This document shows, in pieces, positions 1 to 64,000 of a DNA stretch of 64,000 nt. Under the pieces are notes generated by a model. It saw only the letters and a program-made list of their open reading frames with translations. It was not told the origin of the DNA and did no database searches. Within the stretch, counting starts at the first letter, position 1, and every line of letters begins with the position of its first letter. Made by a program: the position numbers and the translations under genes. Where the stretch lies: positions 4,526,001-4,590,000 of the forward strand of contig CM102288.1 in NCBI GenBank assembly GCA_046563655.1, in the 5' to 3' direction. Source of the stretch: Yuukianura sp. NJ FZ-2021 (Eukaryota).

Positions 1-421
1 CTATTTCCAGCCGTAAGTAGGAACTTGAACAGGTTTTGGGTGTCCACTTGGTGTCCAAATGGACGAATGCCACCCCTTCTTTCTGAATATACTTGAGAGA
101 TCAGCTAATGGAAGAAGTTTTCTGAAAAGAAGGTCAAAGGTCAAAATGGAAGGCCAAAGGTCAATGACCTGCAGGTCGAACCAAGTTGTTAGTTAACTTG
201 AAAGCTAAATTCAAAACAGTTTCTTACTGTAAGTAAGCAGTCTTGCCAGTAGAAAAGAATGACGAATGATGGTCGTGACCTCCGTGACCTTGATCATGAT
301 ATAGAGCTCCTGGGTCACCGGCGTCGACTATGTCAATCACATGACCTCCTCCCGGTGGAAGAGCAACTACTACAGACGTTATTGTGACAAGGAGTAACAG
401 AATTTGAAAAAGTGTCAACAT
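1..421 (-). CDS. Small secreted His/Gly-rich protein (~104 aa, 2 exons: 421-228, 121-1)
   Basis: ATG at 421 gives a signal peptide (MLTLFQILLLLVTITSVVVA). A GT-AG intron 227-122 (phase 2) joins to an open exon KLLPLADLSSIFRKKGWHSS...YGWK ending in TAG at 3-1. Confidence 0.7.
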
Positions 422-3400
422 TTTGGCACGTTGGTGACAACAAAGCGACAAAAGTGGATTGACTAAAGTCAAGTTCCGACTGAAAGTGAAATTGAAAGTG
501 GATTTGTACTGAGCTTATAAAGCTGCAAAAAATCACAGGATTTTGTATTTTGCAAATAAAAGCCGGTAAGCGTTACATAAAATGAAAGAACGAGTTTGTG
601 ACTCATCCGTTTGCTCCTCCTTGCCAAAATTCCCCAAAACAGCAACTGGTATAATGTGAAGGAATTTTGAGAAAGTGCAACTCTCATTTTGCTAAAAGCA
701 ACTTCCTGGTTTACTGGGTTATACAACAAAGTTATGTAATTTTGCGTGCACGTTCTAGAAAAACGCAAGTGTATAAAGTAAATTTTGAACTATTTTTTGA
801 AAAAAAAAGAAGTACACTATTTTCACAAATGTTGCAAAGTGCAAAAACACTTTAGGTATACATTGTTACGTTGCGGGTGCTCATCTATTTTCTATTTTGA
901 TAGCGTCACTTTCAATTTCCTTTTTTCCTCGTTCCATATCTCTCTTCTAAAATATTAAATTTTGGCGCTCTCAAGAGGATGAAATTCAATTTGCCGAAAA
1001 AGCTGTTTTTTGTATCGTTTTTCACAACCTTTAGGCCAAACATTGACATCAGCATCTATGTCAATTTCGATTTTTCTTTACTTTGCGAAAACACCGTATT
1101 GGCACTGTAGTCAGTAAGTTGTAGACTACAACTACGGTTACACTCACTCACTTTTCACTTTTGGTTTAAAATTCTGTACAAAAGTGCGAAAAGCACTCAA
1201 CTTTTTATCACTTTTCACCTGGCGCGTAGAAATATTTTCCTACTTCCATTTTCAAATTCCGTTTGTCCACTGGTTGTTCCATTAAAAATGGAATACACTA
1301 CGTTCCAATTTCAATTTGTGCTGAAGTTGAAAAAAAGTGAATGTGAAAGCAATTTTTGCAAATATTTTTCAAACTAACAAAGTCCAAAAGTTCCAGAAAT
1401 CACATTTCTTTTTATTAGAAAACCGGTGCTTTCCTTTTTCTGTGACTTAAGTTTTCTTTCAATGATTGAAAATCAACTCTAGGCTTTAGAAGTCTACGTA
1501 GAATACAAAAACGAAAGTGGTTTTGGAAGAATTTTTTAATCAACAAAATTCCAGAACCAAACCGATTTTTTTTTTGAAAATCGAATCAATTTGAGCAGCA
1601 GCTTTTGAAAATGGATTCTCTCCAGAAGGCAGAGCCAAATTCAAAGAAACGGAAAAAGACAAGGAGAAAAATCTGATTGGATTTTTTCAGGAACTCCAGA
1701 CAGCTTTTTTTCTTTGCTTTTTGTGCATTCCAAAGGGCTCCTTATCCGTTTTGTGTTCAGGAATTGAAAAAAATTCGGATTAAAGAAAAAATAGTACGTT
1801 TCAGTACGATTTTCAAGGTTCAATCTGAAAAAGTAACAATGGACCAAACGGAGAAAGGGGCCTCAGGCTGAATATGGCCACTATCGTATACAAGTAGTTA
1901 TTGCAGAAAAGTGGCAAAACTTGAGTGGGAAAACGACTTTTCTTGTCAGAAAATGTTGGGATTGTGCAATTCGCAAAAAGAAACTTGTCTCCCGAAGGGC
2001 CTTCAAGTTCTGAACAAGCTTTTTTCATTTACTTCGTTTCGAAAATCCGGTTTTACACCACTTTCTTCTTATCTACTTTTAGCAGGAAGAGCGAGAAAGT
2101 GTAATAACCGGAATTTTTAAAACAGCCTGAAGAAATAGAGAAAAAATTAAGAAATTTTTCTGGAAATTTGTCGTCAGTACTTTCAAATTCAAAGAAAAAA
2201 TGACTGGCTTAATTTTTGTTTCGTAAAGTACTTTAAAACTTACATATAGAACTCCAAAGCCCTGGTGGATTTAAAAACTAATTTCCGGAGTATTTTTTTT
2301 GAAACGTACTTTACAATTAAAAATGTAACTTTTTTATCTTAAATATGTATTCCTTAAGTAGGTGTTCGTAGAATATAAAAATTTTGAATCTCACAACCGA
2401 GTTAAAAGGCAAAATCTTTACACATTTTTCTAAAACAAACTTAAAGCCAATTTCTTCAATAAATTTTTCCCACAAATATTCGTTTTTCCCTAACGTGGAA
2501 AATTTTGTCAATATTTTTTACTGCGTCAATAAATATTTCGTTTTCCAAAACGAAAAAAGTTGTTTTGGCAAGTGTAGAAAGCAACTAAGAGCCAAATATT
2601 TTGTTGACTTTGGTTCTGAGCCTGGAGCAAAGACGAAGGAGGGCGAAGTTTCTTGTTTATTTTGGTGAAAGTTGGAGTAAAAGCGTCAGAAGTCGGAGGA
2701 TGTGCAAAGTGTGCAGAATCATTCAGAGATGTTACAGAGCGTACAAGATCTTTTGGGAATCGAAGGAGGGGAGGGGACTGTGATGTCAATAAATTTGTGT
2801 GAGGACGTTCTCAATTGAAGGGGAACAGGAAAGAGACTGAGGAAATTGAATTAGCCACCAACTTCCTTTATCTTTTCCCGCGTCACTTTCTCCTGGGAAA
2901 ACCCTACTACACAAATTCTGTAAACATTCAACATGCCTACTCTTACAAACTGGAATACCAATAGTTCCGTTCGGAGTAGCGGCGGTTGACATGAATTTTA
3001 CATTCGAGGGCTTTCACCAACAAGGTTCTGCGCTCAGTTGACTTTCTCTTCCTTTTCTTCAAAGAAAAACTTGTGTTTTGCAACTTAAATTGGGGCGATG
3101 AAAGTAAAATTTAGAAAAGGAAAAGAGAAAGTTGAATTTAAAAAAACGGCGGAAGAGGAGGTAAGTGGAATTTTTAAAAAAAGACGACGAGAAAAAAGTT
3201 TTTGTAAAATTGAAACGGAGAAAGTTTTGGCAAAATTTTACTAGGAGAAGATTGTCTTATTCGGTTTTCTAATTTTCCTTGAATTATAACAATTTTAAAC
3301 AAATTAAGCTTGACTTGACAAAAGATTTAAGAGAAATGGCGAATCTTAGAAATGGGTTTCAAACGAATAGCGTCCCATACAACGAAATTACAAATTCTAA

Positions 3401-3636
3401 CGTAACCTAACCTAACAAAAGACAAACCGCGATGAATTTTTAATTACGCACAGCAGTTACTCAAAGTGTCACCTTTGCCCGCTTAGAGTAATGCATTTGA
3501 GGTGCTAAATGTTTCGCTTAACTTAACCTACATTAACCGCAAATGCTCAAAATGTCGCTGAATGAACGTGTCCAGGTAGAATTTTAGCTCTAATTTATTA
3601 CGCTTTCACTCCAGAATAGTAGAGTTTAAGTTCAAA

Positions 3637-3816
3637 ATGCAAAGTGCGCAGAGTGAAAGCATAATAAATTCAAGTGACGAGAACCCAAACACGGGAGTGG
3701 ATAAATGGCCAGCACGAGGCTTCACATTCAACGTTCATGAAGGTGAAACCGCCGCGGTGTTAACGGTTTTCAGCATCATGATTATTGTTTCCTTTGTCCT
3801 TCGGCTGGAATTGTAA
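3637..3816 (+). CDS. Putative 59-aa tail-anchored micropeptide
   Basis: AAAATG start just after the acceptor ctttcactccag (3614). The ORF MQSAQSES...AAVLTVFSIMIIVSFVLRLEL* ends in a hydrophobic segment. Candidate upstream donors at 3161 and 3576. No homology recognised. Confidence 0.35.
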   Translation: MQSAQSESIINSSDENPNTGVDKWPARGFTFNVHEGETAAVLTVFSIMIIVSFVLRLEL

Positions 3817-4091
3817 ATTCTTGTAGTCTGACGTCAGTGTCGTGTCAAGTCATAAGTCACTTTTGTTTATGAACACCAAATCCCTGGAGCTCCTGGATAA
3901 CGTCGAGTGCTCTGCTCAATGAATCTGGAAAACATCAATCCTTGTCACCCAAAAACCGTTCACTCTCAGTCACATGTCATATCTCTCACGAACCACTGAC
4001 GCCATTGTTAAGTCCACACAAACTAATGTACAATGTCCAACATTCTTTTATTACGTCAAGTTAAACTTTCTTTTTGTAAAAATTGTTGAGG

Positions 4092-5907
4092 TCAAGGTGA
4101 AGGTCGTGGAATGTGGAGTGTGTGGCGGAGGTCATCGACAGACTGTGACACAAGTCCCGTTTTTTGACCACCAAACTTAACTTCCATGCCACCGCTGCGC
4201 CGAGGAGGCATAATGTCAAGTCGGCTCTTCCTTCCGGTGGATCTTCTTTGACGTTTGCCTGCCCCATCCCCGTCGGGGTCAATGTCATTTGAGCCTCTGG
4301 CGTCGTGAGGACCAAGGTAGGAGACGATGCTTGAGTCACTGATGTCCGGAGATCCAAGTTCAGGGACGCTTGACGCACTGCTACTTGAGCTGTCCGACTC
4401 ATGCAGATGCTTAGGAACGTCAGCGTATTCTTCAACTTCCTCCACGGCGTGATGCCACATGGCCACAATCAGGACGCATCCGGCTATCAACAGCGCGTCT
4501 ATCACCGACAAAACCTATGGTCAAAAAGTCAAAATTCAGGGTCAAAACGTCAAAATTTTGGTTCAAAAGGTCAAAATTTTGGTCAAAACGTCAAATTTCT
4601 CGGTCAAAAGGTCAAAATCTTACGTCAAAAGTTTAACATTCTGGATCAAAAGTGGAAATTCTTGGTCAAAAGTAAAAATCTTAAGTCAAAAGGTCAAAAT
4701 TCTGAGTCAAGTATAGAAACTTTGGTCACTGCGACCTTACAATGACAAAAAGCTTTTCACGATCCGCTGGACAGACATAGTTGTCCTGAATGTGGTGCAG
4801 CAGTTCCTCTGGTGGCTCTCCTTTGAAACAGTATGTATAGATCGGTTGACCTTTGACCATGAGTGAGTTGACCGAGTCGACGAGTGACCCGCGCAGGATG
4901 ACCTGCGGCGTGTGGTAGTACACCTCCAGGCTCTTCGAAATCCCAGCAAGCTCACTGTGAACTTTAAAGTACGTCGCAAAAATGTTGTAGATGAGATAGC
5001 ACTTCGCACACAGCATCAAACAGTGGAACACACCAGTCTAAAAGGAAAATTAGCCTAAATTAGGATAGCAACCTAAATTAGGCTACAACTCTAATTTAGG
5101 TTGTACAACCCAATTTCATCCATGTTTTGAATTTCAAGTTTCGCGAAGTTAGGAAAGCCAAGTTCATTTTTAGCATTTCATAAAAATTCAAATTTGAGTT
5201 TTTTAAAAGCCTTTCCTAATCAACTTTCACCCGCCCACTGCGCTTCTCTTTCTCTTTTAGTAATTCGGATGCACTCATCTTGTAATTAGGTTTTTGAATG
5301 AAACCACATCTTTAGTAGGTAAGTTCCGTTTCCAGTTGGAATAGTAAATTAACCTAATATAGGCCAACCTAATATTAGGCTAACCTTATATTAGGTTGGT
5401 CTCGTGTTAGGTCATGAGGTCATACCCAGATGACGCGAACTCGAAAGTTTTTGTACAAAAAGAAGTGCGAGAGGTTGATTGCGTAGAGAGCTGCAGTGGC
5501 GATGGAAGAAATGAAAAAATAAACTTGCTCCTTGGAGAATCGACTTAATTTTCGTCGCCATATTTCCTCTTTTCCAAAAATGTCGTTGAGGTCGTCAGCA
5601 TTTCGTTCCAGAAAATGGAGTTTCCCGTTGATCACATTATGGTTGTACTCCTCATCTTGCAGTATGGAGACCAAGATGGCTATAATTGATCCAAATTGTA
5701 TCAACTGAAAGAAAAAACACATAATTTGAAAAAAAAATACACACAAATTGAAAAAGAAGAATTTTGACGGCTTACCAAATGAGCAACTTGGTGACAAGCG
5801 ACGATAATGAAAAACTTCCGGTTCGTTTTCCCCGACTTCTTGGTCGTTTTGGCTCCGCCTTCTTCAGCCGGCGACAAAAACTCGTGAACAAATTGAAACA
5901 GAACCAT
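4092..5907 (-). CDS. Orphan four-transmembrane protein (exons 5907-5776, 5704-5426, 5037-4741, 4514-4092)
   Basis: Four ORF-track fragments join in frame through phase-0 GT-AG introns. There are four hydrophobic segments, a Cys-containing loop between TM3 and TM4, and a Ser/acidic/basic tail. An upstream ATG|GTGAG at 6017 may be an alternative start. Confidence 0.65.
4519..4710. repeat. Degenerate ~20-21 bp tandem minisatellite (GGTCAAAANGTCAAAATTYT), about 9 copies, intronic
   Basis: Directly visible repeats of ggtcaaaa..gtcaaaat filling most of intron 4740-4515. Confidence 0.9.
5049..5412. repeat. Two arrays of short palindromes (AACCTAA-W-TTAGG) at both ends of an intron (5049-5112, 5369-5412)
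   Basis: Visible units aacctaaattaggc, aactctaatttaggtt, aacctaatattaggc and aaccttatattaggtt. Confidence 0.7.
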
Positions 5908-6274
5908 TTTTGAAAAAAGTTGGCGTTTCTCTCGGTTTTGAAACAAAAATTGGACACGAGAACCAATGAAATTAAAATTCGTAGTGAGAAACTTCTAAAT
6001 TTTTACTTGCTCACCATGAAAACGAAGAAAAATTGACACAAAATTTTCTCGGGGACAGGAAGTTTGCAGGCATGAGAAGACAAGAAAATACTCAGAACGA
6101 ATATTTCAAAAAATCTTAAAAAGATCAAAAATTTTGAAAAATGATCACAGAAGACATTTATTTTCACTTTCTTGTTCCATTTGTATCACAATCATGGAAG
6201 ATATTTTTTGAAATGCAGTCGTAATTTGTACTTTTAGTGTGTAGATTATAACTTTTGTATTGTTTAGCCGTTGT

Positions 6275-7001
6275 TTAGTTGTCAGCACCTTGTGGCAAGT
6301 ACTGCTCTATGCGCGTGCGTCCACTATTCAAGTCTCGAATCATTTGCTGATGTCGCCGACGTGCATCATTAGCACGTTCAACAAACGGCTGACGTTCTTG
6401 GCGGCTCATTCGACGCCAAGCTTGTCCCGAGATAGGCCCAAACTCTCGAATTCCCCGTCCGTTGCCTTCTCTCTAAAATAGCAAGAAGGAAATTAGCCAG
6501 GCAGGTCAAAGGTCACAAGAGGTCAAATGCTAAAGTCCTTACTTCATACATTTCACGAGCAAAAATGATGTAAGCATTTCCCGGGCGTTTGAGAACTGCA
6601 TGACGTCGCTTGTACTCGGCCAAGTCTCGCTCGAACTTAACTCGTGCTTGACGTACTTGACTGGCAAACTGAGCATGGATATTCGGATTGGTACGCCAGT
6701 AGTTTGCAGCATATCGCATAGACTCCGCAGTCTGGAACAAGTAAATGTTAGAGGTCAATGACCTTTGACCTAAATGGTTACTTTGCCTTCTGATCGTGAG
6801 TTGTTTTCTTACCGTGAAGAAGTTTCGAGCCATTGGAGATTGAAAGTACTGTTGAATGAAACAGTTGAAGGCCGTGGGGGGTTTTCGAGGTCGGCGGGGC
6901 ATAACGCTCCGAATTTGAGGTCCCCCGAAGTGGTGTTTTCGTCTCCGACCGGCACGACGAATAATCACCCGCTGACCGTTTGCTGCATTTCGACCATCCA
7001 T
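6275..7001 (-). CDS. Arg-rich tandem HMG-box protein, 191 aa (exons 7001-6813, 6731-6543, 6472-6275)
   Basis: Two HMG-box starts, PRKPPTAFNCF and LKRPGNAYIIF, each with a downstream Trp (ANYWR, QAWRRMSRQERQPF). Canonical GT-AG introns. Confidence 0.85.
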
Positions 7002-7162
7002 GTTTGTAGATCGATTTGTCGTTGCACGTTTTACACACAAAAAGCTTGAAAGGTCAATAGGTCACTGGTGTTGCTGTTGAAAAAATCGAAAATAATCAGA
7101 GGTATAAGCAACAGTTGAAAACAAAAACTATCAAATCTGGAAAATCCGCTCGATGTTGGCCC

Positions 7163-7211
7163 CTTTTATAGCCAATAGCTCATGACGTCACAGCTGAGAG
7201 GTCATTGACCT
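7163..7211 (-). promoter_or_regulatory. Dense promoter of the HMG-box gene: TATAAAAG, CCAAT, CRE, E-box, IR1
   Basis: TATAAAAG at 7170-7163 (minus strand), CCAAT 7172-7176, TGACGTCA 7183-7190, CAGCTG 7191-7196 and AGGTCATTGACCT 7199-7211, about 160-210 bp upstream of the ATG. Confidence 0.6.
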
Positions 7212-8112
7212 CGTCGGATTCGGCTTGTCTCAATTCACCCCAGCGCAGCAAAAAAAATCTTTCTAATTGCAGTGAGTTAGCAGTAAGTTAACTTAAAATT
7301 GCTCCAAAATTACTTAACTCGTTTTTAAAGTTAGCGTTTTATTTCCACAACATGCTTGAGAACATAAGAACACAATTTAGAATATTTTTTAATTTCTTTA
7401 CATGCTTTTAGATTGCCGCTGATTTCGTCTTGAGCTAAAACACTAAATTGACTAAACAGCTACAACAGTTTAATTTTAGGCAGTACTACTTCCCTAATTA
7501 ATTCCACCAAAACTTAACTAATTACTAATTTTTTTTTAATACCCAGCACCACTAGCAGTGAATATTCTGAAACTTAAAAAACTTGCAACACAAAATGCTA
7601 CTCGTCCCTAAATTAAGCCTATCATCTTAACCAATCACAGGAATAAATGAGTACATGAGCACTTGGATTAATTTTAACAAATTAATTGACATAACTTTCT
7701 AAGCTTAAAACAGGCGCCAATGCCAAATCCTACATCAAAACTACCGTAAGGTTTCAACTCCCTTAAATCTAATTTCACACTTTCCTGTTCTAAGCAGGTA
7801 CATTCATTTTTAAGTAAAAACGCCTGAGAGTTCAGAGTGACAGGTCAAATGTCATTGACCTCTCCCTTGGTCTCTAGATCCAATTGCCAGTCTGAGGTCA
7901 GTTGTATATTTATCTGTATTTCTCACATTTCCGTTGCAAAACGATAGTTTGTACGATATAAACTTAAACCAGAACCCGCGCCAACTTGCTTTTCGCGCAA
8001 CTTTTCTTTGGATTGTTCTAAATGGCCGGGACCTTAATTTTTTTAAGCTTTCAGAATTTTTTTCTCAGAAAAATCAAATTAATCAAATTAAAACTAACTG
8101 AAATTCACGACG

Positions 8113-14958
<6,846 letters not shown>

Positions 14959-16719
14959 GTCGATATGACTGGTATTGACCCTTCAGTCAGCCTAAATACT
15001 CCTCTGCAGCAGCAGCAGCAAATTGTAACACTTGTGGTTCTTGACCTTCCGTTAGGATGTTAGAAGTTATCTACGAGACAATGCAAATGTAAATGTAAAG
15101 ATGAGTAAGAGTCCACTTCGTCAATGCCAATTTGCTGCGGATTGGTTTATCTAATCTCGTTCGTTGGTTCTGCTAAAATCACTTTAAAAAAAAATGACAT
15201 TACAACCGTTTACGCATTACAATTGAATTGTCAATTCTCATTGGTAAATTCCCAGGCTCAGATTTTCTCCCTCTATAAAGTACAGTTTGAAGCAGGCATT
15301 GAGTAAATTCGTAATAACGTTATACACAAACTTACAAATTAGTTAATCAATGACCAGGAAATCAAAGAATGACACCGCAAACCACAGAAGAGCAGGCCAT
15401 CAGACACAGGAACCGAAAGCTGAAATCAAAATGATAGTTAATAAATCGCTTGAGTTTAACCACTTCCCCCCAACCCCAATAGTTACAATTTCTGATTAAC
15501 TTAATTAACCTCTGCCTTAATTAATTTCGAATTTCTTGCGTTATGAATGAGTGGAAAGAGACAGATACTTGGAACCCATTCGGTCTATTCCTTCCAGACA
15601 AAGGCCTCACCTTTGACCTTTGACTCCAAATCCAGAATAAAAACAATACAGAAATGAATAATACTTACTTTAGGAATTAACTCAACTCGTTTAGATTTAT
15701 AATTTGATGACGTCTAATACGCTGACGAAGATGATAACACGAATATCCATTTGCACGAAAATAAATTGTGTGTGAAATGAAATGAAACTGTAAACGCAAC
15801 TGAGCAGCTGATCGAGTTTGTATACAGCACTCGGGATGAATGAATTACTATTCACGAAAATCTGTAAACTTTGCACAGGCTTTTAGAGTTTACTTTACGC
15901 TTTCATTTCTCGACTTAATTTGTGAAAAAATATTTGTAAATTGCAACGGAGAGATGAGTAGTAGAAAGAACTCGAGCGATTGTGAAATTTTTTGGCATAT
16001 GTGTCGAATGGAGATGAGGAGAGATGAGTTCCTAAAAAACTTTAGAGTTTCTTGCCATTTGGTTCAAATTCTAAAATACACTACTACTGCAGCATCATCT
16101 CGCCAGACAAAGAACAATAGGATATAAAAAGTACTTACACCAAAGAAAGACACAAGTTAAGCCATAAGAGTAAAGAATTTAATTGCTTTAAAAAAATTAA
16201 GGTCACACTTATCACCACAAAGGCCATGATGACGTGAACAAAAAATCTGTCTTCCCCCTTTCTTGTTTCTTCAACTTGTATTTCCAGTTCTTTTAGTTTA
16301 AAAAAAAGTAATAAGAGATTTAGTTTGTGTTTTATTCCACGCATGAGACAAATAAAACAAGACTTATTTCGTATTATTTTTTGCAGGATTAATAATTTAA
16401 TATAATAGATGGTTTTTAGTACGTACAACACGAATTGACTTCAAGAATGAATTCAAGATTCAAGAAACCACAGTAAACAATAGAAGGCAGAAGTATCGGC
16501 TGATTCTGAGGATTAGTGCAACAGAGTCGGTTCTCTGTTTGAAAGAGGCAAAAATAAAATTTTGTAATTAAATGAAAAAGAATTTGCTTATTTCTATTTG
16601 CGAATTTTGTTTCGTGTTTGTAGTCTAATCGATGATTTGCTGCTAGTATTTAAAATTCAATTAGTTAACCACCTCGTCAATTAGAAGGAACAGTTGAGAG
16701 TCGTTGATCGGTACTTCTC

Positions 16720-17445
16720 ATGTCGCTATTCACCAGGGCGTTGCTTGCTGGAAGCAACAAAAGTAAGGAAACATTCCATTAAGTATTGAATTTGATTGTT
16801 AACTTTTTGACATTTGTTGATTTTCTAGGCATCTTGCAAGGGTTTAGCAATGGATCAATCCGGAATTTCACGGCGCTTCACCACCGAATGATACCGCAGG
16901 CCTCAACAGCCATTTTTTCATCTTCTCAACCACGACCTCTGACACTCGTGCCGTCCCGACTATCTTCGAATCATGTCCCATTGTGGAGTGCTGAAAAGGT
17001 TTTTCAAAAATCGAAGTTAAATGTTTTAAAACAAGGTTTAGCGCTATGTTTTGACGGTCGAAGTTCCTTTCTTTTAGGCCCTTAGCGCTGCTCTTCTGCC
17101 GATCATCCCCGCAGCGTTCCTTTGTCCAAGCACTACGATGGACTATCTTCTAGCTTTTGCCATTACACTTCACGCACACTGGTAATTGAACGTGTTGTTT
17201 GTTTTTGCAAAACAAGTCTGCTCCTAAGGTCAATGCTCAGGCTCACCTCGATTTTTTCTGTCTTTAGGGGCATCGAAGCTGTTGTGGTTGACTATGTCCG
17301 CCCATCAATATTTGGGGAGGTCATACCCAAGGTAGCAGTCGCCATTGTCTTTGCCTTCAGTGCATTTATGCTTGGCGGATTATGCTACTTCACTTACACT
17401 GATGTCGGACTTGTCAAGGCTGTTAAAATGCTTTGGAAGTTGTAA
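16720..17445 (+). CDS. SDHD: Succinate dehydrogenase cytochrome b small subunit (exons 16720-16762, 16829-16998, 17078-17181, 17268-17445)
   Basis: Mitochondrial presequence, then HVPLWSAEK, LHAHWGIEAVVVDYVRP and YFTYTDVGLVKAVKMLWKL. Confidence 0.95.
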
Positions 17446-17965
17446 GTCTAGCGGAAGAATTCGGAAGGTCAGACATTGGAACCTAATACACTGCATCAAG
17501 AATTACGACAACGTAATTATTCGCTACTTCTTCAATTTAAAACGTAGTAAACCTACAAAAATTAAACTTAAGCTTAGAGCTTGAAGCGACAGACATGCTT
17601 AAGCGTCATATTTCGTCTTTTATTTCTTATAATTTTTCCTTAACTCCTACAAACACATGCAAAATGTGAAATTACAATTTCGAGTCGCCCCATATTTTTT
17701 GCTTTTAACAAATTGTTCTTAGCAAAATGTCAAAACAAACGACAAATGTTTCACTTACCGTTTCAATTCGAATTGAAATTGAAACTAATGTAAAGCTTTG
17801 AGTTCAGAGGGTTATAATGGTAACCAGTTTTCGAAAAAATGCTGAGAATCGTCAACGAGTCAGGGAGTGGGCACTGGGGGTATTGAAACGACTTTTGTAA
17901 TGAAAATGGTATCAAACAAAAATTCCAGCCGAGTATTTACCGGACGGAGATTATTGATGAAGTTT

Positions 17966-18954
17966 TTATACAGATGAAGTTTCAATATTAGTTTTGGAAT
18001 CGGAACGTTGGTCTCCGTTTTGAAAGTGGTCGTAGTAGGTACGAATCGCAGAATGCTGCTTAGGTCCAAGCAAAATATGTGGACGACAATTTTGAATGTG
18101 TCGAACAGCTTCAGTTGGATCCCACTTGTTTTGCTGGATAATGGACAAAACGAAATTAAAATTTTGTCAACAAATTACCCAAATGTCAACTGTTTTGGAG
18201 AATCACTTACCTCCATGAGATAACAGGCGACCAGCGTAGCACTTCTTGTTCTTCCGGCTTTACAATGAACGTAAACCGTTCCTTGTCCTTGGAGATTTTT
18301 GATGAATTCGACCCCTTGCTTCAATTTCTCTTGATCTGGAGCTTCAAAAATATCACGAGTCGGTAGCTGCAGAAAACGAATTCCTACGTTCTCCCAACCC
18401 TGCGAATCATCAAAAACGATGCAATTGAACTTCTTGAAAACAATTACTTTTGGAAGTAATTTGAACAAGTTCTGTCACCTCTGTCTGATGTGAGAACATT
18501 TTGAGTTCATAGTCTTCGTTCATCGATACGATACCGACGACGTTCTCTTCCTTGAGCTGTTCCACCATGGATCGGAACGGGAGTGCACCCAGGATGACGT
18601 TGGTGTCAATCCGGTCAAACCACTGACGATTCGATACTCGCTCCATGACGACATTGTACATCAACGTAGGGTAGAACGATAACCTTCCGAACATTCCCGT
18701 CGCTATTGTCTTCAGTTCTGAAAAATTAAAAACGAATTATTGTAGCCTGTTCCGTACTCGATGAAGTCCAAACTGTAAATAAGCCTTCGCTGTTTTAGTA
18801 TTATACTATGGTAAAGCCACAGAAAGTAAAACATTGTCTTCATAACTCAGAGGTCATCAGGTCATTCGTCAAAGTCACAATTGTTGAATTTACGGTGTTA
18901 GATGTTTGGGATACAAAAAACTTAACTTGTTAGCTTACCAAGTGCCATCGCCAT
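17966..18954 (-). CDS. PTPMT1: Mitochondrial phosphatidylglycerophosphatase / dual-specificity phosphatase
   Basis: [30 protein letters not shown], catalytic [14 protein letters not shown] and RPHILL. Four exons (~18954-18939, 18717-18479, 18401-18211, ~18136-17966). Confidence 0.95.
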
Positions 18955-19346
18955 ATCTGTTCCGTTCCCCTGTTGCTTCCCTCCGATTATCTTCAAGTCT
19001 TTAATTCAAAATCGAGATTCAAAATGATAGTAAAACAGAGGTCAGCAAAGGTCAACCTCAGTTTGAATTTTGAAATGAATGAAAAGGATTTGACAAAACT
19101 TCTCACTTCCTTTTATATTTTTCCTTCCGCCTCTATCAGCTGATCAGTTTCATAAACCTGCACCGCGAGACTACGTCATGCCGCCGCGAATGTCATTCAA
19201 AATATTTCCAGCAGGTCAAAGGTCATATGAAAATCCTTTCAATGAATAAATTACATTTTAATAAAATATCCAATTTTTTTCTGAATCTTTATTCCATAAA
19301 ACAGAGGAGTTTAAGAAAAGTTGACACAATTGAGTGACGATTTTCT

Positions 19347-22318
19347 TTAGGCGACTGTGGCTTCTGCCTTCTCCTTGTCTCGTTTGAGTGGACCCATGAA
19401 GGCCAATTTGTCTGCCGGTGTCTGGAATCGTCCGTGGCCAAACTTGGATGAGGTGTCAATGAACTTGAGGTTGATTTGTTCCAGGGCCTGTCTCTTAGTA
19501 TGCACCAACAAACTCTGAAAACACAAGGGAAATAATCAGATGATGGTAACTGATTGATCAATCGATTGATTCTAACTTAAAAACTTTACCTTTCTCAAGG
19601 TCAACACCCTCTTCTTCGGTCCGACACAGCATCCCTTGATCATGATGAAGTCGTTATTGACTTCTCCGTAATGAGGGAATCCTCCCATTGGAGTGATGCT
19701 CTTCTCCGTCAAATCGTACTGAGTCGAGGCATTGTTGATAACCTAAGAATCAAAATAAGTCTCAGTAAAAGTAATCAAAACAATTTAGAAGGTTAACTTC
19801 GATTATTCTTGTTTTCAGTCCGCCCTAGGCTTTCAATTCACTGATAAATCAGTTGATGTTTGTACACATCTTGGTTTATGCATCATTTGTAATGTTACCA
19901 AGATCTAAAAAATCGAAATGCTGCTCACCTTCTTTCCATCCTTGGTGTGAATTCCGTCTCCAATTCGGTAGATCTTCTTGTTCATTTCAGTTCGGTGGTG
20001 GTAGCCCTTCTGACCAGCTCGAGCTACAGTGAACTGGACGCGGGATGGATGCCATGCTCCGATACAAGCGACCTTACGGAGACCCTTGTGTGTCTTCCTC
20101 GGCAACTTCTTCGTGTGCCAACGGGATGTGACACCTAAAATAATGCGCAAATATTCGTAAAACAAACGTTCGGGTCTGATATGGATTTTATAACATGAAA
20201 ATATTTTTGAAATCCCACAATCTTCAGAAGGAAGGCAACAAAGTTTATCGCTCATTCTGTTTCAGTGTGGTAAACTCACTGTTAATCATCATCGATTGTC
20301 AGGATTTCAAAACAGGACGCAGAGTGCAGAGAAGCTATTTGGATCAATTTTCGGAATTTACCTTTGGTTCCCTTTCCCTTGGTGACTCCGATGACATCAA
20401 TCATCTCATCCTGAGCAAAGACTTGCTTCACTGGAATTGGTTTTTCCAAGTGCTTCTTGGCCCAGTCCAACTTTTGGGAAACGCTGCCACCGTTGAGCTG
20501 GATTTCCATGATGTGTGCCTTCTTTTGACGCTGCTTCAACAGTTTCATCTGAAACAAGAAAGTGGAAGATTAAATCCTGCCCTTTCAAAAGTATCAAAAT
20601 GGGAAAATACTCCGATTTTGGAATAGGATTTTATACCTGCGTATGCGCAATGACTCGGATGACCTTGCAGTATTTCTTCATGATCTTGAAGTCATGCTCG
20701 ATCTGCTTCTTGCCAAGTGGGTCTTGCCATTTCTTGCTGCTCTTGGTGAAAGCCTTCTTCTTTGACTTGTACCTTCAATTCAAATTAACAAATTGTTATT
20801 GCAAGACTTCTGGTTTGACCTTTTTTCATAGAGAATTTACAATTTACCATGCTTACAATGCTTCCCACCGAAAGAAATAGAATTATGTAACTCAATACTC
20901 AATCGTCAGTTGATTTTTAGCAATCAATCGACTCAACACTGGACCTTGGTTTTCTAGTCTCGTGAACCAATTCCGCCGCGTGTGGAGGAGATCCATGCAC
21001 TGGCAAGAAAGCCAGATTTCAAAACTCAACCGCATCGCATGATCGGCAGGTTCAGAGGAGACTTGGATAAAGGATGAGGCTTTTAGCAATTCAGTTCAAG
21101 AACACAAATGCTATTTAAGCCGCTGATGGAACAACGGGATAACTATCATTTTACAAATTCAAAACGGAATAAGTTACTACTGAAAGTTAGTTAACTCACA
21201 CAATTACTAACTATAAACTAGTGGTAGACTAAGACCAACAAACAGACAATATCGTAGGAGTGAAATGGCATAGAATTAAATGAAGTTTATCAGTCCGCCC
21301 TAGGCTGTCAATTCACTAAACAGTCAGTTCATGTTTGTACACATGTTTGGTTTATGCATCAGTTTAACTTCATTTAACTCACCCAATTTCCTAATTTCCA
21401 TTTGTATTAACCTGCAAGGGCGTTGTTGTAAACTTACCAGTTCTTGTAGAAGCGACGACGGCAATCTTCGCTCAAGTGTTCAGCCCAAACAAGCTTCAGA
21501 GCACGGAGACCGTGTGGAGTTTCGATGTAACCCACGACTCCCACAACGACAATCGGTGGTGTTTCGATGATTGTCACAGCCTCGACGATTTCCTTCTTGT
21601 TGACCTCTGTAATAAAAATACTTAGATTAGCCATTTGACTTCTTCCGCTGAATGAACATTTCGTTTCTTTTTGCAATTTTATTGAACGTACTGGAGCCGG
21701 GTTTGTCAGCCTCACGAACAATGTGAGTCATGCCAGCCTTGTAACCAAGGAAAGCCGTAAGGTGGACTGGAGCCTTAGGATTGTCCTTTGGGAAAGCCTT
21801 GACCTTTCCACGGTGTCGAGCAGCCCTCTTCTTGGGATAAAATCCCATCGACCCATGTCGGGGTGCACTGAACTTACGATGCGACTAAAACAAGAATTGT
21901 TACAAATTACTCGTTTCATCTAGAATTCCGTAGTAGTATTATACAACTAAATTACTAATTTCTAATTGAACTGTACATTGCATGGCTTATCTCCCAAATC
22001 ATAACCGAAGGGGCTATTGAAAGAATAAGGAATATGCAAGCCTATAACCTCAGCAGGTCACCCCGCGAAGTCTGTATAATATTCAATGCTACGGATGTGG
22101 AATACACTGCTTTCAACTAGCAGCTCCAGATTCCGTTGTGGGGCAAGGGTGAAGGTCAAAAGGTCCAGCACAAGGCCGGTCCTTCCTTCCCTCTCCCAAG
22201 CCCAGCATTGGAAATTGAGAATTTCAGTGATTTCTTTTATAAATTAGCGTTAATTTCGGAATTAGGAAATTAGCGACACCGTTCCCGTTGCTAAATGCTG
22301 TTTTGATTAACTTACCAT
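19347..22318 (-). CDS. RpL3: 60S ribosomal protein L3 (uL3), 8 coding exons
   Basis: [59 protein letters not shown]. Exons 22318-22316, 21884-21692, 21606-21438, 20772-20637, 20548-20362, 20134-19929, 19742-19590, 19514-19347. Confidence 0.99.
19812..19890 (-). ncRNA. Box C/D snoRNA, SNORD43/snR70-like (copy A, RpL3 intron 6)
   Basis: C-like box AUGAUGC, D' CUGA and D CUGA (19818-19815). GGGCGGA before box D and UGUGUACAAA are antisense to the universal 18S segment UUUGUACACACCGCCC. Near-identical second copy in intron 3. Confidence 0.8.
20217..20299 (-). ncRNA. Box C/D snoRNA, SNORD83/snR52-like (RpL3 intron 5)
   Basis: 6-bp terminal stem ACAAUC/GAUUGU, perfect C box AUGAUGA, D' and D CUGA. 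The guide UGCCUUCCUU pairs with 18S AAGGAAGGCA, and D+5 falls on the A equivalent to human Am468/yeast Am420. Confidence 0.9.
21276..21377 (-). ncRNA. Box C/D snoRNA, SNORD43/snR70-like (copy B, RpL3 intron 3)
   Basis: Paralog of 19812-19890 with the same boxes and guides, flanked by a 12-bp inverted repeat TTAAATGAAGTT/AACTTCATTTAA. Confidence 0.8.
21969..22212 (-). ncRNA. Box H/ACA snoRNA U17/snR30 (SNORA73-like), RpL3 intron 1
   Basis: 5' UCCAAUGCU pairs with AGCAUUGAA, followed by H box AUAUUA. There is an internal hairpin, a 3' hairpin UUGCAU/AUGCAA holding m1-like AUAUUCCUU (22035-22027) and m2-like AAGCCAU (21988-21982), and an ACA box 3 nt from the end. Confidence 0.85.
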
Positions 22319-22443
22319 TGTAATTTAATGAATGGATGACCTTTCAAAAGTAGAATTTGGAGATGACCTCCTTCAACTCTCCGAAGAAATGGACTATTCA
22401 AGTCAAGCAAATGGGAAAAAGCAAGGCGAGGAGGGATGCCGGA

Positions 22444-22458
22444 AAATAAAGAGGAAAC
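22444..22458 (-). promoter_or_regulatory. TCT/5'TOP polypyrimidine initiator of RpL3
   Basis: GTTTCCTCTTTATTTT on the minus strand about 130 nt upstream of the ATG, typical of ribosomal protein gene starts. Confidence 0.6.
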
Positions 22459-22774
22459 GGCGTGCTTATTTATGAATTTCCACGCCAGCTACGGTTCAAC
22501 TTCTCACATTTTTTTATCCAAATAAAAGGGATTATCTTACATGGCAAAAATGTGACAAGTAGTTAAAGTTTACTATTCATCAGAGATGGCGTGAAGTAGC
22601 AATTTCCATACCATCAACTAATCGATTTCTTAGATTTGAAAAAAGATCGTTATGTTAAATTGTTACTAATTACTAACTACTAATTAAATTAATTAGTTGC
22701 CTGAGGTGACTCATCATCATACCCACAAAATCCTTTGAATAATACGCAGGCAATCGATCACCATACACAAATTC

Positions 22775-22978
22775 GGTTGCGGTAAGGTTTAACGAGCCGA
22801 ACATACTCTTCCGGTTAAGCCGCCGGTGTAGCCACTTTGCGGCTACAATGGATGGCTATACTATGCGGCAACTTACGTTGCCACTTTAGATGAGGCTGCA
22901 AAAGTTTTTGTCACCAATGTGCAGCCACCAAACATGGACGAAATGCCTACACTGCGGTCGTTTATCCTTACCTCAACC
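22775..22978. mobile_element. MITE, GGTTG-terminal family, degenerate 8-bp TSD
   Basis: Imperfect TIR GGTTGCGGTAAGGTTTAACGA / TCGTTTATCCTTACCTCAACC, flanks ACAAATTC / ATGAATTC, internal GTAGCCAC-like repeats in both orientations. Confidence 0.7.
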
Positions 22979-23551
22979 ATGAATTCAATAAATTTCGTCG
23001 CAAGATTTAAAAATCCCGGGTTCTCTTATTACAATTTAATTACAATACAATTTATTAACATAAGTCGAAATTATTACGAATCGTAAAATAATTATACGAA
23101 ATAGCACGAACTTAATGTAGTTTCATGAACGATGATGTTTAGTTAATTAGTAATTGGAAAACAGGAAAACACCGAACATTTAAGTAAGTTTAAGACAAGT
23201 TTAGAGTCCTCGAAACCGGAAATTCCGACTGATGGTTATGCCATATCTACCCAGTAGTTTCTTCCCAAAATTTTAAATTAATGTTTATTTTTAAACATAA
23301 ACGACTCTTAAATGTAGGTTTAACTGCCATTCGAAAACAAATACCACTGCGAAAACGTGAATCATAAAATCATAATGATTTTTGTTGTATTTCCAAGATT
23401 ATAAACTAAAAAGACACTCAGGACTTCCTGCAGCTGATTTCTGTGTGATGAGAAGAGAGAGGGTCACAAGACTCAGACTTGAACGCTTGTGTCATTGGAA
23501 TGTGCCCAATATCCAACGACTTAACGTTATAATTTAGGATTTGAGAGGACT

Positions 23552-24115
23552 TTAAGTTCCGCGATTACTCTTGGAGTGATCAATGAGCCACTGGAGAGTG
23601 ATATCAATATTATCTCTCTCTTTACAACTAATGCTGTAGCAGCAGATCTCACGGTCTTGAATTACGTCCAGATTCATGCGTTGAATGAGACCGTTCTCAT
23701 CAAGGGCTCCAGGAAGATCCCGCTTGTTTCCTAGCACTAAAACGGGAATACCCTGCAACTGCGGTTTCTCCAGCAAATTGTGCAGTTCGTTCCGTGAGGC
23801 TTCGATTTTCTCTTGATCAGCAGCATCCACCATATAAACGATTGCATTCACCCCTCGGCAGTAGCGTTCCCACATGGATCGAAAGCGGGGTTGACCTCCA
23901 ATGTCCCAGACTTTGATCGTGACGTTCCCTTTTGTGATTTTTCTCATGTTGAATCCAACAGTTGGAATCATGTCTTCTGTAAATTGCCCACTAGCAATTA
24001 CATTGACAAAAGTCGTTTTTCCTGAGTACTGGAGTCCAACGAGTGTCAATTCCATTTCTTCCTTCCAAAAGAGAGACTTCACCCAATCCAGGATTCGATT
24101 TATCAGGGCCAGCAT
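23552..24115 (-). CDS. Arl8: ADP-ribosylation factor-like GTPase 8 (intronless CDS, 187 aa)
   Basis: [64 protein letters not shown]. Confidence 0.98.
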
Positions 24116-26113
24116 CTTGACGTTTGATTTCTGCAACACAAAATTTAAAACAAATTATTAATTGCTAATAGTACATGCATGTTTGTAAAGCTGAAGACTT
24201 GATGATTGACCTTTGATCTAACAGGCAATCCTTACGAACAGCTGATCGCCCAACCTTACTAATATTATGGTTAATGATTAAACCACATAGTAATTGGAAG
24301 ATGACATTTTACTTGACATTTTAACTAATTACAAACTCGCATGCCTGGTTCAATTAACCATTACATAAATTTAAATGTCATGTAGTACCTCCTTTCTTTA
24401 TAACAGAGAGCAATGCCTTCTCAATCAGGCTTTATCCGGTTTCGAAGGCGGAGGCCAGTCCGCAAGTTATAAGTTCCTGTTCCGTTAATAATGGGTTGAC
24501 AGAATGATATTTGTTGTGAATTTTAAAATCGTACTTAGTGTTTAAGTTAACTTCAGTACCATCCACCCAGTTAATGACTAACCGTTATAATCTAATCTTA
24601 TCTTTGACACTTCAAAAATTTTGAACCAAAATTACTTAACAGATTGAACTTTGTTTTTTGATGACTAAAATTCTTTTTCATAACTTCATATTCAAATTTC
24701 CCGGCCTGATTCAATCTATTTGGGAGGGGAGGAACGCCGGGTTGAAGGAAAATCGAGTGGACAAATTGTAACCGGTATAATTTTAGTATTGGCAGCACTT
24801 TTTGGTAACAATCTAGAGCGTAGTTAGTGGGTAATAGTTTCCGGTATTATTAAATCCTCCCATTGACCGCACTTAACTCAAAGAAATTGTGACTCACGTC
24901 AACGTTTTCATTTTTGACAGTGAGAATAGACGGAGCAAGAATTATTAGACAGTACAATTAGCAAATACGCTGAAATGTTGGTTTTAGTTAACGTAAGATA
25001 CTCTAAACAATTTAAAACTAAAATTAGCTACCCAAGCCTACATCTAGGAAAATATCTTAAAGAAGAATATAAAGAAATTCACCAAATTGAACGCTTAATA
25101 CAGATATAATTTCTAACCTTAAAAGAAAGCGTTATGCTACACGTCGAGGTAGTCTAAATAAAAATAAAGATATCGCTTCACCAATCACAAAGCCGTAGAA
25201 TTCTCGGCAGTTACGACAATTGGGATCGCAGGGTAGGAGAGGGGTGGAGAACTGGCTGAAATCCAGTCGGATGGCTAAAACTGCTCACAATTATATCAGC
25301 GGATGCTGACTTCAACGTAGAGGGGGAGGCCGAGTAGAGGGATTTCGGCTGGTTTGTTTGGGTATGTTGGTTTGTCGGTTTAGTTTGCCTTTGTATTTGG
25401 ATTTGGAAGGTGATTGTCAGAAGAAGAAGTGGCAGCTTTTGCTTATTGTTGTCCTATCCAAAAACGAGTATTTGGCAAATTGTGTTGGCGTAGGCGGATG
25501 ACCTTGATCTTATCTTGACTTGGACTTGGACTTCATCATCTTTTGCAATCTGCAGTATACGGAGACTCACTTCCCACGGGGTTTTGGTAAGATTCTAGCT
25601 CATTCCATTTCCATGTTCACAAAAAGTACAGGAAGATTTTTGACGAAAGTGAATTTTTAAGCGTTTCGTTTATCAGTCGTTAAAAACTTGTCATCGGGAG
25701 CATTTTCGTGACAAGTTTTTTCTTACTTTTAGTTGGTAGTGGTCAAAGACAGGAAAACTCCCTTGGAATTCCAGATTCGCACAATCCGATTCGGAGAAAC
25801 ACCGAGAACGAGCGGGATTTCGGCTTCGACTCGTTGTGTTCGCCGGTTTCCATTCATTTGTCATCTAAAATGTTAGTGCGGCTGTTGGTATCGACCGGCT
25901 ACGTGTTATTTGGTTCACTTTTTAGTGGCAGGCAGGCAGCCGTGAATCCTTTAGGCTTAAACTTTATCCAACATAATCTTTGCGTCCTGTACTAATTAAG
26001 TTCTATTGTTTGCAGCTTCTGAGAGGAGAACACTCAAGTACAGTATTCAGCTCGAGTGACAAGGACCAACGGACAATTAGAGCAAAGGAAAGGCACGACA
26101 GGACACAGTAATC

Positions 26114-28297
26114 ATGGAGTTTAATTTTCGGCTAGCGGACATCTTCCCAACGGAAATTTCTATTGTTGGAAGTGACATGATTCCAAAGGGGTCACCGGGC
26201 GTTGCCAAAATGGGACCACAGTAAGTTCTTTAATTTTCGCCTAAATCGTTTTTTAATCGTAATTTCAGCACCTTGATTCTCCTACAGTTTGATTTGTTAA
26301 GGTTAAGGCCTTAGTTGGCAAATCAAGAAGCGTTAATTTCATTTATTTGCCCAAAGGCAAACGACTGAAGATCTACCGCTTTAATCCTGAAATTCAACAC
26401 TATCATTCTTTACTGTTGTCATTTAATATGTTTGTGAAGGATTTGGTCGACTTAATTTTGACAAAAAAAATCTCACGAAAATTGCAACTTTGAGTTCATC
26501 CGTGACATCTCAAGAAGTATTTGCCCTTGTGAGACTTTTTTTTTGGCTACGGTTCTTTAATTATTCGTTTTTATACGCTCTTGATTCCCATTCGCACTCC
26601 CCGCATCATCTCCATTGTTGAGAAACTGAAACTGCAACGGGACTTTTAAAAATAAAAATTTATGTTCTTATTTTCTCAGTTACAGTTTTATAATTATCCC
26701 AGCACAAGCAGCACCATGAAAAATATAAACAAACTTCATGCTGTGTAGAGTGCTTTCAGATTTTAAAATGAAGATTACAAAAAAGGAAACTAATTAAAAC
26801 CCCGAAAATTCCATTTCCGCTTTCTACATTCATCATCGTATCGAGCGATGTAAATTTCCAATCTGAAAATGTCAAGTGGAGTAGCGACCACACCTAGTTT
26901 TTAATTCATTTTTCTAATACAGAAACAGAGCAGACATTTTCAAGAGTATTTCGTGTTTCTGTTTTTCGTAAACACGCTCCTTGTTTATGAGAATACGCGC
27001 GCCGCGCGCGAATGGTTTATTAGACCACTTGAAACGAGGGCAGAATCCCCACAGGCACAGTTTCTCGTCTTGAAAGTACACGCATAAACTTTTGTTTTAA
27101 AACAAAAGATAAATTGTGTCTGTTTCTCCAATCTTTTTCAATTAACAGACAAATTGAAAAATTACACAGAAAAAAGAACGTTAGCCTCAATTACTTGCTT
27201 TCCGGTTTCCGCATTCCTCTCATTTTTTTGCTAAACTTTGAGAAGTGACAATTGAAACCAGCAGAAGTGTTTGCCATTTATTTCTGAAGATTGACTGTTT
27301 CTTTCCTTTTTTGCAGGGTGGTGAAACAGAGAATAAGTGAGATCATGGATGTGGTGGGAAAAGCTTCAGCGGTGGCCCAAAGTCTTCACAATGTGATCAC
27401 TTCGTCAGAGAAACTGCGGAACGGTGGTGATGATCAATGGGTTTACTTCCTGTCAGACTTCAACACGAATCAGGTTGTGGGTCTCTTGAAGATTGGGAAG
27501 AAGAAGCTCTTTGTATATGATCAACAGGGCGTTCAGCACGAACTCAGTCCGCTCTGCATTCTTGACTTTTACGTTCACGAGTCGAGACAGCGTGTCGGAT
27601 GTGGCAGAGTTCTCTTTGATGCGATGCTGGCCAATGAGCATGTGGACGTCAAACACTTGGCAATTGATCGTCCTTCGGACAAATTCATTTACTTTCTGCG
27701 AAAACACTACGGACTCACTAACCTGATTCCGCAAGTTAACAACTTTGCTGTGTTTGACGGATTCTTTGTACAGCGCCCAGGTAAATTACCGGCACAACTT
27801 TGCAGTACAGTGAAACCCCTCGTTTTGCAACATTTTTTCGTTGGGCATGGGTTCACCGTAAAACTCAAAGTTTGTGGAAGGATATTGCTCATATACTTGT
27901 TGTACTTTGTAAACTGAGCGTTGACGGCAACCTGCCAATCAGAGATCGAGTTGCAAAAAGTGGGGTTCCGCTGTATTAATGTCGCAAAACAAAGTATTTA
28001 CTTCCATTTTTTCACTTTTTAGACTATTCTGGAAAGAAACCGCGTTGGAATGGCCTGGATCAGCCAGTTGAGCGCCCTTCGCGCCAAAATATGTCCCACA
28101 AAATGGAATTCCAGGACTCTCGATCGTACAATAAAGAGCCGCCGCTCCATCTTCGTAACTTGCAAGGAGGATTGCCGGGATACATTCCGCAGAGACATGC
28201 GTCATCAATTGGTAACGTTCTGCAGCCAACGGCAGGCGGAGGAGGTGGCAACGGCATGAATGGTCACGGTCATTCGTTGGTCAACGGAAATCGTTAA
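26114..28297 (+). CDS. ATAT1: Alpha-tubulin N-acetyltransferase (exons 26114-26220, 27317-27780, 28023-28297)
   Basis: MEFNF, GKASAVAQSL..VITS, GLLKIGKKKLF, CILDFYVHESRQRVGCG, LAIDRPSDK, PQVNNFAVFDGFF. Confidence 0.95.
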
Positions 28298-29740
28298 TGA
28301 GTCGTATTTTCATGATTAGGGTTATCAATTAACTTGATCATGATTAACGGAGTGAGGAGAGGACAGTGAAGTTACGGTTGTTTTTGCGAGTGAGTTGTAA
28401 AGTAATTTATGCTAGCGTAAACCAGTTCTGCATTTTCTTTTCAAAAATGTTAAGCCTTTAAAGTTTTAAAGAAAATGAAGATTCAAGAGAATGAATGAGC
28501 AGCTAACATTTGATGAAAGTAGGATTGTCATTTTGAATTTATGTTAAAAATCACAAGAATCGATCAAAGCTATGCGAAAGTATTATGAGTGTAACTAATT
28601 TTTTTTTTAAACTTTCATCATAGTGTTCGTCTTTTTGTGTTGCTAATTGAAATTAGTTTGTCTTTGTTTTTGGATTTTTGTTAAAAGCTTGCGTTTTGTT
28701 AGATTGATTTTTTTCAGAACTTTTTCTGAACAGAATTTCATTCAGAACGGAAGAATTTCAGAAAATCCACTCATGATCTCAACTTTTATTCAAGCGATCA
28801 TCTCTGGTGACTCATACAAAAAACAGCTAACAAGTGAACTCCTATAAGAAGCTTTACAAATTAGAGTTAATTTAACATCAATTTAATTTAAGCAGTAACT
28901 TGATTAATTCCATTTCAACTACAAATATTCCTCGTTGGTGCTTTAAATTGTCATTTCATTTGTTATTCCAAGTGTTTTAATTTTTATTGTAACAACTCTT
29001 TTAATTAAGATTTTGGAATCAACTGCTTCTAAAAAGATGCAAATCTTTTGGGAGTTGTTGAAAATCCAAACGAATACAAATTATTAACAGATCTAAAAAC
29101 GAAAATACAAATGTGACTTTGGAAGGCTGCATGAAAAGAAATGTTTACAAGTATAACGAGAAAGTAGTGATTTGTAATGGTTATTAATTGAAAGTTTAAA
29201 TTACTGTAGTATTGCTTGAGCTGATTTAGTTGTAATTTCCAGAAGAAAAACTAATTACTAATTCTAATCTTAAGGGAAGCTGCTGCTTCTTAACTTTAAA
29301 ATTAAGCAAATTATTCAATTCTTATTGAATCTAAACGATTTGGTAAATTATTGTTAGCATTTTCTAAATTATCATTTTGTATTGTATTAAGCTACGTTTG
29401 ACGCTTTTAAAATCTGAAAGTAAAACAACTATTGGCACTACTCTGTTGTTGTTTATCTATTTGTAATCAATTGAAATTTTAAAATTTTGGAAATTATAAT
29501 TAGATTTTAATAAAATTAAAATTAATTAAATACCTAGAATTCGGTCACAGTCTTTTTTTCAATTGGCTCAATTCTATCTCACCACGGAAGTACCGCGGGA
29601 GTTGCGAATTTCAAAAATTTTCTATGCTGAGAATGAGAAAAGTTCTTCAAACATCAAATGTTTTTTTTTTTGCTTGTTTGGTGTTCATTAGGATTTTGAA
29701 ATAAATTGAGCAGTTATCAGCGATTTTTCAGCGTTGAAAG

Positions 29741-30519
29741 ATGGGTGGCGGCGGAGATGGTGAACGAAGTGGAGACTGGAAGCGTTATGTGCCTGATGGT
29801 GGAGGGTACCGTCAACCAAATGTACTCGAGAGATTTGTAAGCAGGGTTTACGGAATGCTAGACGGTCCTGCGACATGGTTTCGAGGTAGGAATGAAATAA
29901 GTTAAATAAAGCGATGATACGTTATGACATTTTTTAATTAAGAGTTTGTGTGTTTTTAGAATCAATCGTTGAACCCAATCGGAAGGACTATGCTTGGTAT
30001 CACAGACAGTTCCGACGTGTGCCAACATTTGATCAATGCTATATTGATGACCCCGTTTGCATGTACGAGGCGAACTCGCAATATAAACGAGATCGGGCCG
30101 TTGATACGGAAATCGTAAGCATTTTGCGTATGAGAGTTGACGCCTGCGGTAAAGAGAATTTTCCGGACTTGGGACCCTGCGAACCGCTCAAGGAGGACCT
30201 CGCTCTCGCAGAGGAAAATTGGTTTACTAAATGTAAGTTTCAGTTGTTTTCTCTCTGAATCACCAAAAAAGGCATCAATGTATCAGTTGGTTGTTGTTTC
30301 TGTTTCTTTAGACGGTGACTTAGGTGCCTATCACGACGTTCGGAAGGCGTACATGAAGCAAAAGCATCGAATGATTTGGGAAAGGTCAGTGTCAATTTTC
30401 TACGCGTATTTATAATATGTTATCCTGCTCAAATGTATTACTGTATTCTGTTGGAATTCTCTAGACGTCACGGTAAAGTTGGAACTGGAATGAAGAAGGA
30501 CAGTTTTGCGGAACCTTAA
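29741..30519 (+). CDS. NDUFB10: NADH dehydrogenase 1 beta subcomplex subunit 10 (exons 29741-29885, 29961-30232, 30311-30384, 30465-30519)
   Basis: DGPATWFRE, WYHRQFRRVPTFDQC..D.VC.YEAN.QYKRDR.VD.EI, KYGDLGAY..VRKAYMKQKHRM. Confidence 0.95.
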
Positions 30520-31236
30520 AAGCCTGTTAGAAGGGGGAATTAACAATTATGAATGCTCTTCACGCCATACTGTCGAGCAGGAGTCTTCTCGAGCCTCAAA
30601 TCAGCTAATGCCACTGTCAAACAATATTTAGTCATTTCGATATCTAGAAATCCGGAGATTGACCTCTTCCCAACTCATGCCGTCGCATACCAACACCTTG
30701 TGAATTATCGCTTACCACTCTGTTCAGTGAGGGTAACATTGTCAATAAATCGTAGTCTTACTTTAGTTTTAGTTTAATGAATTTTCATTTGCGAACTCAT
30801 TTGTGAACAATTTTCATTTTGGTACAAGAAGTGGTCACTGTTGTATCAGCTGCGATTTGCGATATTGTGGCGCGAATCTCTGGAATTCAAAAATGAAAAC
30901 AAAAACAAACGTAAGAAATTCACAGCTAACAAAAACCGGTGTCCATTTGCAGATAACTATAGCTTTCTCCCAAAGTTAACTATGCTAATTTTTGGACTTT
31001 CACCTAACCTAACCTTTAAGCCAGAGGGCGCTGACAACACCAAATTTTTTGACTATGCAAATGAGGAGAAAGTGATAGTTGTCTCTAAGTTATTATTGCT
31101 CTAACAAAAGCAGATTGCGATTGCGATTGCGAATTAAAGTTCAAATTCACAAAGAAAAATTAACGTGATTTCCAGAGTTTAATTAACTTCGACTTCGGAA
31201 CGGGGGAGGTCAAAGGGCGTTGAGGGCCGCTTCAGT

Positions 31237-32139
31237 ATGCATCGTTGGTTCAGTCCAGGAGTCTTGAAAAAACTGTCACTGCTGCATGGCATCGAAGCGG
31301 TGACGATTAACCCGACTTCAACAATGGCCATTCATACACTGCCGTTAAACAATTCTGTGGAACTGCGTCGGAAGTTATGGTTGGAACAATTTAAACCTGC
31401 AGCAGCTACAACCGCCGTCCCAGCACCTAGCCGTTTAATCAGCACTGGAACTTGCTACCAGAAACGAGTTGACCCAAACGTAAGTGACTTAAGAGAAAAA
31501 CGTCAAGGCATGTCATCTTCTACGATAGCTTTCCATATCAATTTATTTTATTGCACATTATTGTAAGTTGGGCTGTCATTTTTGATTTTTTTTTCTAATC
31601 GGGCAGGCAGAACAGGACGATTGGGTTCCGATGGCGAAAGGCGACAAAGTCGTGAAAGTTAGAGTTGCTACGACTAGACTTGACACAATCCTCAAAGCTG
31701 GACTGCAGATTTCTAAAAAGTGGGATCATATAACTATAACCCATAACTTAAACTTCACTTTTCAATCTCATCCACTGATTTTATGAGTAGCTAATTTTCA
31801 ACTTTGTATTTCAGTAAAATCATGAAAGCTTTCTACGACGATAGGATCAGGGTCAACGGAGAACGGCCGAGGAAGAAAAGTCAACAATTGGCAGAAGGGG
31901 ATGAAGTTGATCTCATTCGAAGTCAAAACAAAATTAACCCTCAATTCCTTGACGTAGCTCGGGTAGAAGTTGTCACCGTAAATGAAGAGGGAATGGGAAA
32001 TAACGATGAAGAAGAGACCTACGCCTCTGACGACGAGGAGAGTTCCGAAACCAAGATTCCTGTCGTTCTCAAACGGTACAAGAGCCTCACCATTGAAAAC
32101 TACGCTGATGAGTGGAAAGGCAGCGTCGAAGGGTCCTAA
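31237..32139 (+). CDS. MTRES1: Mitochondrial transcription rescue factor 1 (C6orf203-like, S4-like domain); exons 31237-31479, 31607-31719, 31815-32139
   Basis: Presequence-like N-terminus, then TRLDTILKAGLQISK.KI.KAFYDDRIRVNGER..KKS.QL.EGDEVDLI and VVLKRYKSL. Confidence 0.85.
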
Positions 32140-32730
32140 ATTCGATGAACATCAAACTCAAAAGTCGACATTTTTCATTCTTGGACCTTCAAACCCTTCA
32201 TACTTCAGCTGGAACTTCTTGACCTGAGTACTTATAGCTGTGACCCTGACTTCATGTTGCATTTACCACGTAAGTTTTTAATAATAAAAGATTGTTTGTC
32301 ATTGCAGCATAACTAAAACTTAATTTATTACGCAATTAACATTCTGTTTGGAAGACGCAGATGTTAATTTCAAAGGATTACGGAGGGAGTGAATCTGTTT
32401 TCTCTGCTGCGGGAAACTCGAAGCCAACCAGATTCAAAAGTGTAGTTGGTTTTTTTCATTTGTCATTTCGGTGAACGCGTGAAACAGAAAACATCAGGGT
32501 CAAAAGGTCATGTTTACTTTGTGAAGTTTGGCGTCTAGTCAAGTTCGTGCAAAATTAGCTTTTAGACTTTTAGTCATGTTAGTGGCACGATTGATCTCAA
32601 AAAGCCATGGAATATAAATTAATCGTAGGGAAAGGGATCAGGGAAAAGTGAAAAACTAAAAAACAAGTTGCAGAAGCCCTTAATTGAATTTTGCAGAATG
32701 ATTAATTTTCAGTTTTCATTGCTTAGGAAA

Positions 32731-35700
32731 ATGCCGTTTGTAAATAAGGGAGTTATGTGGCAATTAGGCATTGTGTTTTTAATGATTGATTCCACATATA
32801 GTTCTACTCAAAAGCAAAACGACAAAGATGTCAGATCTCCAAGTGTCACTACTGTAAGCTCCGAGTTGTCATCGGGCAACCCTGGTGCTGGAGGTCAATG
32901 TACTGGTAAGTGAATTGCCAAATAAAATTTAGCGAACTTAAAATAACTAAAGCTTATCTTTATAATTTTATGACTTCTTTGTTTAGAAAATTGTTTGACG
33001 CTGAACTTGACGAACACCCTCGCTCCAAGATGTCCAACACTCCAGCAAGCCTTTTTGGTCAATTTCTTACCGAATGGAAATGGCGACATCGACGCAGGAG
33101 TAACAAGAAAGTTAGCGAGTGCTAACCTCATTGATAGCTGCGTTTCCACGTGTTGTGACCTTGACATTTGTAATTTTGCTATTTTCTCAAACTCCACTTG
33201 TCAACTCGTAAGTTTCAAAAATCTACAAACTCTAAAATCTTTAATCTTGACCTCACCTCACGGAGAAGCTTAAATAAGTTGATTTTTGGTTGTTTTCCTT
33301 TGCAGTTTTTCTGTACTAATGGTGTGGATGCCTGTATGCCTAAAGCTGTTTCAACGCAGAACCAAACTCAGACTGACCTCCAGCTCGTTCTCGTTCGACC
33401 TCCAGTTGAGAACAAGCGTGAAAATTCTAGTTGTGAAACCGGTGCTGCTACTGAATGTAGACAAAACGAAGACTGCTTTCCCAAAAATACGAGAGCACGC
33501 AACGGATACTGCGGATGTAAGCAGGAGCCGGATGGATTCATTTTCAATTCGGAGGGCGTTTGTACTGCAATTCCAACCGAACAGGCGCTGGAAACAGCTC
33601 GAACCAAACTTGGTAGGAAAATATGAACGACTATGTAAACTAAAGTATTGATTGAAATTTGTTCATTCGTAGAATCCACTGAAATTCCAGCGGCGTCTAA
33701 CCCCACACCACCGACGATCAAGACCTTAGAAGTGTCAGTTGCATCGAAAAACGTGACTCTCCCGGAAGATTCAGTTGTGCTCTACGCCTACACTGTACCC
33801 GAGAGCCTCCCAGGTACATTTTTAAAAAATAATTTTGAATTCAGTTGAATCGTTTCCAAATTGTATTTTTTTGAAGATCATCCTTACTCTTATGAATGGA
33901 AGCTTATTGCACATCCCGACAAAGATCCAGCAGTGACCGAAGGTCAAACGACCTCCAGTCTGCACCTCACGAGACTCATCCAAGGAACTTACGTCTTTCA
34001 AGTGACTGTCAAGAGTCCGGATGCTACGAGTACTGGAGCAGCCAATGTCACCATCAATGTCAACCCAGGTTAACACAAGAATATACCAAGATTTTTGGAA
34101 TTCATTTTCAGTTTTTGATGTTTTACTGTTCATTTTTTTAATAGCGAAACGAACCAACCAGATTCCATCCGTAGTGATTTCTCCACCGGATCAAACGATT
34201 CAGATGCCCACAAACAGTGCCGTGTTGGATGGAACTTCGTCAACTGACGATGATAAAATAGTGTCATACAAATGGGAACTCCAGAAAGGGCCTATAAACT
34301 ATGCCTTTGCCAGTGAACAAAAGAATTCACCTACACTGCAAATCAACGACCTTGTGCCTGGGAACTACACTTTCAAACTGACAGTGGAAGATGCCGATGG
34401 AGCCACGAACGCCACCACGGCCAATGTCACTGTCATGAAAGAAATGGACTATCCACCAGTTGCCAACGCTGGAAAAGTAATGCCATCAAAACTTTAATTA
34501 ACAATTTTGTGGAACTTTAATTACCAATGTGGCTACTTTTAATTGTGGTTAATTTGTAGGATGCCATAATTTACTTGCCAGAAACAGAGGTAAAGGATGA
34601 CATTCCTTTCGATGCTAGTTTAACCTACGCAATTACCCCAATTGTTTGAAATTTTGATTTGTAAAAGTTTTTTCCTAATTCAGGTGACACTGAACGGAAA
34701 TGCAAGTACAGATGACAAGAAGATTGTGTTGTGGGAATGGAAAGCAGTGGGAGACGCCAAGAAGGCCGTTGACATGCAGGTCAGTTTTGAAAACAATATT
34801 TGTGGAGAAAGTTTAAATTGGAGATTTTTTAATTTGTTCTCTTTTTTAAATTAGGACACACATACTCCGTATTTAAAACTGTCCGGACTGGAAGAGGGAT
34901 TATACCAGTTTCAATTGACCGTAACCGACGAATCTGGTCAAGTTTCGACTCCTTCCATTGTCCACGTCTTTGTCAAAAAACCAACTGGGAATCCACCGAA
35001 AGGTTAGGGCAATAAAAATTAAATTCTCAAGTAATTAAAACTGATTCAATACTTAACTGGACGGACAATTTTTGTTCTAAACTGATTTTTTATGCGAATT
35101 TTATTCAGCTGAGGCTGGAGTTGACCAAGCTATAGCCTTACCTCTGGTAATAACATCGTGTTTTCAAAGTTTTGCTAAATTATTGAAGAAAGAATGTAAA
35201 GTACAATAGTTTTGGTTTTTTTCAGACTTGGGTAATTCTGGATGGCTCTGGAAGCAAAGCTGATGGAAAAATTGCAAAATGGGAATGGACGGAAGTTAGG
35301 TAAGCATCCAACACATTTTTTACTTAAATCAGTTTTAACCTGGTATATTTTTAACAAATTGAATGTTGGATACAGTGGTCCGAACAACGTGACCTGGATT
35401 GGTAACCAAGAAGCAAAAGTCAATGTCACTGGCCTCACGAAAGGGGAGTATGTGTTTCAATTGGCAATTGAAGATGATGCGAAGTTGACTGCCAACGATA
35501 CCGTCAACGTCACCGTGACTCAAAGTACGAAAAATCTTGAATTTATCTGCATTTGAAATAATTTAACCAGTTTGATGTTTGGAAACTGAATGTTTAGAAA
35601 CAAATGAACCTCCGAAAGCAAACGCTGGAAAGGACATCAGCGTGACGCTGCCATTGTCGCTTGTTGTTCTGGACGGATCCGAATCGACTGATGATGTTGG

Positions 35701-37302
35701 AATCACGGAGTGGAAGTGGGAACGACAAGGTGAATCCGTTGCTTCTGGAACTGTTTTGGGAAACTCCGACGTCACTGCAAAGCTACAAGTGAGAATTTCG
35801 TTTTTTCAAAATACCGGTGAAAAGTGTGTTTTTTCCAAAGTGTCTAAAAGTCGATATTTTCAGTTGACCAACTTTGTTCCGGGGAAATACATTTTCAAGT
35901 TGACGGTGAAGGACGAACAAGGATTGAGTGACGAAGACTTGGTCACTTTACTTGTAGTGGAAGGTAAGAACTAAAAGATTCTACATTCTATTTGCATATT
36001 CTATAATTTTAGGTAAGATTTTTAATTGAACTCGATTTTTTTTGAAGATCCACTCAAGAAGAGCTTGATTGAGGTTGTTTTGGGTGTGAAATTTCCAAAA
36101 TTGCTGGAAAGTGACAAGGAAAGATTTCTTCAAAAAATGGGCCTATTAGTTCATGATACTCGTCTCATCTTCCATCATATTGCACCACAATTTAATTCAG
36201 GTGACATTTGACATTTACAGGTTGCGTTCCATAGCTATTTTGATATTTTGGAGCTTATGAGTTTTGTGCAGAGAAAGATTTTCGAGCACTCTCAACCTTT
36301 AAACATTTTTTTTTCTTATAGAATTTTCAGTAATTTATTTGTATGGCGTTAATGCTAAGAACGAAACGCGTGAACCTTTGGAACTTTCAACGGAACTGCG
36401 TGACAAACTTCGACGAGATGTCGGCCTTCTGGACTTTCCTGTGGAGTCCATTGATACTCTGCTGTGTCTAAATCCTTGTTCAGGTGAGTTGACTTTGTTG
36501 CATGAAATCGAAATTTGGATTTTTGGAATTTGGAATATTTCAAAATTTTGTTTTAGGTCATGGAACTTGTCAAGACTTTTCTTCTGGGCGTGAATGTGTC
36601 TGTGATCCATTCTGGATGCAGAGTTACATCAAACGCCATTTTGGAAATGGAGATCGAAATTGTGGTAAGAAAAGATTATAGATTTCAAATTCTTTTGGTA
36701 AAGTTGTTGAAGTTTTAATTTTGTGTTAAATTTTGCAGACTGGAGTAAAATTTATGTCGGTGTGGTTGCCTGTCTTCTTCTGCTGATGAACATGTTAATT
36801 GTGTGGAGCCTCGTGTTTTTGTATCGCAGAAATTCACGTCGAATTCGTTCAACTTTTGGCGCTAAATTAGAATCTAGCTACTTAAATGGATCCGTGCGAA
36901 ACGGATCGAAGCGACATCACGGTGGGCAGTCTGGTGGCGCCAGTATCAACAGTTCTAGTCATAAAAACAAGCACTACGCTCTCATCGAAGAGGAAGACGA
37001 GATTGAGATTGAGATGGAAAGCAGAGGTGAGTCATATCGAAATCAATTGTTAAGTTAATTAGTTTTCAATTTTCAATTAACTTAAGATTGAAAATTTTAA
37101 TTCAGGGGATCCGTCAGATGAAGATTCGGATTCAGATGAATCGTTGATTTTTGAGCGTGGGAAGGAACCGGGGTCAAAGAGTGTTTCGATGAGTTTGCTC
37201 AGGCATCCAACTCATCAACAATCAGCTTCAGCCCCATCATCAGCTCTTCCTCGCAATGGAATTCTGAAGAAGCCCCGCCAAGGAGGCGGAGTAAACGCTT
37301 GA
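32731..37302 (+). CDS. KIAA0319L: KIAA0319/KIAA0319L (AAV receptor-like) type I membrane protein with PKD repeats, ~20 short exons
   Basis: Signal peptide, Cys-rich MANEC-like region (SCVSTCCDLDICN), five PKD repeats (LDGTSSTDDDKIVSYKWE, PPVANAG, LDGSESTDD), EGF-like C..CSGHG.C..CDPFWM, NCDWS, TM helix, acidic tail and C-terminal PRNG. Confidence 0.92.
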
Positions 37303-38672
37303 ACCACCGGAGCCACCAACTTCCCCACCGACACTTCAATGAAACACACGCTGAAAATCCACCACCAAATCGACTGCACAATGTTCACTGGATGCTCATC
37401 GACTTTTCAAAGTTGGAATTGCTAACTTGGAACTTTGGGTTGAGTGAAGAAAAGATAATGATAGGAATTAAGGTTAGTGAATTATGGATGATTAATTATA
37501 GAGCAAAGTGTGGAGGTGGCTTACGTAAGAAAACGTGTGCCTAACTTAATAGTTACTTCTTCCGTCACTCTCTCTCTTCTACATTACATGACCTTTCGCT
37601 TTTCTAAGAAAAACCAAAACAAACGGAACCTGTTATTATTTCACTTTGATGAGTTTTACCGCGCAATTATAACTCCAATATTTTTAATTTTACGAAATTA
37701 GTAGTTTTGATTGAAAACATACTTCTTGTTTTTCTGGTTTAGTTGGATATTATTTAAATAAAACAACAATAATTTGAAAACAATCCTGAAAAAGTCAAAA
37801 ATTGGCAGTAAAAATCAAAATTTTAATTCAGGTTATTTTGTTGAACTACTGAAAACATTGTCTGACCGCTTGACCCAGTGTGATGGTTATCTTGACCCGG
37901 GATTTTAATTTAACTCAATTAAATTGGTTTACTAATTATCGTGAATGGACCATTTTTAACTTTAGTTTTAAAAAAACTTATTAGTTTTGACTTTTGAAAC
38001 TTGATTAAAATTAATGATGGGATATTCTACTTGTTACGACAAAAATTTTGGGTAAAACGATTTCTATTTTAAAAATTTTAGAAAAATTTATTGTTTTACT
38101 CTACATTGTATTGTATTGAGTGAAAAATTTTAGTAGGTGGAAAGTAGCACTTCAGCCAAAAAGAAATTCAAGGCGAATCGCATTCGCAGATTTTTTTTTA
38201 ACGTGGAGTGACTCATCTGTGGAGCAAAAAACGAAATCAAGGGCAGTACAGATTCATTTCGACGAAAAACGATTTCAAACTTTCAAATTCTCTCTTTAGT
38301 GTTCAAGCAAAGTAATCCAAGCATAACTGTTTCTGCTTCTGCTTCGTGTAGTCGATTCACCTTTCGGGAGAAAATTTTGTTGAAAACTTTGCAAAATTTT
38401 CTAGAAAAAAATTACGTTAAAAGTTTCCAAAGTTTGGTGAGTTTTGGTAGGAATTAACGTTAAAGGCATCATGAAAATACTTTGTGTTAATTCTCCGCTT
38501 TCTAGGATTAAATCAAATCATTCACTGGTAAGTTCAAGCTAATTTTTAAGTTTTAAAATTATTTGACCAAAATTCACCGTGTCAAAATTTTGTTTTCTAA
38601 GGCCTAACTTTTCCGTTTCCTTTTCAGTTATTCTCGTTTGATAGGAAAAAGTGAAAGGTCAAGGTCACGAAA

Positions 38673-39414
38673 ATGGACATTTCTAAGACAGCCGCTGCTG
38701 GAGAGGTCATTGCCACTTTCAAACTGGTATTAGTTGGGGATGGTGGAACAGGAAAAACTACATTTGTCAAGAGACATCTCACTGGAGAATTCGAGAAAAA
38801 ATATGAAGCTACGATGGGCGTGGAAGTTCGACCTTTGACCTTCAGCACCACGCGAGGACTCATCAATTTCCAGATCTGGGACACCGCTGGACAAGAAAAA
38901 TTTGGAAGTCTTCGAGACTGTTACTACATTGGGGTATATGGCTACGCAATGATTTAGGTCAACACTTTACGATTTAAGGCGGGAACTAAAACGTTTTTCA
39001 AAATTTCAGGCGAATTGTGCTATCATTCTATTTGACGTAACGAGCCGCGCTACGTACAAGAACGTGGTCAACTGGCACCGTGACCTCGTCCGTGTCGCTG
39101 ACACAGTCCCTATCGTCCTCTGCGGCAACAAAGTTGACATTAAGGATCGAAAGGTCACGGCAAAATCAATCACTTTTCACCGCAAGAAGAACTTGCAGTA
39201 CTACGACATCAGTGCCAAGAGCAACTACAACTATGAGAAACCGTTTCTTTGGCTCATGCGCAAACTCATTGGGGACAATGCGCTGGAATTGGTGGCAATG
39301 CCTACACTGACCCCTCCAGAAATAACTTTGGACGCAGCTACACTGGCGAGGTTGGAGCAAGAAGTACGAGACGCCGTCAACATTCCGCTTCCTGATGACG
39401 ATGAAGACCTTTAA
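38673..39414 (+). CDS. Ran: Divergent Ran GTPase (exons 38673-38933, 39011-39414)
   Basis: [62 protein letters not shown] and the acidic tail LPDDDEDL. Many substitutions relative to canonical Ran. Confidence 0.93.
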
Positions 39415-39999
39415 ATTCTTTGTTCAACTTTTGTTTGAATTTAAAACAAAAAGTTAAAAAATAAATTCTTAAAAACTGACTTCAAACTTTACTTTGGCCA
39501 AATCCATGAAAGTAAATTACAGATTGCCGTGATTTGAACTTTCAAGTTTTTGCAGAACAATTCGGAATGAAATTTTCATTTGACGTTTCACATGGTTCAG
39601 ATGGTACGAGGTCAACAACGTTTGCTTTATTTCTTGAAATTTTCATCATGCAGAGGAAAAACGTTGCTCGACTAGGCTAACCGTACATCCGGAAGTAATA
39701 ATTCAGATAATTCAGAGGTTTAGTCAGTCCCACAAAGTTGTGGACATGATTTTCAGGTTTTTAGATTTCGCAATCGTCCTAGCAACCGTAGTGGCTACCG
39801 CAGCTTCAAACTGTTGATTTTAAATTTGTATGCCGCTCGATGGTCGTGTCTCTGCTGTGGACGCGAGTAAGTTCATGTCTAAGCGACCATCATAGTGGCA
39901 GCTTCACAAGGAAACCCGAAAAACAATACTAGCGTCCAATTCAAAGCTGCTAAAAATACCGCTTTCGATCGGTACCGAAACACACCGAAAATTTGAAAT

Positions 40000-41929
40000 A
40001 TGGAAGGACAAGGCGATATGGACGTGGAAATAGCAACACAGCACAAAGTTTCGATTCAAAACATTCCAGAAGAGGTGAGTTTTGCATTAGGCAAACGAAT
40101 TTACGAGCTTTCTCTTTTTTTACATTCTTTTTTTTTGTAGGCTTTCTCTGAAATACTTTCGTTCCTTCCGGCCAAGGACATTATGACATGCCGTCTCGTT
40201 AGTCGCAGTTGGAGAGACGACCTAGCCATTCAGAAGTTCCTGCGTGAAAGTCACAAGTCCATTCACTTCCGCAGAGTCACAGACATCAAGTACTTCGAAT
40301 GGCTCATGCGCACTACTCCAGGAACCAGAATTCCGTTTTCCAAGTTTACGTTCCATGTTGACCAAGACATTGCTCCAATCGATATTGAGAATTTCATGAA
40401 CAGCTCAAATGAACGCACAGGACTTGCTTTCGAGTTCAAAGTTAAGAAGCATGTGACCTTTCGACCTCTGGAGTGGAATATGGAAAGTAGTCCATTCTGG
40501 GGCATAGATGACTATGCCGCGTCAGTCCACAAAGTGCTTCTGCGCACTTCAAACCTAACATCTCTATCACTCATCGTTGACTACCAATCGGAATTTCCTG
40601 TCTCGGATGACACAAGCTACATTCAAGCATTTCGAAACCTACGAAAGTTCAAGGTCAAATTTCTTCTGGTCGATTATGCCTCTGTACTTCTGCAACGGGA
40701 AGATGCTGCTGACCAGGAAATCACACTGTTTGAAAAAGTGATAAAATATTCTCCTCGTCTAAAAGTGCTGTCGCTACTTTACTATCCTTATTTCTGCCGA
40801 GTCGACTACGATTATCCTGACATGCCAGTGGATCGTATGGGTATTGCACTTGCCAACTACGCTGACTACACAATGCGGACAAGATATTTACGAAAACTTC
40901 CAGATTTTCTAAGCCTTCTGCGCTCGCGTTCAACAAAAGTCAAACTTCGGCTGGGAATTGTCACCGATAGATTTCAAGATGTTTGGAATCGCCTCGTAGC
41001 CTTGATTCCACAACCCAGAATTGTCGCTCTTGCCATTTCACTTCCGACTGAACTTGACACGACACTGAGAACTTCAATTTGGAATGGAATTCAAACTTTG
41101 CCTCTGGTGAAACTCAAGTTCTTTGAAGACCGCCCTCACTACGACGACATCCCAGCGTTACCGACAGCCACTTTCCAAAATCTGCGCCAACTACGCTTGA
41201 CCAGTGTCCAAAACATTACGTCAAACGGAGGGCGCTTATTGTTTCCAAACTTGAAGAAACTGAGTGTGTGTTTAAGCGACACTGAAGACGATGGTCGCGC
41301 TGTTCATCCAGATTTTGATGGATTTTGTTCCTTGGTTGCTGGTGTGCCTCGGCTGGAACATCTCAAGCTAACTGGAAATCCATGGGAGGTCGTGACAGGC
41401 CAGCCGTACAGTATCGAATTGTGTGAAGTAGTTCAGGACTACGTAGTTGACCTGGTCGACCTCAAGCATTTGGAAGACAGAGTAACCGGCATAACCAAAA
41501 ACCCGATTCGGGAACTTAAAAGTAAGTTTCCGCCATAATGCTATTGGATCTAAATGCATTTGACACAAATTCCTTAGTTTTACATCTAAACGTACAACGG
41601 AAGTGTAACAACTGAATTTTTAGATTTGAAGTCCCTCGAGCTGAAGCTGACACCAGACGACATGTATTGCGTTCTGTTTGCATCCGTGACTGGCAGGCTC
41701 CAACGTCTGTCCCACATTATTTTTGCGAAGCACGACGATGACCTTACACACGTAAATTATGAGCATTTCGATTTTTTTAAATTCTAACATGAGGAATAAT
41801 AATATTTGTTAGTGTGTTTACCAGGATGGAATTACGCGTCACCCTTCTGAGTTAGATGGAAGTGCTGCTGCCAGCATAATCCGCAACTATCATGACAAAA
41901 TTAGCTTCCTTAGCGGACACAAGATATAA
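40000..41929 (+). CDS. F-box / LRR-like protein (exons 40000-40074, 40141-41521, 41624-41751, 41825-41929)
   Basis: F-box IQNIPEE|AFSEILSFLPAKDIMTCRLVSRSWR, followed by degenerate LRRs (NLTSLSL, NLRKFKV, NLRQLRL, NLKKLSV, RLEHLKL). The 3' end is less certain. Confidence 0.85.
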
Positions 41930-43625
41930 ATTGTTTCCGGTTTCTGGAACACTACCAAACGAATTTCGAATGTTGCAATAATAGAAGTACTCAAATGCTA
42001 AATTGAAACGGAGATTTTGCGTAAAGTATTTTTGCTAATTTCATGAAAGCCATAAATACAAATACAAATGCAAATAAACGTAAATCTATAATAAAAAATA
42101 GAAACTTATACTTTAAAATCATATAACGTTCATTTTATAAACATGAAAACTCAGCAGAATTTTTGAATTTTATTATTGAAATATTTCCTGGAAAAGAAAA
42201 ACTCATCCAAGGCCGATGGACTGTGGAATTGAAATTATCATGTCTGTTGATCCAGCTAAACTCTTATGCTATTTTCTGTTTTTTGAATTAGTAAACAGTC
42301 CCACCATGATCATTATCCTCTTCAGCCGCCGCCCCACCTCCGGTGGAACACCCAAGCACTTACTTCTTAAGTTCATAAATTTTCAAAACCACAAGAAAAC
42401 TACTAAAAAAGCACTTTAAGCCCACACGCTTTCCACTCTTGCCATTATTATTCTCATTCATTTTTTAAAAACTTTTCAATTTCAAAAAATCAACATGTTT
42501 CGATTTTTTTTCCAGAAAAAATTGCAAACACGGAAAATTAAAAAACTTGCCAACTTAGTACAAAAGGTTTCCTTTTCGACGCTTTTTAAATTACTTCCGA
42601 TCCTCCAATCTACTGATTTTTTTTTATTTTCACCAGTTTTCAAAAATTTGAAAACTTCGCCTCAACTTACTGTTGCAAAGCATGTCGTCATTCCTTTCAA
42701 AACTTTCAAATTAACTTTGGAAATAAATGACGAAGGCAGTGAGTTAATGACATCATGGATTTCACCGTGTAGCCAACCGGAACATGTCCATGAATTCGTG
42801 TCACTTTGCCATTTTTGTTGAGTTTGCCATGTCATGTCTCCCGGGTTCTGAAAATGACAGGTTACGTGCTGTAGTGTCGTATAATTTTGAGTAATTGTCC
42901 ACTGTCAGAATGTCATATTTGAACATAGGTTTTGTGTGTTCAAATATGTCCAAAAAGCACCTGCCTGTCAACTTCCCATTCCTTTTTAGGCAGGAAAAAC
43001 AGAAATCAATCGAATCGATTCTTAGATTGCATACAGGAGAAAAAGGTTTCGTGTGGGCATTAAAAAATGGTGGCTTCTGATTGGTCCGTTCCAACTTTCC
43101 ATGCATACCAAATGAGCTTTCACCCAAGTAAGAAGCTAAACTAAAGGCGAAGCGGTGAAAGTCCTCCAGGACAAAGACAGTTTACCAATTTCTGTCTAGA
43201 AAAAACACTCCACTTTCAGTTTGTGTTTCGGTGGACCAACAACAGTAAAAAACATACTTCGCAGTTTAAAAAAAACTGTTTCGAACCCGCCGAAAAGAAA
43301 TTTACGGCGTAAAATTCCTTAATTCAGACCCGCCCTCTTGAAAAGTCAAACACAGAAGGTCACGTGACGGATTTTGATTGGACGAAATTGTCATGAACAG
43401 TGTTGGCTGTGTTGACGTGACCTCGGGTGACCTCATTTCTTGTTCAAACTTTCGTGATTCCGTTTTGCCCCAGTTCTGGTTCCAATTTTGAAAAGTACTT
43501 GACTTTTTTAAACATGACGACGGGTGACCTGGATTGAAAAACTTTTGGAATTTGGGTGGCTTCAGGCGAAGCATGTTCGTGATGGAGGAATCCGAGTGAC
43601 ATATTTTCTGAAACGCTGCTCCAGA

Positions 43626-45408
43626 ATGTCTTGGTTTAAAATGTCGCGGAGTGTGGTTGTCCTTGGAGCAGTTCTGCTCAGTATCCTGGAGACGGTACGC
43701 GGAGAGGCACATTGTAGCAAGCGACGGTACGATGGGATCCGGTTTAGTGACGGATCCATGCGGGCATTCAACCAAAACCTGCGATGTGACGCCTTGTACC
43801 AATGGACTGTGAATGAGTACTGCTGTTACGACAACTACGACGCAGCATTGAGCCGCCCATTTTGTTGCCACTCGGAGACGTACAAGCTCCTTGTCGCAGT
43901 TGGCATCATCTGCGCCATGGTTCTATCTGCGTCACTCTGCATGTTCCTATGTTGGTGCTACAATTTGCCACACCTTCTTCTCAAGGTTCTAACCTGTGGG
44001 AAGTTCAGTTTGTAAGAGAAAAATCAATTTTAAAAAGACTGTTTTAAAAAAGTTTCAAAAATTCATGACGTCTTCCTCTTTTCCAAAAACAATCGGCTAA
44101 TTAATAATAAAGTAGAAAAATTTAATATCATAAAGTAGCGAAAGGAAAACATGAAAAGGGCAGTGCATAGCTTTCTTTTGTGATAAATTTTTGAAACGAA
44201 AGCATTTTAAGTTGTAGAATTGTTGTTTTAAATTTTTTTTTTAATTTTCTTAGGAATGACTATATGAAAAAGACAAAAATGAACGGACCTTACGTCGATC
44301 CGAGTTTCTACGCAGGCGAACCGTTTTGGACGAGCGAAGGATCCGAATTTTCGCATTACCCGCTTCGCCCGATGCCCCCACGCATCTTCTACCCGGTTCC
44401 AGCCAAAATGGATCTGCGCCGATGGTCCAATCAGCGTCAGTACAACAACGGACAAACTCCGCTCTTTGTCCTCGCGAGTCGTCAGTTTACTCGGAATCCC
44501 TATTCGGCTCGGCCTAACGACCGCGGATCGGCCTCTTCAAGCATCAGGTACGACCTGGAGGTTTTTCAAAATTTTAAAATTTTCAAAAAATTGTAAAACT
44601 TGAATTTGGAACAGTGGTCCTTCTGGGATGCACGATGGGGGTGGAGTCAACTCCAGCCGCCGCTCAAGTACTAGTTCCTGTGCCCACTACGACGCTCACC
44701 GATTCCACCCGACTTCATTCGGTTTCAAAGTTCACATCGGTAGGAACTTCGTTAATTAATCAAATGCTTCTTCACAACAACTCAATTATTTACTCAAAAT
44801 CCGCCAAGTTCTTGTCCTTGTTTTAAAAATTCATTTTTTAAAAATCTACTTTAGATGAAGTAGATGCTGCCAGTGAGCTGCTCGAAGCCCTAAAATGCTT
44901 GGACGAAAAAGACAAAAACTTCTCAATTCCAAAAGTCAAGGAAGAGACGGAACTGGATCTTGAAAATGAAAATGAAACGGTATCCGAGCAGTATCGTGAC
45001 ACCCGAAGGAATCCGAATCGTCCGAAGCACACTCCGAGACCTGCCGAGGTCACGCCAGCTCCACCGCCTGTGATCGTTGCCACTCACAAGGTCAGACCAC
45101 CACCACCTCCGCCTCAGATGTTAGATGTGTCGAAGCTAACTGGAGTACAGGGTCAGAGAACGTTGTCAGGAACGTCATTTCGTCGTCACCTCGTGAGAGG
45201 CGCTAGTATTGACTCCGCCCCTAGCTCCACCTCTACTCTACTGGAGTCAATCAGTGAAGAACGTTCTGCAATGCGATCAGTTAACACTCATCAACATGAC
45301 GACGAACCCCCTACTTACTCAAATTCTCTTCTGCCCGGGTACATTCCGGAAGAAATGGAGCCTGACCTACTACAAGACAAAGCTAGAAAAAGTATCAGCA
45401 CGGCTTAA
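43626..45408 (+). CDS. Shisa-like single-pass membrane protein with Pro-rich tail and PPxY (exons 43626-44011, 44254-44547, 44615-44740, 44855-45408)
   Basis: Signal peptide, Cys-rich ectodomain (C..C..CC..CC), TM helix and juxtamembrane CWC. The donor TT|GTAAGA at 44012 joins in frame to the downstream ORFs, which carry PPPPPP and EPPTY. Confidence 0.75.
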
Positions 45409-45771
45409 GAACTGGTTAATTGTTAGCGGAATTAACAAAATGCACCTAATTGAACAATCGGTCTAAAAAGTTGATTTACAAAGAGTTAGCAAATCTTGAC
45501 CCTAAGTTTAGTTACACCAAAACTTAATTAAGTTGCAAATGCATACTATCCCAAAGTGTAATTTATTAGGAAGGTTAAGTGTCAAATTCAAATGTGATAC
45601 TCGCAGGATGATACTGCAAAAGTATAATAGTTCCGGAACAATCGGCAATTAGTAATTGAAACGTTAGAATATTTCACAGGGAGTAACATTCAAAAGCATC
45701 AGCACAGTAATATCTTTCTTACTAAGACAAGAGGCTACTTAATAAACTACTAAAGTACTAATTAACTTTTG

Positions 45772-46074
45772 TTACTGCTCAGTGTTACCGTTATTGCTGC
45801 TGGTGGTAGTTGTTTGAATGCTGATGTGATTTCCTTCCAATATATGCGTTCCAGCTCCACTCATCATAGCAGCATTAAATCCTTCTCGAGTTGCAAACGT
45901 CACAAATCCATATCCTTTGCTTAGTCCACTGCTCTTGTCAAAGATAACAATAGCATTTTGTACAGGCCCGAATGATGAAGCAAACAAGCGAAGTTCGGGA
46001 GATCCAATTGTCCATGGCAAGTTGCCCATAAAGACTCGGTAGAGGCTCCGAGCAGCGTTGCCTGTAGCCGACAT
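45772..46074 (-). CDS. SLIRP: SLIRP-like single-RRM protein, 100 aa, intronless
   Basis: RVFMGNLPWTIGS.EL..F.S.FGPV..A.VIFDK.SGLSKGYGFVTF...HILEG. The LPWT RNP2 variant and the ~100-aa size are typical of SLIRP. Confidence 0.8.
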   Translation of the reverse strand: MSATGNAARSLYRVFMGNLPWTIGSPELRLFASSFGPVQNAIVIFDKSSGLSKGYGFVTFATREGFNAAMMSGAGTHILEGNHISIQTTTTSSNNGNTEQ

Positions 46075-46085
46075 GCTGCAGTTAC

Positions 46086-47450
46086 TTAGGCAGAGGAAGT
46101 CGAAGCGTTGGGAACTGAGGAACCTTTGAGAGAGATTTCCAGTAGTTGAATAGTATGACCTTGAAGAAGGCTGGGAAGGTCGAGGTCACAGGAATTGGCA
46201 AGGTCGTGATACAGAATGTGCTTGCACTCCAGTCCCCACTTCTTCAGCAAAGACACAATGGTCCAATCGCTACTTCGCTCTTGATATGTCGTCAGGAACT
46301 TCGCCTGGAATTGTAAAGTACCGTGTGTTCGTCTGCTAACTTTAAAAACTTTCCCGCCGCCCCTTTTTTCTCAATGAATTAAACGAGAAAAAAAGGGTCA
46401 CGGGGAAAGTTTTTAAAGTTAGCAGACGAACACACGGTAGAACTTAGCAAATTACTTCAATTTCTAACGGTAAGTCATAAAAAATATTAACTTTACCTTT
46501 GGATTCCTTTCAAGAAGGTATGACACCGTACACAACAAATCTTCAAAAACGCACGGGTCGTAGAAGCAGTCAGAACCGATAATTAGGTCAACTGGTCCCA
46601 AATTAATTACTTCGCTTAGAAAGAATCCCCACGTAATCCCGATAACATGAACACGGTTTGCAACCCCGTTGGCTTCTGCGCTGCTCCTAGCTTGTTCCAA
46701 ACAATGGGGCAGCTTAGACGAATCGGACAATGTCACTTGAGCTCCACACAGCGATGCTACAATTCCAGGCAATGCTGTTCCAGCGCCGAGTTCCAGTACC
46801 TGTAAATCAAAAATCAATTTATCATTCAATTAACATTCAATTAACGGAAAGGCAATTTCAAAATTCACAAAATAGTTTGAAACGTGGCATGTCAACAAAT
46901 GAAACCATTTATAGCAGGGTAGTTATCGTCATAATGTGCATAATGTGACACCTTACCTCACAATACCAACGCCAACCAATGTACTTACCGGTAAATTAAA
47001 TTAATTGATTGAAGCTAATTAACATGTGCTTTACCTTTTTATTGGCGAGAAGATGTCTATTTTCGAATAGGTACCAAGAGAGCACATGTGCTGATGGCCA
47101 TACATAAAGCCCATAGGCTGCTTCAAGTCTCTGCGCAAGTTAGGTATAACGGTAAGTTTTTAACATAAACACATGTTTTTTTTATACTGACAAACAATCA
47201 ATAAACAACATATTGAGGCCGTTAACTTTCGAAACAGGATTTGAGGACAGGTCACGGAGTGACGGACTAATCGACAGGAATGTAGTAGTGAAAGCAGCAA
47301 CGTAATTACCTCAGGGATGGTCACAGTCAACGATTCATCCTCCTTCCCACATTTAGATTTGGATCGGAACAGAAACCGTTTGATTGATGTCCGCTGCTGG
47401 GTTTCATTCGTTACTTCGGTAGTCGAGCTTTGTGCAATGGAACTGGCCAT
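46086..47450 (-). CDS. METTL23: Methyltransferase-like 23 (exons 47450-47310, 47130-47035, 46799-46497, 46304-46086)
   Basis: IPE, YGLYVWPSAHVLSWYL, VLELGAGTALPGI, GITWG, DLIIGSDCFYDP..FED, TTYQERSSDWTI..LLKKWGL.C, HTIQLLEI. Confidence 0.93.
46321..46437. mobile_element. 117-bp Tc1/mariner-type MITE with perfect 35-bp TIRs and TA TSD, in METTL23 intron 3
   Basis: 46321-46355 is the exact reverse complement of 46403-46437, with TA at 46319-46320 and 46438-46439. Confidence 0.9.
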
Positions 47451-47485
47451 TCCACCTCCCCTGACCCCTAAGGTATTATTCAATT

Positions 47486-47655
47486 GGTTGGAGAGTAGAT
47501 CCGCAGTCTGTTTTTCTTTTAGTGCGAGTTAGGTTATCAAATCAGGACACAGTGCACGGTGTTGAAGGTGAGGGGTGCCGTGCACTGTGTCCTGATTTGA
47601 TAACCTAACTAAAAGAACTAAAAAGAAAAACAGACTGCGGATCTACTCTCCAACC
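47486..47655. mobile_element. 170-bp foldback MITE with ~75-bp arms and perfect 8-bp TSD, in the METTL23/SIRT7 divergent promoter
   Basis: GGTTGGAGAGTAGATCCGCAGTCTG... / ...CAGACTGCGGATCTACTCTCCAACC plus inner arms ending CACAGTGCACGG / CCGTGCACTGTG. ATTCAATT is duplicated at 47478-47485 and 47656-47663. Confidence 0.9.
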
Positions 47656-47785
47656 ATTCAATTAATTAAGATTAATGTAACACCTTACGAAATAGATTTT
47701 CTGGAGTTCTTTTTCTGAATCTGCAGATGCAGGACAAAGGAAAGAAGTAATAGCCTGAAGGGGTAATCCCGGGAACTGTCTAAAG

Positions 47786-50355
47786 ATGGATTCTGGAAGA
47801 TCAGGACACGGTAAAGGATACTCTATCGGAGTCGGACATGGACAAGCTAAGACTCGAGAGCAAGGTCATGGAAAAACAGGAAGTCTTCATAAAGTAGAAA
47901 CCAATGATAAGTATGGCGGGTCATCATCGCAATTGCACTCCAAAGAAGTCAAGGTCAAGATTGATCCAGAAATAAACTCGCAACTGTTGTACCATTATCA
48001 ACAGTTGTTCCCTCACTTGTATCATGTCAATCTTCCTCCTTCAGTTCCGATTTCAGCTCCACAGGTTCCACAACCGTCTCTTCCCTTCATTCAATTTTCA
48101 AAAAACTGCCAAAACTTCAATCGTCTCTTCCATTCTTCTTTTGACGAAGACTCATCATCACCATCAACTACTAATCAGGAATTGGATCCTCCAGCTAGTA
48201 ACTGTGATACGAAAGAGCATGTCAAGGTTGAAGTAAAAGAAGAAATCCTCCTCGAAATTGAAATTGAAACGGAGGAGCCGCCTATTGATTACAGCATGAA
48301 CACTGCTGCTATTACTAATTTGCAGTTGAAAGTAAATGATTCGGTAAAATTCGTCGATTCGGACCTGGAGTCGCCCACTCTTGATTATAAACAGGAGGAA
48401 TCATTGGAAGCAAGTGACGATGACCACTCTCATCCTCCGAAAAAATCAAAACTGCGGGGAGAGTCGATTCCAAACGACATTGAATTCGGGGTCAAAGTTG
48501 AACGAACTGGTCAACGGAAATCAAATCGCCTTGTACAACAATCCACTTCGTGCAAGACTCAGGAAGCGCAAATTATGCGCCGTGTAAGTTTTTTAACGAT
48601 AAATCGATGACTTCTTTTTGGAAGGGTTAAAGTTTAATTGAGTCCATTTTTGTTATTTTTGTCTGTGCAGATCACGCTTATACTGAAGAAGGACATCGAA
48701 GCCATGACAGAGGAAGACAAAAGTTTGCTGGAGGCTTTCCCAACACTCGTGCGTATAGTTCGAAAACGATTTGAAGCTCGACTTCTGTCCACGGAACGGC
48801 TAAAGGAGTTCGAAGATTCACCAGAAGTATTGGAACTGAAGTGCAATCAATTAGCCGAAATAATTAGCAGTGCCAAGTATTTAGTAGTTTACTCCGGAGC
48901 TGGAATCAGCACTTCAGCAAATATTCCTGACTTTCGTGGAACTAGTGGCTTATGGACTCTGTTCAAGAGTGGACAGAGTCTGGACACTCAAAATGTTGAC
49001 ACACAAGTACTGACCTCAGCTGACCCAACGACGACACATATGGCGCTCAAGCAGTTGTACGCTGATGGTATCGTCAAGCATATCGTATCTCAAAACTGTG
49101 ACGGACTCCATCTACGATCCGGAATACCTAAGATGGGCCTTAGCGAAATTCATGGAAATATGGTAATTTTCTAAAATTGCAGAAAATTTTTAAAGTTCTC
49201 ATTTTAAGAATTGATTTTTCAGTATATTGAAGTCTGTGGAAAATGTGGCAGAGATTACGTTCGGATTTTCGATGTGGCTGAAAATACTAGACGGTAAAAA
49301 CAAATTTTAAATTCTATATTCAATTTCAATTTTCGAAATTTCAGTTTTTCAGTTTTATCAACAATTTTTTCTCATTTTTAGACACGAACACCGAACTGGA
49401 CGGCGGTGCTACAATTGTCACAATTCCCTTCGTGATACAATCGTTCATTTTGGAGAGCGTGGAAAATTACGTTGGCCAATTAATTGGGCCGGAGCGGAGT
49501 ACAATGCTCATCGGGCAGACGTCATTTTATGCATTGGGAGTAGCCTCAAAGTACTACGACGGTAAGTTACGATATATCTTCTCATATGACCTCGTCAAGT
49601 CAAGTCAACTCGACCTCTGACCTCTGTCTTTTACAGATACCCTTGGCTTTGGTGCATGGATAAGCCTGCCACAAAAAGGCCTAAGCTTGTCATTGTAAGT
49701 TTTTCAATTGACAAACTCAGAACCAATTACTTCTAATTCTAACTAATGCTGTTTACCAGGTAAATCTGATGTGGACTCCAAAGGATCAGTTTGCAGCTCT
49801 CAAAATTCACGGTAACTGACACAATATTCCAAATTTTAAGCAGTACTTAATAGGCGAGGAAATACTGTATTCGATTGTTCATCGAAAACTTTGATTTGTG
49901 TTATTACAGGAAGGTGCGACGATGTGATGACTCGCGTAATGGAAAAATTGAACATGACAATTCCAGGATACAGTAGACTGGCTGATCCACTCTTTCGAAT
50001 TGCCACTCCACTTCACCTAAGCGAAGCCAGGACGATAGCAAGTCGAGAACTGGCTTTTCCTGAAAACGAACCTTTTCCTTTGAAACTCGTGGACATGAAC
50101 AACTATGTCCAGTTTGAGCCAGTATTCCGCCTGCGCTCGAATGCCAACACGAGTGACGAAGAAGCACCGGACGGTGACATGGCAAGTCTTGGAAAGGACA
50201 AGTCTAGGACGAGGTCAAGCACTGCCAAAAAACTTCCCAAGAAAGTTTCAGCGAGAAAGGAAGAAAAGAACAGGGTGATCAAGAAACGCAATGGGAATGG
50301 CTGGCTTGGGAATTTGACCCCTGGAGTCAAAATGAGAAAACGAAAGGTCAAGTAA
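47786..50355 (+). CDS. SIRT7: NAD-dependent deacylase sirtuin-7 with long N-terminal extension, 7 coding exons
   Basis: [12 protein letters not shown]...[41 protein letters not shown], Zn ligands [37 protein letters not shown]. Exons ~47786-48583, 48671-49162, 49222-49292, 49382-49561, 49638-49694, 49760-49811, 49910-50355. Confidence 0.9.
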
Positions 50356-50378
50356 ACTTTTAGTAATAAGCTAAAGAA

Positions 50379-50485
50379 CTAATAATATTGTCAGCATGTC
50401 AGCGAACTCTGACAACATTGTCAGTTTTTCAGCAAGCACTGACAATATTGTCAGCATTTTAGCAATACGTGAATATTGGCCTCAG
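50379..50485. repeat. 30-bp-period tandem repeat of the palindrome CTGACAATATTGTCAG (~3.5 copies) in the SIRT7 3' region
   Basis: Units at 50379, 50409 and 50439 (perfect 16-bp palindrome) and a degenerate one at 50469. Confidence 0.8.
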
Positions 50486-50848
50486 GGCTACTATGATTTT
50501 AAACTTTTCAGTAGAATGCGTGTCTATCTAGTTTTTTTTTCGTTTTGTAAAGCAACTGCACTGAACCTTTATGCAATCAATCATGAATTAGACTCAATTA
50601 ATTATTATTATTATATTATCAATTAGAGTTACATTTAACCCGATTCAGTAATTAGTAAGCTGTGTACATTGTGTATTTATTAACCCGCTACCTCGACTTT
50701 TGTACATTGACCTTGCCTTTACCGCTCCCTCGAAGTTTTGACCGCTAAAGTTACTAAAGTATTGGCGTAAGATATCGGTGAAGGGAAATGCGACTGATTA
50801 AAGGTCAAAGGTTAAATACGTTTTAAATTTCAATGTTTAACTTCACTT

Positions 50849-51755
50849 TTATGGTTCCCACATTCGGGCAAATCGTTGGTTCAACTCTTCACTCTCCGTC
50901 AACGGTACTCCTTTCTTCTTCTTCTTGGAGCCACTCCTGCCCTCTCCAGTTGGTGGATCTTTGTCGTCTTCTCCTTCAGTTTCCATGTTTCTCTTCTTCT
51001 GGTGTTCTTGGTACCAACCGATGACCTTGACGAATTGGCGAATGAATCTCCACGGATTCCTTCGGAAGGCATTCTTATTCTCGTTGTCATCACGCATAAT
51101 CTGATCGATGTCAACGTACTTGTCGTTGGCCCGGATTACAAAGTGTTTAGCATACCTAAAGGTTCAGAACAGGAAGTTTAAGATACTGGGTTATGGCCAA
51201 GTTGACATGGGTCAGCTGTATTGATTCATGACTTACCAATCCACTCCAATGAGACTCCGTTGACCCAGCTTCTGCTCTAACTTCGTCTGTTGCAACCTCG
51301 CAATTGACACTATGGGACGACGAGGTTTGAGTTCTTCTTTAATTGGTCTTCGAAATACCCGGCCCAGACATACGTTCAAACAGAATCCAAGGAGTAGACC
51401 AATCCATGCTGGCAGGAGGATGATGAGGATCAGTTCCACGCCAAAAGGACGACCATTGTAGGCCAAGAACCAGCGCCCAGCGAAGTCATCGGTGAAGTTC
51501 GGCTTATTCCCTTTGAGTATGTCAACATGCTTTTTACGATTCAGGTCATCCCGGGCTAGTAGTCCAGCCCGTCTGGTTTGCTCTAGAAGTGACATACCAA
51601 TTACCTCCCGGATATAACTTAGCTAATATTTTAAAGGAGTTGTCACTTTTTCACTTACCATTTTCAGGATGTTGGATCCAGCAATATCCGTTCAAGATTT
51701 GCAACGATAAGGTCAAACCTAGTATAGCGAGCAGAAGGCGTATGTTCGGCTTCAT
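50849..51755 (-). CDS. Orphan type I membrane protein (exons 51755-51659, ~51582-51238, ~51156-50849)
   Basis: Signal peptide MKPNIRLLLAILGLTLSL, TM VELILIILLPAWIGLLLGFCLNVCL, Lys/Arg-rich tail; in-frame GT-AG joins. Confidence 0.65.
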
Positions 51756-52532
51756 GTTGTCAACAAACAATTGACAGCCATATAACTTGTCCAAGTCCAC
51801 CAATCGGTAGTCCAGTATCTTCTAAATTATTCCAAATTCAATTAAACTAATTAATTAAAGCAGCGACAAGAAGAAACGATGCTGAAAAGTTGAAGACAAA
51901 AGAGAACGGAGGCAGGCACAGGCATAGGCAGGCGACGGACGACGCGGAGGAGAAGCGGAACAAAGAAAAAAAAAAGAAGTAAATTTCAAACAACCGCGCG
52001 TGCTGGATCACATGACTGGGTTGTCTGCAACAACGAGGTCATTGACCTCAGTTGTCGAAGCATTTGACTTTTGCTTTTAGTATTCATTTTATTCAATTTT
52101 TAATCAAATCTAAGGTTTTATATGAATTAGAAAATTAACCTGAATCAAAAAATAGGCATAGTTAACAAATTTTGAAAATTTTGACAAGTCGTGCAGTACA
52201 TGATGGTTGTTTTTACTTTATTACTGGACTGGACATCAGACAAGAGTCCAGTTTAAATTGGTGTTCAGGGTTATGCTTACTTGTCTTAATTGGCTTGTCA
52301 AAATTTAGAAGTTTTCAATTGAGACAATTTGAACAAGGAGAATTATCCTACTTCTGGATCTTCTGGACAATACAAAAAAAAACAATACAAACTCAGCAGG
52401 CGTTTTTCCTTTACTCACCGCCGTTCGTCTAAATTTGACCTGAATTTTTAACTATTATTTCATTTTGAAACTTTGAAAAAAACTTGAAACAGATTACAGA
52501 TTGAAAATAAATTCACACGAAACTTTGAAATT

Positions 52533-54624
52533 ATGGATCAATTTAGCAGAGTTTTGCTAACCACGCTTCTACTCATCGGTGCAGGTAAATATAAAAAATC
52601 TGAATATTATTTTGAAGTGTTTGTTTACCCACAATTTTGAAAAGTTATTTTTTATTTTTAAGGCGTGGTGACCTTTGGGATGACCTCTGAAAGTGGAACG
52701 GACAAGGACATGCAGCGTCTTCTGACGGACTTGGTGGCTTACTCGAAGGAAGTTCGACCAATAAGAAACTCTTCGGAGACACTGACGGTGAGAAACGCTT
52801 GACCTTTGACCTTCATCACCACTCATGTCACATATGAATTGTCTTGTGTTTTTAAACAGATTGCCATAAGCCTGAAACTGCATAACATAATTGTAAGTGA
52901 TAGAAGCTACTTTTTTTCAAAACAAGAAATCGTGTTTCAAAAATTTATCAACACCATAGGATTTCCGAGACAGAGTTCTCACAGCCCGAATTACAGTAGA
53001 GCAGGTAGGAGAGGATCAAAATTTTAATTTTGAATGGTTTATTTAAAATTTTGAAAAATTTTCTTTGAAAACAAATTGTGTTATTTAGGTTTGGCACAAC
53101 TATTGGATGCGCTGGAAGCCGGAAGCTTATGGTGGAATAAAACATACTGTTCTCCCGGCTGACCAAATCTGGCGCCCAGACATTGCCATTTACAAGTGAG
53201 TTAAGTTAAAACTGATCAAATCCAAGGTCAAGGTCAAAGGTCAACTTCAACTTTATCTGTTTCTTCTTAGTTCTGCTGAGGACAACCACTACTTCCACGG
53301 TCCCACCATCAAAGTGTACTACACAGGCTACCAAGAATGGAAAAGCACACAGACCGTCCGTGTCTGGTGTCCAGAACTGTCCAAAGCAAACATCGCTGAA
53401 CAGCGGTGCGGATTTGAACTGGGGTCATGGACCTACAACGCTCCTCTTGTAAATTCACCAAAGGTCAACTTCAGGTCAATCAAACCACAGTAGCTAAACT
53501 TTGATTCTGTTTCAGTTGGACGTTCAGCACAAGTCCGGTCGTTTTGTCAACGCGTTGTCAGACGGTGGAATCTTCAATGGAACTGGCACAAAGTCATGGA
53601 AGGTCGTGCCGGGCATTGACCTGTCCGAGTTCAGGTCATCTCGCTACTGGAATGTCACGAAACCAGAAGCAATCAACACTTTTACCAACTACACGGAACC
53701 TGTTGTGGGTAAGTGGCATAAAATCTAATTAAAACTTAATTTTAATCACTTTTAAAATAGAGTAAGTTATTTAATTTGCTTTGATGCTGCAGATTTGAAG
53801 TTTCAGTTTACATTGACTCGGTTAAGCGGAGTTTACAAGTCGCCAGAAACGCTTGTCTGGATTCTCCTTACCTTCCTTCCACTGATGACCTTCTTGGTTC
53901 CAGCAGAATCCAGCCAGAAAGTGTCACTGGCCGGGGTCAACGTCCTCCTCGTCATTGTCACTTTGACAATGTCCAGTGACCGAAGAAGTGACAGTCATCT
54001 TGGCCAAATGCAAAAGTTTTACCTCTGGACAATGATTTTAGACGTCCTGGCTATCGTGGGAGCAGTGACAATCGTTTGGACACATTCCAGATCATCTCAA
54101 ATGTCCAAATTCCTTAAAGATGTTCTTACTCCTTTGGCCAAGATGACCTTTGTCACCAATCCAAATGTGACCTCCAGTTCGGAAGAAGCTAAAGCACAAG
54201 CATCCACTGCTGCAACTCGTAAGGCATTTCTTAAAAATTCAAATTCCTAAACCACAAACTTTGAATTTTTAATTAAAATAAGCAACTTCTCGAGTAAATT
54301 AAAAAATTATTTTAAATTACCTTGTTGCAGTTGATAATTCAAGTCCTGGATTGCAAGTGATCAGCAGACATTTAAAAGAGGAGGAAGCCGTTGAATCCGT
54401 AACATTTTTTCTTAAATATTATCCAAAAAATTGTACAGTTTAGTTAGGTGCGTGCCTTTTTTTGCGGTGTCTCAATTTTAATATACCTAATTAATAATTA
54501 ATTTAATTTAATTAATTTGCAGATGAAAGGTGACTGGCTCTGCCTCTCTTTAGTTCTCAATCGACTTTGTTTCGTCACACTGTTCATCTTCAGCCTCCTG
54601 CTTCTTATTCTCTACTTTTGTTAA
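52533..54624 (+). CDS. Divergent nicotinic acetylcholine receptor-like (Cys-loop) non-alpha subunit, 10 exons
   Basis: Signal peptide, YSKEVRP, RWKPEAYGGI, IWRPDIAIYN, Cys-loop-like CPELSKANIAEQRC, GSWTY, TM1-3 (FLVPAESSQKVSL) and TM4 W..LSLVLNRLCF. Confidence 0.88.
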
Positions 54625-54838
54625 TTTCAACAACTTGTTAATTTGTTGTAAAAGTAATGGTGTGAAATGGTTAGTAAAACTTAAATATTTAACAAACTAC
54701 GATTAGTTTAATGTAAAGCGGTTGAATAACTTGACTAAAATGTCGTATTCGTAACAGAATTCCTTAAAAGAACGCCAAAACCCAAAGACAAAGAAATTGC
54801 GGGAAGTAAGATTTGAATTTTTTCTAAATTCAATTTTT

Positions 54839-55075
54839 GGTTGACGTAAGATTTTACGATACACAGGGTAGCCACCCAACGGTGCAATCGTAGGCTACAC
54901 TGACTAACTAACTTTGACAAATTATGTTGCCGCTTTAGGTTAGGGTTTTGATGCTAGCAGAAGCCAATTTAGTTGCCACCATTAACATAGCCGCCAATTG
55001 TAGCCATAAAAGAGGGCAGCCAAAGCGGCTGACACTTGTGGATACAACTAACGGTACTAAAAGCTTACTCCAACC
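54839..55075. mobile_element. MITE, GGTTG-terminal family, near-perfect 8-bp TSD
   Basis: GGTTGACGTAAGATTTTA / TAAAAGCTTACTCCAACC, flanks CAATTTTT / CAAATTTT, internal GTAGCCAC/GTTGCCAC repeats. Confidence 0.7.
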
Positions 55076-55410
55076 CAAATTTTTTTTGCCAGTTGTTTTT
55101 GTTGTGCAAATTTTTTTTTGTAAGCAACCAACACCAAGTGCCAATAAATTCCAACTTTCCAATTCCACTTCCATCCAACTGACAACACTTTCGGACTTGA
55201 ACTTTAATCTGTCATTTTAATCATCATTTCATAATTTATTCTGTTATTTTTAATCTTGTCATCACATTATTTAACACCTTGCGTAACGGTTAATCCGGTA
55301 GAGCAGAAATGTACGTCTCTAAACCTATTGAACGATTCCTGTGGAAGAAAGGAAACAATTGTGCCAGTAACTTGTAAATGTGGATCTCTTGGTAAATAGG
55401 CGGCCATAGT

Positions 55411-58400
55411 ATGAGCTTCATTGACTTTGACACCAGTATTGAGTGTTCCCGTGGCTGTTTGACCCTGCCATTGGGGGAAGAAACCAACTACCACCTAAAT
55501 ACTACGTCAGACAGTATAGATACGACTTGTCCAGTAACTGCTCCCATGGAATCTCCAAATCCGGTTTCTCAAAACACTAATGGTGTCGGTACTACTTCAC
55601 GTCAAAAGAAACGTTTTTCAATTGAATTTGGTGAAGGTCTGGATGGAATCAGCGGTCCACCTAGTCCAAATGATTCATTTAACTACACTGCGTTCCTGGA
55701 AGAGTACAAATTTGAAGGAGATTCGTTGATTCGAAAGGCGGAGATGTCCGACGACGATGAGGAACTCAAAACTTCGGAAGAGGATAAAGGACTGAACCCT
55801 GAGACTGTCGAGAATCCTAACCAAATTGTTAGTAAATCAGACAAATTTTGCAAAGTACTTCCGCGTTTTTATTAAGTTTTTTGGCTATTTCTTTTTAAGG
55901 TTTCCCAAGTTCAAAGTGCCATTGAGAAGAAGGATGATCAAGTTCAGTTGCTAATTTCTAAATTGGAGGTTATGGTTCGAGAGAAGGAAGAGCAAAGGAA
56001 CGTATGCAACTGCATGAGAAGGTAGAAATGTTAACTTCAAAATATGCAATGCAATGTCATTATAATCACTCATCTTATCTGGATTTGCCTTAGATTTCGA
56101 AATTAGAAGACGAACTAAGGGGAGCTACAGAAAGTTTGGAATTTGATCAAAGCGAATTCGGTCCTGCAGAGCTGAGTTCCTATCTGCACTTACCTCAAAA
56201 CTTCGGCAAACGTCTCAGTCGGGGTCAGATCACTGAAAGTCCTAAAATACTAACATTGTCACAGGAAGCACAAACAGTTCCAACAGAAGTCTCAACCCAA
56301 GCAACTTCAACTTGCAGCCAACTATTGCCACAGATGCTTGAGTGTGGTACACAATTTGTTCCTACGCAAACTCATGCCGGGACACAAGTTGCTCAAATGG
56401 AATTCCATGACGCAGCTTCTCAAGCTGAAGAACCCAAGAAAGTTTATACTGACACTTCAACGCAGCAAACTGTAACTGGAAGTGACGTTGCTGTTCAAGC
56501 CACCCTTCCAGATGAAGCAATGATGTCAGGATGCAAATTTTTGCAAGAGAGTGTGGCATCTTTGAAGATGGAATTGAAATCGCTTCGTGAAACGGCATCC
56601 CAACAGTTGAGGTTGGATTCGATTGGACCGGAACTGCTTCGGTCTTTTTCGAGCATCGAAGCGGCAACTCGATCCGAACTTGAATCCCTGAAGCAAACGC
56701 ACGCTCAAGAATTACTGAATGAACGTGAAGAAAAAGAAGAATTGAAGAAAAGTTTAGATTTGGCTCAGGATCGTGTCAAGGAAAAGGAAGAAGAAATCTT
56801 GGAATTGAAAATCAGAATTGCTCAGGTCAGGACAGGATGAAAGTCGAACGAAGTGTTTTTCATTATTTCCATAATTTTGTATTTGTTTTCCATTGCAGTT
56901 AGAGTATTCCAACAAAAGAGTTTCAGAACCGAAACTGATTTCCTTTTCTTCCCGAATGTCACCAGAAGGAAGTGAATTGGACGTGGATAACATATCTCTG
57001 CCTTCGGATTCAATCAGTCAGAGTAACAAAGTCAAGGTTGTGACATTGCCAGACGTGTCAATTCCAGAAGAAGATTCTAAATCAGAACATTACGAGATCA
57101 CTCGTACAAAGAAGGAATATCTATGGCTTACTCCTTCTGTTGACGTTGCAAATGAGCAGGAAACCAATCAAGGGAACACGGGCTCTTTCCCCAACAGTGT
57201 CACACCGACAAATGTCGTGGAAGATTTGAAACTCCAGGTACCAATATTACAAAATAAGTCTGCGCAGTTTACAGGAATTTTTACAGATACTTGAAAATAT
57301 TTTTTCGTTTGCAGTTGCTTGACCTCGAAAAGAAATTTGGATCCAACCTACGCTACCTCGAAGAACAGACAGTAGAGAGAGAACTGGAACGAGACGAATT
57401 TCACCGCGAATCTCAAGAATTTCAGCGTAGACTTCAAGAACTTCAGCGTGACCGTGATCACCTTCAGGAGCTAAGCAATAATCAGAAGATGGAATTGGAT
57501 GAACTGGACCAACGCTTGGCAGAGGAGTCGGCTCGATTTGAGTCCGAACTTGCCCAGAAAACAGAGAAGCTTGAGACTGATTTGAAAAATTCAATTGATA
57601 AGGTTCGCTTCCAAACCAACTCTCTTTTGTTATCATCAGTTTACTTCCTTACCACAATGTTTTGTGTGTTATTTTAGATTTATGAACTCCGAGGAATAAT
57701 CCGTGACCTGGAAGAGCACATTGACCTTTCGACCGCCAATGTAGGAGAACTGAGAGAAACGAATGAAATCCTACGTGAAGAGTTGGAGAAAATGATTCGA
57801 GAGAAAGTGGAAGAATCGCTGCTCAAGCCGTCTGACGATACATTATTTGTCACTGCAAATGCCGAATGGGCACAAGATGAGTTGTTGTCTCAAGTCCAAG
57901 ACTTGGCTGACCGCCTTACCAAGAAATTGTCGGATTTAGAAAATTACAAATGGTCCGCATCAGTTTCACGACCTGGTTCTGGAGGGTCAAACGCCTCCGG
58001 TCACACTTCAGTATGCAGTGAAGATGTTTCTGTTCGGTGAGTTGACTTCAATACTTCGGTTTGAGTTCCAAATTTTTCTAACCGATTTTGATTTTTCAGT
58101 GACATTGTGCACGCTGCTTCTGGAATGTCGAGAGATCAAGAATTGACAGCAAACGAATTGCTCCATGGAATTCGTCGACTCGACGTTCACTTTGAGAATT
58201 TTGTCAAATTCGAGGAAATCATGATGAAGAAATTGCGGGATACGGAAATCCGATTGGGACAGACTATGAAACGACAAAATGTGAGATTCTTTATCATAAT
58301 TTAAAAATTTTGAATCATAATTCAAGAATTTTGAATCAAATGCTGAATTTCATTAGGAACTGGAACTGGAGAAATGTGCTTGCCAAGAGCAATTGAAGGA

Positions 58401-60948
58401 ACAGATGCTGCGAGTATCTCATCTTGAAAGTCTTCTGGACCAACGACGGTTTGAGCCTTCACCAAATACGCTTACCCTGAGTGACTTGAGAACGCGAGTC
58501 AAGACTCTCACAGAAGAATTAGAACAAGCCAAAGGTCAAAGTCGTTTGAAAACTATTGAGGTGAGCACATAATAATTTGCAAATGCAGAAGATTTGTACT
58601 CGTTATAATCTCCTCCATTAACTGAATGAAATTAGCTGGATGACTTGAAAGAGAAAATGGCCGCTAGCTTAGCACTGAGAACAAACCAAAGTGGATTTCT
58701 TAACGTCAATGGAAGACCCAACCTTGCTCCTCAAGCACTAAAACTATCAATGACAACACAGACGAAAGCACCAATCAACATCAACAGAAATACGCAAACG
58801 CCTGAGTGGCAAGCTCCAGTTCTGGTGGATGCAACGAGTCAAACTGCCCCACCATTTCACTTTCCGTCGGACATGGACATGTCTTCAATCACTGGAGCTC
58901 CAGCGCCCCTCCATTCGACACCAACTGAACCTCAGCAGACTCATAAAAATTCTAAACTTGGCAATCAACAAAGTCCACTGTTTCAAAGTCTGTTTGCTGG
59001 TGGAGAACTGTTTCCACCGGAAGCCTTACGACGAGAAGCACCACAACTGTCAGCGATTGCTCTTCATGAAGGGTTTGAAGATCACAGACTTCATAGTCTG
59101 CCTAACGTTCTACCTCCAAAATCCCGAAGTACAAACAGCACAAGTCTTGGTATCAACAATAACGTAAGATTTCTCCAAATTTTGATTTCAAAAATCACAT
59201 GCCAGTTTAAAATTTTTGTTTACTGTTTTTACCGTAGAAACTGATATCTTTACCGACAATGTCCGAACACTCTCCGAACACAACTGCCGAGGACTCTAAT
59301 GAAATCAGCATGGAAAATGATAGAAGTGGTACCCTGTTGGAGAGGCCAGTCAATTCGCCTGTCACAACAATTGCTCAGAATCGGGACGACGAAATGGCGT
59401 TACTCCTAGAAGTTCAAAAACTCAAATCGCAAAACGGAACTTTCCTGAATTCCGGTTCACTCGAATCACAACATCAAAAATTTTTGGAATCGAATACAGC
59501 TCCTACTGCTGATGCTGCGAAGAATAGTGAAACTTTGCTCAAAACAGCTCAGTCCACTGTTGAAAAACCGAAAACAGTCGAGAATGAATTGAGAGCTCTG
59601 CTCAGTGCTGCAGAGAAAGAAAAAGGGGAACTTGAGTGGCGGCTGGAAGCATGCGAGGCTGAAGCGCTGACATTGAGAACAGCACTGGAAGAGGAACAGA
59701 AGAAATTTGCTGCAGCTCAGGCAGGAGTTGTTAAGTTGGGAGCAGTTAGAGAAGAGTGTGAGCGGAAGGTGAAGGACCTTGAAGAACTTTGTGCTCTTCG
59801 TACATTTCAATTGGAGAAATTAGAAATTCAGATGAGTGTAGAACGGAAGTGCTTGGAGAAGGAATTGGAAAGACTTCGTGTCCAATTGGAGTCAGAGACA
59901 AAGGAGAGACGTGCTGTTCAAGAAGCATTTGATTCTGCTAAACAACATTTGCAGCGACATCTCACTACGGATCAGACGCTCCGTGAAGAAAATTTGAGAT
60001 TGATGGGAGAACTGAGGACACTGCGGGAGTTGAGGTTGGTCCAAGCTGCTGAAATTGACTCTCTCGCACAAAAACAAACTAAAACACAAATCAGCGATTC
60101 TGGAGCTACGGAAAGACCAAACACATTTAGACATCCAGACCAGCCGAAGCGATTGCCACTGTCAGCTATAACGAACAGTCAGGTCAGTATTCAACATTTC
60201 GGATTTCAATTCTAGAAGTTTTGGTAGTTTTTCATAAAATTTTGTTTGTTTTTCAGAATCTCGAAAATCTGGAGCTTTACTTGAGAGCCAAAAGCTACCG
60301 AAAAGCTTTGACATGGCAGAAGAAGTACTTGATTTTAGTAATTCAAGGATACAAAGATCTGCTAGACCAAAGTGGAGCCGGAGTTCCTTATCCAGAAATT
60401 CTTCAAAATGAAATTCCATTGACTCCGACGTCTCTTGGACTCATTGACCTGACGTCACCAGTCACGAGATTCAGGTAGCTTTGAAAATTAGATTACGCAA
60501 GGACAAAAATGCTTAAACGAGTTTGCTAAAAAGTTCATTTTTGTTTTCTTTTTTAAGAATTTGCGCAAAAGCAGTTTTGGCTACCGTCCGAATGAAGTTC
60601 ATGGTGCGTCGCTGGGAAGGAAGAAACCGCCTAAACCGTCCAGCTCTTGAAATTTTAGAAAATAGACAACGGAGGAGCAACAATTTGAACAATGGAAGTC
60701 GTAGGGGCTCCGTTCACTCTGGTCCTTGGCGCAGTCTCAGTGTAGTTCCTGGGTTAACACTTAGCTCTCTATCTTCAGCACCTCCTACGCAAGGACCGAT
60801 GCTGAACAACGGTGGAGCAGCAGACCCTGAAGAAATGGAAACAGTTTTGTCGGACTATTTGCGAAGAATTCAGTCACTGGAGTCAGAAGTTGAAGGAGTT
60901 TTTAAAAGGAAGGCGGATACGGGTCAGCAGAACAAGAAATTTAATTGA
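55411..60948 (+). CDS. Pericentrin/AKAP9-like centrosomal coiled-coil protein with C-terminal PACT domain, ~12 exons
   Basis: Long coiled-coil exons including LEEQTVERELERDEF, and the PACT motif LYLRAKSYRKALTWQKKYL...RFR..AVLATVRMKFMVRRW. Confidence 0.88.
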
Positions 60949-61268
60949 GTTTGATAGAATTCGTTTTTTTAGGTGTTGAGTTTGACACTAACTGAACAGC
61001 ATGAGCCATGACTTTTTAGTTTCCTACTGTTTTTCTATTTAATTTACCCAAACTGCCAACTAATGTGTAGTTAATTATTTAATAGAAACTCTATGGACTC
61101 AAGAACTTGTTTCAGTAAAGACTTGCAGAGAAAATCGGTGATAATTGGTGTTAATCAGGCAAATTATAATATAGATAATAATATAATTAATTAATATAAA
61201 TTAATTAATTAGTATTACGCCATCACGTAAACAACACGTCAACTGAACTGGTCAGCTACTGCTAGATT

Positions 61269-62905
61269 TTAACATTTTCGGGCTCGTTTGGAACCTTGAG
61301 CGAATGGAGCAGTCGGATTGGTGTCGAGATAGTAAGCCCCGCTAGCCCTGAATTTGGAAATTTTACATTGCAAATCTTTTTAAAATTCAAATTTTCGGAT
61401 TTTTATTAAATTCAATTCCTTACGAAGTAGAGACAAATGCTCCCATAAGTACTGGTCCTGTTCGGCATCCTTCTTTCTCGAAATTTTCGTAGCTACTACA
61501 GTGATAGGCTTTGAATCCAATTTTAGTTGTAATAGATTCCACGTAGTACTGATGCGCTCGGCTATGGCTGCTGCAACTGTCTAAAACAAAGATTTAGAAC
61601 AAAACTAAACGCGAAAATGGGCTAAGTTAAGCCTAAACTGCATCCGTTGTAACCACCGCGGCCATATTTTGTTAAAACTTGTAACTTACAACCGTTGCAT
61701 ATTTGTAACCACCCTGTTAATATACTGGATGATTACAATTCAAGAGATGCGTCTGAATTTAAAAAACATTACCTGTGGTTACATACGTAAGCACTTTGTG
61801 CAACCAATGAGCGTTTGTGGTTACACTTTGTGGTTACAAGGAATGCAATGTAGGTTTACCCCAACCTCAAAATGTTCAAATAATTTCGCTTTTTTAGAAC
61901 TTGTTCTATTTTGTACCTGGATTTCCCTGTTCTTCGCAGCCAGGCTGATGTTTGCCGCCGTTGGGGTAAAATTCTGCCGTTCCGCTAACCAAATCTGGAC
62001 TAGTTGTGTTGCACCCTTGATGGCAAAACTAAAGCAAGCACTTTTTATTATGAAAACTGCACAGCATTACATACCAAATAGACTATGTTTTTCAGAAATA
62101 TTTTATGGAACTGTAGTTCAGTGTTTTTCGAACCGTGGTGATGACATCTACAAAGTCGGCGTCTTTCGGGTCAAGACGTTCCTTGGGGTCACTTGTTTGC
62201 GAAAACTGGTGTACCCACGGATCAAGTCCAGTGACTCTCTGCAATTTCGTGTTTCTCGGAAGGTTTCGTGCAATGAAAGCACCGATTTGTGCTCCCAAAC
62301 TGTGTCCAATATGGTGAAAATCAGCGTATTTGGAGTACTGATGCCTCACTAAAGTTTTCATTAGTTTTGCAATTTCGGCTCCAACGTTTTCAGTATTTTT
62401 GACTGCAGAGGAGTAGGAGACGTCCATGGCGGCCCAACTGACCAAAATTATGTTGTAACTATCGGAAAGTGACAGATAAGCTACGGAGGAACGAGAAAGT
62501 TAACCTTTGACCTTTGAACTTTTTTTTTCAAAATATTTTTGAAACTGTTACCATCTTTAGTGCTTTGTGGAAATCCTGATTTATAGTCAACCCCATGGCC
62601 GTGGGAAATAAATTTAACGGGTTTGTTTTTGACAAATTTTGAGTCCGAGATGGTTTTCCATTTGCTTGCTTTGAGTTCTTGCTCTTGACCTATTTCAGTG
62701 TTTGACCTTGAGGAATGCAAATTTTGAAAAGCAAACACAAATAAGAAGTTTTTAAAAATGGAATTTTGCAAACTCACTTTGTGTACAGAAAAAACTGAGG
62801 TGGAGACGCGGTGTTGTTTTTATGTCGCTTTTTTGCAACAACTCCGAATGCTGGCAGCGAAATCACAAATACTAAAACCAGACTAAAATTTTGCAGCGTC
62901 CGCAT
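61269..62905 (-). CDS. Secreted pancreatic lipase / phospholipase A1 family protein, 6 exons
   Basis: Signal peptide, HG oxyanion region, HHIGHSLGAQI (catalytic Ser), RVTGLDP (Asp), DADFVDVI, FYPNGGKHQPGC, CSSHSRA (His), GAYYLDTN. Confidence 0.92.
61620..61866. mobile_element. MITE, GGTTG-terminal family (degenerate), in a lipase intron
   Basis: Imperfect inverted repeat AAGCCTAAACTGCATCCGTTGTAACCAC / GTGGTTACAAGGAATGCAATGTAGGTTT, right end TTTACCCCAACC, flanks CGAAAATG / TCAAAATG, repeated TGTGGTTACA. Confidence 0.65.
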
Positions 62906-63589
62906 TTCCAAAGCCAATTTACTGAATTATTTTTTCAAAATTTTCAAAATCTCTATGTTCTAGTTAGGGAGCGGAAGTGTTATTTGTCGCTTGCTAGACT
63001 TTCTTCAAAAAATTTTCCAAAAATATTAGTACAACTCATCAATAACTTCAAAATTGAAATGGGGTCAACCTCAACAGGAATAAAAAGAATAAAGCACATG
63101 AAAATCCAAGACATTTTTAGGTCACGTCATGTTTTGGATTCCTTCTTAAAACGTCTATACGTCTAAACCTCTACTTTTTTTTTAAACTGAAAACTAAAAA
63201 ACTGTTTTTGACCTTTGACACAAAACGTGAAATGGTTCCGAAATACTTTTAGTGACACATAAAATGACATAATTTGTAAGATAACCTGTGTGTATTGCAA
63301 AATGTTTGTGGATTTGATAAGATTCGTTTTAGCACGGCACCTTATGACCTTGGAATCACATAAGATAAAACTGTGTCAATCGCTAAACAGCATAATGCAA
63401 AATCAATCAGCCCAAAAAAGCACGATTTTAGCTAAATTTTAGATTTTAGAAGTATAAAATCTTGTTCCATTTATGAAATTGATCTCGGAAGTGGTGTCCA
63501 GAATACTTTTGCATTGTTTTTATAACTTTTTGAAAACACATCATTCCCAATTTTCCATTTTGATTTAGATTGACCTTTGACCTTAAAAG

Positions 63590-63949
63590 ATGAGTAGCGA
63601 AGTTGCAGGTTCTTCTTATAATACAGAACCCACACGATACATCAATTACCGCTACTTCATTACACCTCCAGGGATTTTGAAATTAGTTGAAGTGGTTAGT
63701 ATTTCTAAACATGTAAACTTCATTTTTAAAACTAATCAATTAATTGAATTAGTTAACTATTTTGGTGCTTTGTGACAGGTATTTTGCTCAATTTGTTTTG
63801 GCACAGCTTCACCGCCCTACCTTGGTGTCAATATATTTTTACTAGTCGTAGCATACTTGACGCTTGCCTGCAACTGTGCCTGGATTGTCATCTACCTCTT
63901 CAACATCAACACCAAATTCCAACATCCCAAATTCTCATGGCCAATTGTC
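63590..63949 (+). CDS. MARVEL-domain (CMTM/plasmolipin-like) protein, 5' part (continues beyond the window)
   Basis: INYRYFITPPGILKLVEV|VFCSICF followed by a hydrophobic helix and FSWPIV|gtaag; exons 63590-63694 and 63779-63949. Confidence 0.75.
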
Positions 63950-64000
63950 GTAAGTTTTAGTAGTTAAGATCAATTAGCCAATTGTTAAGTCAAAGTTGAT

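Follow-up and report, generated by a model that had tools for sequence, protein, structure and literature searches.

Nematode spliced-leader operons pack unrelated housekeeping genes head to tail, and the TURBS of caliciviruses carry the motif UGGGA. In Drosophila, 159 dicistronic pairs and 7 tricistronic sets are recorded in PMC4528330. One of the pairs, listed in File S1 of that paper as all-dicistronic, joins Drosophila melanogaster CG33714 (DmSLIRP1; PMC4267620) to CG33713, which encodes an acyl-CoA-binding protein; the two lie 59 nt apart, and the dicistron has been traced to a pancrustacean EST (PMC2276209). Fly Slirp1 and Slirp2 are both described as mitochondrial (PMC13274650), LRPPRC2 was reported to bind SLIRP2 only (PMC4267620), and a CG33714 mutant is listed as semi-lethal (PMC11674832). 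The stoned and snapin loci of Drosophila and the leaky-scanning bicistrons of green algae, as described in PMC11892635 and PMC3372440 (which cite Wall et al. 2005), have an upstream ORF without internal Met or strong-context AUGs and a downstream AUG in strong context.

The window analyzed here is a 64,000-nt stretch of contig CM102288.1 of Yuukianura sp. NJ FZ-2021 and contains no N. On its minus strand, a METTL23 gene is directly followed by a SLIRP gene (Table 1). METTL23 has four coding exons separated by GT-AG introns of phase 0, with an open frame of 252 aa, and its intron 1 occupies the same position as in the related contigs L010 and L015. Exon 3 matches PF10294 (Methyltransf_16), and its best named matches are METTL23 records of at most 70% identity. 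The downstream ORF matches PF00076 (RRM_1); the top four Atlas rows for it are all named SLIRP (scores 0.91-0.93), and L024, a member of the SLIRP alignment, is identical to the RefSeq "SLIRP-like" protein XP_025422452.1 of Sipha flava. Both gene names given in the first-pass annotation were borne out by these matches. Human SLIRP (8any_A6) was matched at 8.7e-11 and 3.8e-16, yet it was outranked by other RRM proteins in sequence score. METTL23 is present in a single copy and SLIRP in one close copy in the 98.7-Mb genome. In the METTL23 tree, from which 17 of 20 Hymenoptera were left out and Liolophura was dropped (also from the Met count) owing to a missing motif, the window sequence and L009-L014 cluster with two Orchesella METTL23 records (support 100/98), which marks the animal as springtail-like. 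The same annotation had placed the METTL23 stop, an 11-nt gap, and a SLIRP-like ATG out of frame with that stop at the coordinates of Table 1, and had noted an AATAAA 3' of SLIRP; both observations were confirmed, this hexamer being the sole AATAAA or ATTAAA on the minus strand from 46400 to 45400.

Table 1. Features of the METTL23-SLIRP locus and its surroundings in the window
Feature	Position	Strand	Remarks
METTL23 coding exon 1	47310..47450	-	start ATG at 47450
METTL23 exon 2	47035..47130	-	
METTL23 intron 2	46800..47034	-	235 nt, longest of 3 introns
METTL23 exon 3	46497..46799	-	Methyltransf_16 core; AUG-poor zone begins here
METTL23 exon 4	46086..46304	-	stop TAA 46088-46086; zero AUG in any frame
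Intercistronic spacer	46075..46085	-	11 nt; without AUG and without poly(A) signal
SLIRP ORF	45772..46074	-	intronless, 100 aa, one RRM; ATG at 46074, A at -3
AATAAA	45562..45567	-	likely shared poly(A) signal of the METTL23-SLIRP unit (predicted use)
Sir2-family gene exon	48638..49174	+	head-to-head with METTL23; same neighbor upstream in L019 and L021
Inverted repeat in METTL23 intron 3	46319..46439	.	51-nt arms, 92% complementary, MITE-like, fills most of the intron
Palindromic MITE	47486..47655	.	8-bp target-site duplication; ends 35 nt upstream of METTL23 ATG

Metagenome contigs were scanned with the SLIRP alignment, and the best 80 of 233 related loci were taken, 16 of them close (E ≤ 1e-19). 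Synteny in relatives had been proposed in the first-pass annotation as a check on the pairing, and it supported it: SLIRP is immediately preceded by a METTL23 of the same orientation in 14 of the 16 close loci, which are partly dependent (6 springtail-clade loci, 7 loci of one insect clade, L015-L021, and the unplaced L022), and in none of the other 64 among the best 80 of 233. The two exceptions, L023 and L024, hold just 66 and 92 nt of upstream sequence, respectively. In the METTL23 tree, L015, the tested member of the L015-L021 clade, falls among Polyneoptera and Hemiptera rows. In Orchesella dallaii, the SLIRP-like protein CAL8069027.1 and METTL23 CAL8069029.1 are recorded on a contig of equal length. 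SLIRP is 45-74% identical across alignment A2, and the fourfold sites of METTL23 are near saturation; both ORFs and their linkage are thus conserved, as in a FlyBase-type dicistron. The spacers of the 12 loci measured are 1, 4, 13, 16, 29, 42, 45, 49, 49, 49, 60, and 111 nt long and fall in all three frames (as near-duplicates, L017 and L018 entered neither the spacer nor the AUG counts, and L020 was omitted from the latter). Scans for further linked loci returned 26 bacterial methyltransferase loci from genome contigs and one distant RRM from viral contigs, all of which were set aside.

METTL23 and SLIRP are very probably transcribed together, as a single unit that has one 3' end and yields one shared mRNA. 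The support is split: this genome contributes two intact ORFs without a poly(A) signal between them, and the relatives contribute the gene order and spliced-looking molecules. Contigs L009 and L010 carry introns at the METTL23 positions of the window. L011, L013, and L014 are without those introns and run from continuous METTL23 exon-2 sequence into exon 3, the retained spacer, and SLIRP; L014 is also devoid of intron 1, which even the insect locus L015 retains, and L013 ends with AATAAA followed by 21 nt and A9. These three contigs are probably cDNA-derived, a reading limited by the genomic-type insect contigs L015-L021, which also lack introns 2-3, and by the tendency of short-read assembly to join isoforms that overlap. 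The METTL23 start codon lies beyond the reach of all four transcript-like contigs. Because the spacer measures 11 nt in the window and only 1-16 nt in four of the relatives, a METTL23 mRNA could presumably not end ahead of SLIRP unless it were cleaved within that gene. The two ORFs are intact, distinct, and on the same strand, and no 3' end separates them, which corresponds to the FlyBase-type definition of a dicistronic locus. To judge from the sequences, METTL23-SLIRP appears to be a genuine dicistronic unit that has been conserved, and it adds to the multi-gene messengers known from fruit flies. Two routes to a fused protein were tried and rejected, namely, read-through or frameshifting, because the spacers occur in all three frames and those of L013 and L021 contain in-frame stops, and in-frame splicing, because none of the three METTL23 donors reaches the SLIRP frame. 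Searches for longer or fused SLIRP forms, including representatives, returned matches dominated by multi-RRM proteins.

At the springtail-clade loci, the 3' part of the METTL23 coding sequence is depleted of out-of-frame AUGs. Compared with synonymous-codon shuffles, exons 3-4 (the last ~500 coding nt) contain 5 out-of-frame AUGs vs. 31.3 expected over 7/7 springtail-clade loci, and 0 vs. 12.8 in strong context (purine at -3). The shortage spans 100-600 nt upstream of the METTL23 stop (5 vs. 27.3 expected) and is strongest over the last 250 nt (0 vs. 15.6). In the window, the last 368 coding nt are free of AUG in any frame, and the 252-aa METTL23 has no internal Met (5 in 1194 codons over the seven loci). 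The seven loci are largely independent, with a pairwise fourfold-site identity of 0.14-0.52. No such depletion was found in the controls, which were SLIRP as the last ORF (31 observed vs. 25.2 expected), ACBD6 (114 vs. 109.9), and ten frames of the window (57 vs. 44.3), except for the low count in ACBD6 of L023 (8 vs. 12.7). The control frames of the window include a Ran-like GTPase gene at 38655-39414, recognized by eye, and an intronless 465-aa F-box-like frame at 40141-41538. Purging does not extend to METTL23 exons 1-2, where AUGs are in excess (11 vs. 6.3 expected, three loci), in contrast to exon 3 onward of the same loci (2 vs. 13.0). Seven out-of-frame AUGs lie within exons 1-2 of the window gene and open short ORFs of 3-40 codons, all ended by nt 280. 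A purine occupies position -3 in 3 of 27 internal AUGs vs. 121 of 195 in the controls, the base at -3 being partly fixed by the protein sequence. The METTL23-SLIRP spacers contain no AUG in 11/11 cases (4.2 expected). Of 14 SLIRP start codons, 13 are preceded by a purine at -3. Purging of METTL23 is weak at the insect-type loci (11 vs. 16.6 in four near-identical contigs; 4 vs. 5.9 in L015 alone).

Met is also scarce in METTL23 beyond these loci. In seven groups of Pancrustacea, it makes up 0-0.7% of the METTL23 core, compared with 2.7% in three aphid-like insects and 1.6% in nine species outside the arthropods, counts that are not phylogenetically independent; aphid cores hold 4-5 Met vs. 0-1 in 45 of 47 other pancrustacean cores. 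The absence of METTL23 from the 92 nt upstream of SLIRP in L024, the contig whose SLIRP is identical to an aphid one, suggests that aphid METTL23 may be unlinked from SLIRP. Dipteran METTL23 is also Met-poor (0.56%), though FlyBase lists CG33714-CG33713 only as a pair, and the scarcity of Met in METTL23 alone may be inherited. The METTL23 proteins of the aphid-like insects P0102, P0122, and P0123, with these 4-5 core Met, are extended at the N-terminus by a long stretch and sit on a long branch.

Most likely, SLIRP is reached by ribosomes that scan through METTL23 sequence, on either the full mRNA or a shorter RNA. Scanning is favored because AUG-purged exons 3-4, AUG-free spacers, and a purine at -3 of the SLIRP start are what scanning selects for; precedents for such selection are given in PMC11892635 and PMC3372440, with reference to Wall et al. 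2005. That the full METTL23-SLIRP mRNA serves as the template is somewhat better supported than not. Ribosomes would load at the 5' cap, and the majority would make METTL23. Some would bypass the METTL23 AUG or be captured in exons 1-2, where the short ORFs lie out of frame, after which scanning would restart. The resumed ribosomes would then traverse exons 3-4, cleared of AUGs by selection, and initiate at the SLIRP AUG, the first in strong context. The upstream ORF resembles those of stoned, snapin, and the algal bicistrons in that it is free of internal Met and of AUGs in strong context, and its downstream partner likewise starts at a strong-context AUG. Unlike in stoned and snapin, however, the first AUG of METTL23 lies in a good context (G at -3, G at +4), which speaks against scanning on the full mRNA. 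In addition, out-of-frame AUGs are numerous within the first 240 coding nt. Since the METTL23 AUG is good and exons 1-2 are rich in AUGs, pure leaky scanning does not fit, and either reinitiation after short ORFs or a second start site would be needed; the unpurged exons 1-2 fit the latter equally well. An out-of-frame AUG just 5' of the insect-type METTL23 start was observed in L015 (~847-891), where it opens a 14-codon ORF overlapping that start; this ORF could divert ribosomes towards SLIRP.

A second promoter inside METTL23 (in intron 2 or early exon 3), which the first-pass annotation had also suggested, is a possible but less probable source of SLIRP. In this case, SLIRP protein would come mainly from a shorter RNA whose leader consists of exons 3-4, the METTL23 mRNA would still carry SLIRP in its 3' region, and scanning on the full mRNA could coexist. 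Such a promoter would explain why purging begins at exon 3 and not in exons 1-2 of the same three loci. L012 starts 24 nt inside intron 2 yet is without intron 3, as expected of a shorter transcript, although it may also be a partly spliced pre-mRNA or DNA devoid of intron 3. Intron 2 is the longest METTL23 intron seen (128 nt in L010 and at least 670 nt in L009; Table 1 for the window), but it is absent from the insect-type loci. Its promoter-motif counts are near the window background and thus uninformative. Monocistronic alternatives, usually from a downstream promoter, are given for 114 of 159 FlyBase dicistronic loci in PMC4528330, but the sister pair CG33714-CG33713 is listed there as all-dicistronic. 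Moreover, exon-2 sequence is fused to exon 3 in L011, L013, and L014, all of which continue into SLIRP.

The first-pass annotation had proposed a single mRNA encoding both proteins by termination-reinitiation. The single transcription unit stood up, being supported by L011, L013, and L014; coupled reinitiation, in which ribosomes ending METTL23 would restart at the nearby SLIRP AUG, now appears unlikely. It would agree with the short spacers of several loci (1, 4, 11, 13, and 16 nt) and with purging that is strongest over the last 250 nt. However, the stop-start geometry is not fixed, as the spacers range over 1-111 nt in all frames, and the motif UGGGA is absent from the last 100 nt in 7/7 sequences, both of which set METTL23-SLIRP apart from TURBS-type systems. 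The junction RNA folds no better than shuffled sequences (z = -0.09), and purging that reaches 100-600 nt upstream of the stop is not expected under coupled reinitiation.

That ribosomes enter internally, within the 3' part of the METTL23 coding sequence, is very improbable. IRES use may be common in fly dicistrons according to PMC4528330, and entry in exon 3 followed by scanning would likewise favor the loss of AUGs, but no unusual structure was found in exon 4 plus the junction, the Rfam matches were only sub-threshold hairpins, all on inverted repeats, and synonymous sites are not conserved. Another proposal of the first-pass annotation, that the CAG before the SLIRP ATG is a cis- or trans-splice acceptor, is hardly tenable. 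The CAG and a pyrimidine-rich stretch do precede the ATG in the window, but a YAG occurs within 10 nt of the ATG in 0/10 relatives, the spacer is kept in the spliced-looking contigs, and splicing from any of the three METTL23 donors misses the SLIRP frame, so that no in-frame product results. METTL23-SLIRP shares with nematode spliced-leader operons the head-to-tail order of unrelated housekeeping genes and differs from them in having neither an intergenic poly(A) site nor a conserved acceptor and in keeping the spacer in spliced-looking RNA. An assembly deletion at the junction, which had been named as an objection, or a chance juxtaposition of the two genes can practically be dismissed because the gene order recurs in 14/16 close loci and neighboring genes also recur (the convergent downstream neighbor in L010 and the upstream Sir2-family neighbor in L019 and L021); in addition, both ORFs are intact, the window is N-free, and nothing was found in favor of either.

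The fly pair CG33714-CG33713 is alike in that a SLIRP family member shares its mRNA with an unrelated gene across a short spacer, and its SLIRP-ACBD6 order recurs in L015-L021, L023, and L024. The fly locus begins with SLIRP and is listed without a METTL23, whereas here SLIRP is the second ORF after a 252-codon METTL23. The seven insect-type contigs L015-L021 have an intronless acyl-CoA-binding/ankyrin gene (ACBD6) directly after SLIRP and thus hold the trio METTL23-SLIRP-ACBD6. In the three trio contigs checked, no poly(A) hexamer was found between the 3' end of METTL23 and the stop codon of ACBD6, except for one in the last codons of L015, and an AATAAA lies 40-44 nt past the ACBD6 stop. SLIRP has no internal Met in 504 codons when followed by ACBD6 vs. 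11 in 746 when it is last. Out-of-frame AUGs are not short in SLIRP ahead of ACBD6 (19 vs. 13.9 expected), and the spacers before ACBD6 in L015, L016, L019, and L021 contain 2-3 AUGs with short ORFs; together with the weak purging at the insect-type loci, these counts speak against purging as a general rule. The Rhynocoris gene model KAK9500639.1 fuses METTL23 and ACBD6, as would be expected if the gene predictor had skipped an ORF between them. The first-pass annotation was right that dicistronic loci are known in Drosophila but overlooked the SLIRP1-ACBD6 dicistron and the older trio.

The strongest ACBD6 candidate of this genome was located on the separate contig C1, with its own upstream region, two introns, and no SLIRP ahead of it. 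At this locus (L100, G000:C1:3911888-3915046), ACBD6 stands head-to-head with a methyltransferase-like gene, which we take by eye to be METTL6-like, and tail-to-tail with another gene read by eye as HECT-type. The simplest history would be an ancestral trio broken at different places, with METTL23-SLIRP here as a remnant of an older METTL23-SLIRP-ACBD6 unit. A more specific joint reading is offered tentatively: a METTL23-SLIRP-ACBD6 tricistron of ancestral hexapods, perhaps of pancrustaceans, may have been split differently by lineage, and springtail SLIRP may be translated only from the full mRNA by relay. The springtails would have retained the first two genes, the aphids and Drosophila the last two, and the Polyneoptera-like insects all three. 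In the relay, short out-of-frame ORFs of METTL23 exons 1-2 would divert ribosomes, which would then rescan 500 nt of AUG-purged coding sequence. If this is true, the 250-codon METTL23 coding region doubles as a tuned leader, and AUG purging is a mark of linkage across evolution.

CG5013 is presumably the fly METTL23. Neither it nor CG8021 appears in File S1 of PMC4528330, and no report of the METTL23-SLIRP link or of the METTL23-SLIRP-ACBD6 trio was found in that file or among the open-access papers listed by the literature searches. These loci extend the known fly dicistron SLIRP1-ACBD6 to a presumably older unit of three genes and show that units of this kind can be maintained from springtails to winged insects while exchanging members. 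The purge of AUGs at synonymous sites leaves a footprint from which the route to a downstream ORF can be measured; since it sets in sharply at exon 3, it offers a cheap test of rescanning against a hidden promoter. In these animals, RNAi or knockouts aimed at METTL23, SLIRP, or ACBD6, and expression values of these genes, may concern more than one gene, and gene predictors can omit SLIRP or fuse its neighbors, as in the Rhynocoris model.

The surroundings of the unit were also inspected. The Sir2-family gene (47786-50355) is preceded by a 274-aa frame without a Pfam match. The convergent gene on the plus strand downstream of SLIRP, shared with L010, has its AATAAA at 45741; that the AATAAA at 45567 is a mere complement of an acceptor of this gene was considered and not established. 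The stop of the gene is conserved at 45408. A 28-nt block at 45578-45605, located where the 3' UTRs of SLIRP and the convergent gene overlap, is identical in L010; it is unique in the genome, has no Rfam match, and might represent an alternative exon or a regulatory element acting in cis. The inverted repeat in METTL23 intron 3 is spliced out and is not part of the mechanism. The palindromic MITE upstream of METTL23 has 82 genome matches on both strands, including one copy of 99% identity. Sequences resembling a splice donor (47688) and an acceptor (47468) flank it, and it may sit in a METTL23 5'-UTR intron.
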